64,000 nucleotides of DNA from Octopus sinensis (GCF_006345805.1 NC_043018.1:27590001-27654000); one strand, 5' to 3'; positions 1 through 64,000 are shown, numbered from the stretch's first letter. The notes: generated by a model from the letters alone, not told the origin. Numbers and translations are program-made.

Positions 1-94
1 GGTAAATGTTATTCACAAAAACAAGTTAATCTCGAAATAGATTTGGGAAAGTGCCAAGAAAATGGCAATTGTAACACGATCAGTGTAGCGCTGC

Positions 95-123
95 CGCTTC
101 TGGTGATGTTGCTGTTGTTGTTG

Positions 124-154
<31 letters not shown>

Positions 155-960
155 CGCTGCCGCTGCTGCTGTTGTTGTTCTGGTTGCGCTGTTGTTATTG
201 TTGCACTTGCTGTATGACTGTAGTAGTAGTAGTAGTAAGTAGTAGTAGTAGTAGTAGTAGTAGTAATGGTGTAGTGGTGGTAGTAGTAGTAGAAGTAGTA
301 GTAATGGTGTAGTGGTGGTAGTAGTGTTATGGTAGTAGTAGTAGTAGTAGTAGTGATGGTGGTAGTAGTAGTAGTAGCAGCAGCAGCAGTAGTAGTAGTA
401 GTAATGGTGTAGTGGTGGTAGTAGTAGTAGTAGTAGTAGTAATGGTGTAGTGGTGGTAGTAGTGTTGTGGTAGTAGTAGTAGTGATGGTGGTAGTAGTAG
501 TAGTAGTAATGGTATAGTGGTGGTAGTAGTGATGTGGTAATAGTAGTAGTGATGGTGGTAGTAGTAGTAGTAGTAGTAGTTGCAGTAGTTGTAGTAGTTG
601 TAGTAGTAGTTATTGTCATTGTTCTTTTGGATGTAGTTACAATTGATGTTTTAGTAGTAGTAGTAGTAGTCGTAGTTGGTGTAGGTATTATAACAGTAAC
701 AGTTGTAATCGCGTTGTGGTTATTGTTGTTACGTGGTAGTATAGCAGTAGTCTATGTTATAGTTGTTATTATTGTTGTAGTGTTCTTGTTGTAGCAGTTG
801 TGATAGTAGGTGATGTTGTTACTGTTGTTGTTGTCTGTGGTTATTGTTATATCCTGATGTTTTAACAATTGTTACTAACACCACCGCCACCACCGCCACC
901 ACCACCGCCACCACCACCGCCGCCACAACCACCACTATCACTGCTATTAGGGTCACCACA
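95..960. repeat. Trinucleotide low-complexity tract (TTG/CTG/TAG/GTG/ACC)
   Basis: Direct inspection. The ORFs here are repeat translations. Confidence 0.95.
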
Positions 961-1231
961 ATGACACCCGGAACATTACTATACACCCGTAACGAAACAA
1001 CGGCCAATTCTATTTCCAACAGCAACAATAACTTTACCAGGCGCAGGCGTGGCTGTGTGGTAAGTAGCTTGCTTCCCAACCACATGGTTCCTGGTTCAGT
1101 TCTACTGTGTGGCACCTTGGACAAGTGTCTTCTACTATAACGTCGGGCTGAACAAAGCTTTGTGAGTGGATTTCGTAGACGGAAACTGAAAGAAGCCCGT
1201 CGTATATATGTATATATATCTATATATATAA

Positions 1232-1875
1232 TTAATTAATAAGGGTGAGAGAATTAGATACTAATTTAATAGTATATCTATTCTACACCAAGTGGCCTAG
1301 TGCTCCGAGAAACCTGGATTATTATAATATTTTATAATATATTATAATATTTTTACAAAATAAATATAAGAGAGTGGTCACTATATGGCTCACTCTAGCA
1401 CCAGTTAATCCAAAAGGTTTCAACCACAAAAATACATGTTTCCCATGAAAGTCAGTACGATTGTTAGTTCACACGGACAGGGCAAATAAAAAATAACAAA
1501 AATACAGATTATTTTGGGACAATTGTTTCGCTATTAATGAATTAAATGTAATTTTGTCGGATGTAATCAATTGAACCACACGTGTATTTATCGTTATGGT
1601 AAAATCTGGCGTGTGATTGAGTGGATTTCATCCAGATAGTTTTGGCTGAGGAGCTACAAGTGGATTTTTTTGTAAGTAAAATTACATTTAATTCATTAAT
1701 AGCGAAACAATTGTCCCAAAATAATCTGTATTTTTGTTATTTTTTATTTGCCCTGTCCGTGTGAGCTAACAATCGTACTGACTTTCATGGGAAACATGTA
1801 TTTTTGTGGTTGAAACCTTTTGGATTAACTGGTGCTAGAGTGAGCCATATAGTGACCACTCTCTTATATTTATTT
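1232..1875. mobile_element. Dispersed fold-back copy of family A (left arm 1232-1555, inverted right arm 1556-1875)
   Basis: Same monomer sequence as the array. Orientation flips at AATGTAATTTT|GTCGGATG. Flanked by (TA)n. Confidence 0.92.
1633..1728 (+). ncRNA. Type I hammerhead ribozyme, family A (predicted cleavage after 1715, GUC)
   Basis: Helix I CAGAU-AG-UUUUGG / CCAAAA-UA-AUCUG; core CUGAGGA (1646-1652); helix II GCUA/UAGC extended by AGUGGAUU/AAUUCAUU; GAAA (1704-1707); palindromic helix III ACAAUUGU; C17. Confidence 0.88.
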
Positions 1876-1889
1876 ATCTATATATATAT

Positions 1890-2032
1890 ATACTTTATTT
1901 AAAGCAGCAGAAAATTCAACAAAACCTGTTACTCTGAGTTTCACGTTGCCGTTCATCGGACAGTTTACTCTACCGCTGGTATTTGAGTACTCTTTTTTCC
2001 ACCTTGTTTCACATTTATGTGTTTACTCCGGT
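1890..2032 (-). mobile_element. Short PLE-like repeat (family E) with minimal HHR at 1922-1966; second copy at 45145-45330 (+)
   Basis: Minus strand reads CUGU CCGAUGA ACG-GCAA-CGU GAAA CUCAGAG UA ACAG. A homologous copy in opposite orientation is at about 45.2 kb. Confidence 0.7.
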
Positions 2033-2155
2033 ATATATATATATATGTATGTATGTGTGTATATGTTTGTGTGTCTGTGTTTGTCCCCCCAACATCGCTT
2101 GACAACCGACGCTGGTGTGTTTACGTCCCCGAAACTAAGCTCATCGTATATATGC

Positions 2156-2188
<33 letters not shown>

Positions 2189-2541
2189 CGTGTGTGTGTG
2201 TGTGCTTGTATGAGTTTGTGTGTCTGTGCTTGTACTTCCCCTTCGTCTGACATATTTACGTATCCGTAACTTAGCGGTTCGGCACAAACCGACCGATAGA
2301 ATAAGTACTATGTTTATAAAGAACAAGTCCTGGGGGGTCGATTTGTTCGACTAAAAGCGGTGCTCCAGCATGGCCGCAATCAAATGACTGGAACAAGTAA
2401 AAGAATACACTAGCCAACCTTTCTACCAATGTCACAGGAACAAAAAGTAAGCCTCTACTCTGTCACTCAACTTGGTAGATATTATACATTAATCACCTAC
2501 ACATCACTCATCATTGTCATAAAAAGTCTTTAAAAAGCATA

Positions 2542-2735
2542 TGAGAGGGAGCTGAAAAGTTCCTGGCTTTAAGGGTGTCGCGAAAGGCCTGGTTTGAGGA
2601 GCAACCTCCTCAGTTCTTTACAGGACTTCGAAAAAAATTAATATGAAGGAGGAATATGTTCAAAATAAAATCATAATTAATCGATCCTCCTGTATTTGCC
2701 GTTCCCGAAAGCCAGGAACTTGTCAACACACCCTC
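2542..2735. mobile_element. Mariner-type MITE (~200 bp, TIR GAGGGGGTGCTGAAAAGTTCCTGGCTTT); copies 4138-4240 (partial), 4680-4875, 5355-5555
   Basis: Terminal inverted repeats and four homologous copies within 3 kb. Confidence 0.75.
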
Positions 2736-2920
2736 GTATATGTGTGCCTCTGTATATGCATGTATGTGTGTGTGTGTAAGTCTTTTGAGAAAATAGTTGA
2801 CTTCTGCCCAGGTGTGGAAACTATAGTGATATCCGTGGGGCAGCTGATGTTGGGGGTGGGTTGGATTGTTAATATGGCTGTTATTGTATGTGGGGAATAG
2901 TTTTATGAAACACCCATTTG

Positions 2921-2970
<50 letters not shown>

Positions 2971-3145
2971 AATATATACAGAGAGAGAGGGAGAGAGAGA
3001 AAGAGAGAGAGAGAAAGAGAGAGAGAGAAAGAGAGAGAAGATAAGAAATGGAGTAATAATTAACAACGATAAATTACAAGTTTATATATATATATAGGGG
3101 TAAAAAGTCAAGGTAGAAAATGCTAAAATAACTTTAGAAATAACA

Positions 3146-3187
3146 TTTCAGTACCGGTTTCAATCATTGAGACTTTTTCAACTGTAA
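3146..3187 (-). ncRNA. Minimal HHR-like motif with U3-A8 core (UUGAAAA)
   Basis: Minus strand reads CAG UUGAAAA AGUC-UCAAU-GAUU GAA ACCGGU A CUG: palindromic helix III and GUA triplet. Confidence 0.5.
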
Positions 3188-3502
3188 TTAAAGGAAAACA
3201 ATTAACTTTAAGAAAATTTCAAAGAAAAGTTTTTTAAATGAGTATTTGTATAGTATTCAAATACATGGGGCATCTTCCTTGTTTCTGCCTGTCTCTCTCT
3301 CTCTTCTTTACTCTTGTGGGTTCGAGATCGTTGTAAATTCTTGGCAACGAAGAAGAAGAAGAAGAAGAAGAAGAAGAAGAAGAAGAAGAAGAAGAAGAAG
3401 AAGAAGAATGTAATGCAGGCGCGCTATGATAGTAGTAAGATGTTAAATGGTCAAGTGCCCTTAAAGTGACTTGTTGGGTATGGTAGTAGAGATTGAATTA
3501 TA

Positions 3503-3925
3503 CAGGAGTGGCTGTGTGGTAAGTAGCTTGCTTACAAACCACATGGTTTCAGGTTCATTCCAACTGCGTGGCACCTTGGGCAAGTGTCTTCTACTATAGC
3601 CTCGGGCCGACGAAAGCCTTGTTAGTGGATTTGGTAGACGGAAACTGAGAGAAACTCGTCGTATATATGCATATATATATGTGTGTGTGTATGTATGTAT
3701 GTGTGTGTATATATTTGTGTGTCTTTGTTTGTCCCCCAACATCGCTTGACAACCGATGAGGGTGTGTTTACGTCCCCGTAACTTAGCGGTTCGGCAAAAG
3801 AGTCCGATAGAATAAGTACTAGGCTTACAAAAATAAGTCCTCGGGGTCCATTTGCTCGACTAAAGGCGGTGCTCCAGCATGGCCGCAGTCAAATGACTGA
3901 AACAAGTAAAAGAGTAAAGAATAAA
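3503..3925 (+). mobile_element. SINE family A, full length
   Basis: A-box-like TGGCTGTGTGG, B-box-like GGTTCANTCC, tail GGCGGTGCTCCAGCATGGCC...(AGTAAAAG)n. Confidence 0.85.
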
Positions 3926-3927
3926 AG

Positions 3928-3965
<38 letters not shown>

Positions 3966-4407
3966 AAACTATTCTGCACATACAATAACCTTCATAACAA
4001 CAATCGAACGCACCTCCATCACTCCATCATCAGCTGTCCCACGGATATCACAATGGTTTCGACACTTGGGCAGAAGTCAACTATTTTCTCAGAAGACTTA
4101 TACACACACATACACTTATATACACATGCACACATATACGAGGGAGTGTTGAAAAGTTCCTGGCTTTCGGGAAAGGCAAATACAGGAGGATCAATTAATT
4201 ATGATTTTGTCGTTGATTTCTTGAAATTGTGGAGTAGATGAACAGCCGACAACGGGTGAAGGGTCGTTCTTTAAGTTACTTGTCTATTCTTGTTTTCCAT
4301 TTGTTTCTCCCGTTGTTCGCATACTTAAGTTTGCCTCGTATTTCATGTTGTTTACGTTTTGTGACGTACTGTACCCATATATGCATATATATTTTATTTT
4401 TATTATA

Positions 4408-4445
<38 letters not shown>

Positions 4446-4869
4446 TACATACATGCATACATACATACACACACATAGCGTGGCTGTGTGGTAAGAAGCT
4501 TGCTCCCAAACCATATGATTTTGTTGGTGTGTTTAAGTCCCCATAACTTAGCGATTCTGTTTAGAATGAATAAGTCCTGGGGTCGATTTCTTTGACTAAA
4601 AACCCTTTAAGTTGATCCCCCAGCATGGCACCAGTCAAATGATTGAAACAAGTCAAAGAATAAGAGAAAGAAATATATACACGAGGTGGGTGCTGAAAGC
4701 TCCTGGTTTTAAGGGCATCGCTAAAAGCCTTGTTGGAGTCCCAACCTTCGACGTTCTTTTACAATGCTTATAAAAACTGAAGGACTGCTGCAATATATGT
4801 CGAATAAATCATAATTAACTGATCCTCATCTATTTTCTTTTATCCAAAGCCAGGAACGTTTCAGCACTT

Positions 4870-5350
4870 GCTCGTATGTATGTAAGCATGTATGTATGTA
4901 TGTATGTATGTATGTATGTATGTATGTATGTATGTATGTATGTATGTATGTATGTATGTATGCATATAAGTATGTATGTATGTATGTATGCGTGTATGTA
5001 TATATGTATGCATATAAGTATGTATGTATGAATGCATATAAGTATGTATGTATGTATGTATGTATGCATGTATGTATGTATGTATGCATGTATGTATGTA
5101 TATATGTATGCATACAAGTATGTGTGTATGTATATATGTATTATGTATGTATGTATGCATGCATGTATGTATGAGTGTATGTATGCATATAAGTATGTAT
5201 GTATTTGTGTATGTATGTATGCATATAAATTTGTATGTATGTATGTATGTATGCATGTATGCATATAAGTATGTATGTATGTATGTATGCATATAAGTAT
5301 GTATGTATGTATGTATGTATGTATGTATGTATGTATGTATGCATGTATGT
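4870..5350. repeat. (TATG)n microsatellite
   Basis: Direct inspection. Confidence 0.95.
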
Positions 5351-5869
5351 GCGGGGGAAGGAGGTGCTGAAAAGTTCCTGGCTTTAAGGGTGTCATGAAA
5401 AACCTGGTTGGAGGCACAACCTTCCAACTTCATTTTAAGGACTTCTGCAGTAAGTGAATGAATTTGTGAGGGGAATAATTTGCACAAAATCACAATTAAC
5501 TGATCCGCCTGTATATTCTTTTACTCAAAGCCAGGAACTTTTCACCACACCTCCGTTTATTGACTGATTTTGTTCTAAATCAACGTTTCTTAACCATTTT
5601 CACCTATGGACCATTTTGGTACCTATTTTACTTGGATGGAACCTCGTAGACTTTCGATGTTAAAATACCCTTAAAGTTTTATATTTTTATTATTAAATAT
5701 TATTAAAAATAGTATTTTTTTAAAAAAACTGTCAGTGGCTGTGTGGTTAGAAGTTTACTTCCTGACAACAAGACTAAAGCCTTGTCAATAGATTTGGTAG
5801 TTGGAAACTGAAAGAAGCTCGTCATATATATATATATATTTTTTTTTTTCACCATGTGTACTTCGTAAA

Positions 5870-6070
5870 CACCAGTCGTTTTTTTCTCCATCTCCTGTTG
5901 CCCACTTTGGGATCTTTCTTTCCTCTCTCTTCCTTCTTTATGTTTCCGACGAAGAGCTCTGCTCGAAACGTCATACCTTCCTGCTTCCATATTTCCTGAG
6001 CGCCTATTAATAATAATACTGTAATTGTTCCACTGTTGTTGTTTTTTTGTTTTCCCGTTTGGATTAAAAT
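5870..6070 (+). mobile_element. Short PLE-like repeat (family C) with minimal HHR-like motif 5942-5976; other copies 14950-15135 (+), 56500-56700 (-), and a partial copy 42105-42210 (-) lacking the HHR
   Basis: Consensus GUUU CCGACGA A GAGC-UCC-GCUC GAA ACGU H AAAC. Shared ~200-bp body ending GTTTGGATTAAC(TA)n. Confidence 0.7.
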
Positions 6071-6081
6071 TACATATATAT

Positions 6082-6138
<57 letters not shown>

Positions 6139-6284
6139 TATATATAAAGATAAATTAAATAGCGAGATACTATTGAGAATCCAATAATATATTTATATCA
6201 TATTAGCATAATATTATATAACATAAGCAATTATTAAAAAAACCATAAAAGGCCAACAAATTGTTTCGACTCTCTTTTTCTCTT

Positions 6285-6678
6285 TTCTCTTTTTACTTGT
6301 TTCAGTCATTTTGACTGCGGCCATGCTGGTGCACCGCCTTTAATCGAGCAACTCGATCCCGGGACTTATTTTTTGTAAGCCCAGTACATATTCTATCGAT
6401 CTCTTTTGCCGAACCGCAAAGTGACAGGGACATAAACACACCAGCATCGGTTGTCAAGCATTGCTAGGGGGACAAGCACAGACACACACACATACACGCA
6501 CATACACATATATACATATATACGACGGGCTTCTTTCAGTTTCCGTCTACCAAATCCACTCACAAGGCTTTGGTCGGCCCGAGGCTATAGTAGAAGACAC
6601 CTGCCCAAGTTGCCACGCAGTGGGACTGAACCCAGAACCATGTGGTTGGTAAACAAGCTACTTACCACACAGCCACTC
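6285..6678 (-). mobile_element. SINE family A
   Basis: Reverse complement of the 3503-3925 copy. Confidence 0.85.
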
Positions 6679-7094
6679 AGTTCTCTTATATATAAAGTCA
6701 CTTCAGGTCATGATTTAAATATAGACGAAATTCCGTGTGAATATATTTATTCTTTTAAGAAACTGATATCCTTGGATCAGATTCTTAAAAGAACACTCTC
6801 CGTTGTTCCTTCTATTTGCCGAATTGTGTAAGGACCATGTCGTGTCCCCACTTACATCGGCCTCCTCTCAGTCACACAATACGTCATGGCCTTAAAAAAC
6901 CGAAAAACATGTTAGTGGTTTGTTTTCCATCATATTCTTTTTATTCCTTGACGAATCCACGATGACAGTTTAGACCTAAAACTGAATATTTCTGGAGGAA
7001 ACAGCTACGTGGGAAAGGCTATAAGGAATGAAACTAATTTCAAACGGTTAAGAGAAGGTAGTGAGGGATTTTCAACTCATGAATATCTACCTGT

Positions 7095-7400
7095 CTACCT
7101 AGCTACCCACCTATCTATCTAATTACCTACCGACCTACCTACCTACCTACCTACCTACCTACCTACCTACCTACCTACCTACCTACCTACCTACCTACCT
7201 ACCTACCTACCTACCTACCTGCCTGCCTACCTACCTACATACCAACCAACTTACCTACCTACTTACCTACCTACCTACCTGCCTGCCTGCCTACCTACCT
7301 ACCTACCTACCAACTTACCTACCTACCTACCAACCTGCCTGCCTACCTACCTACCTACCTACCTACCTACCTACCTATCTACCTACCTACCCACTTATCT
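7095..7400. repeat. (ACCT)n microsatellite
   Basis: Direct inspection. Confidence 0.95.
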
Positions 7401-7429
7401 GCCTACTGTCATACATACATATGCACAAA

Positions 7430-8240
7430 TGGGAAAGACATGCAGGAAAAGCAGTAAATGGGACAAAGGATGCATATTTGTGGGGTGCACACTGAAGATA
7501 TCACCCATATCATAAGCAGTTGTCCGAAAATCTCATCGCGGTATTATCTACCGATGGGATATGAGGTTGTAGCTAGGACACTATAATGAAATCCGTCGGA
7601 AGGAAAATACCGAGGACAAAGAAGTAAGAACCCAAAGTATGGTAGAAACCATAGCCCCTCACAATAAAAAGAAGTCCTGGTAGAATGTCCCAGTGAAGAC
7701 CTCAATAAAATGTAAGTACAACATACCTGATATAATGATTTGGGATTGAGAATAGAAACTGCGCAGCGGATGTTAATATAAAGCTGAAGATCGGTGAAAA
7801 AGAGACTACCTACACTGAACTATTGAGAAATCTATCCAGATTACAAGTGCAGATGTATACTTGTAATTGTTGTGGCACTGGGATATGTAGCACACTACCT
7901 AAAAAACAATCTTGAGAAATTAGGCTTCCCAAAAGCAGAAAGGAGAAAGCTAATTCGGAGATAACAGATCCAGTCCATCACCGGAACTGTAAAAATCTGT
8001 AAAACTTTCCAGAAGTTTATCATTTAAATATATATGAACATGTCTAGATATGCAACTATATGCATGAGAATGCATACATAAAACAAAACATACAAATCTG
8101 CACATATACATACATGCAAACAAAAATACCCTGTTTTGATGTTGAAATTCCAATGAAGGAGCCTTGGAACTAGGTTAGAAACCGGTTCTTTCTCTATTGG
8201 CAACAAATTTTGAAATAAAACTGAAAATACATACATCGTA
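7430..8240 (+). mobile_element. Decayed 3' part of an RLE-type (R4/Dong-like) non-LTR retrotransposon
   Basis: [24 protein letters not shown] (zinc knuckle), KCKYNIPDIMIWD (PD motif), VVALGYVAHYLKNNLEKLGF...SITGTVKICKTFQKFII* (stop at 8025-8027), then 3' UTR. Confidence 0.8.
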
Positions 8241-8799
8241 TGGGAAGAAGTATGTCGAGACTGCTGACTCAAAGGAATACTGCTGGAGCCTAACAATAAA
8301 AACTGCCACCAAATTAAAACATAACTGGCTCAGCTTTGTTGTTTGGACTCACGCATGAAAATCACACTTTATAATACTTTGCGCACTTGATGTCAATGTC
8401 GTGAGAAAAATGCATGAAAAGGCGGATAACAGCGGACCATTGAAGACAAGTTTGCAGATCCAGTATGCAAGATACCCGTTCAGATTCATACTCGTTATTG
8501 TTGGAACTACAAGTTCAATACCAGCCTGCCTGGATCAAATTGTAACTGAATTTGGATTGGTGAAGTAAAAACGTATCTCCTTAACTCATAAGTTACAAAT
8601 GGCTACTATATCTGGAAACTAAAAAATTTGGTAAACGCTCTAAGGATACCGAGGAGGACCACTTACACAGCAGACGATGACAATTTTCTTTTCATTACGA
8701 ACTTGCCCCGGGAAGGTGGCCGGTCAAAAATATACTAAAAGTTAGGAGAATGAGTGAATATCTACCCACCCATCCATCCATACCACATTTATATATATA

Positions 8800-8990
8800 G
8801 TTTTGTCAGTGAACAAGTCGCGGTTTCAAAGCGGCGAAAATATTTTGATAGAAATTAAACTTAAATGTGAAACTAACGGTTTTTGTGGCGTTTTTTAAAT
8901 AAGCTTACAAGCATCTTCCACAACCGCAATTGTTTTTGTTTCAGCACACGATCTCAAATTAAGTCACTTGCTGCAAGTACATCTCGGTAA
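8800..8990 (+). mobile_element. Short repeat starting with an HHR-like fold with G3-C8 core (GUGAAC-AR); homologous copy 14660-14858
   Basis: Two diverged copies both keep UGUCA GUGAACAR GUCGC-loop-GCGRC GAAA AUAU UU(U)GAYA. Confidence 0.6.
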
Positions 8991-8991
8991 T

Positions 8992-9025
<34 letters not shown>

Positions 9026-9232
9026 ATATATATATATATATATTATATATATATAATATATGTGTGTGTGGTGTGTGTGTGGTGTAAATGGAATATGTGA
9101 CAATTATTCGGTAGCCATGATAAAACTCCGAATAATTGTCACATTTTACATTTACAGATAAATTCCTCTATTTACATAATACCGAGGTCTCTCTCATTGT
9201 TTTGTGTTTTACATATATATCTATATATATAT

Positions 9233-9282
<50 letters not shown>

Positions 9283-9355
9283 GTCTCTCTGTCACTTTTG
9301 CTCTCTGTCTTTCTGTCTATCTATCTATCTATTAATTATCTATCTATCTATCTAT

Positions 9356-9399
<44 letters not shown>

Positions 9400-9638
9400 C
9401 CTATCTACTTACCTATCTATCCATCCATCCATCTGACTATCTATCCAACTATCTATCTATCCAACTATCTATCTATCTCCCTATCTATTTCTCCCTCCTC
9501 CCCTCTCTCTCTGTCTCTCTCTCTTGATATCCTTTTCGATATGATGAGAGTGATATAGTAATTAGTATTCTTAGTGTGGTCGCATTGAACTTCCTCATCT
9601 AACGTACGGAAATTAATACATAGGCACAGCAGCACTCG

Positions 9639-9727
<89 letters not shown>

Positions 9728-10105
9728 TTGTGTTCCTGTTTTATATTATAGTCTTTAACTAATTCGCTGCCACAAATCTGCGGGGAAATCCTACCTAATC
9801 AGTTATTATTTGAAACATGCAGCGTTTAATATGTTTAGTAAGTAATATTCATAGACAAATTTAAGCAAACATTCTACCGCGTCTCTCGGTTGAAGGCACC
9901 TGCTGGCAGAATCGTTGGCGTGCCGGAAGAAATGCCTAGCGGCAATTGTACCGGATTTATATTCCGAGTTCAAATTTCGCCGACGTCGCCTACGCCTTTC
10001 ATTCCTTCGGGGTCGATAAAATAAGTGCCAGTTGAGAGCTGGGATCGATGTAATCGTCTAACCCCTCTCCTTCAAATTTCAAATTTGAGACCTTGCACCT
10101 ATAGT

Positions 10106-10186
<81 letters not shown>

Positions 10187-10194
10187 ATATATAT

Positions 10195-10515
10195 ATATAA
10201 TAAAATAGAAAATGGAACAAGAACGTAAGACATCCGGACAACTAGGTGATACAAAAGGGGACAAAGTAAACATCCAGACAGGCGATACAAAAAAAAAAAA
10301 AAACACGGAGGGGTCATTCGAAGACTTTTATCTTCAGTCAAGAACCGGATCATGCTCACAATTTCGGCTGATTAATCTTGAGATTGCTCTAATCTGGCCA
10401 GCGCCAAGAAAAAACTAAGCTAAGAGCATTAGATTCCTTGGAAAAAAGCATCGAATGTATACGAAAACAAGGACGGAAAAACAGACGATGTTACACGAAT
10501 ATAAATACAAAATAA

Positions 10516-10601
<86 letters not shown>

Positions 10602-11030
10602 CCATAAGGCTTAATTTCCACACACGCCAGCTGAATTCAATTCGTTCCCAGTAGAAAGACGCCTGTTGTTACGTCCTGTTACTATTATTATTATTATTAT
10701 TGTTTTTTTATTGTATTTTGTATTCATATTCGTGTAACATCTTGTGTTTTTCCGTCCTTGTTTCGTATACATTCGTTGCTTTTACCCCAGGAATCTAATG
10801 CTCTTAGCTTAGTTTTTCCTTGGGGCTGGCCAGATTGGAGCAATCTCAAGATTAATCAGCCGAAATTGTGAGGATGATCCGGTTCTTGACTGAAGATAAA
10901 AGGCTTCGAATGACCCGTCCGTGTTTTTATTGTATCGTCTATCTGGATGTTCTGTTGTCCCCTTTTGTATCACTTGGTTGTCCGGATGTTTTGCGTTCTT
11001 GTCCCATTTTGTATTTTATATATATTATAT
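10195..11030. repeat. Inverted pair (~320-bp arms, 10195-10515 and 10700-11030) of repeat family D with (AAC)n(AAT)n spacer
   Basis: Arms are roughly 90% reverse-complementary by eye. Family also at 45500-46430. Confidence 0.85.
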
Positions 11031-11076
11031 ATATATATATATATACAGCGGCGTACGTACACTTTGTTCTCTTATA

Positions 11077-11161
<85 letters not shown>

Positions 11162-11180
11162 ATGTGTGTGTGTGTGTGTG

Positions 11181-11500
11181 AAGGCGCAATGGCCCAGTGG
11201 TTAGGGCAGCGGACTCGCGGTCGTCGGATCGCGGTTTCGACTCCCAGACCGGGCATTGTGAGTGTTTATTGAGCTAAAACACCTAAAAGCTCCACGAGGC
11301 TCCGGCAGGAGATGGTGGCGGTCCCTGCTGTACTCTTTCGCCATAACTTTCTCTCACTCTTTCTTCTTTTGGTCTGCTCACTTAGCCAGCGGGATGGCGT
11401 CATTTGAAGGATAATACAATGCGAAGCGCATTGTGACCAGCGATGTGTAGCAAGCAACATCTGATAGCCTGGTCGGTCACGGTGATCACCGTGATATATA
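11181..11500 (+). mobile_element. tRNA-derived SINE family B; other copies 15170-15505 (-), 44781-45080 (+), 52925-53300 (-)
   Basis: Head GGCGCAATGGCCCAGTGGTTAGGGCAGCGGACTCGCGGTCG.AGGATCGCGGTTTCGA.TCCC with A/B boxes. Confidence 0.85.
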
Positions 11501-11584
11501 TATATATATATTGTATAAAAGGGCTTAGTAAAATAATTAATAACTAATTAATTTTACCCTCAATTGTTGTATATATATATATAA

Positions 11585-11910
11585 AAGACCCCCTTCGGTC
11601 ATGAATGACCATGGGATTGAACCTAGAAAGTTACCCTCCTAGACACAAGTCCGGGCAAGGTTGTTTATGGAAGGCTAGCAGTCGCCCATGCATACCAGCC
11701 TCCCCTCTCCACGCCACCAGTGTTATCCAAGGGAAAGACAAAGGCCGATACAGCTTGGCACCAGTGACGTCGCAACTCATTTCTACAGCTGAGGGAACTG
11801 GAGCAACGTGAAATAAAGTGCCTTGCTCAAGAACACAACACACAGCTCGGTCCGAGATTCGAGCTCACAACCTCACGATCGTAAGCCCGACGCTCTAACC
11901 ACCGAGCCAT
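11585..11910 (-). mobile_element. tRNA-derived SINE family D (CORE-like middle); related pieces 21340-21620, 29920-30190, 31340-31660
   Basis: Minus-strand head ATGGCTCGGTGGTTAGAGCGTCGG...CTCGAATCTC, then GTGTTCTTGAGCAAGGCACTTTATTTCACG. Confidence 0.75.
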
Positions 11911-12060
11911 ATATATACATATTTATATGCATTAAAGACTTTTTCACTTCCCGAGCGTTATACTAATACATCTGTTTGTTGTCTACAGAATCGGTCTTCG
12001 TCTTTTGAATTTTTTTGTGAATTCTCCACCTATCTATCTATCTATCTATCTATCTATCTG

Positions 12061-12141
<81 letters not shown>

Positions 12142-12239
12142 TATATATATACACACACAGGGTACGGTGAAGAAACTGTTGTCTAAATTACATATATAAC
12201 TGTTTATATCTCTATCACTATGTTATATTTATTCTTTGA

Positions 12240-12438
12240 CTCTTATTTGTTTCAGTCATTTGACTGCGACCATACTGGAGTACAGTCTTTAGTCGAACAG
12301 ATCGATTCCAGGACTCATTCTTTGTATGCCTAGTACTTATTCTATCGGTCTCTTTTCCCGAACCGTTAAGTTACGTGGACGTAAGCACACAAGATCGGTT
12401 GCCAAACGAATGTGGGGCGACAAAGACAGACACACAAA

Positions 12439-12470
<32 letters not shown>

Positions 12471-12660
12471 TACACATACATATATGTATATATATATATA
12501 TATATATATACAATGGGCTTTCCGTCTACCAAATCCACTCACGTGGGTTTGGTCGACCCGAGGCTATAGTAGAAAATACTCGCCCAAGTGCCACACAGTG
12601 GGACTGAACCGGCACCATGTAGTTGGTAAGCAATCTACTTACCACATAGCCACTCCTGAA
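12240..12660 (-). mobile_element. SINE family A
   Basis: Homology to other copies in the window. Confidence 0.8.
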
Positions 12661-12749
12661 CCTATATTTGTCCATGTACTTTTTATATTGTTACTTATGC
12701 TTTTGAGCATATTCATTTTGTAATTTGTGTGGGGAGGCTACAACTGATG

Positions 12750-13672
12750 TGGTGCGTGGTTAGGCTATTACCGGCATGATTGTAAGTGGGGAGGCCCTTA
12801 CTGGGCCAAATGTTGGCCTTCACAAAATATGGCACCTTCTCACCAAGGGAGGCTTGTGTTGCTTTTGACCCATGGTGCACAATCCTGGATAAGCACCATA
12901 TAGTCAAACCCAAACTTCTGATCTATCCAAGGTAACAGTGAGTTCTTCGGGATGCCCAGATGCTCTTTTGTGCCGATCGTCAAATACCATCACAGAGACA
13001 GGATTCTTAGTTTTAAGCACAGTTAGAAGTGTTGTATGCAATCTCTCGAGAAATTCAGCAATTCGCCCCTGCGTTCACAGTGAACTTCTCGTTCACAAAC
13101 ACGTGAGTTTTTCCTTCTCCTTGATGCCTGTTGAATGACAAAAAGCTTTGGGCATCTCTGATTGCTTTAGCCGTGGCTGTTAGGGGATGAGGGCGTCGTG
13201 GAACATAGCTAGTCAAGCCAAGTTTCCTGTTCACAGCTCTGGACAATGGAAAGGGACACATTGCGTTTCTTTGCAAGATTTGTTAAGGATGCGGATGGGT
13301 TGGGTTCGATCGAGCGTTTGAGGCCAACGAGAAGCTTAGGATTGTGCCCGGAATCACTTCGAGTCCTGTATTCTTTTCTATCAATTTTTCCTTCTTCTTT
13401 AAATTGTTTATACACACGATAAACTTTTGGTTCTGGAAGTTTCATCAACTTAACAATTTTATTGGCAGTGTGCAAAACAAGCGCCAAAGCAATAATGGTA
13501 GGGCGATTCTATTGTTCCGTGAATTACTTTTGTCGAATCAGTTCGCTATTTACTTGAAAAATAAAGAGGAGGGTTAGATTTTCAAGCAAGCAAAAGCATT
13601 GTCAAAAAATATAATGTTAGAGCCACTAAGTCAAATGGTCAAAATTGGTCACAATTTATCAGCAAGATCCTG
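12750..13672 (-). mobile_element. Decayed Tc1/mariner-superfamily (possibly DD37D/maT-like) transposon
   Basis: HTH-like KVYRVYKQFKEEGKIDRK..RSDSG, HVFVNEKFTVNA, HGSKATQASLGEKVPYFVKANIWPS. Terminus TA-CAGGATCTTGCTG at ~13672. Confidence 0.7.
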
Positions 13673-13689
13673 TATATATATATATTAAT

Positions 13690-14010
13690 AATAGAGTTTT
13701 TTATAAGTAAATTTTTATTTAGATTATATAGATTATTTATATCTTTAAAATATTGATTATATTTTAGGTTTTGAAACCACCTGAAGAATGTCTCATAGAA
13801 GTGCTGACACGAAACAATCGTAGTGGTTATTTTAATTATATTTAATTTTATAAATTTCTTTATGTATTGGCTTAAGTCTTTCTTTGTTTGATTGCATAAT
13901 AGTGGTTTTGTCTCTAATAATATAATATAATATTTTACTATAAAATGGATTCAATCCTAAATCTGATTTTCCCTGTAAATTTGGATTTATTCCCTAATAT
14001 TATTATTATA
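13690..14010 (+). mobile_element. AT-rich PLE-like fragment with minimal HHR at 13775-13828; related partial copy ~59850-59970 (-)
   Basis: AACCAC CUGAAGA AUGUC...GACAC GAAAC AAUC GUA GUGGUU: 6-bp helix I, with an A at 10.1 opposite C11.1 (mismatch). Confidence 0.65.
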
Positions 14011-14076
14011 TATAATATATATTATATACATATATGTATATATATAATGTAATATATATATACATACATACATACA

Positions 14077-14109
<33 letters not shown>

Positions 14110-14190
14110 TATATATATATATATATATATACGTTTAAATATTTGTTGTGCAAGATTTTTTATGTGAAGTCGTGTGTTGAAACAGATTTC

Positions 14191-14506
14191 GTGTTATTTT
14201 GCTTCAGTTTTATTTATTTTTTACATTAATCTTAATCTTATTTCGGTCAGAGTTCTTTCGTCACACTCCTGTGACCGCATCAGTGGTCCTTTGTTTTTCT
14301 TTCTTATTTGTGTCTCTCCTTACTAACCGTCAGCCATTTTGTATTTCAAAATGGAAATACAAAATGGCTGACGGTTAGTAAGGAGAGACACAAAGAAGAA
14401 AACAAAGGACCACTGATGCGGCCACAGGAGTGTGACGAAAGTACTCTGGCCGAAATAAGATTAAGATTAATGTAAAAAATAAATAAACACTGAAGAAAAA
14501 TAACAC
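14191..14506. repeat. ~155-bp-arm palindrome (6-nt loop 14348-14353) with mirrored HHR-like motifs at 14407-14451 (+) and 14245-14289 (-)
   Basis: Arms are reverse complements with few mismatches. Motif CCA CUGAUG CG GUCAC-AGGAGU-GUGAC GAA AGUACU C UGG. Confidence 0.8.
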
Positions 14507-14568
14507 CAAATATATAGTGCGTGTTTTTATGGCTAAACTGGCAAAATGACCATTCCGAAATATAACAA

Positions 14569-14650
<82 letters not shown>

Positions 14651-14854
14651 TGCAGCACGGATTTTTGTCAGTGAACAGGTCGCGGATTTTAGCGACGAAA
14701 ATATTTGACAAATTAAACTAAATGTTGAAGTGAATCGAATGGCTTTTGTGTGTTTCTTAAATGGCTTATAAACACCTTCCACGCTGCAATCAATGTGTTT
14801 TCGTTTCAGCACATGATCTCAGATCGAATTACTTGCTATGCGAGTACATCTCCG

Positions 14855-14892
<38 letters not shown>

Positions 14893-15572
14893 TTATTATA
14901 TATAATATATATTATATATATATATATATATTCATACATAAAATATATTGATTTTTTTCCCTCTGTCTTCCTTTCTCTGGATCTTTCCTTCTCCTATGAT
15001 TCCGACGAAGAGCTCCGCTTGAAACGTTAAACCCTCCTTCTTTCCTTCTTTCCTGAGCGTCTAATAATACTATATTTGTTCCACGTCCTCGCGTTGTTGT
15101 GTTTTTTTGTGCTTTCTTGTTTGGATTAACTATATATATATACATATACACACTCACACGCATATATTCTGTGCACTCCGTCGGTTACGACGATGTGGCT
15201 TCCAGTTGATCCGATCAACGGAACAGCCTGCTCGGGAAATTAACGTGCAAATAGCTCAGCACTCCACAGATACGTGTACCTTTTACGTAATTTTCAGGGA
15301 GATTCAGCATGATACAGAGTGTGACTAGGCTGGCCCTTCCAAATACATGTACAACAGAAACAGGAAGAGTGAAAGTTGTGGTGAAAGAGTATAGCTGGGT
15401 TGGCCAACCCACCCCCTGCCGAAGCCTCGTGGAGCTTTATATGTTTTGGAAATCGAAACCGTGATTGCAGGTCCGCTGCCCTAACCACTGGGCAATTGCG
15501 CCTACATACATACATACATACATACATACATACATACATACACACACACACATACATACATACATACATACA

Positions 15573-15604
<32 letters not shown>

Positions 15605-15920
15605 CACATACATACATATTTACACACATACATACATACATTTATATATACATATATATATATAAGTTCAGCAAAAATTTAGATTCAAATGAATATGGTA
15701 CTTAATTTAGATGCACCAGAATTCTGTATGGTGTTATCCATAAAAATCCATGGGGTGATTATAATGAAAATAAGCAACAAGAATGACTCCGGAGTCATTC
15801 TTGTTGCTTATTTGAGCATATATATATATACATACATATATATATATATATAATATATATTATATATATTATATATTATATATAATATATATATATATAT
15901 TATATATATATATATATATA

Positions 15921-16320
15921 TAGGCGCAGGAGTGGGTGTGTGGTAAGTAGCTTGCTAACCAGCCACATGGTTCCGTGTTCAGTCCCACTGCGTGGCATCT
16001 TGGGCAGTGTCTTCTGCTGTAGCTCCGGGCCGACCAATGCCTTGTGAGTGGATTTGGTAGACAGAAACTGAAAGAAGCCTGTCGTATATATGTATATGTA
16101 TGTGTGTGTGTTTGTGTGTCTGTGTTTGTCCCCCTAGCATTGCTTGACAACTGATGCTGGTGTGTTTGCGTCCCCGTCACTTGGCGGTTCGGCAATAACT
16201 GGGCTTACAAAGAATAATATATATAAAAATCCCGGGGTCGATTTGCTCGACTGAAGGCGGTGCTCCAGCATGGCAGCAGTCAATGACTGAAACAAGTAAA
16301 GAGTAAAACAAGTAAAAGAG
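15921..16320 (+). mobile_element. SINE family A
   Basis: Homology to other copies. Confidence 0.85.
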
Positions 16321-16353
<33 letters not shown>

Positions 16354-17060
16354 TATATATACACACATACATACATATTACATACATATACATATATATA
16401 TATATATATATTTACACATACATACAGTGTATGTATGTATGTGTGTATGTATGTATGTATGTATGTATGTACGTATATATGTGCTCACGTCTTCGTGCTT
16501 GTGTCTGACTCCTACTACTGCTGGGCAACCGCTGTAAGTTCGTTTCACTTGCTGCAAGTTATCCGCTCGACAAAAGATCCCATAGAATATGTATTCAACT
16601 GAAAAATGTATCAGGTTCGATCTATTCCACGCAGTCTCTTGAAGGTTGAGCCAAATATCACCCGCTCTCCGATGAATAGAGACCGTAAAAGTTAAAAGAT
16701 AAGGTTATGGAAATTATAGTTGGCTAAACACATGACTCTTATACAAAGATTACTCGAAATTATATCCTTCATTATCATCATATGTAACAGCTTATATCAC
16801 AGGTCAAACGCTATCTTTAATATCGCATGTTAGCGCTGATATGTGTATGCGTTTCTTCGTGTGTGTGTGTGTATGAGTTTGTGTGCATGCATTTGCATAT
16901 GTGCGTTTGCTCGTATATATGTGTACCAGTTCAGTAAGTGTGTAAGCTTTATTTGTCTGTCTACAGGGGAACATTTATCTTACACGCATGCGCCAATGTA
17001 CTTGGATGCGTGATTTTTCGAGAACCTTTCTTTGCTCTCCTTCTCACTTTCTCTCTTTCT

Positions 17061-17096
<36 letters not shown>

Positions 17097-17584
17097 ACAC
17101 ACACGCACGCACTTGCACGCTCTCTTTCTCACCCACCAACTCTATTTCCCCTTTCCCCACTAACCACCACAACCAACACCAACACCACTACCATCACTGT
17201 CACCACAGCTACTAGCACCACCACCGTCACCGCCGTCACCACCCCCACCACCATCACCACCGCCGTCGCCACCGCCGCCACCGCCGCCACCACCTCCACC
17301 ACCAGGTTACCTATCGTATTCTAAGTGTAACGCTATCAGCCTGAAGTAGCTTAAATCACCTTTTGATTCTGACAACCTCTTTTACATGCGGAATTTCTAT
17401 AAACACACCAACACCCCCACCTTCATCTCTCTCACACCCAAATCTCTCTCCCCCTTTCTCGTTTTCCCTCAGCCTATATCTAAAACTCACTTTTCTTTTT
17501 CTTTGTGTATGCAAATATATGTGTATGTATGTATGCATGCATATCAATCTCTCTCTCTCTCTCTCCACACACACACACACATAC

Positions 17585-17648
<64 letters not shown>

Positions 17649-17909
17649 GTATATATACACATGTATATGCAGGTACTTATAGATACACATATATCTATCT
17701 ATCTGTATGTATGCATATATATGAGTAGATATGTGTATACACACACACGTGTGCTTTTTATATGTGTGTGTGCGTGTGTGTGCGTGTGTGTGTGCGTGTG
17801 TGTATATATATATATATGTATGTATATATATATATACACACTTACATAACCCAGTCTTTCCTAGTGTCCTGCATGTAGATATACCTAGATTCTGAAGAAT
17901 AATCCTGCA

Positions 17910-18130
17910 ACAGATGAATATGACATGATACGATATGATATGATATAAGAAATGATATGATATTATATGATATAAGATATGATATGATGTGATTTGATAC
18001 GATATGATTTGATATAAGATAAGACATGATATGACCCGATATGATATGATAGGACATGATATAACAGGATATGAAATATATGTTATGATACATCGCATGT
18101 CATATCATATGATATATAAGATATGATATC
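17910..18130. repeat. (ATATG)n pentanucleotide microsatellite
   Basis: Direct inspection. Confidence 0.9.
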
Positions 18131-18289
18131 ATTTATGTATGTATATATGTATATATGTATTCATGTATGTATGTATGTATGTATGTATGTATGTATGTAT
18201 GTATGTATGTATGTATGTATGTATGTATGTATGCATATCTGCATGCATGTATGTATGTATATACGTATGTATGTACGTACGTTCATATC

Positions 18290-18525
18290 AGTTTTGAATT
18301 ATTTTAATTCCTTCTTCGGAGAAGAATCTGGTTTCTAACAAAGATACAAGGCTCCGTCGTTGGCATGTAGATAACGAAAACAATGTCATATTTTAAACTT
18401 AGGAAAAGTTTTGCATAATTTTACTGTTCCACTTACAGTTTGTTTGCAATGTGCGAGTCGGCTGATTTCTTTTCCTAAAATTCCAAGATTATCCAGATTA
18501 ACAGTTAGGGATTTACTTATAAGAC
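18290..18525 (-). mobile_element. Second R4/Dong-like 3' end fragment
   Basis: LTVNLDNLGILGKEI...QTVSGTVKLCKTFPKFKI* aligns to the C-terminus of the 7.4-8.0 kb copy. 3' UTR motif GGAGCCTTG...GTTAGAAACC is shared. Confidence 0.65.
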
Positions 18526-18573
18526 TAAAATATGTATGCGCAGGAGTGGCTGTGTGGTAAGTAGCTTGCTTAC

Positions 18574-20524
18574 TTCCGGTTACCCAGAATGCAACACTAG
18601 TTGTTACAGTGAGAAGACGCGAGTTTTGGCTCCGTGAATGGAAAAAGAACAAAAAGGAAAATTGTCAATTATGTCTCGTTATAGCGAGAAAAAATATTGT
18701 TCTCATCACCATAACAGTGAATTGAGAATTTTTGTTTGAAAATTCTTTGGTGTGGCTTTTTTATCGTCAAATAATTTTCAAATTCTAGAGGGCGTATCTC
18801 GCTAGAAAAAGTGGAATTTACCGAACTTCAAGAATAACCCCGACTATTGGATTACCTGTTGGAGTATTAAACAAAGGATTCCCTGTCTGTTCTATTTGTG
18901 AGGTTTTTCTTATATTTTTCCCTTCTTCCATTTTTTCTTTCTTTCAAAATTTTGGTTCATTCTTTTCATTATTTTAATTTCAGTTTCTCTTTTATTTTGT
19001 TTTACTTCTATTTTTATTTGGTTTTAATTTTTTGGCGGACTGTTTATTAAACTACTTTTGAACTGCTTTTTTGGACATGGCATAGAAGGAACTTAGAAAA
19101 AAGTTTTAAAAGCAGTGGTTAAAAGTTATGGATGAGAGGTCGGTGGTGGTTAGATCTTATTCTAAAGTTCTTGATTCCATCACCGTCTTCCCAAATCCAT
19201 TTATAGAGAATGAACTGAAAAACTATTGGTCCTCTATGGAATACATATTCCGTGGTGTCAAACATGCAACCGTACGGTTGCTGTTTGACAACCATCGTAC
19301 TGCGGGAAGAAATTAATAAGAGTCTGGGTATCTGGGTTGCCTCCAGGCACCGAGGAGGGTTGGATTGAAGATACCACTGACGGGAACTGGGGGATAGCGG
19401 GCCGAGGCTCTTAAATGTAAGGGTATTGCCGGCGGTCGATTGGGAAGGGTCAAAAACGATTTTCACCCTGTGGACCCCATCGGCTGCAACAGATCTGGTC
19501 TTTCCAGATTTTTTTAAATGGCTGGCTGCAGGTATCCGGTGATACTTGAGGGACGTCCCCCTAAGTGTCACTCGTGCCTGCAGCCAGGACACATTAAAAA
19601 TAACTGCCCCCCAGAACCATGGTAAGGTCCTGGAACAGTCACTGGATGCCACTTCTCCTACATCCCAAGGAGAAGTGGATGTGGTTGCCTCCTCAACCCA
19701 AGAAGGATTAAAAAGAAGAAGGCGGGCAACAATATTTGCCTGCCGAAGGACCCTAAGGCTTCGGGAGGTGGGGGAGATACTCCAGACAAAGCGGAAGAGC
19801 TCCACTCTCCCGAAGTCAGGAAGAAAAGAAAAGAAAGAAAGAAGAACGTGTCATCGCAGGAGGGAGATGATGTGCTGTCTGCATGTCCCGAAGTTGTGCC
19901 ACCCGCGGTAGAAGAAACGCCCCCACCCTTAAAGATGATGAATTAATTATCTTTTTCTACAAGGGCGGGGAGGTGGAAAAATAGTAGAAGATCATAAAGA
20001 GACAGTAGATATGCCCTTCACACGAGATCCCAAATGGCCCCCCGCAGATAGCTGTGGAGGTCATAAGGTTTCCCTTGTGGGAAAGGCTTAAAGGATTTGG
20101 GGAGGATTGACGCATATGGCCGGGTGGCCCTTGCACGACTTACATGCCGTACATGAGTGAGACATGGGAAATGGCAGGATACAGGAACTCAAGCGGCATT
20201 AAGATAATGATGAATATATCGATGGATATATTGATGAGTAGGAGGTGAAAAAACCTCGTTAGAGAGTTTGAAGCCTCATCTTATTGTATTATTTGTAGTG
20301 GTTTATAACCTCAATTGTGTGTTTAAAAAAATATGTTAAGAAAGAGGTTTTAGTGCCTCCTTCTTGTAAAAGGTTTGAAACCTCATATTGATTTTTTTTT
20401 TAAAAATATGTTTTCGAGAAAAATCCAAACGGCGGGTGTTGGGTTTCGTCTCTCATTTATTCATTTTATTTCATTATCATTCATTAAAACTTTGTACTGT
20501 CTATATGACAAATTTTATGAAATA
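18574..20524 (+). mobile_element. 1.95-kb ORF1-only (HAL1-like) non-LTR retroelement inserted in a SINE, 15-bp TSD
   Basis: TSD AAGTAGCTTGCTTAC at 18559-18573 and 20525-20539, with SINE halves contiguous across it. 3' end ...ATGAAATAAA. No RT or EN motifs seen. Confidence 0.8.
19077..19911 (+). pseudogene. Decayed gag-like ORF1 with RRM-like segment and CCHC zinc knuckle
   Basis: MA*KELRKKF*KQWLKVMDERSVVVRSY...; RVWVSGLPPGTEEGWI; LEGRPPKCHSCLQPGHIKNNCP (C-x2-C-x4-H-x4-C at 19566-19607). Stops and frameshifts present. Confidence 0.8.
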
Positions 20525-21792
20525 AAGTAGCTTGCTTACCAACCATATAATTCCGGGTTCAGTCTCACTGCGTGGCACCTTGGGCAACAGTCTTCTACTT
20601 TATCCTCGTGCCGACCAAAGCCTTGTGAGTGGATTTGGTAGACGGAAACTGAAAGAAGCCCGTCGTATATATATATATGTATGTATGTGTGTGTTTATAT
20701 GTTTGTGTGTCTGTGTTTGTCCCCTCAACATCGCTTGACAACCGATGCTGGTGTGTTTACATCCCCATAACTTAGCAGTTTGGCGAAGAAGACCGATAGA
20801 ATAAGTACTAGGCTTACAAAGAATAAGTCCTGGGGTCGATTTGCTCGACTAAAAGGCGGAGCTCCAGCATGGCTACAGTCAAATGACTGAAACAAGTAAA
20901 AGAGTATGTATGTATGTATGTATGTATGTATGTATGTATGTATGTATGAATGTATGTATGTATTTATGTATGTATGTATGTATGTATGTATGCATGTATC
21001 ACTGATAACGTGACACATTTGGTATTTACCTGATACCAAACCGGCCCTAAATTCAGCAAAAGTATGTTTAAAGGCTAAGCACTATTCAATTATTTTACAG
21101 ATAATTAAAGTGCCGGTCTGGCAGAATCGCTAGCACGCCAGATACAGTGTTTAGTGGTATCTCGTCCATCTTCACGTTCAAATTCCACCGACACTGACCT
21201 TGCCTTTAATCTTTTTGGGGTCGATGAAATAAGTGCTATGTCGTTGTAATCGATTAGCCCCCATCTTTACCAAAATCTAAGGTCATGTGCCTTTAGTAGA
21301 AATGATTATTTTAGAGGTTGTTGTGACTACAGCTAACGGCTCCTCGCTTAGAGGCCAGAGTATTCAGCTCACGATCATGAGTTCGATTCTCGGCGGTGCG
21401 CTGTGTCCTTGAGGAAGGTACTTTACTTAGCGTTACTCCAGTTCACTCAGCTAGCAAAACCCAGTTTTACCTGTAGTTGAATGTGCGAGCCTTGTCCTGG
21501 TCGATGAATCTCCCTCACAACTACGTTGAGGGAACCAGTGTGTATAGAGTGCTTAGCCATGTGCACTTTAATTTCACGAGCGGATTCTTCCGTTGATCGA
21601 ATTACATAGAACGCTTGTCGTCGTAAATGTTGGAGATCCTTAAAATGACTGCACTTGCAACCCCAACCTTCTAGATGCTGGTGGTCGGGAATTTCTTAAA
21701 ATCTGCTCTAATTTACAAGGATAAACTTCAAATTCCTGCAGCCCCAAACTTGTTTATTGGTACTTTATCCAGTATTTATAAACCCGTTTCAT

Positions 21793-22190
21793 AAGGCGGT
21801 GAGCTGGCAGAAACTTTAGCACGCCAGGCGAAATGTTTAGCGGTATTTCGTCTGTCGTTACGTTCTGAGTTCAAATTCCGCCGAGGTCGACTTTGCCTTT
21901 CATCCTTTCAGAGGATTAAATAAGTACCAGTTACGCACTGGGATCGATATAACCAACTTAATCTGTTTGCCTGTCCTTGTTTGTCCTCTCTGTGTTTAGC
22001 TCCTTGTGGGTAGTAAAGAAATAGGTATTTCGTCTGTCTTTACGTTCTGAGTTCGAATTCTGCCGAGGTCGACTTTACCTTTCATCCTTTCGAGTTCGAT
22101 AAATTAAATACCAGTTACGAACTGGGTCGATCTAATCGACTGGCTCCCTTCCCAAAATTTCGGGCCTTGTGCCTAGAGTAGAAAAGAATA
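21793..22190 (+). mobile_element. SINE family C with internal duplication; other copies 9895-10100, 21105-21300, 26815-27050 (-), 48415-48730, 50680-50990 (-), 62860-62950 (-), 63720-63856 (-)
   Basis: Recurrent GGCGGCGAGCTGGCAGAA..GTTAGCACGCCGGGCGAAATGCTTAG...GAGTTCAAATTCCGCCGAGGTCGACTTTGCC. Confidence 0.8.
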
Positions 22191-22814
22191 TTTGTTTAAT
22201 TTAGAAGAGTGTCTGGAAAATCAGTAATCCGGAATCGCTTAAGAAGGAAAGGTTTCGGAGATCGATATTGTACCTAGTTATCTGTACATTATTCAATGCA
22301 AACTGCTTATTCAAAATGGTAGAGCCTGTTTGGAGAGACACGTGTCTGCTGCTTCTAGCACATCAGCAGATCACACAAAGGTTACGTATTTACAGTTGAA
22401 GTTCTATGATTAAAGACACTCCAGAGTTGACCATCCCATTTAGTTTCAAGAATAGTGTATCCAGAATATCCTCATTCAATGTATCCTACATTTTAGACGA
22501 GAATAGTGCATAATTTTGAGGGCATATTTAGCTAGTATTGCTAAAATCTCGAGCAACTACGTATATATGCTTGGTTTCTGGCTTGTAGTTAATAAACTTC
22601 ATATTTTGGTCCTCCATGTCTCTCCATTGGGAAGCGGGAAAGAACACGATATGAGGTTCCCCGCTGCAATCAGGAACCGTCAAGAACCAATTACTCATCA
22701 CCCATCACCACTAGCAACCCCTATATACTACCATTACCCCTCCCTACTCCGGTTATATGTGCTCAGCTGAGTCAGAAGAAATGAATAAATTAATTAACAA
22801 CGCTGACCTTCTCT

Positions 22815-22870
22815 ATCTGTCCCGCCCTTCCGGTTTCGAAGATAAAAATGGCGGTAGAGAGGAGTAGACG
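22815..22870 (+). promoter_or_regulatory. CpG-rich promoter-like motif cluster (GC box, ETS, YY1-like)
   Basis: CCCGCCC-TTCCGG-TTTCGAAGAT-AAAATGGCGG in non-repetitive sequence. Confidence 0.35.
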
Positions 22871-22974
22871 GCGGCATGCCTTAGACTGGCTACGGGCATG
22901 GCCTTTACACTTAAGAATGAATCATCCATGCATCATAGACGCAGTCACGTGTAGAAACACTTCTCTCTTTCTCC

Positions 22975-23005
<31 letters not shown>

Positions 23006-23205
23006 TTTCTCTCTCTCTCTTTCTCTCTCTCTCTTCCTCTTTTCTCTCTCTTTCGCTTTCACTTTCTTTTTCTCTCTCTCCCTCCCTCTCACCCTCTCAC
23101 TCTCTTCCCGCGTACACACACACACGTGCACAAACATAAGATCACTCACCAACATCTTACATATATACTCACACCCAAAAACCATACACACACAAATAAA
23201 TACAA

Positions 23206-23253
<48 letters not shown>

Positions 23254-23729
23254 ACACACAAGCACCGATATGTGCATTAATAACAAACGAATCGACTAAA
23301 ATCTATATTTAGGTGGGGGCGGAGTTAGAATACGTAATGCCCAATTTTATGCACTTACATCTATATATTCACACGTCTGTCTATGTGCCTGTGTGTGTGT
23401 GTGTAACCGGTGTCGATGTGTTTACGTCCTGTAATATAGCGGTTCGGGGAAAGAGACTGATAGTACAAGTACCAAGCTTTAAAAGAAATAATTACTGGGG
23501 TCGATTCTTTCGAGGTATTGCTCCAGCATGGATGTAGTCTAATGACTGAAACCAATAAAAGAATAAAATCTCTTGTCTTTCATTTATATAAATCACTGGG
23601 TTACATCTATAGTGGGGCACCACCTTGAAAGGGTTTCGGGTCGAATAAATCACACCAAACCGCTGAGTTACAGGAAACAAACCGTGACCGGTTGTTAGAC
23701 TAGAGGATGGCCAAATATAGATACAAAGA

Positions 23730-23762
<33 letters not shown>

Positions 23763-24259
23763 GCACATACACACGCACATGCACAGACATATTCACACAC
23801 ACATATGTGTATATGCATGTACATGAAAGGGTTTCACTCAGCCTCTTTCGAAATTCACGCAAAAGGTTCGGTCGGTTTGAGTTTCTAGCAGAAGACACAT
23901 ACGGCAGGTGCTGCACGGTGGTACTAAACTCGAGACCATGTTTTTGCCAAGCGGGCTGCTTTATCACACGTCCACATACAGACGTGCACGTACTGACGAG
24001 CTTTTAAGCTAGAAACATGTCACCATTAATTACGAAAGAAATAGAAAACCGGTTTTATGAGTTATTATGCATGCGAATAAATATTAGGCCATTACGAATG
24101 AAACGTCCGATTTTGAACTAAAAGTTTATTTTATTTTTATCTTAACAAAAAGCAATGCAGTTAATCAAAGTATGCACCTAAATTATCAACACAATTTTGC
24201 CATTTTATTGGTTGCATATTTATACCAGTAGTGAAGAATTCTGGAGAACAAGAGGTAAT

Positions 24260-25228
24260 AAAATTACGAAAGGTTGCTTTTGCATCTTCTTCAGATTTGA
24301 AGTGTTTTCCTTGCAAAAAGTTGTCTAATGCCTGGAAAACTTGAGTCAGTTGGTGTAAGGCCTGGTGAATATGGTGGATGACAGAGCAGTTCCAAGTTCA
24401 GTTCCTGTAACCTGAGTAGCGTTATTTGTGCAACATATCGTCGAGCATTGTCTTGCATGAGAATTGGCCTGTCTCTATTGATCAATCTCGGTTGTTTAAT
24501 TGCAAGTTCACTCATCATTTCATCCAATTGGTTGATGTATACATCTGCTGTAATTGACTTACCAGGTCTCATGAAGCTGTAGTAGATGACACCAGTGCTG
24601 TACCACGAAACAGACACCTTTAGCTTTTTTTGGTGAATATTCTTTTTGGATTATGTTTTGGAATTTGGTCTCTAGACAACCACTGTGCAGAACACTTGCT
24701 AGTATTCGAAAGAATCCACTTTTCATCATACGTAATAATTCGATGCAAAAGTGGTTCACTTTTATGCCGTGACAGCAAAGAACAGCAAATTTCAAGACGA
24801 CGTGTCATTTGATGCTTGTTTAGTTCGTGTGGTGACCACTTGTTCGGCTTCTTTACCTTGCCGATATGTTTCAGATGGTCCAATGCAGTTGGAATCGAAA
24901 CATCAAACCTTACTGCTAACTCACGCGTAGTTTGAGATGTATCCGCTTCCACTACAGTTTCTAGCTCATTATCCATGTTGGCCTCAAGTCTACCACGGGG
25001 CTGATTTTCAAGAGTAAAGTCACCAGACCGGAACTTCCATCGACGTACAGTACTCTCATTCGCCACATCTTTGAACACCTCATTGATGTTTCGAGCTGTC
25101 TGGGATGCATTGGTTCCACGACGGGAACTCATATTCATAAACAAAACGAATTTTTTACGAATTTGGGTTAACAAAAATTGATTTTCAAGAGAAAACTCAC
25201 AATTATAATAAGACACCATGAATTGCAT
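24260..25228 (-). pseudogene. Mariner (DD34D) transposase, frameshifted
   Basis: TVRRWKFRSGDFTLENQPRGR, KWSPHEL (WVPHEL), RIITYDEKW, ILMQDNARRY, HPPYSPGLTPTD (YSPDLAPSD). Frameshift near 24620. Confidence 0.92.
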
Positions 25229-25300
25229 TTCGAAAAGAGATGATGTAAGTCTTCAATGTTGTAAAACAAAGAATTGTCAGGATAAAACATTAGAGTTAAC

Positions 25301-25817
25301 TAATGTAGACCTCATATGGTCTGACCACTAAGAAAAGATTATTCTCAAGAAAATTCAGCAAACGCCAAAACATAAGCGAACAAGACAAATGAAAAGATAC
25401 AAAATATATTGATTAGTCACATAATTAATATTCAATGTTTTACCCTTATTATTTAAATTTAAGTAACCATGTTCTCTAACCAGTAGAATTCCCTGCAGAA
25501 AATTATTTACTGCAGAATTATTTCAGGTATTTGGCGCGCCAAAACGAAGACATTTGAAATATACCCCCAAATATAATTGCTAGAACTATATTCACGTCCA
25601 GTCTCATGCGGTTATCTCGTGCATAGTTCTGCAAATCATATTTTGCTATGACGGTCACACTGATGAATTGCGGTCATTTACGTACGTACTATGTATTTGA
25701 CTAACCATTATATTTTGTAACTTTTCATTTATCTTGCTCGCCTACGTTCAGGCGTTTACTTAATTTTCATGAGAACAATCTTTTCTTAGTGGTCAGACCA
25801 TATGGGGTCTACATCTA
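25301..25817. mobile_element. MITE with ~66-bp imperfect TIRs, TA-flanked
   Basis: 25301-25366 (TAATGTAGACCTCATATGGTCTGACCACTAAGAAAAGATT...) is the reverse complement of 25751-25817. Confidence 0.75.
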
Positions 25818-25861
25818 GCGTACTGGATGTCCACTTAGTGGCCATTTCTCTTATATGTATG

Positions 25862-25929
<68 letters not shown>

Positions 25930-26417
25930 TGTATGTATTTATTGAATGCAAATATGTGTATTCAATATTTAGATATATCACCACCACACCAACACCTCAC
26001 CAAATGTCTTTCCTGAGACAGATGGTCATAAAAGGTGTGCTTTCCCGCATTCCGTAGCATACATAATTCCCTGTCAACGGGACTCATTTTTCGAAGTGTT
26101 GACTGGAGTGGAGCAACATGAAATAAAGTGTTTAGCTCAAGAATACAATACACCGCCTGATATATATATATATAATTATGATTATTATTATTGAGTGAGA
26201 GAGCAGTTCATGCCATCAAAGTGGCACTGAGGTAAAATAAATAAACGAATCCCAGTATACCCATCATGACTACCCGTCTGATAACGGTACACCAGACAAA
26301 TGCATCATAACCATATGTGCACGACATAGTGATCTCATATCAAGATAAACACCACATGACCTTGCAGGTGGGGCCCAGTTAGAATTTTCTTCTTGTCGAG
26401 TAACCCATCCCGCTCAA

Positions 26418-26631
26418 AAGGTCTCTGAATAAGGGTTGTTTAAGGATGGTAAGTTTCTACTTTAAGGATGTTAAGTTTCTAATTTAAAACATTACAATCT
26501 CAAAATCTCAGATGCCTTAAAAATAAACCTTGAACATCTGAGATTTTGAGATTGTAATGTTTTAAATTAGAAACTTAACATCCTTAAAGTAGAAACTTAC
26601 CATCCTTAAACAACCCTTATTCAGAGACCTT
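26418..26631. repeat. Perfect 97-bp inverted repeat with 20-nt spacer
   Basis: 26418-26514 is the exact reverse complement of 26535-26631. Confidence 0.92.
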
Positions 26632-27613
26632 CTTTCCAACATTCTTTTCTCTATTTTTCTACATATTGATTTTAAATTCTAGCATTAGGCCAGTAGTTTC
26701 GAGAAGGGATCTGATCGATTAAATCGAACCAGTGTTCAACCGAAGCAGAGGTTATCGATTCCGAAAGTATGAAAAGCAATGTTCAGCCTGGTAGCATTTG
26801 AACTCGCATCGCAAATAGGGAGGAAATACCTATTTCTTTACTACCCACAAGGGGCTAAACGCAGAGAGGACAAACAAGGACAGACGGACGGATTAAGTCA
26901 AAGATATCGACCCCAGTACGCAACTGGTACTTAATTTATCGACCTCGAAAGGATTAAAGGCAAATTCGACCTCGGCGGAATTTGAACTCAGAACATGAAG
27001 ACTTACGAAATACTGCTAAGCATTTAGCCCGGTGTGCTAACGTTTCTGCTAGGAGTTCAAAATTAAACACGGACAACAAGTTGTGATGGTCTGAATTGAT
27101 TATTTTATCGAAACGAAAGAGGATGGAGATAAGCGGAATAATACAGGGGTAATTTGAAATCGTGTGCAGGCTACACTGGAGGTTGTCTGAAATTGATTTC
27201 AGATTCCTAGGGGGGAAAGGGGTAACTTGAAATGGGGATGAGGTGGAAGTAAACTGAGATATTTACATCTGGTTCTAAACAAGGGATAAATAACCGGTGG
27301 CTAGTAGATTGACAAGTTTTATGGTAACGAGCACCGAGAATTCGCTATATAGCGGACGAACAAAGAATGGGTAGGCGGAAACATCCGTAGCTCCCCTCTA
27401 CTTCTAATTTCCTCCACCAGCCATCATACCGTGCACAGGAATCGACGCTCCGTAAACTGTCCCCCAATCACAATTTTTCACTTAAACACACACACATACA
27501 TATTACGTATATTTATATACACATGTGTGTATCTACATATGTGTGTATATACATGTGTGTGTATACATTGATATATATATAATATATATAATACATAAAT
27601 ATATGTTATATAT

Positions 27614-27646
<33 letters not shown>

Positions 27647-27686
27647 TATACATTGATATATATATATATACATTGATTTATATATC

Positions 27687-27737
<51 letters not shown>

Positions 27738-27799
27738 TATATATATACATATATATATATTATTATATATATTTATAATATATATTTATATATATATAT

Positions 27800-28435
27800 A
27801 CTTTGATAGGTTTCGGCCATTATTGGCCCAGGCCACGTCTAACTTAATAGCACCACCTGGTGAAGTCTTTCAAGTCAGAATTTGGGCACTATGGCCCACT
27901 CAAGTAGAGAGTTATTGTTTACAGAGACATATCCGGGTGTAGGGGTTTATCCGGATTTCTTGAAGGAATCTGTCCAAAGACTTCTTGAACCCTATAGGGT
28001 CAGTTTCTGTTTTCATGTGTTTCGGTGTAATGTTAAAGAGAGCGGGGCCAATTGAGGTGAAATAATTGTGCCGTATTGTTGTTATGAGATGAGAGTGCGA
28101 TTTTTGTTTTGGGCGGATGGCACGGGGCCCAAGCCTTGGATGTACCTTAAAGGTGATGCCAACATCATTTGGGCAATGCTGATGGAATATTTTCCACACC
28201 ATGCAGATGATGTAGCGCTCACGACGACGTTGGAGAGAATAAAGTTTTAGCTTTTCTAGTCGACCCCAATAGTCGAGGCCTGTCATGCCATCTATCTTTT
28301 TTGTGATTGCCCTTTGAGGTGCTTCAACTTTTATGATACTTTGTATTGTGTGGGGAGACCACAGTGGACAACAGTATTCAAGGTGGGGTCGGGTAAAAGT
28401 GGAGAAGAGAAGGATAATGGTGTGGATATCTCATA
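27800..28435 (-). mobile_element. CR1/L2-like LINE 3' fragment (RT C-terminus)
   Basis: [16 protein letters not shown]...KVEAPQRAITKKIDGMTGLDYWGRLEKLKLYSLQRRRERY...FKKSLDRFL. Confidence 0.9.
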
Positions 28436-28468
28436 TTTATATATATATATATATATATATCTATAAAT

Positions 28469-28548
<80 letters not shown>

Positions 28549-28550
28549 TG

Positions 28551-28614
<64 letters not shown>

Positions 28615-28798
28615 ATAATATATATCTATATTATATTATATATATATATATATTATATATATTTATATTATATATATATTATATATATATATATTATATA
28701 TATATATTTCTATATATATTTCTCTATATATATATATATATAATTATATATATTTTTCTTAATATATATCTATATATATATATATATATATATAATAT

Positions 28799-28843
<45 letters not shown>

Positions 28844-28878
28844 TATATATATATATATCTATATATATAATATATATA

Positions 28879-28920
<42 letters not shown>

Positions 28921-28962
28921 ATATATATATATATATATCAATATTATATATCATATATATAT

Positions 28963-29010
<48 letters not shown>
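28436..29010. repeat. Long degenerate (TA)n tract
   Basis: Direct inspection. Confidence 0.95.
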
Positions 29011-29012
<2 letters not shown>

Positions 29013-29159
29013 GTATGTATGTATAAAACTCTACATGTTATATATCACAATGCTATTTATTACGTGATTTAAATATAAACAAAGGATTGAAAAATGATAA
29101 ACTAACCTCAGGCTGAATCGAACTCACAAATCGAATCTTACATGGCTCCTTGTATATAG

Positions 29160-29515
29160 GCGTACACCTCGCAGTGTGATAAGAGGCTTGCTTCCCAACG
29201 ACGTGGTTCCGGGTTCGCCTCGCTGCTTGGCACCTTGGACAAGTGTCCCACCGAAGCGTTGTGGGTGAATTTGGGAGACGGAAACCGAAAGAATCCCGTT
29301 ATGTATATATATATATATATATATGTGTATATATATTAGTGTCTGTGTTTGTCCCCACCCAATCGCTTGACAACCGATGTTGGTGCATTTAGGTTCCCAT
29401 AACTTAGTGGCTCGGCAGAAGAGACCGATAGAATAAGCACCAGGGGTCAATTTCTTCGACTTAAAGGCGGTTCTTCAACATGGAGACAGTCACATGACTC
29501 AAACAAGTAAAAGAA
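29160..29515 (+). mobile_element. SINE family A, diverged
   Basis: Homology to other copies. Confidence 0.7.
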
Positions 29516-30754
29516 CATACAAGCACATACAAATGCACACACAGAAATATATGGATGTATGTATATATACATATATACATACACATACTTATACACATAC
29601 ATATACACTAAAATACAGACGTATACTCACACATCTCCCCACACAACCAACTGCATACATGCACACACACACACTACAGAGATACACACTCGAAGGCTCA
29701 CACATCGATAGATTATCCAAACATGCAACGCATATTACGTAGCTCTGCAACGCATATCATGTAAATCTGTCGAATCTTATAACTCAATGGACGAGTTCAA
29801 TTGGCAGTTGTAGGGGTTGCATGGAGCATCTGTCGAGATAGCCACACCCAAATGCAATCATAGAAAAAGAATTAAATGAAGGCGTCCAGTTTAATATTTT
29901 GTGTATTCGGATCACAATTTCCAAAAGTTCGGTTCCCCGCGCCGCGTTTTGTCTTTGAGCAAGGCTTTTTATTTCTCGTTGCTCCGGTCCACTCAGCCGG
30001 TAGAAATGAGTGGTATCTGTAATTGAAAGGATCAGGCTTGTCTTATTCTTAGTCACGCTGAGTTTCGTCCAGAACTACGGCAAGGGTACGACTATATGTC
30101 ACGTGCTCAGCCTCTTGCGCCTTATTCCTACAAACATGCTGTTCGATTGATCTTATTAACTGTAGCGCTCGTCAGCGTAACCGACAGACTTCCGGGCCCT
30201 GTGAATCGTTCCAGATGTTGTGCATACACAATCAGTTGTTAAGGCCGGTGGAAGAATCCTGTAATCCAGACACGTATACCTCCATTTGGTACTCCATGAA
30301 GATGTACTTGGTCCTGTACCGCTGTAGTCTGGTATTCCAAGAGATGGATATCAACACAAGCATAGTATATTGTGTCAGTGACGAAGTTCTTGATAATTTG
30401 CATAACGGGAATACATATTGAGCATTGAGCATCAGTCATTGTATTTATTACTGAACACTGAAAAGCTGCATAAAGATGGTATAATGTTTTAAGAGCAAAT
30501 ATGCAATCCTGACGTTGGTTTACAAAAACGGGTGTATGTTTCATAAAGGGTTGAATACAAACATTTTTTCTTTTTTTCTTGTGTATTTTATTAATAGTAT
30601 AACATGGTTCGTATGCTGCAACATAGTCTGTCCTGCGGTTTGATGACCTGCATCGTACCGCACTGGCTGTAGGAGTAGAATTTGAGAACCTCTTCTAAGC
30701 CCGAACTTTGGTTATGTGTCATGCGTCACAGTACTTGAAATCTTCCCTGATGTG

Positions 30755-30794
<40 letters not shown>

Positions 30795-31749
30795 TGTGTG
30801 TGCGTGCGTAAATACATACACACACAGTTACATATAGGGTGCCACTCAAAAATATATACACAACTTGGATATGCTTATAAAGTTATAAAGTCGGTGTTTT
30901 CTGAAGCTAATATATTCTAAAGACAGAATCGATTCTTTTTTTTTTCTTGACGCCTGTTTTCAAATTGGTGACCGTCCTGGTCCAGACACTACTGATAACT
31001 GAAATCAATGGACTCGCAAACATCAAGAAACATTTCGCTCTGTATTTGTGCGCATTCTCATTCATTGGCTGCTGCCCTCAATTAGTCGACCGTTGTCACT
31101 TTTGTACCGCAAACTCTACCTTTTAAGTTTCCCCTTAAAAGAAAGTCTTGTGGTGTGATGTTCAGTGACACGGAGTGTATTCAACTGAATCGCTTCGTGC
31201 AATCCGCCTGTTTTGATTAAACTTCACGGTAGGCCCTTACGTTACTTTAGTAATGTACATCTTCCCCATCTTGATGGAAATAAAGCTCATCAGATACAAA
31301 GTACTTCTGAATGCTTGGCATGGCAGATTGTCGTAGCAAGTTCAAGCAAAAGGAGATCAATCACATTAGCGTTAATGAAAATGGTTCAATTAATCCTGCT
31401 CGTGAAATTAACGTGCAAGTGGCTGAGCACTCCACAGACAATCGTACCCTTAACGTAGTTGTCAGGGAGATTCAGCGTGACCACCGACCTGTTCAAGGCT
31501 TGTCCATTCAACTACAGGGTCAACTCATTTTTGCCAGATGAGTGGAATGGAGAAACGTGAAATAAAGTGCGTTGCTTAAGGTCACAACGCGTCGCCGGGA
31601 ATCGAACTCGTGACATTAAGATCATGAGCCGAATACCCTAAACACTGAGTTATGGGCCTTCAGTTGTAGTCATCGTTTCCTCTTAAATAATCCTTCCTGC
31701 TACAGGCACATGGCATTAAATATTTGTGCAGGGGTCTGGCTGGTTACAA

Positions 31750-32215
31750 CGACACAGTGCTACAAATAATCTTTGTCGGAAAGTGTGCCTTTTCTACACA
31801 TCTTCCCAACTACTACTCCCAAAACTCCACTCTTCGTTCCAGATCATTCTTATTAGGAATAGGGACTATTCTTGGAATGAAATTTTTCCGAGAAAAATGT
31901 GATGCACTTTTGATATTCCTGTCTCCTGTCTCCCTTGCTGCACAGATTTTCTTCAGTTCTGGCAATAAGTTTCCAGTACTCGATCTAGCTTTTAGGGTTT
32001 CAGTGATCTTCCAGAAAAACTGTTGCGGACATTCCGAACGGTTTCAACTGCTTCAGAATGAATTCTGATGGTAAGTCTTATCGGTGGGTCTCTTTGAAAC
32101 TCCTTCCTAAATTGTCTTTGCACTTCGAAAAGATTTCAAAAGCAGTAGAACTTTCGGACACATTTCCTTTGTTCAAAGGTTAGTGTTTATTGTTCCTGGC
32201 GGGTTATATATAAAA
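31750..32215 (-). mobile_element. 5' fragment of a Tc1/mariner-like transposase (N-terminal HTH)
   Basis: Minus strand reads FEVQRQFRKEFQRDPPIRLTIRIHSEAVETVRNVRNSFSGR. Confidence 0.55.
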
Positions 32216-32260
32216 TGAAATGAAAACTAAATGTAATTTATCTACGGTTAAAGAATGTAT

Positions 32261-32291
<31 letters not shown>

Positions 32292-32323
32292 TTTGGGACA
32301 GCCTATGCACACACATACACACA

Positions 32324-32357
<34 letters not shown>

Positions 32358-33540
32358 TGCATTCAGCATGTATGTATGTGTGCGCGTGTAAGAATGTATA
32401 CACACACAAACATGCAGCGACATACACTGAAAAAATGATTTGTTCGCATTCATACATACTCATTTAACTCACACTATATAGATTCACATGTTCGTACATG
32501 TGCATGAAAAATGCCCAGAGATTCATGCCTCCATGTTATGTGACAGCGACGCCACTCGACGGTGATGGTGGGGAATGATTATTACAGGGGACAGGAGCGG
32601 CGGCGGCGGTGGTGGTGGTGGTAATGTTGGTGAAGACGTTACTGACGTTGGCTGCTCTGACTCATAATCACCATCATAGCATCGGTGACAAACATTCGAA
32701 AATGTACCCGTTTCATACCCGTTTTCTAAAGGTCAACTTTCAATTTTCTATATCTGCAAATGCGATCTTTGATTCAAAAGTCCAACCGAAGAACATTAAC
32801 CCTTTCCAAATAATATAACCAAGTGTTGCTTCCTTATTCGCCGGTCACCAAATATCTAAATTATATCCGGGGTGGGAAATAATTTCTTTTTTTGTTTTGT
32901 TTTATTATTCTTATTTTTTGTTTTATTTATATTACTTTGTTATTTTGTGTGTATGTGTGTAAGTGTGTAGATTTTATCAGCAGAAAGGTCATCTTCCTAA
33001 ATATTGTTGTGACCTCACACACATTCACACCATCGTTTATATACACACACACACGCATAGAATCGTGCACTCGCACACACACGCACACGCACACACAAAC
33101 ACACACAAGCACACACATGCATACATACAACATACACGCATACGTACACAGGACACTCATACACTATAGAAACATGAACACACACACAAGCACACATGCA
33201 TAAAAACGCATAAACATGCACACACACAGACACACACGCACAGAACAGACACATACACGCACACACACACACACACACACACATAAACATATACATGCAA
33301 TCACACCCACGCATAGGCACTAAAACCAGCGTGGGAAGGACGAAGTATATATGATTTCTTAGAAGCACATGTAGGTTAGGATACGAACCTATTTACATCC
33401 GGATCTTACAAACATCTAACGGTGAATCTCAGTTCGTTTAGCCATTATTAAAGAAATAACAGCTAAACCTTCCACAAATCACGGCCTGCTTAAAAAGAAA
33501 ATAAAAGCAATAGGAAAGACATAATCATGAGTTTAGAAAC

Positions 33541-33963
33541 AGATGTGGCTATGTGGGAAGAAGCTTGCATCCCAACCACACGGTTCCGGGTTCAGTTCCA
33601 TTGTGGGGCACCGTGAACAAGTGTCTTCCACTATAGCCTCGGGCCGACCAAATCCTTGTGGGTGGATTTGGTAGACGGAAACTGAAACAAGCCCATCGTA
33701 TATATACACTTATATAATTTAATTATTTATTTATGTCTGTGTGTTTTATGTCTGTGTTTGCCCCACCCCCACCCACAACATCGCTTGACAACCGATGTTG
33801 GTGCGTTTATGTACCCGAAACTTAGCGGTTCGGCAAAAGAGACTGATAGAATAAGTACTAAGCTTACAAAGAATAAGTCCTGGGTCGATTTTTTCGACTA
33901 AAGCCGGTGTTCCAGCATGGCCGCAGTCAAATGTCTGAAACGTGTTAAAAGAGTAAAAGAATA
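33541..33963 (+). mobile_element. SINE family A
   Basis: Homology to other copies. Confidence 0.8.
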
Positions 33964-34377
33964 AACTGGATGGTCACTACTGGAACTTTTTTGATCGTAA
34001 GTCTTTGATAGCAACACATACGTAAGCACATACAAAATACATTCATACGTTCATACATACAGACAGACACACACATACACCCACACACAGATCATGTGTG
34101 TATGTGTGAGTGAATATGGTAAGCAGAAGCTGTGTGGACTGCAGCCATGCCAAGCGCCACTTTGAGGTTTTCAGTCGAATAAATCGCGCACAGGACTTGT
34201 TCTATAGGTTGCTTTTGCTGATATGCTTCGTTACGGTGACGTAAGCAAACCAACATCGGAAATCAAGAGGTGGTGGGTGGAAACCATATTCAAAAACACA
34301 CACAGAAATACATGCATACATACTTGTATACATACGTGTATATATTAATATATACATGCATATATATATAATACAAC

Positions 34378-34414
<37 letters not shown>

Positions 34415-34470
34415 GCATATATATACATATATATATATATATATTATATATATATATATATATAATAATA

Positions 34471-37400
34471 ATAAGGGTGAGAGAATTAGATACTAATTTA
34501 TAGCATATCTATTCAACACCAAGTGGCCCAGTGCTCCGAGAACCTGGATTATTATAATATTTTGTAATATATTATAATATTTTATACAAAAAAAATAAGA
34601 GAGTGGTCACTATATGGCTCACTCTAGCACTAGTTAATCCAAAAGGTTTCAACCACAAAAATATATGTTTCCCATGAAAGTCAGTACGATTGTTAGCTCA
34701 CACGAACAGGGCAAATAAAAAATAACAAAAATACAGATTATTTTGGGACAATTGTTTCGCTATTAATGAATAAATGTAATTTTACTTACAAAAAAAATCC
34801 ACTTGTAGCTCCTCAGCCAAAACTATCTGGATGAAATCCATTCAATCACACGCCAGATTTTACCATAACGATAAATACACGTGTGGTTCAATTGATTACC
34901 TCCGACGTTATAATTCAAATGCCCCTACTAACAGCGCGCCAAACTTTCACGGAGACAAATACACATTTAGAATAAATGTAGCATAATTATATTAATTATA
35001 AGGGTGAGAGAATTAGATACTAATTTAATAGCATATCTATTCAACACCAAGTGGCCCAGTGCTCCGAGAAACCTGGATTATTATAATATTTTATACAAAA
35101 ATAAATATAAGAGAGTGGTCACTATATGGCTCACTCTAGCACTAGTTAATCCAAAAGGTTTCAACCACAAAAATATATGTTTCCCATGAAAGTCAGTACG
35201 ATTGTTAGCTCACACGAACAGGGCAAATAAAAAATACAAAAATACAGATTATTTTGGGACAATTGTTTCGCTATTAATGAATAAATGTAATTTTACTTAC
35301 AAAAAAATCCACTTGTAGCTCCTCAGCCAAAACTATCTGGATGAAATCCATTCAATCACACGCCAGATTTTACCATAACGATAAATACACGTGTGGTTCA
35401 ATTGATTACATCCGACGTTATAATTCAAATGCCCCTACTAACAGCGCGCCAAACTTTCACGGAGACAAATACCACATTTAGAAATAAATGTAGCATAATT
35501 ATAATTAATTAATAAGGGTGAGAGAATTAGATACTAATTTAATAGCATATCTATTCAACACCAAGTGGCCCAGTGCTCCGAGAAACCTGGATTATTATAA
35601 TATTTTATACAAAAATAAATATAAGAGAGTGGTCACTATATGGCTCACTCTAGCACTAGTTAATCCAAAAGGTTTCAACCACAAAAATATATGTTTCCCA
35701 TGAAAGTCAGTACGATTGTTAGCTCACACGAACAGGGCAAATCAAAAATAACAAAAATACAGATTATTTTGGGACAATTGTTTCGCTATTAATGAATTAA
35801 ATGTAATTTTACTTACAAAAAAAATCCACTTGTAGCTCCTCAGCCAAAACTATCTGGATGAAATCCATTCAATCACACGCCAGATTTTACCATAACGATA
35901 AATACACGGTGTGTTCAATTGATTACATCCGACGTTATAATTCAAATGCCCCTACTAACAGCGCGCCAAACTTTCACGGAGACAAATACCACTTTAGAAA
36001 TAAATGTAGCATAATTATTAATTTTAATAAGGGTGAGAGAATTAGATACTAATTTAATAGCATATCTATTCAACACAAGTGGCCCAGTGCTCCGAGAAAC
36101 CTGGATTATTTATATTTTATACAAAAATAATACGAGAGTGGTCACTATATGGCTCACTCTAGCACTAGTTAATCCAAAAGGTTTCAACCACAAAATATAT
36201 GTTTCCCATGAAAGTCAGTACGATTGTTAGCTCACACGAACAGGGCAAATCAAAAATAACAAAAATACAGATTATTTTGGGACAATTGTTTCGCTATTAA
36301 TGAATTAAATGTAATTTTACTTACAAAAAAATCCACTTGTAGCTCCTCAGCCAAAACTATCTGGATGAAATCCCTTCAATCACACGCCAGATTTTACCAT
36401 AACGATAATACACGTGTGGTTCAATTGATTACATCCGACGTTATAATTCAAATGCCCCTACTAACAGCGCGCCAAACTTTCACGGAGACAATACCACATT
36501 TAGAAATAAATGTAGCATAATTATAATTAATTAATAAGGGTGAGAGAATTAGATACTAATTTAATAGCATATCTATTCAACACCAAGTGGCCCAGTGCTC
36601 CGAGAAACCTGGATTATTATAATATTTTATACAAAAATAAATATAAGAGAGTGGTCACTATATGGCTCACTCTAGCACTAGTTAATCCAAAAGGTTTAAC
36701 CACAAAAAAATGATGTTCCCATGAAAGTCAGTACGATTGTTAGCTCACACGAACAGGGCAAATAAAAAATAACAAAAATACAGATTATTTTGGGACAATT
36801 GTTTCGCTATTAATGAATTAATGTAATTTTACTTACAAAAAAATCCACTTGTAGCTCCTCAGCCAAAACTATCTGGATGAAATCCATTCAATCACACGCC
36901 AGATTTTACCATAACGATAAATACACGTGTGTTCAATTGATTACATCCGACGTTAATAATTCAAATGCCTACTAACAGCGCGCCAAACTTTCACGGAGAC
37001 CAAACCACATTTAGAAATAAATGTAGCATAATTATAATTAATTAATAGGGTGAGAGAATTAGATACTAATTTAATAGCATATCTATTCAACACCAAGTGG
37101 CCCAGTGCTCCGAGACCTGGATTATTATAATATTTTATACAAAATAAATATAAGAGAGTGGTCACTATATGGCTCACTCTAGCACTAGTTAATCCAAAAG
37201 GTTTCAACCACAAAATAATGTTTCCCATGAAAGTCAGTACGATTGTTAGCTCACACGAACAGGGCAAATCAAAAATAACAAAAATACAGATTATTTTGGG
37301 ACAATTGTTTCGCTATTAATGAATTAAATGTATTTACTTACAAAAAAAATCCACTTGTAGCTCCTCAGCCAAAACTATCTGGATGAAATCCATTCAATCA

Positions 37401-40400
37401 CACGCCAGATTTTACCATAACGAAAATTAAATACACGTGTGGTTCAATTGATTACATCCGACGTTATAATTCAAATGCCCCTACTAACAGCGCGCCAAAC
37501 TTTCACGGAGACAATACCACATTTAGAAATAAATGTAGCATAATTATAATTAATTAATAAGGGTGAGAGAATTAGATACTAATTAATAGCATATCTATTC
37601 AACACCAAGTGGCCCAGTGCTCCGAGAAACCTGGATTATTATAATATTTTATACAAAAATAAATATAAGAGAGTGGTCACTATATGGCTCACTCTAGCAC
37701 TAGTTAATCCAAAAGGTTTCAACCACAAAATATATGTTTCCCATGAAAGTCAGTACGATTGTTAGCTCACACGAACAGGGCAAATAAAAAAAACAAAAAT
37801 ACAGATTATTTTGGGACAATTGTTTCGCTATAATGATTAAATGTAATTTTACTTACAAAAAAATCCACTTGTAGCTCCTCAGCCAAAACTATCTGGATGA
37901 AATCCATTCAATCACACGCCAGATTTTACCATAACGATAAATACCGTGTGGTTCAATTGATTACATCCGACGTTATAATTCAAATGCCCCTACTAACAGC
38001 GCGCCAAACTTTCACGGAGACAAATACCACATTAGAAATAATGTAGCATAATTATAATTAATTAATAAGGGTGAGAGAATTAGATACTAATTTAATAGCA
38101 TATCTATTCAACACCAAGTGGCCCAGCTCCGAGAAACCTGGATTATTATAATATTTTATACAAAAATAAATATAAGAGAGTGGTCACTATATGGCTCACT
38201 CTAGCACTAGTTAATCCAAAAGGTTTCAACCACAAAAATATATTTTTCCCATGAAAGTCAGTACGATTGTTAGCTCACACAACAGGGCAAATCAAAAATA
38301 ACAAAAATACAGATTATTTTGGGACAATGTTTCGCTATTATGAATTAAATGTAATTTTTACACTTACAACAAAATCCACTTGTAGCTCCTCAGCCAAAAC
38401 TATCTGGATGAAATCCATTCAATCACACGCCAGATTTTACCATAGATAAATACACGTGTTTCAATTGATTACATCCGACTTTATAATTCAAATGCCCCTA
38501 CTAACAGCGCGCCAAACTTTCACGGAGACAAATACCACATTTAGAAAAATGTAGCATAATTATAATTAATTAATAAGGGTGAGAGAATTAGATACTAATT
38601 TAATAGATATCTATTCAACACAAGTGCCCAGTGCTCCGAGAACCTGGATTATTATAATATTTTATACAAAAATAATATAAGAGAGTGGTCACTATATGGC
38701 TCACTCTAGCACTAGTTAATCCAAAAGGTTTCAACCACAAAAATCTATGTTTCCCATAAAGTCAGTACGATTGTTAGCTCACACGAACAGGGCAAATCAA
38801 AAATAACAAAAATACAGCTTATTTTGGGACAATTGTTTCGCTATTAATGAATTAAATGTAATTTTCTTACAAAAAAATCCACTTGTAGCTCTCAGCCAAA
38901 ACTATCTGGATGAAATCCATTCAATCACACGCCAGATTTTACCATAACGATAAATACCGTGTGGTTCAATTGATTACATCCGACGTTATAATTCAAATGC
39001 CCCTACTAACGCGCGCCAACTTTCACGGAGACAAATACCACTTTAGAAATAAATGTAGCATAATTATAATTAATTAATAAGGGTGAGAGAATTAGATACT
39101 AATTTAATCATATCTATTCAACACCAAGTGGCCCAGTGCTCCGAGAAACCTGGATTATTATAATATTTTGTAATATATTTAATATTTTATACAAAAATGA
39201 ATATAGAGAGTGGTCACTATAAGCTCACTCGCACTAGTTAATCTAAAAGGTTTCAACCACAAAAATATATGTTTCCCATGAAAGTCAGTACGTTGTTAGC
39301 TCACACGAACAGGGCAAATAAAAAATAACAAAAATACAGATTATTTTGGGACAATTGTTTCGCTATTAATGAATTAATGTAATTTTACTTACAAAAAACT
39401 CCACTTGTAGCTCCTCACCAAACCTATCTGGATGAATCCATTCAATCACACGCCAGATTTTACCATAACGATAAATAACACGTGTGGTTCAATTGATTAC
39501 ATCCGACGTTATAATTCAAATGCCCCTACTAACAGCGCGCCAAACTTTCACGGAGACAAACCACATTTAGAAATAAATGTAGCATAATTATAATTAATTA
39601 ATAAGGGTGAGAGAATTAGATACTATTTTAATAGCATATCTATTCAACACCAAGTGGCCCAGTGCTCCGATGAAACCTGGATTATTATAATATTTTATAC
39701 AAAAATAAATATAAGAGAGTGGTCACTATATGGCTCACTCTAGCCCTAGTTAATCCAAAAGGTTTCACCACAAAAATATATGTTTCCATGAAAGTCAGTA
39801 CGATTGTTAGCTCACACGAACAGGGCAAATCAAAAATAACAAAAATACAGATTATTTTGGGACAATTGTTTCGCTATTAATGAATTAAATGTATTTTACT
39901 TACAAAAAAATCCACTTGTAGCTCCTCAGCCAAAACTATCTGGATGAAATCCATTCAATCACACGCCAGATTTTACCATAACGATAAATACACGTGTGGT
40001 TCAATTGATTACATCCGACGTTATAATTCAAATGCCCCTACTAACAGCGCGCCAAACTTTCACGGAGACAAATACCACATTTAGAAATAAATGTAGCATA
40101 ATTATAATTAATTAATAAGGGTGAGAGAATTAGATACTAATTTAATAACATATCTATTCAACACCAAGTGGCCCAGTGCTCCGAGAAACCTGGATTATTA
40201 TAATATTTTGTAATATATTATAATATTTTATACAAAAATGAATATAAGAGAGTGGTCACTATATAGCTCACTCAGCACTAGTTAATCTAAAAGGTTTCAA
40301 CCACAAAAATATATGTTTCCCATGAAAGTCAGTACGATTGTTAGCTCACACGAACAGGGCAAATAAAAAATAACAAAAATACAGATTATTTTGGGACAAT

Positions 40401-40648
40401 TGTTTCGCTATTAATGAATTAAATGTAATTTTACTTACAAAAAAATCCACTTGTAGCTCCTCAGCCAAAACTATCTGGATGAAATCCACTCAATCACACG
40501 CCAGATTTTACCATAACGATAAATACACGTGTGGTTCAATTGATTACATCCGACGTTATAATTCAAATGCCCCTACTAGCAGCGCGCCAAACTTTCACGG
40601 AGACAAATACCACATTTAGAAATAATGTAGCATAATTATAATTAATTA
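34471..40648 (-). repeat. Tandem array of 12 full ~504-534 bp non-coding monomers, each with a hammerhead ribozyme on the minus strand (retrozyme/PLE pLTR-like, family A)
   Basis: Unit start ATAAGGGTGAGAGAATTAG recurs at about 34471, 34998, 35512, 36027, 36534, 37045, 37557, 38065, 38573, 39077, 39601 and 40115, with a partial unit at 40649. Units are near-identical apart from scattered 1-bp indels. No ORF longer than about 100 aa. Confidence 0.95.
34734..34829 (-). ncRNA. Hammerhead ribozyme of array unit 1 (representative). Others at 35245-35339, 35760-35856, 36268-36363, 36781-36875, 37287-37381, 37802-37895, 38310-38406, 38815-38908, 39337-39430, 39848-39942, 40382-40477
   Basis: Plus strand reads CAGATTATTTTGGGACAATTGTTTCGCTA...TAGCTCCTCAGCCAAAACTATCTG. 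Units 8, 9 and 10 have 1-nt deletions in helix III or the core. Confidence 0.87.
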
Positions 40649-40985
40649 ATAAGGTGAGAGAATTAGATACTAATTTAATAGCATATCTATTCATATCTAT
40701 ATGGATTATTATAATATTTTGTAATATATTATAATCCAGGTTTCTCGGAGCACTGGGCCACTTGGTGTTGAATAGATATGCTATTAAATTAGTATCTAAT
40801 TCTCTCACCCTATTAATTAATTATAATTATGCTACATTTATTTCTAAATGTGGTATTTGTCTCCGTGAAAGTTTGGCGCGCTGTTAGTAGGGGCATTTGA
40901 ATTATAACGTCGGATGTAATCAATTGAACCACACGTGTATTTATCGTTATGGTAAAATCTGGCGTGTGATTGAATGGATTTCATC

Positions 40986-41081
40986 CAGATAGTTTTGGCT
41001 GAGGAGCTACAAGTGGATTTTTTTGTAAGTAAAATTACATTTAATTCATTAATAGCGAAACAATTGTCCCAAAATAATCTG
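40986..41081 (+). ncRNA. Type I hammerhead ribozyme, family A (cleavage after 41068)
   Basis: Same motif as 1633-1728. Confidence 0.88.
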
Positions 41082-41520
41082 TATTTTTGTTATTTTTTAT
41101 TTGCCCTGTTCGTGTGAGCTAACAATCGTACTGACTTTCATGGAAACATATATTTTTGTGGTTGAAACCTTTTGGATTAACTAGTGCTAGTGTGAGCCAT
41201 ATAGTGACCACTCTCTTATATTTATTTTTGTATAAAATATTATAATATATTACAAAATATTATAATAATCCAGGTTTCTCGGAGCACTGGGCCACTTGGT
41301 GTTGAATAGATATGCTATTAAATTAGTATCTAATTCTCTCACCCTTATTAATTAATTATAATTATGCTACATTTATTTCTAAATGTGGTATTTGTCTCCG
41401 TGAAAGTTTGGCGCGCTGTTAGTAGGGGCATTTGAATTATAACGTCGGATGTAATCAATTGAACCACACGTGTATTTATCGTTATGGTAAAATCTGGCGT
41501 GTAATTGAGTGGATTTCATC

Positions 41521-41616
41521 CAGATAGTTTTGGCTGAGGAGCTACAAGTGGATTTTTTTGTAAGTAAAATTACATTTAATTCATTAATAGCGAAACAATT
41601 GTCCCAAAATAATCTG
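41521..41616 (+). ncRNA. Type I hammerhead ribozyme, family A (cleavage after 41603)
   Basis: Same motif as 1633-1728. Confidence 0.88.
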
Positions 41617-41812
41617 TATTTTTGTTATTTTTTATTTGCCCTGTTCGTGTGAGCTAACAATCGTACTGACTTTCATGGGAAACATATATTTTTGTGGTTG
41701 AAACCTTTTGGATTAACTAGTGCTAGAGTGAGCCATATAGTGACCACTCTCTTATTTTATTATTATTATTATTTATATATATATATATATAATATATATA
41801 ATATATATATAT

Positions 41813-41903
<91 letters not shown>

Positions 41904-42042
41904 CACATATATATATGTATATATATATACATGTAATATATATATATATACATATATATATATGTATATATATATATATACACATATATATATATATACA
42001 TATATATGCATATATACATATATATATATATATACCTATATA

Positions 42043-42075
<33 letters not shown>

Positions 42076-42207
42076 CTATATATATATATATATATACACA
42101 TATATAGTTAATCCAAACAAGAAAGCACAAAAAAACACAACAACGCGAGGACGTGGAACAAATATAGTATTATTGGACGGTCAGGAAAGAAGGAAAGAAG
42201 GAGGATT

Positions 42208-42241
<34 letters not shown>

Positions 42242-42244
42242 GAT

Positions 42245-42309
<65 letters not shown>

Positions 42310-42310
<1 letters not shown>

Positions 42311-42600
42311 TGAATAAATGAAAGAATGGAGTCGAACGAAGATGTTAACAAAATTCCTTTACTCTCGACACATGTTTCGAAGACAGCATATTTTCATTCC
42401 GAAGGAATAAAGGATGCATTATGCAATCTTTTCATCAGGAAAGAAAAGGAGCCTCTCTCAACAACAAGACAAACAAAAATTTCGATGATTGCCTACATGG
42501 TAACCATCGAAATTTTGCTAAAAAACGTTTTGGCTGCTATTTCTAGAAAGTTCAGTATGTGGCAAAGTAATTTATTTTACTAAGCCCTAATTATATAATG
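42310..42600 (-). mobile_element. PLE-like fragment (family B) with HHR at 42362-42443; related copy 48955-49130 (HHR-like 49006-49089)
   Basis: CUUUC CUGAUGA AAAGA...UCUUC GAAAC AUGU GUC GAGAG. Second copy reads CUUUC CUGAGGA GAAGA...GAAAC AUGU GUC GAAAG. Confidence 0.65.
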
Positions 42601-42639
42601 TAATATTTTGAATACGCCTTAAATGGTCCTTTTACATAC

Positions 42640-43155
42640 TGAACACTACTTGGTGAAATTGATTAATAACTAATTAATTTTACCCTCAATTATTGATATT
42701 ATAATTTCTTTCTCCCTGTTCTGTTACTACGGTTCTCACCGTTATAGTATGTTTACTAGATAACTCACGTGGGTGGAAGAGGAAAGAACATGAATCTTCG
42801 CTTGTACATTTTGAATTTGCTAGTACCGGCAGTTTGAGGGTGTTTGTCTGAGGTGATACATTGCCGGACGGGTATGTTCATTCTTTTAGTGCTTTCAAAA
42901 CCAAAATTAAGAAATGTTGAGCTGACGAAGGAAATGCTGAGTTTTATTTCGGCTAATCTAGAAACGTGACGTTCTCAAATGATCTTTGTACTTGTGATAT
43001 TTTACTGTTTTACCTCCATATCTTCGTGAGTTCTATTTGAGTAAACATTATCTGGGAGAATTTTTCTTAAAGTAGTGGCTAAAAAACTTTTGGCTGCTAT
43101 TTCTAGAAAGTTCAGTATGTGGCAAGGTAATTTATTTTACTAAGCCCTAATTATA
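42640..43155 (+). mobile_element. PLE-like fragment with degenerate HHR at 42917-42978; its 3' ~70 bp duplicates 42530-42597
   Basis: UUGAG CUGACGA ... GAAAC GUGAC GUU CUCAA with weak helix II. Direct repeat TTTGGCTGCTATTTCTAGAAAGTTCAGTATGTGGCAA...TAAGCCCTAATTATATA. Confidence 0.5.
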
Positions 43156-43207
43156 TAATATATATATATAATATATATATATATAATATATATATATATT
43201 ATATATA

Positions 43208-43243
<36 letters not shown>

Positions 43244-43452
43244 TGTGTATGTATGTATGTATGTATGTATGTATGTATATTGGATTTTGGGTATATGTCT
43301 ATAGTATGTGAAATAAAGCAAATTCACCGTTTGGTCTATCTGATGTCATCCACAGTAAAGATGTAATTTTTACTGGGTCTATGTTTGGAAATCCGCAGTG
43401 TTTGTTGAGTTTATAGTTGATGAAGGAAACGGAAAATGTTTCATTTATCAAC

Positions 43453-43485
<33 letters not shown>

Positions 43486-43849
43486 TGTGTGTGTGTGTGG
43501 TGTGTGTGTGTACACGAGAGGCTTCTTTCACAAGGCCGTAGCAGACAATATTTGCCCCAAATGCCTCACAGTGAAACTAAACCTGGAACCAAATTTCTTA
43601 CGACTCAGCAACACGGCCGATAGAATAATTGCCAGCCATTAACAAAAACAAAAAGATTAAGCACCGGGGCAATCTGTTTTAGTAAAACTCTAAAAACCTT
43701 CAACGTGGTTCCTCAGCATGGCGTCACTCTCATAGCTGCAACAAGTAAAACGTAAAACAATGTATGCTTCTTGTGCCGCGGGTGAACAACTATGACGCAA
43801 CTCACTGAAGCAACTGATAAAGCAAAGATAAATGGGAGGAAATGTGTAA

Positions 43850-44290
43850 AGTCATAATGTAATGGAAGATCCTAGAAGGACTTGTCCCAAACTTTGGCAT
43901 CGAGAGTTACACAAATACTAGAACTGGGCGCCACTGCATGGTGCCAAAGAGTCCAAATTTGCCATCGAGATGTAGGACAAGATACTGTGATAGCCTGGGC
44001 TTCAGAGGCCTACAGCTCTTCAATATCCTCCCGAAGAACCTGAGAGACCTGCATGGGGTGGATGCGGATGTCTTTAAAATAAAACTGGATCTCTTCCTGT
44101 CAGGTGTCCCAGATGAACCAACTTCACGGCAGGAGGTGCAGATGAGGGCAGCTGCATCGAACTCTCTCATGCACCAAATGGCAATTGCTAAAAGGCATTC
44201 GTGAAGTAAAACACCAAATGGCGGTGCCCCAGCATGGCCACAGCTCGTGAGCAGAAACTAGATAAAATGAAATAAAATAAAATAAATAAA
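43850..44290 (+). mobile_element. CR1-like LINE 3' end with tail
   Basis: WKILEGLVPNFGI...RGLQLFNILPKNLRDLHGVDADVFKIKLDLFLSGVPDEP, then tail GGCGGTGCCCCAGCATGGCCACAG and (AAAT)n. Confidence 0.88.
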
Positions 44291-44337
44291 AAAATAATGT
44301 TCATGGGAGATGTAACACCGAAGCTGGAGCTCATTTT

Positions 44338-44452
44338 TTCTTCTTCTTCTTCTTCTTCTTCTTCTTCTTCTTCTTCTTCTTCTTCTTCTTCTTCTTCTTC
44401 TTCTTCTTCTTCTTCTTCTTCTTCTTCTTCTTCTCCTTCCTCTTCTTCTTCT

Positions 44453-44499
<47 letters not shown>

Positions 44500-44520
44500 T
44501 TCTTCTTCTTCTTCTTTTTC
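44338..44520. repeat. (CTT)n microsatellite
   Basis: Direct inspection. Confidence 0.95.
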
Positions 44521-45105
44521 TTTCGGGCGTTTGACGATGTCAATCACCCTCATGTGTGTTTATGTCAATGATGAAAATAGCCAGATAAACATTCTATTTG
44601 TATACAATATTATAAGGTCCCAAAAGAATACAAACCAAGAAATGACTGTGTGTATATATATCTATGTGTGTGAGAGTGTGTGTGCGTGTAATATATATAA
44701 CCTATATGTATGTATACATGTGCATGCATGCAGGTGTGCGTGTGTCAATGTGAAAGTGTGAGTGTATGTGTGTGTGTGTGTGGCACAATGGCCCAGTGGT
44801 TAGGCAGTGGACTCGCGGTCGTAGGATCGTGGTTTCGATTCCCAGACCGGACGTTGTGAGTGTTTATTGAGCAAAAACACCTAAAAGCTCCACGAGACTC
44901 CGGCAGGGGGTGGTGATCCCTGCTGTACTCTTTCACTACTCTTTCTCTCACTCTTTCTTCTGTTGGCCTGCTCGCTTAGCCAGCGAGGTGGCGTCGTTCG
45001 AAGGCTAAAACAATGCGAAGCATTGTGACCAGCGATGTGTAGCGACATCTGATGGTCTGGTCAGTCACGTGATCACGTGATATATATATATATTATATAT
45101 ATATA

Positions 45106-45146
<41 letters not shown>

Positions 45147-45328
45147 GGGGTAAACCTATAAATGTGAAGCAAGGTGGAAAAAAGAGTACTCAAATACCAG
45201 TGGTAGAGTAATATGCTTTATTTAAAGCAGCAGAAAATCGGTTCCATTCTAGCAAAAACTGTCCGATGAACGGCAACGGGAAACTCAGAATAACAGGTTT
45301 TGTTGAATTTTCTGCTGCTTTAAATAAA

Positions 45329-45399
<71 letters not shown>

Positions 45400-45402
45400 A
45401 TG

Positions 45403-45499
<97 letters not shown>

Positions 45500-45501
<2 letters not shown>

Positions 45502-46426
45502 GGTATGTAGAAAAATACAACATGGACAAGAACGTATAACTCTTAGAAGACGACACAATAAACATGGACAGGACATTCGAACCCCTCAGTCTTCAGTCAA
45601 GAACCGGATCATCGTAGTAATTTCGGCTGATTAATCTTGAGATTACTAGATCACGGCCAGCCCTCCAAGAAAAACTAAGCAACGAGCATTAGAAAAACTA
45701 AGCTGGAAGCGTAGATTTCCTGGAAGAAGGATCGAATGCATACGAACACCAGGACAGCAAAAGGGACAGATATAAAAAAAACAAAAAACAATAATGGAAT
45801 ACAGAGACATGAAATACAGAAGCATTAACGGTGAAAACAACAAGTGTCTTACGACTGATAACAAGCAAACAAATTTTTTCTCTGGCGCATTGGAAGAAGC
45901 CTTTATAGTGGCGGACGAAAAACAACGATGTTAACACGACGAGGGTCAGGAGCTGAAAGGCAGATTTCGGCCAACAGTCACGTGACAGAGAAGAGGAAAA
46001 AGAAAAGAAAGAGAAGCAAAGGAAGAGAGAGAGAGACGAGGGACAAAACGCAACAAAGAGAGAGAAAGAAGGGATCAGAGAGGAGAAGGGATGGGTGTCG
46101 AAGAATGACCTGTGAGTGCAGAGCGAGACAAAGAATTAGGAGGGTAAAGAGAAGAGAAAAAGAGGATGAGTAGAGAGAGAAGAGAGAGAGAGAGAGAGGG
46201 GGGGCAGATCAAGTAAAAATGAGAGAGAGAGGGAGACAAAAAGAGAGTCGTACCAATTATTAAGAATATGTGCTCACATTAATGATAAGGTGGGTACGGG
46301 GCGCCTGGAATATATGTTAAGGTATGTAGAAAAATACAACATGAACAAGAACGTATAACTCTTAGAAGACGACACAATAAACATGGACAGGACATTCGAA
46401 CCCCTCAGTCTTCAGTCAAGAACCGG

Positions 46427-46430
<4 letters not shown>
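45500..46430. mobile_element. Family D unit with ~110-bp terminal direct redundancy (45500-45612 = 46318-46430)
   Basis: TAAGGTATGTAGAAAAATACAACATG...CAAGAACCGGATCAT duplicated. (TA)n flanks. Confidence 0.65.
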
Positions 46431-46488
<58 letters not shown>

Positions 46489-46679
46489 CAGAGAGAGAGA
46501 AAGAAAACAGATACAAAGAGCAAGTGAGAGAAAGAGATAGAACGATAGATATACATATATTGATAAATACGAACATAACCCATGTGATTGCAGAAGGAGA
46601 TTCTTAGACGCTCCGTTATCTCTTGGCCTAACTACACAAATATGATTGCGTCTAATTTTCTTAAAGAGGAAATTTACAA

Positions 46680-46812
46680 GATGCTTCGCAATCACATGGC
46701 CTCAGGTTCAGTCTTACTGCGTGGCACACGAGTGAAGTGTCTTCTACAAAAGACACGAGCTAACCAAAACCTTGTGAGTGGATTTGCTAGATGGAAACTG
46801 AATGTAGCCTGT

Positions 46813-46863
<51 letters not shown>

Positions 46864-47060
46864 CTTTATTCTTTTACTTGTTTCAGTCATTTTGACTGCG
46901 GCCATGCTGCAGCACCACCTTTAGTCGAAAAATCGACCCCAGGACTTGTTCTTTCTAAGCCTAGTACTTACTTTATCAGACTTTTTTGTGGAACCGCTAA
47001 GGTACGGGGATGTAAGCACACCAACATCGGTTGTCAAGCGATGGTAGAGAACAAACACAA
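46680..47060. mobile_element. SINE family A head (+, 46680-46815) joined through (TA)n to an inverted body (-, 46865-47060)
   Basis: Homology to other copies; the two parts are in opposite orientation. Confidence 0.7.
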
Positions 47061-48068
47061 ACACACATACATACATACATACATACATACATACATACAT
47101 ACACACACATACATACATACATACATACATACATACATACATACATACATACATACATACATACATACATACATACATGGAATAAACGAACTTTAAGTTA
47201 GTTAAAATATGTTTGAGACATATTTTAACTTCTTAATGCGAATTCACTGCTTAGCTTGTTGGAAAAAATTCTCATATGGTAAAAGGTGTAAAAACACCAT
47301 AACTGATCACTGCTTTCCTATAGCGGACCCCAGATGCATTTCTGGTTCTGTAGCCTTCTTCTGTAGGAGATACTGAAGAGAGACTGCTCTGGGCTTATTC
47401 TAAAGCCCTTGTTGTATCCTTGAACACTCAATATCTGTGACTGAGTTGCCCTAGCGCACCACCTGATCGGAGTAAATACTGCAGAATCAGCGCTAGGCAG
47501 TGATAAGGAATAAACGAAATTTAACTTGGTTAAAATTTATTTGTATCATATTTTAAGTTCGAAAGATAAATTCATTGCAGTTACCGTGGAGGGAAAATTC
47601 TAGCTTATGGTAAAATGCATAAAAAGAGGAGGAGGCAGATATAAAAGTTAAAGGCAGATATGAAAATTCTATTAGAGCTTGGTATGACAACAGTTATGTT
47701 TCCGCTTACAGAGAACATACAATGCCCAAACTCGTATTCTACGAGTTCAAAATTTAGATATTTTTACCTGGTTTACACATTATAATCTTAACATAAATCA
47801 CGAGCGCTCCAAACATCCAGTACCCAATCAGCGTCCGTTGTGAGTTCACAAAGCCCCCGAAGGGCACTATCATCTAGGTTAGAAGACACTGGATTATACA
47901 AATGAAATTGAACATTGTGAGGCTCCTGGATGTCTAGTTACCAGTAACAGAAGGACATTCACACGCACGTGAGCACAGCTACATACACACACATACACAA
48001 ACACAAACACTCACACACTGAAACATACAATATTTATATATACATACATACATGCAAGCACACACATA

Positions 48069-48104
<36 letters not shown>

Positions 48105-48246
48105 TATATACATGTATGACAACTTAGGCAAGTGTCTTCTACTATAGCCTCGGGCCGACCAAAGCCTTGTGAATATGTTTGGTAGACAGCAACACACACA
48201 TGCTTCCCCCGCCACATATATATTACTTGCAACCAACTTGCAGATG

Positions 48247-48818
48247 CAAGTGCTACTGGCAGTCTTATGGGGTCACCAGGAGAGAATGCGCACCGTTTCG
48301 GGGGCCTTCCTCTTAACGGTATAATTGCGCACCACCCATCCCCCACTTCACTGATATGAAACCCCACTTGCTAGATCAACAGACTATTAGACTTCATTCA
48401 ATACTTTTTCTTGGCAAAGGCGGCGATCTGGCAGTATCGTTACCACGTCGGGTTAAATGCTTAGTGGTATTTCGTCTGCGCTATGCTCTGAGTTTAAATT
48501 CTGACGAGGTCAACTTTGCCTTTCATCCTTTCGGGGTTGATTAAATAAGTACCAGTTACGGACTGGGGTCGATATAATCGACTTAATCCGTTTGTCTGTC
48601 CTTGTTTGTCCCCTCTGTGTTTAGCACCTTGCGGGCAGTAAAGAAATAGGCATTTCGTCTGTCTTTATGTTCTGAGTTCAAATTCCGCCGAGGTCGGCTT
48701 TACCTTTCATCTTTTCGGGGTCGATAAATTACTGATTACTTCTTAATTAATTAATTTTACCCTTTGTTATTATTAAATATATATATATATGTGTGTGTGT
48801 GTATATATGTATGTGTAT

Positions 48819-48901
<83 letters not shown>

Positions 48902-49940
48902 TGTGCGTCTATATAAATATATATATATATGTGTGAGTGTGTATGTAAATATATATATATGAATAAATAAATGGAGTTTAACGCAGGTGTAATCAAATAT
49001 TTTTACTTTCGACACATGTTTCCAAAACTCCACTGATACTATTCAAAAGAATAAATGGTATAAACAATGCAATCTTCTCCTCAGGAAAGTGAAAAAAGCG
49101 AAACTTGTCAATAAGACATTTTAGCAAAAATGATGGATTTGTATAGCGATAGACAGAACGCTATTAATATATATATATATATATTATATATATATATAAT
49201 ATATATATATATATTCCCATATATATATATAGGCTCCGTTAAGGGTTTCGAAACTTGAAATAGCAAGGAATCCGAAATAAACTCTTTTGGATAACACATG
49301 TAACTTCTTAATAAATGTGTTGGGTGACCTTTTGTTTATCCCCTTATACCCCCCCCCCACACACACACATCAATGGAATACTTGCTGATGAATTGTTTTT
49401 AATTGTTAACAATAAATTTCAACCCTCAACTCGTCCCTATTCCTATCGGATCCTGCGGTGTCCTTTTGCTTGACAATTTCGAAGCCAGTAACAAGAATTC
49501 TCTCCCCAAAATACTTTGCTATAAACGAAAGACATTAAGCTGAATGCAACCGTTAAGCTTAAGGTTATGACTAAGTTTTTCTAGATTTGTTGTTTGGTGA
49601 ACGATTAAATTCTAGATTTGGTGTAAGGTTTCCATTAGGATTAGAATTATGGCGAGGTGCTATTGCTTTAGAAATTGCTTAATGTTTCTTTGACACAAGT
49701 GCTACTGGCAGTCTTATGGGGTCACCAGGAGAGAATGCGCACCGTTTCGGGGGCCTTCCTCTTGACGGTATAATTGCGCACCACCCATCCCCCACTTCAC
49801 TGACATGAAACCCCACTTGCTAGATCAACAGACTATTAGAATTCACTCAATACTTTTTCTTGGCAAGGCGGCGATCTGGCAGTTTCGTTAGCACGCCGGG
49901 CTAAATGCTTAGTGGTATTTCGTCTGCCGCTATGCTCTGA
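48247..49940 (+). repeat. ~245-bp near-identical direct duplication (48247-48491 and 49696-49940)
   Basis: CAAGTGCTACTGGCAGTCTTATGGGG...TATGCTCTGA in both copies. Confidence 0.9.
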
Positions 49941-50007
49941 TATATACATTATATATATATATATATATATAATATATATATATTATATATATATTATTAT
50001 ATATATA

Positions 50008-50046
<39 letters not shown>

Positions 50047-50532
50047 GTATATGCGTATGTGTGTGCTTGCATGTATGTATGTATGTATGTATGTATGTAT
50101 GTATGTATGTATGTATATATATATATATATATATAATATATATATAATATATATAGAATATAATATATTCTATGGGTTGATTTGAAAGACTGAGGTTTAT
50201 CTCAGTTCCTAGGATTAGAAATAAGATTCGTGTTTTGGTGAAAAAAAAATTATGATGTAGAAAAACATTGGTGTTGGGATTACTTCGCCTTACTAAATGG
50301 CTGAAAGTTCATTGAATAGAAAACTAAACTTTGAAAATAATATAAAGTTTCAGAATTATGGCAATTAGCAAAATCGTTAGCATTTGTTCAGGCTATTCCC
50401 CATCCCACTTCCTTCTGTTGTGCGTTCCCTTTCCGCTTGGTTCTGAGTTCGAATCTCTCCAAGATTAATGTTAAATTTTGTACCTTTGGACCATCATTTA
50501 AGTTCCTCCTTTCTCTCTCTCTACACTCTCCC

Positions 50533-50568
<36 letters not shown>

Positions 50569-51171
50569 TCCCTCTCTCAGTAAATGTGAATGTACATGTA
50601 TATATATATATATATACATGTACATGTGTATATATATATATTTATACCCTGTTAAAAATGGTTGATAAAGCGGGTATAAATACTGATTTCAAATTTTGGT
50701 ACAAGGCCAGCAATTTCGGGGGATGGGGTAACTAGATTACCTCGAACTCCCCTCCCCCCAGGCAATTTGAACTCAGAGCGAACGAAGGACCAAATGCCAT
50801 TAAGCATTTTGTCAGGCATGCTAACGATTCTGGCAGCTAAACGCCTTCGTGATTACACGGATTGGTTTCAAATCCGTCTAAAGGCAAATTCGACCTGCGT
50901 GGAATTTCAACCAGCAACGTGAAACCGAACGAAATTCCGCTACGCATTTTACTCGACGCGGTAGATTTCGGCCAGCTCTACCCCTTGCTAACTAAATATA
51001 TTGATACTGTATAATTGCTTTCTTGGGTTATTTTATCTGGTTAGGAGAATACATAATGGTTACTAGTATCGGAGATTTTGTAGCACACACACGTATATAT
51101 AAATATGTGTGTAACACCAAATATATAGTGCGTGTTTTATTGGCTAAACTGGCAAATGACCATTCCTAAAT

Positions 51172-51260
<89 letters not shown>

Positions 51261-51274
51261 TCTTTACTCTGCTA

Positions 51275-51680
51275 TTCTTTTCTTTGTTTCAGTCATTTGA
51301 CTGCGGCCATATTGGAACACCGCCTTTAGTCGAGCAAATCGACCCCAGGACTTATTCTTTAGAAGCCTAGTTCTTATTTTATCGTTATCTTTTGCCGACA
51401 GCTAAGTTACAGGGACGTAAACACACCACCATCGGTTTTTTAAACGATGCTGGGGGAAGACAAACACAGAGACACAGACATATACACACACATACATATA
51501 TATATATATATACATATATACGACGGGCTTCTTTCAGTTTCCGTCTACCAAACCCACTCACAAGGCTTTGGTCGGCCCGAGACTATAGTAGAAGGCACTT
51601 GCACAAGGTGTCACGAAGAGGGAATGAACCCGGAACCATGTGGTTGGTTAGCAAGCTACTTACCACGCAGCCACTCCTGT
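51275..51680 (-). mobile_element. SINE family A
   Basis: Homology to other copies. Confidence 0.85.
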
Positions 51681-53651
51681 ATGTATATATATATGTACAC
51701 AGTGTTCACAAATTATAATTATACAAATGTAATTATCTTCACTAATTACTCGATTTATTATATCTATTACAGACTCATCAATCAACTTGCTTGCAACCAA
51801 CAGGGCCCATGAGGAAGTGTTCGTGCATGTATATGTGCATGTAGGTCGGCGGGTATGTGTGTATGTGCGTTTGCGTATGTGGGTGCGTGCGTGTGTATGT
51901 GTGTGTGTGTGCGCACACTTATGTATTAGAATGTAGTGTTTGGCGAGTATGCACATTCTTGATATTAATGACTCTGATGAAGCAATAAGATGTTGCACAA
52001 GCGGTCTACTGTGAGTGCACTGTATCTTATAGCAGAAACAGATGTAAGCTAATGATGCCGATTGTGTAGCTCCTGTTTGTTAAGTTGTCATTCATCGGTG
52101 GATTTATATATGTTTGTGTGTGTGTGCATATTTGTGTGTACGTGAGTGTGTGTGCGTGCATGCGTGTGTGTACATATGTGTGTGTGTGGGTACGTGTGCG
52201 TTCGAGCGTGTGTGTGTGTGCGTGTGTGTTTGGGCGTGTAGGTATGTGTGTGTATGCTCGGTTTTTGTCATTCAAATCCATTCTGGTTATGTTAAAGAAT
52301 TCTGGTTGAGCCAGGAGCCAGCAATCCCTTTCCTTAAAATAAAACAGGTTGCTGCGGAATCTACCCAAAGAAATAAGCGAAAAACCAGAGGTAGGCAAGT
52401 TGGTTATGGATGGATGGAAATACTGTGTGGATGAACTGATGTACAGTGCATCGGGGGACGGACTAAAGTCTTAAAAATTTGTTTGTGCCTTGATGTCGGG
52501 TTTAAGTTTAGATTTCTTTTCCTGTTACGTTTAGTGTTTTTACTAAAATTTAGACCTAGATTAAAGATTCGCTGGAATGGTAAGGTGCAATCTAAAACAA
52601 GAAATAAAAAAAATAATTGTTTATATTAGTTTAGTTGTTATCAAGGATATTTTTGTTTAACCCCAGCTCAGCTGTGGTTGAACAGGTTTATCTTTGATCA
52701 AATGTAGTTGAGTTATGGCCATCCATCGTATTTTGTTTAGGATAAGTAAAGATCGAATGTTGCAATATGTTCCTTGTCTCTTAAAACGGTAAGGGGTAAT
52801 TTTTATGGGGTATTTGACTGTTATTTTTAGCCTTGCAAGCGACTGATTACGTTAACGCATCATCGTCGTCTCGGGATGTTTCGCTAGCTCGAACTATCTC
52901 TGAAGTAAACTTTCACATTGGAAGCACTCCGTCGGTTACGACGACGAGGGTTCCGGTTGATCCGATCAACGGAACAGCCTGCTCGTGAAAGTAACGTGTA
53001 AGTGGCTGAGCACTCCACAGACACGTGTACCCTTAACGTAGTTCTCGGGGATATTCAGCGTGACACAGAGAGTGACAAGGCCGGCCCTTTGAAATACAGG
53101 TACAACAGAAACAGGAAGTAAGAGTGAGAGAAAGTTGTGGTGAAAGAGTACAGCATTGATCACCACCATCCCTGCCGGAGCCTCGTGGAGCTTTTAGGTG
53201 TTTTCGCTCAATAAACACTCACAACGCCCGGTCTGGGAATCGAAACCGCGATCCTACGACCGCGAGTCCGCTGCCCTAACCACTGGGCCATTGCGCCTCC
53301 ACAAACTTTCACATACACATAGTGAGAAAAAAAAAATCAAGACGAGAATAACAACAACATATTTCACATCAGCACCTACAACAACAACAACATTCACGAC
53401 AGCGACAACGGAATAATTAAAACGAAATATTTTAATAAAAATGCGGTTAAGTATTCGAAAAACGTCAAAAAGAAAATACGTACAATACAAATGATACAAC
53501 AATACCATCAAGAATAACAACAACTATCTCTGAAGCATACAACAACAGTTGAAAACTCTTCCACAAGACGTGTTCTTATTTTTTGCGTTCTTTGATTATT
53601 TATGAAGAATTCAGGTTTTCTATGGCCGGGAGAGTTATGCAATTAGCGTTC

Positions 53652-54072
53652 GTTTTGGCTAAAGCCCCAGTGTATATGCCGTGGTCAGTGTTTGCCATGG
53701 TCAGATTGTTTTGGCTAATTCACCAGTGTATATGCCATGGCCACTATTTGTTTCAGCTAAAACTCCAGTGTATATACCGTGGCCACTGTTTTTGCTAAAG
53801 CACCAGTTTATATGCTGTGGTCCTGTTTATTATGGCTAAAACCCCAGTGTATATGCCATGGTCACTGTTTTTGCTAAAGCACCAGTTTATATGCCATGGT
53901 CACTGTTTGTTTTGGCTAAAACCCCAGTGTATATACCGTGGCCACTGTTTTTGCTAAAGCACCAGTTTATATGCTGTGATCACTGTTTGTTTTGGCTAAA
54001 GCACCTGTGTATATGCCATGGTCACTGTTTGTTTTGGCTAAAGCACCATTATATATGCCGTAATCACTGTTG
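53652..54072 (+). repeat. ~40-bp minisatellite, about 10 units
   Basis: Unit approximately TGTTTTGGCTAAAGCACCAGTGTATATGCCATGGTCACTGTT. Confidence 0.9.
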
Positions 54073-54159
54073 ATTTTTCTATAGTGGTAGGGTTAATGTC
54101 ACAGTTTTAATTCTCGTAATTTCAGTGAGTGTTAAAGTTCTACCATTGGTTTAACCTTT

Positions 54160-54671
54160 AACAGAGGGGTTGCCCCCCCCCGCCCATTTCGTTGCGCCTT
54201 ATGCTTGGTATACTCGTATGTACAAAATTTAGCAAATATTTCAGTTATAACATTTATACAATACTCGCAAGACTATTTGCGACAGAAGTCGCATTTGCAG
54301 TATGACTTAAAACGTTTTGACTGGAACAGAAAATCGTCTGGCAATTGCCATTTGAAGGGAAATTTTGTTATCACTGTAAAACATATATTGCTGTGTTTGT
54401 ACTACCCCCTTGAGACACAACTACACTCAATCTGGAAGATATAGAATACCTCATGAGCAATATAAACGTCCTAAATTCAACGGCGGCATTTATGAAGATG
54501 CTACGCGTTAATTTAATGTGTTAAACTTATTATTAATGTATATCGAATTATACATAGATATATACAAGATTCACACAAATATAAGTGTTATAATTTATGA
54601 CCTACCCAACGACCTTTATCTTTGGAAATCTTTGCCTTCTCCCACCGCACTAAAAAGTTTCGCCACCCCTG
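54160..54671. mobile_element. Possible hAT-type non-autonomous remnant
   Basis: Right end reads CAGGGGTGGCGAAAC on the minus strand, typical of hAT TIRs. Left end is weak. Confidence 0.3.
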
Positions 54672-54799
54672 TTTAAATATTAGAGTAAAATTCATGATTA
54701 TTGATGGTATAGGTTTAGTAACATTGAATGTATAAGAGCTACAGTAGATTTGGTCATATTGGTAGTGTGATAGCGTTATTAATTAACAATAGTAATGAT

Positions 54800-55860
54800 C
54801 TTTTCTACTCTAGGCACAAGACCTGCATTTTTGTGCAAAGGGAGATAATCGATCACATTGACCCCAGTACTTGACTGGTACTTAATTTAACGACACCGAA
54901 AGGATGAAAAGCAAAGTGGACCTCGGCGGAATTTGAACTCAGGACGTAAAGACAGACGAAATACCTATTTCTTTACTACCCACAAGGGGTTAAACACAGA
55001 GTGGACAAACAAGGACAGACAAACGGATTAAGTTGATTATATCGACACCAGTGCGTAACTGGTACTTATTTAAGTGGCGAGCTGGCAGAAACGTTTGCTC
55101 GCCGGGCGAAATGCTTAGCAGTATTTCGTCTGCCGCCACTTTTCTGAGTTCAAATTCCGTCGAGGTCAACTTTGCCTTTCATCCTTTCGGGGTCGATTAA
55201 ATAAGTACCAGTTACGCACTGGGGTCGATATAATCGACTCAATCCGTTTGTCTGTCCTTGATTGTCCCCTTCTGTGTGTAGCTCCTTGTGGGTAGTAAAG
55301 AAATAGGTACTTATTTAATCGACCCCGTAAGAATGAAAGGCAAAGTCGACCTCGGTGGAATTTGAACTCAGAACGTAGCAGCAGACGAAATACCGCTAAG
55401 CATTTCGTCCAGCGTGCTAATGATTCTGCCAGATTACTGCCTTTAATAATAATAATAATAATAATCTCCCATTGTGGCACAGGGCTGTCGGTTACATGGA
55501 CCTCCCCCTCCCCCAGTTCTCAACTAGTACTTATTTCATCAACCCCGAAAGGATGAAATGTACAGTCGACCTCAGGAGTATTTGAACTCATAACGTAAAG
55601 ATGGATGAAATGCTGTTAAGCATTTCGCCCAGCATGCTAACGATTCTGCCATCTCGCCGCCTTTATTAACTATAGTAATAATGTGTATCTTTTGTTATCA
55701 TCTAGCCAGCCAGCTGGCAGAACCGTTGGCACGTCGGTCGAAATGCTTAGCGATATTTCTTCCACATTTACGTTCTGAGTTCCAATTCAGTTGAGGCTGA
55801 CTTTGCCTTTTATCCTTTCGGTGTCGATCAAATAAGTACCAGGTGAACACTGTGAGTTGA
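54800..55860. mobile_element. Cluster of five SINE family C copies in mixed orientation
   Basis: 54800-55060 (-), 55072-55310 (+), 55300-55440 (-), 55505-55665 (-), 55705-55860 (+). Confidence 0.8.
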
Positions 55861-55965
55861 AGTAATAGTCGTTATCCCTGGGTATTGATATAAAAAAATG
55901 TCATCACTCTGCCAAGCATTGCGGAACCAGTGTGGCAGAGTAGATTCATCAAACTAGTAATATCA

Positions 55966-55998
<33 letters not shown>

Positions 55999-56006
55999 GC
56001 AGTAGT

Positions 56007-56058
<52 letters not shown>

Positions 56059-57217
56059 ATGTGCCATGGTTATCGCTGTTGCTACTGATAATGTTATTTT
56101 TTTCAAAAAATATAGTAATTTGCATTTACCATTTTCATGGCCCTTGCATTGAATCTAAGCATCACTCTCTTAACTATTCGTTTCTTTATTCCGATGGCGT
56201 CTCTGAGTACACGTCATTAGGAAAAGGTTAATTTCAACTTTGGTTCACGATTTCAGTCGAACACAGGATCAAGGGCAGCGTCAAAGTTATCATTTATCGT
56301 CGCATTCTGTGAATAAATGCTTCAGATAAGGTTGGAAACTCGATATTCCAAAGAAAAACAACAACAGCAGCAACAGGAAAAACAACGACAACAAATTAGA
56401 TGGTTCTGCTTCAGAGATGAAAGCCCGAGAAGTTCATATACGCGCGTTCATTTTGAATTGATAAAAGGTGTTTTTTTTCTAATATTTTATATATATATAT
56501 ATAGTTGTTAATCCAAACAAGAAAGCACAAAAAAAAAAAACACAACAACGCGAGGACGTGGAACAAATATAGTATTATTGGACGATCAGGAAAGAAGGAA
56601 AGAAGGAGGGTTTAACATTTCGAGCGGAACTCTTCGTCGGAAACATAGGAGAAGGAAAGATCCAGAGAAGGGAAGACAGAGGAAAAAATCGCCAACGGTA
56701 CACACGAGGTCACATTTTGAAAGGGTTAATTATATACATATATGCATATGTATGTGTGTGCACGCGCACGGATGTGTTTGCGTCTGTTTTTCCACCCCAT
56801 TCTTTGATAACCGGTGTTAGTGTGTTTAGCCCTCGTAACATAGCGGTTCCGCAATAGAGACCGATAGAATAAGAACCAGGCTTCAAAAAAAAGAAGCACT
56901 CGGGCAGATTCGTTCTACAGAAATTCTCAAAGGCGTTGCCTAAGCATATCGCTGCAGCCTCATGACTGAAAGAAACAGTGTGTGTATGTGTGTATGCATG
57001 TGTGTGTGTTTGTGTGTGTGCGCGCGTATGTGTTTGTGTGTGTGTGTATGTGTTTGTGTGTGCGTGTGTGGATGTTGGAGTTTGCATACATACGTATATA
57101 TGTGTGTATGGGCATGCATTCATGGATGTGCAGCCATAAGTCAAGATGAGGAAGTCCATGTGTGTACATCTCTGTACACATGTAAGTATGCATAGGCATT
57201 CGTATCAAAGTATGTGC

Positions 57218-57360
<143 letters not shown>

Positions 57361-58887
57361 TGTTTTTGCAAACATATGCATATATATACGTTTATGTGTG
57401 TCTGTGTGTGTGTTTTTATCCGTCATGCAACGGGTGACTTTGAAAATATGGTAATAATTATAATTTAATTTTTATCAAATTTCTTGTTTCTGATACAAAA
57501 TAAAGAAACGTATACTAATTTTCTAAAGAAAAAATTTATTACTTAAATTAAAGATAATTAAAACAAAATTCTCATTTGTATAACTCCTCCCATAACTATC
57601 TTGTTATTTCCTCCCCTCTATTCGTCGTCCCCTGTCTCTAACATTCTTGTTCTATTACTCCATGCGTGTGTGAGTCTGTGTGAGTGTGAAACGTTCCTTG
57701 ACACATTGCCTGCCATCAAGCCTAGTATGTACACTCATCCCGCCCTTCTTACGTTAGTTTACTCTGCGTCTCTTCAATACTTTGTCTCCTCTCCTTTCTA
57801 TATAATGTAAAATGTCACTGGAGAAATCAACCAACACCCAACGAACAGTTATTTCTTTGTCAAAGAGGTCGTATTGTTGGGCAATCTTAGGCTAGTCTTA
57901 ACCAGTGAACAATTGCCGAAAATCTTTAAATTCCTCTTGCTACTATTAATAGAATTATAGTGCAATTCAAAAGCCAAGGAAAAGAATCAACAGATTCTCG
58001 TCCCGGCCGACCTGGGCCCTCGGAAAGGCTTTCATTCCCCTTATGTTTGTTTTCTCATTCCCAAATAGATTGGTAGGTTTCGTGTTTGAGGCTCCAATGA
58101 AGCTATAAGGTGTTAATAAAGTGTTATAGATGTGTCTGCTGTATGATGCAATGGGCTCAACAATGTGTCCACTGCATCTTATTGAAGAAACAGCTGTAAG
58201 CTAATGAAGGTCATTTGTGATGGTTGTTGTGGTGGCAGTGACGATGGCAGTGAACATGGTGGGGATGTTGGTGGACGTGGTTGTGATGGTGGTGGTGGTG
58301 GTGGTGTGGTGGTGGTGGTGATCCTGTTAGATATAATGGTGAAGAAAGTGATGAAAAGGAAAACAGAATGTGAGACACGAAGGAAAATATAATAGAGAGA
58401 GAGGACAGCGAATTGTGAAGAACAGAGAGCTGAGAAGAATGACGGAAGAGATTATATGAGTGAGAAGAAGGAAGAGTGAAAATTAGACTTTGAAAGGAGG
58501 ACAGTGCGACAGAAGAGTAGTCGGTAGTAAACGAGAGAGGAGAATAAAAGAGAGAATAAGACCTATGAGAATGAAACTAAAGAGAATATATTAACTCTGT
58601 AAGGCAGAGAACAGGAGTAATAGAGCAGTAAAAGGCAAGCAGAGAAGGTAACAATGTCACATATATCAACAAGCAATAGGACTGATGAGGACAGACCTGT
58701 ATGAAAACATTGTGTCCAGGGTAATTCTTCATTCAATATAGTATTATTAACACTGTAAATTATTTAAATTGCAATCTTTCAATGACGTCAAACTGCTGTC
58801 TATCTCATTATAAAAATCATTAAATAATTAAGCAATGCTGTGATAATGACTACATTCAAAGAATCAAAATAGAAAAAATATATATAT

Positions 58888-59054
58888 AGGCGCAGGAGTG
58901 GCTGTGTGGTAAGTAGCTTGTTTACCAACCACATGGTTCCGGGTTCAGTCCCACTGCGTGGCACCTTGGGCAAGTGTCTTTTACTATAGCCACGGGTTGA
59001 CCAAAGCCTTGTGAGTGGATTTGGTAGACGGAAACTGAAAAGAAGCCCGTCGTA

Positions 59055-59115
<61 letters not shown>

Positions 59116-59360
59116 TATAATATATATGCGTGTGTGTTTGTGTGTCTGTGTTTGTCCCCCTAGCATTGCTTGACAACCCCGATGCTGGTGTGTTTATGTC
59201 CCCGTTACTTAGCGGTTCGGCAAAGGAGACCGATAGAATAAGTACTGGGCTTACAAAAGAATAAGTCCCGGGTTCGAGTTGCTCGATTAAAAGGCGGTGC
59301 TCCAGCATGGCCGCAGTCAAATGACTGAAACAAATAAAAGAGTAAAGGGAGTAAAGAGTA
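58888..59360 (+). mobile_element. SINE family A
   Basis: Homology to other copies. Confidence 0.85.
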
Positions 59361-59641
59361 TATAAGACGCGTATTTTATTCGGATCCCTTTTGCTGATTG
59401 TTTTATAAATTCTCTTCAGAGACATACCGGGAATTATACGGGATTAAAGTAAAATGTACGAGTGTGTGAGTTATTGTATGTTTTTATATTTATTTATATG
59501 CATGCATATGTATACATACACATGCACTATGTATGTATGTATGTATGTATGTATGTATGTATGTATGTATGTATGTATGTATGTATGCGTGCATGTATGT
59601 ATGCGTGCATGTATGTATGTAGGTAGGTATGTATATGCATA

Positions 59642-59820
59642 CACAGCCATTTATTATACGTAATGAAAATACGTCGTGAACAGCAAATTTACTACTGACG
59701 AATAATGGGTTAAATTCAACTTTCATGGCTTACATTAATTATGATACACAGATGGCTATTTTAATCTAGTAGAGCTTCCATTGCATGTGACGGCTATATG
59801 TATGTACATATGTAAATATG

Positions 59821-59851
<31 letters not shown>

Positions 59852-60188
59852 TATATTAAATTAGAGATAAAACCACTATTAGGCAAATCAAACAATGAAA
59901 AACATAAGCCAATACATAAAATTAATTAATATATATTATTTTAAATATATATCAAAAGTATTAAAAGTTTAATAAAAGATATATGTGTATGTGTGTGTAT
60001 ATGTATGTATATGCATACACACACATATGTAATAGGTCATATAAAAGCTTTACTAGATTAAAATAGCCATCTGTGTATCATAATTAATGTAAGCCATGAA
60101 AGTTAAATTTAACCCATTATTCGTCATATTTGCTGTTCACGACGTATTTTCATTACGTATAATGCATTAATGGCTGTGTATGCATATA
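59642..60188. repeat. Inverted pair, ~135-bp arms (59642-59778 and 60045-60188)
   Basis: Reverse-complementary arms with a small indel. Confidence 0.85.
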
Positions 60189-60389
60189 TATACCTATAGT
60201 ACATGTGTGTATGTATACATATGCGTGTGTGTATGTATACATATGCATGCATATAAATAAATATATATATATGTGTGTGTGTGTATGTGTGTCTATGTAT
60301 GCATATGCATACACACACACATATGTAATAGGTCATTTGACTGAAAATGTCTACCATTAGCTGAGAGCATAAAAATTTGAGAAGAAATT

Positions 60390-60503
60390 TATCAAGGATT
60401 TTATAACAGCTCTAGGGTGAAACCTTTACACAGAGCAAATGAAAACTTAATTTACGTCAATCGCAAATCTAATCAACCTAGAGCTGTTATAAAATCCTTG
60501 ATA
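60390..60503. mobile_element. 114-bp MITE-like element with perfect 27-bp TIRs ending in TA
   Basis: TATCAAGGATTTTATAACAGCTCTAGG / CCTAGAGCTGTTATAAAATCCTTGATA. Confidence 0.7.
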
Positions 60504-60692
60504 TGTAAATATATGTGTGTGCGTATGTATATATGTGTATATATATAATATATTATATATATATATATATATATGTATATAATATATTATATATATGATA
60601 TTATATATATATATATAATAGATATATATATATATATATATATATGTATATCATAATATATATATATGTATATATATATATATAGATTATAT

Positions 60693-60735
<43 letters not shown>

Positions 60736-60759
60736 TATCCTATGCATGCACACACGCAA

Positions 60760-61700
60760 GGTAGTGGTAGTGGCAGTGATGGTGATGACGAAAAAGGCGC
60801 TAGTTGCTGCAATGTTGTTGTTGTTGGTGGTGATGGTGGTGGTGACGCTGACGACGAGGATGACGACGACGACCATGAAGCTGACGACGACAATGATCGT
60901 CGCAGGTGCGGTGGGGGGGGGGGGCAGCTGCTGGTGCTGCCGGTGCGGTAACATGTGTTATCGTTAGATGTTGTAACGATGCTGGTGCTTCCAGCTCCAG
61001 CTTCTAGCTTCTAATAATGCTGGTTGTTTTTGTTACTAACTGTTGTCATTGGCCGTTGTAAGGGAAGCACTAGCGCCAATGGGGGCGACGATAGCGACGG
61101 CGGCAGTGTTCATGTCAGTGGAAGTGGTGGTGGTGGTGGTGGTGGTGGTGGCGGCGGTGGCGATGGTGGAGGTGGTGTGAGCGGTGGCGATGGCGTTAAA
61201 AGAAGGCGATATTGAAAGTGAAGTCTAAGACTGACATTTTCAATTTTTCAAACGAATGTGTGAATTACTTGGGACTTGTGGAATTAGAAAGGTTAGAGAC
61301 ACACTACTTACCGGGTGGCGGTGGTGGTGGTGGTGGTGGTGCTGCTGCTGCTGTTGGTGTTGGTGCTGGTGACGGTGATGGCGGCGGCGACGGCAATAGC
61401 ATTGGTTGTGTTGGTGGCACAGGCAGTGACGCAGGTGCTGGTGCTGGTGGTGTTGACGGCGATGGTGGCGGCAATGACGGTGGTAGTCTTGGTGGTGGTA
61501 TTGGGGGAATGATATTGATGGTGGCGGTCGTGACGGTGTTCATGAAAGTGGCGATATTTCTGGTACTGGTGGTGGCAGAGGTGGCGTTGGTACGGATAGT
61601 GAAGGTAGCGTTAGTGGTGGTGGTGGTGGTGGTGGTGGTGGTGATGGTGGTGGTGGTGGTGGTGGTGGTCATCGTCGTCGTCGTAGGGAGTGCAGAAAAT
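60760..61700. repeat. GC-rich (GGT/GAT/GGC)n low-complexity tract
   Basis: Direct inspection. No recognisable protein domain. Confidence 0.85.
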
Positions 61701-61925
61701 AAGTGAAGAAAACGTGAACAGCAGAGATGGTGGGGTTGGGAAAATGAGTTGACACGGTGGGGTAAGGAGTAAATAGAAAATAAGAAATTAGTATGGGAGT
61801 CTGATACAATAAATTTCGTACGAATATCATCGCCGTTATTCAATTGGTGTCTGAATAATGGATGACAACCCTGCCATTTAAATGACGCAAATCTTATATA
61901 TATATATATATATATATATATAGGA

Positions 61926-62035
61926 CAAATACCGGAGCTCTAGGCATTTTTCAGCAGTTATTAAGACAAGGTTCTTGTCTTAACTGATAAAAAATGCCTA
62001 GAAGCTTTCTGCTCTGGTATTTGAAACTCTGAGTA
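61926..62035. repeat. ~105-bp imperfect palindrome
   Basis: CAAATACC.GAGC-TCTAGGCATTTTT..TAAGACAAG GTT CTTGTCTTA..AAAAATGCCTAGA..GCTCTGGTATTTG. Confidence 0.75.
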
Positions 62036-63084
62036 TTATTATTATTATGACAACTAACTGGTTGTCCTATATTACATTTTTAGATAAATTCCTCTATTTA
62101 CATAATATGGATGTCTCATTCATTCTTTTGTTGTCATATTATTATTATTTTTAATATATATATATACATATATCAATACTCGCGCACACGTATATACACA
62201 CGCGCCACGCGAACACATAAGACAAAGATCACGTTTGAAATACAAAGGGAGAGTAAAAGTCCGCTTCACTGAAGCACCTGAAAACTTCACAATCTATCCG
62301 TTAGTATTTAACGCTGCCGATCATCAGACAGACGACTCTCTGATAATCGGTTACATGAAACTCTATATAAAAGTCTGTGAAGTACTTTTAGCTTCAATAA
62401 AAATGATTATCGTTAATGACTACCTGTCGCAGGTTTAGATCTAAACCTGCTAAGATGGTCTAATGTTCTTAAAGTCCCGATAAACTTATATATCAATGCA
62501 GATGCGATTGTTTTTTTGAATGAATTATACCTGAAAAGGTTAACAAGAAATTAATTTCCTAGAAACGTACATTCTCAATGACAAGACATATAATTGCTCT
62601 AAGGGATATACCAAATTTTGTGTTTATAATGTTTTCACCAAAAGTGTAAGTCACCTCTCTCCCCTCTCCATGGTTTCGATGTTGTCCAAGAGAAGAGAAA
62701 TATTGATCCAGCTTGAAACTGTGGTCATCGCAGACATGGCTGTCAGAAAGCAAAGACCTGGAACAGTTACTGCAAGCCTCTCCATATGCTCCATATGACG
62801 AATTTTGCAATTCCATTTCACTGTATTGGCACTTTATTTATTAGCATCGGATGGATGAGAAGCAAAGTTGACTTCAGCGGGATTTGAACTCAAAACAAAT
62901 ACTGCAAATGGCATTCTAGCAAAAAGCTTTAACGACTCTGCCAATTCGCATCAAACCTCTCTCATTGAAGAGCCATAGAATGAAATACGAAGGAAAGTTA
63001 AAGAGAAATTAAAAGAAAATATTGGAAGATTAGACAATGAAGAATTCAAAGTAAAAATGGTGAAGTTGAAGGAAAGTTAAAATT

Positions 63085-63565
63085 GTGTGGTTAAAGAGCG
63101 TGCTTCAAATCATGTAGTCTTGGTTTCATTCCCACTGCGCGGCACTTTGAGAAAATGTCTTCTAATATAGCTCCCGGTCAACTAAAGCCTCGTGAATGGA
63201 TCTTGTGGACGGGAACTAATAGAAGTCCGTCGTATACATATGTGTGTGTACATACATGTATGTATGTATGTATGTATTATGTATGTATGTATGTATGTAT
63301 GTATGTATGTATGTATATATTTATGTGTACCTCTTTGGGTTTTTCTACTACTACCACCACCACCATCACTACCACTTATCAACCGGTGTTAGTGTCTTTA
63401 CGTGCCCGTAACCTCGTAGCTTAGCTATTCGGCAAAAACAGACACCGATCGAATAGGTACGACGGTTCAAAAATTAGTCCAGGGATTGATTTATTCGACT
63501 GAACCCTTCAATGCGGTGCTCCAGCCTAGCCGCAATCCAGTGATTGAAACAAGTAAATGATATAA
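63085..63565 (+). mobile_element. SINE family A, diverged
   Basis: Homology to other copies. Confidence 0.7.
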
Positions 63566-64000
63566 AATACCTGTTCATTTTACATTAAAGGTATGCTAAA
63601 GAAGGTACGTGATATTCAAGAACTATCGAAGATAAAGTGAAATTGCGAGGTCAAAAGTTTTGTAAGTATATCGGCAAAAAAATAATTGAAGGAATATTGG
63701 AGGAAAATTATAATATTCTTTTCTACTTTAGGTACAAGACCGGAAATTTTAGGGGAGTGAGCCAGTCGATTAGATCGACCCCTGTACGTAACTGGCACTG
63801 AATTTATCGACCCGAAATGGATGAAAGGCAAAGTCGACCTCGGCGGACTTTGAACCTCCTTAAAGAGTTTTGAAAGATATGAATTATGAAGAAAATAAAA
63901 TGAAGAAATCGAAAAAGAGAAAATGTTTAAGAAAATAGAGATAAGTTGAATGAATAAGTAAATATTTATAGCAATTCAAAATTTCCCTAAATTAAAATAA

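Follow-up and report, generated by a model that had tools for sequence, protein, structure and literature searches.

Retrozymes made of type I hammerhead repeats are well documented in cnidarians, mussels, insects and lower vertebrates. The hammerheads of newt satellite 2 are said to go back to work by Forster et al. in 1988. Metazoan non-LTR retrozymes as a class have a GC content below 45-50% and occur as dimers to large multimers. Metazoan hammerhead ribozymes (HHRs) include two architectures: the canonical metazoan HHR has a helix I of 6 bp, a helix II of 4 bp, a helix III of 1-2 bp and a 2-4-nt palindromic loop, and the minimal form (min-HHR) has no non-conserved helix III nucleotides, a helix II of 7-8 bp and a helix I of 4-5 bp (PMC4209133). 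Insertions of Penelope-like retrotransposons (PLEs) are tandem or inverted, include 5′-truncated inverted copies and show a microsatellite bias (PMC8557442); PLE-related HHR motifs form opposite-strand pairs 100-700 bp apart (PMC4209133). Our search of the searchable literature found no report of cephalopod retrozymes.

We analysed a 64-kb window, the whole 64,000-nt stretch of Octopus sinensis DNA at NC_043018.1:27590001-27654000, and describe an array at 34461-41765 that belongs to the described retrozyme class, an informative example and not a new kind of system. The locus spans ~7.3 kb, is 32.8% GC and consists of about fourteen ~516-nt HHR-bearing repeats in two head-to-head arms on opposite strands. 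We consider it probable that it represents an octopus family of non-autonomous, non-coding non-LTR retrozymes that was mobilised by a PLE and later grew, or was homogenised, at the DNA level. Like metazoan non-LTR retrozymes (PMC7229834), for example the 350-390-bp repeats of Mytilus galloprovincialis, the array is tandem, low in GC and non-coding with one type I HHR per unit, and lacks an LTR, PBS and PPT; target-site duplications (TSDs) in that class exceed 4 bp when present, and the octopus family has one candidate TSD among two loci. Unlike the members described there (PMC7229834), the octopus family has a monomer of 516-536 nt against ~150-450 bp, carries a ~40-nt hairpin insert in loop 2 and resides in a cephalopod host. 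The preliminary description had judged the monomer larger than is usual for animal retrozymes; although above ~150-450 bp (PMC7229834), it lies inside the 51-972 bp range of family consensus lengths given in a 2026 preprint (10.64898/2026.07.22.740005), and this reservation falls. The retrozyme-like reading itself is upheld by the short, non-coding, AT-rich tandem units, the canonical type I HHRs, a second, dispersed copy with a candidate TSD, a PLE-style architecture in microsatellites, and folding models in which the ribozyme helices stay accessible and multimers prefer a double hammerhead.

We cut a 516-nt consensus at the GUC cleavage site and delimited the arms by BLAST of this consensus; TRF missed the array because its period limit is 500. 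Direct-repeat families spaced 505-535 nt extend over 34.47-40.7 kb, and the inverted stretch from 40.7 to 41.77 kb shows 93-100% complementarity to the other arm; the tandem array and its inverted units are as first described, the minus strand holding 12 unit-equivalents and the plus strand ~2. The minus arm (34461-40722) holds 12 HHR motifs and by BLAST runs from 40693 down to 34461 as a partial unit (consensus 216-516), 11 full units and consensus 1-273, the 11 full cleavage-to-cleavage units measuring 505-534 nt. In the RNA sense it starts near consensus ~160-216 at the junction, carries an internal deletion of consensus ~186-215, and ends on the outside at consensus ~273, within an AU-rich tract. 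The plus, inverted arm (40723-41765) holds two intact HHR motifs and by BLAST runs from 40723 to 41764 as consensus 169-516, one full unit (41069-41603; 535 nt, long form) and consensus 1-162, its outer end again lying in an AU-rich tract. As read from the sequence, the arms meet at 40694-40740, within a palindrome that belongs to the long-form segment, ATATTATAAT(AT), where an 8-nt filler, TATCTATA, stands in place of ~30 nt of the minus arm. On the left the locus is flanked by a (TA)n-rich microsatellite (34308-34464) and on the right by a (TA)n microsatellite (41770-42311), both part of the target. The longest ORF in the array has at most 104 aa and none is conserved between units, in keeping with the non-coding character first proposed; no Pfam domain was found in ORFs of the large array.

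A fuzzy regular expression for the HHR motif first noticed matched the array 14 times, 12 times on the minus strand and twice on the plus strand. Eleven match exactly, the number first reported as intact, and the full core (CUGAGGA, GAAA and the GUC site, covering the conserved C3-U4-G5-A6-N7-G8-A9, G12-A13-A14, A15.1-U16.1 and a non-G H17) is present in these 11 of 14 array copies and in a further copy at 1630-1728. The 1-nt deletions reported in units 8-10 are indeed found in the eighth to tenth motifs counted from the left, all on the minus strand: the motif at 38310-38409 has lost one nucleotide of loop 3 (CAAUUG to CAUUG), which leaves the core intact and removes the helix III palindrome; that at 38815-38911 has a core deletion (CUGAGGA to CUGAGA) together with a U-to-G change in helix I, and that at 39337-39432 has lost C3 (UGAGGA) and carries a helix I U-to-G change, both being predicted to be inactive. 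Predicted cleavage falls, as first indicated, at 34747/34746 on the minus strand and at 41068/41069 on the plus strand. The latter site belongs to a representative intact HHR at 40986-41081 (+), which reads in order CAGAU-AG-UUUUGG, CUGAGGA, GCUA-(43 nt)-UAGC, GAAA, C-AAUU-G-UC and, after the predicted cleavage between 41068 and 41069, CCAAAA-UA-AUCUG.

Helix I is built of 6 bp (UUUUGG/CCAAAA) and, beyond an internal loop, a further 5 bp; helix II is 4 bp long (GCUA/UAGC); and helix III has 2 bp closed by a palindromic tetraloop (AC-AAUU-GU). Loop 2, which carries the ~40-nt insert, is made up of an internal loop (CA/AA) and, after it, a 13-bp hairpin. In the fold of the motif the internal loops lie at the expected distances, 6 bp up helix I and 4 bp up helix II, and we regard a loop 1-loop 2 tertiary contact as putative, the usual loop 2 being replaced by the internal loop and long hairpin. 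By its sequence, the array HHR is of canonical metazoan type I architecture. This replaces the initial view of a minimal, PLE-associated HHR: the min-HHR is ruled out by the 2-bp helix III with its tetraloop, the 4-bp helix II before the internal loop and the 6-bp helix I. The window contains CTGAGGA 16 times (3.55 expected), a count reached in none of 100 shuffles, and the only matches of a generic HHR descriptor in the window are to the ~516-nt retrozyme family, shuffled windows giving 0-3 weak matches.

The units record a history of their own. The monomer exists in a ~516-nt form and a ~536-nt long form, which is ancestral; the 20-nt segment of the long form occurs at the edges of the array, in its plus arm and at a second locus. 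Derived variants are common to interior units, nine of which have a 20-nt deletion and six T30G, and the 12-unit arm is therefore not a single rolling-circle copy of one circle; a long retrozyme array does not have to be one rolling-circle cDNA. These shared variants are what DNA-level amplification or homogenisation would leave, and they favour an inert satellite, in which the HHR is a fossil in a tandem repeat without any present-day RNA intermediate, its spread and growth being due to DNA-level processes alone (unequal crossing-over, segmental duplication). Mutation density is also the same within the HHR as in the rest of the unit (25 events in 96 nt against 109 in 420 nt), and there is therefore no sign of selection on the ribozyme within the array. 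However, differences between units comprise 64 deletions and 12 insertions and many look, by their sequence, like assembly errors; 11 of 14 array HHRs and that of the second locus are intact. The lack of any copy in ~91 kb of octopus DNA from elsewhere speaks for the satellite, but segmental duplication leaves unexplained the features of the second locus: unique flanks of its own, a 14-bp candidate TSD, 5′ truncations that vary and arms that stop at the AU-rich tracts where those of the array do. On balance we think an inert satellite unlikely.

The second, small copy of the family, at 1231-1874, was absent from the preliminary description and was detected by the fuzzy regular expression and by BLAST of the consensus. 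Its minus arm (1231-1555) covers consensus 479-516 and 1 to ~273/285 in the long form, with an HHR that is 5′-truncated and lacks the CUGAGGA core; its plus arm (1556-1874) covers consensus 357-516 and 1 to ~162/167, and includes an intact fifteenth HHR motif (1630-1728, +; CAGAU to AUCUG at 1633-1728) with predicted cleavage between 1715 and 1716. The candidate TSD is a 14-bp direct repeat, TATCTATATATATA, at the edges of the locus (1217-1230 and 1875-1888, both +), inside a microsatellite; its core 12-mer, ATCTATATATAT, occurs eight times on the plus strand of the window, which speaks against a TSD. The flanks are unique and unrelated to those of the large array. Three private substitutions are common to the two arms of the small locus, which represent neighbouring segments of a single multimer with an 83-nt gap between them. 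By their sequences the two loci appear to be independent insertions of the family within the window. Both consist of two head-to-head, 5′-truncated arms, and both (n=2) lie in (TA)n, a repeat that elsewhere in the window occupies 6.75% of the sequence (p~0.005 for two of two). All four outer arm ends, at these two loci only, fall in two of the three AT-rich tracts of the monomer, and the inner ends, which meet head to head, vary (consensus 479, 357, ~160-216 and 169). The loci form an unusually readable insertion pair, a large array and a small copy that has a candidate TSD and seems not to have been amplified.

The inverted arms and the TA-rich surroundings of both loci could also suggest a DNA transposon, either a foldback element or MITE with a TA target or a Helitron-associated satellite, the arms being its terminal repeats. 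Yet the outer termini are not inverted repeats: the arms end at consensus ~273 versus ~165, and the end tracts share AT-richness alone, 219 of 500 shuffles scoring equally well. The inner ends differ between loci, as 5′ truncation would have them, and there are neither TC...CTRR Helitron ends nor an element-related transposase, the sole transposase being that of an unrelated mariner. We therefore regard a DNA transposon as extremely unlikely. The mariner transposase remnant itself lies at 24.1-25.3 kb.

The insertion architecture points instead to a PLE as the agent that mobilises the retrozyme family, a reading that draws on that architecture and on the literature. Tandem or inverted copies, a 5′-truncated inverted copy and a microsatellite site are present at both loci, and the family resembles PLEs and pLTR hammerheads in its partial tandems with an inverted 5′-truncated copy, its microsatellite targets and its opposite-strand HHRs a few hundred nt apart. 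It differs from them in that the array has no RT or GIY-YIG ORF and in its canonical HHR, as against the PLE min-HHR. An autonomous PLE is ruled out in the window: there is no ORF with RT and GIY-YIG, and the ORFs of the array have neither domain nor conservation. In the 64-kb window we found no RT or GIY-YIG domain, only mariner domains being matched among 135 stop-to-stop ORFs (outside the array, at least 75 aa, filtered for low complexity). The 14 units have no ORF between them, nor does the second locus contain one; no PLE was found in the sampled octopus loci, and a PLE endonuclease probe matched no octopus protein.

These searches also bear on whether the units are pseudo-LTRs (pLTRs) of an autonomous PLE, a solo-pLTR array left after ORF loss and not a separate non-autonomous family. 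PLE pLTRs bear HHRs and PLE insertions are tandem or inverted (PMC4209133, PMC8557442), and vertebrate retrozymes are traced to pLTRs in a 2026 preprint. However, no RT or GIY-YIG remnant lies in the window, no ORF separates the units of the array or lies in the second locus, and the HHR is canonical where metazoan pLTRs typically carry the minimal variant, which makes a pLTR origin very unlikely in our judgement. It differs from our main explanation in ancestry alone, the mechanism being the same. Naiad PLEs, which prefer (TA)n and are without HHRs, are reported in Octopus spp. (PMC8557442). It is conceivable, if quite unlikely, that the mover is a (TA)n-targeting PLE clade without its own hammerhead, with Naiads as candidates; HHR retrozymes would then be independent PLE parasites that prime by AU-rich/(TA)n microhomology and are not derivatives of the helper's pLTR, and the extended hairpin on helix II would serve this family as a functional module of its own, for example for recruitment of helper or ligase.

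The weak helix III, a 2-bp stem with a palindromic tetraloop, likens the octopus HHR to the newt and axolotl satellite 2 hammerheads (HHR_Amex2 in PMC7229834), which differ in sequence, monomer length and host phylum and have a normal, small loop 2. Pairing of neighbouring copies into a double hammerhead is experimental in the amphibian repeats and predicted in the octopus multimer. In a 612-nt transcript with two HHRs, the minimum free energy (MFE) structure is the double hammerhead, with pair probabilities of 0.96 for the trans helix I, 0.95 for the closing helix I and 0.76 for the 8-bp helix III, as against 0.015 for helix I and 0.003 for the helix III hairpin of the single-HHR form; the double hammerhead is thus strongly favoured in the model of multimeric RNA. 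Invertebrate retrozyme HHRs generally cleave well as monomers (PMC7229834); a dimer requirement of the octopus HHR is a model prediction. As monomer we folded the best-preserved unit (35258-35772, -; one substitution and one indel against the consensus). The predicted MFE structures of the isolated motif (-24.7 kcal/mol), of the linear monomer (-136.1, z=-4.39) and of the circular monomer all contain helices I and II together with the helix II extension. In the circular structure 67% of nucleotides are paired, high predicted self-pairing being shared with metazoan non-LTR retrozymes. The monomer is closed in the model by helix I (nt 1-12 with 435-446), the open one of the three helices around the core, with the remaining ~420 nt lying in between. 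An alternative fold that buries the core had been named as grounds for refutation; in the MFE structure helices I and II form and the ribozyme helices are exposed. The complementary strand also beats its shuffles (z=-5.27), so the fold z-score is not strand-specific.

From these models, and by analogy with described systems, we infer self-cleavage, circularisation and PLE mobilisation of the octopus family. In a multimeric transcript of the HHR strand, the palindromic ACAAUUGU would join neighbouring ribozymes in a double hammerhead that has a helix III of 8 bp and would cleave after each GUC; the monomer ends, held by helix I, could then be circularised by a host RtcB-type ligase, the 2-bp helix III being probably too weak for efficient re-cleavage of the circle. 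Integration would proceed by target-primed reverse transcription at (TA)n microsatellites through a PLE GIY-YIG endonuclease/RT, with nicked TA-rich DNA priming on AU-rich tracts of the RNA. A second, twin-priming-like event on the other side of the break would yield the inverted, 5′-truncated arm, and the 12-unit arm may afterwards have been enlarged or homogenised at the DNA level by unequal exchange. On the step of retrozyme integration, which the retrozyme literature has mostly inferred so far, the two loci would offer direct structural evidence for PLE-type target-primed reverse transcription with priming by microhomology and a second arm of twin-priming-like origin. The family may be a source of abundant circular RNAs of ~0.5 kb in octopus tissues.

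The covariance check proposed in the preliminary description gave a divided outcome. In a 126-nt search the full Rfam model RF00163 (Hammerhead_1) aligned (1-45 of 45; E=1.4e-5) with a match at every core position, but the score of 28.5 bits lies below the gathering score of 34, and scans of the 64-kb window and of 9.5 kb returned no match to RF00163. The low score stems from the 39-nt loop 2 insertion and the divergent helix II; Rfam gathering thresholds overlook hammerheads that have large loop 2 insertions. RF00163 belongs to clan CL00010.

Direct-repeat families spaced 505-535 nt extend from about 34.47 to 40.7 kb of the window, and the adjoining 40.7-41.77 kb shows 93-100% complementarity to these repeats. 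Cutting the units at the putative GUC| site and aligning them gave a 516-nt consensus (cons, numbered from the cut), and BLAST of this consensus against the window resolved the locus (34461-41765) into two head-to-head arms: a minus-strand arm running from 40693 to 34461, which comprises cons 216-516, eleven full units of 505-534 nt and cons 1-273; and a plus-strand arm running from 40723 to 41764, which comprises cons 169-516, one 535-nt unit and cons 1-162. The arms join inside a perfect palindrome, ATATTATAATAT. A fuzzy search located 12 copies of the hammerhead ribozyme (HHR) motif on the minus strand and two on the plus strand, 11 of which match exactly; counted from the left, copies 8, 9 and 10 have each lost one nucleotide (leaving CAUUG in loop 3, CUGAGA in the core and no C3, respectively). 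No ORF conserved between units was found. The array is therefore present as the preliminary description had it, in its repeat spacing, two arms and 12 + 2 motifs, and that description was also right about the 11 intact HHRs, the lesions in units 8-10, the cleavage positions recovered by cutting and aligning the units, and the non-coding nature of the repeat. CTGAGGA occurs in the window 4.5-fold above expectation, a count reached by none of 100 shuffles; a generic HHR descriptor returned no other family in the window, and shuffled windows yielded 0-3 weak matches. The array is absent from TRF output because the period limit was 500.

On the RNA strand the HHR reads CAGAU-AG-UUUUGG / CUGAGGA / GCUA-[43 nt]-UAGC / GAAA / C-AAUU-G-UC| / CCAAAA-UA-AUCUG. 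Helix I has 6 bp followed by an internal loop, helix II is 4 bp long, and helix III is a 2-bp stem closed by a tetraloop of palindromic sequence. The architecture is exactly the one that Cervera & de la Pena 2014 (PMC4209133) define as canonical metazoan type I; it is not the minimal variant of Penelope-like elements (PLEs) to which the preliminary description had alluded. Loop 2 is unusual: beyond helix II lie a 2x2 internal loop (CA/AA), stems of 8 bp and 5 bp, and a hexaloop.

The preliminary description proposed an Infernal scan as a check. In a search restricted to 126 nt, RF00163 (Hammerhead_1) aligned over its full length (model 1-45/45) with 28.5 bits and E=1.4e-5, which is 5.5 bits below its gathering score, a shortfall due to a 39-nt insertion; no Rfam hammerhead matched at the gathering threshold in the whole window or at E<=10 in 9.5 kb. 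As a calibration, a compact, textbook-perfect HHR from O. bimaculoides (locus L009, CM046607.1) is also sub-threshold, with 30.7 bits against a gathering score of 52 for RF02275. None of the miRNA-like matches from the window and 9.5-kb scans is genuine: MIR6217 at 40598-40865, which has 52 bits against a gathering score of 110, is the long hairpin that the arms form at their inversion junction, and mir-297, mir-3149 and mir-1277 are (TA)n/(TG)n microsatellites.

Folding models place the HHR core in an accessible context. The minimum free energy (MFE) structure of the isolated 99-nt motif (-24.7 kcal/mol) includes both helix I and helix II, the latter with its extension, but lacks the 2-bp helix III; the complete HHR fold, when enforced, is 2.7 kcal/mol less favorable. 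In both the linear and the circular monomer, helix I (nt 1-12 with 435-446) encloses the other ~420 nt as a branched domain, with helix II preserved; exposure of the core is thus predicted, and the burial in an alternative structure that the preliminary description had named as refuting its reading is not seen. The monomer has an MFE of -136.1 kcal/mol (z=-4.39), but this excess of structure is not demonstrably strand-specific, because the complementary strand has z=-5.27 and both strands thus lie below -4. Two copies are predicted to co-fold as a classical double hammerhead with an 8-bp helix III, ACAAUUGU, at -54.6 kcal/mol versus 2 x -24.4. The MFE of a 612-nt RNA carrying two consecutive HHRs is likewise the double hammerhead, with pair probabilities of 0.96 for trans helix I, 0.95 for the monomer-closing helix I and 0.76 for the extended helix III, versus 0.015 for the single-HHR helix I and 0.003 for the helix III hairpin. 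Double-hammerhead behavior is experimentally established for the newt and axolotl repeats (PMC7229834), and what is observed there agrees with the model predictions for the octopus HHR.

A second copy of the element, which the preliminary description did not report, lies at window 1227-1888, and the consensus matches 1227-1882 by BLAST. Its minus-strand arm (cons 479-516 plus 1-~273) and plus-strand arm (cons 357-516 plus 1-~167), both 5'-truncated, meet head to head at 1555|1556, and one intact HHR (1633-1728, + strand) lies in the plus arm. The unique flanks of this locus are unrelated to those of the large array. A 14-bp direct repeat, TATCTATATATATA, brackets the insertion (1217-1230 and 1875-1888) within a short TA microsatellite and is a candidate target-site duplication, although the 12-mer at its core, ATCTATATATAT, has 8 occurrences on the window + strand; the uninserted site at 1217-1888 would read GTATATATATCTATATATATATATAC. 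Three private substitutions are common to both arms, and the arms represent neighboring segments of one multimeric template with an 83-nt gap between them, as in twin priming.

Long (TA)n tracts also lie on both sides of the large array. (TA)n-type microsatellites make up 112 tracts and 6.75% of the non-element sequence of the window, and the placement of both insertions (2/2) in such sequence has p~0.005, with n=2 loci. The window is rich in TG/CA and TATG-type repeats as well, and no convincing host exon was seen in it. All four outer arm ends fall within two of the monomer's three AT-rich tracts (cons ~150-185 and ~257-290) and the inner ends vary (cons 479, 357, ~160-216 and 169), as expected if priming sites are fixed while the extent of 5' truncation varies. 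A 3' recognition motif common to the arm-end tracts (CTCTC..TTAT) was considered and rejected, as 219 of 500 shuffles reach its alignment score. Because AT-richness is the sole resemblance between the two tracts, we favor priming by microhomology with the TA target over a specific 3' signal. Partial tandems with an inverted 5'-truncated copy, together with a bias toward insertion in microsatellites, are hallmarks of PLEs (Craig et al. 2021, PMC8557442), exactly as at the octopus loci; (TA)n targets are reported for Naiads, and a microsatellite bias has been proposed for Neptune (PMC8557442). Cervera & de la Pena 2014 (PMC4209133) noted HHR pairs that lie 100-700 bp from each other on opposite strands.

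The units of the large array differ by 64 deletions (mostly of 1 nt), 12 insertions and 58 substitutions. Because these differences are biased toward deletion (64 versus 12), many of them are suggested to be errors of an unpolished long-read assembly; the sequencing errors suspected in units 8-10 by the preliminary description fit this bias, although for the three HHR defects themselves such an origin is only possible. The array shows no sign of selection on the HHR, since the motif, with 25 events over 96 nt, and the remainder of the unit, with 109 over 420 nt, have the same density of 0.26 per nt. Other differences are shared between units. Minus-arm units Bm1 and Bm3 (junction-adjacent), the terminal partial unit, the plus arm and the second locus have a 20-nt stretch, AAAATATTATAATATATTAC (the "long form"), and its deletion is common to the interior units Bm2 and Bm4-Bm11; T30G is found in six of the deletion-bearing units, interleaved with T30 units. 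Such a pattern could not arise if the array were one rolling-circle cDNA copied from a single circular monomer. The template may have been a heterogeneous multimer; more simply, unequal exchange after insertion may have expanded and homogenized the array, with ancestral variants kept at its edges.

Non-LTR retrozymes are low-GC non-coding tandem repeats carrying type I HHRs (PMC7229834), and the octopus element displays the sequence-level features of the class, its dispersal with target-site duplications being a candidate one. That the monomer is larger than typical animal retrozymes, as originally remarked, holds for the 2020 range; it falls within the family consensus lengths of 51-972 bp in a 2026 preprint, which also describes Xenopus retrozymes homologous to PLE pLTRs (10.64898/2026.07.22.740005). 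The interpretation of the array as a retrozyme is therefore supported at the level of sequence and folding models; we infer that it would be transcribed, that its RNA would self-cleave, probably as a double hammerhead, and circularize, and that the helper would be a PLE. We found no report of retrozymes or HHR repeats in cephalopods in the openly searchable literature, subscription journals lying outside it. Our analysis adds to the first reading the second locus with its candidate target-site duplication, (TA)n targeting, the AU-rich position of the ends, the twin-priming-like inverted arms, evidence for a post-insertion shaping of the long array, and the reason why Rfam misses the motif.

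Batch Pfam scans revealed no RT or GIY-YIG remnant in the window and no RT or PLE in three other octopus loci (L001-L003). A PLE-type GIY-YIG consensus used as a probe matched only short metagenomic fragments in the protein collection, neither an octopus protein nor a full-length PLE being among them. The sole transposase in the window is a decayed mariner/Mos1-type element (24090-25306; HTH_48 + Transposase_1), whose best protein matches are only ~66-70% identical and taxonomically mixed; its DNA is ~82% identical to O. bimaculoides and O. sinensis copies, and it is unrelated to the HHR element. No further copies of the element were found in ~91 kb of octopus DNA (L001-L003 and L009) or in the non-octopus contigs L004-L008, the pattern CTGAGGAGCTA-N30-55-TAGCGAAACAATTGTC had 0 matches in metagenome contigs, and exact look-up found none of the repeat's spurious ORFs in the protein collection, a 104-aa ORF being without homologue. 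A 228-aa ORF at 19119-19805 (-) has normal amino-acid composition, no Pfam match and no exact counterpart in the protein collection, and could represent the remains of a TE or an ORF arising by chance. The interspersed repeats of the window gave 183-186 HSPs of up to 97% identity with an O. sinensis locus (GCA_006345805.1), versus 41-50 HSPs with each of three O. bimaculoides loci, where 90% over >=150 nt was never reached; we therefore place the host among the octopuses of the O. sinensis/vulgaris group, in keeping with the octopus-like genome of the preliminary description. A ~390-bp repeat at 52919-53305 has three copies at 96.6-97.2% identity in O. sinensis locus L002; of the shared repeats seen it is the youngest, and it marks the host lineage best.

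The O. bimaculoides HHR used for calibration (L009, 5423-5465, minus strand) is a compact canonical type I motif, UUCAGG CUGAUGA CGAG-CAAAGA-CUCG GAAA CAUG UC CCUGAA, with loop 2 CAAAGA and a palindromic helix III, ACAUGU. It belongs to a head-to-head inverted pair of ~600 nt (~5260-5850) whose partner copy is decayed. The L009 element has no sequence similarity to the window monomer, and the two HHRs differ at all four pairs of helix II and at two of helix I, every change being compensated. Octopus genomes therefore contain more than one HHR element family of the same inverted architecture. Another canonical 43-nt type I HHR was seen on a eukaryotic contig that, by repeat content, is not octopus (L004, ENA ERZ22157276 ctg13172l; 5134-5176, minus strand), with the sequence ACCUGC CUGAUGA GACC-CCAUAA-GGUC GAAA CCGG UC GCGGGU.
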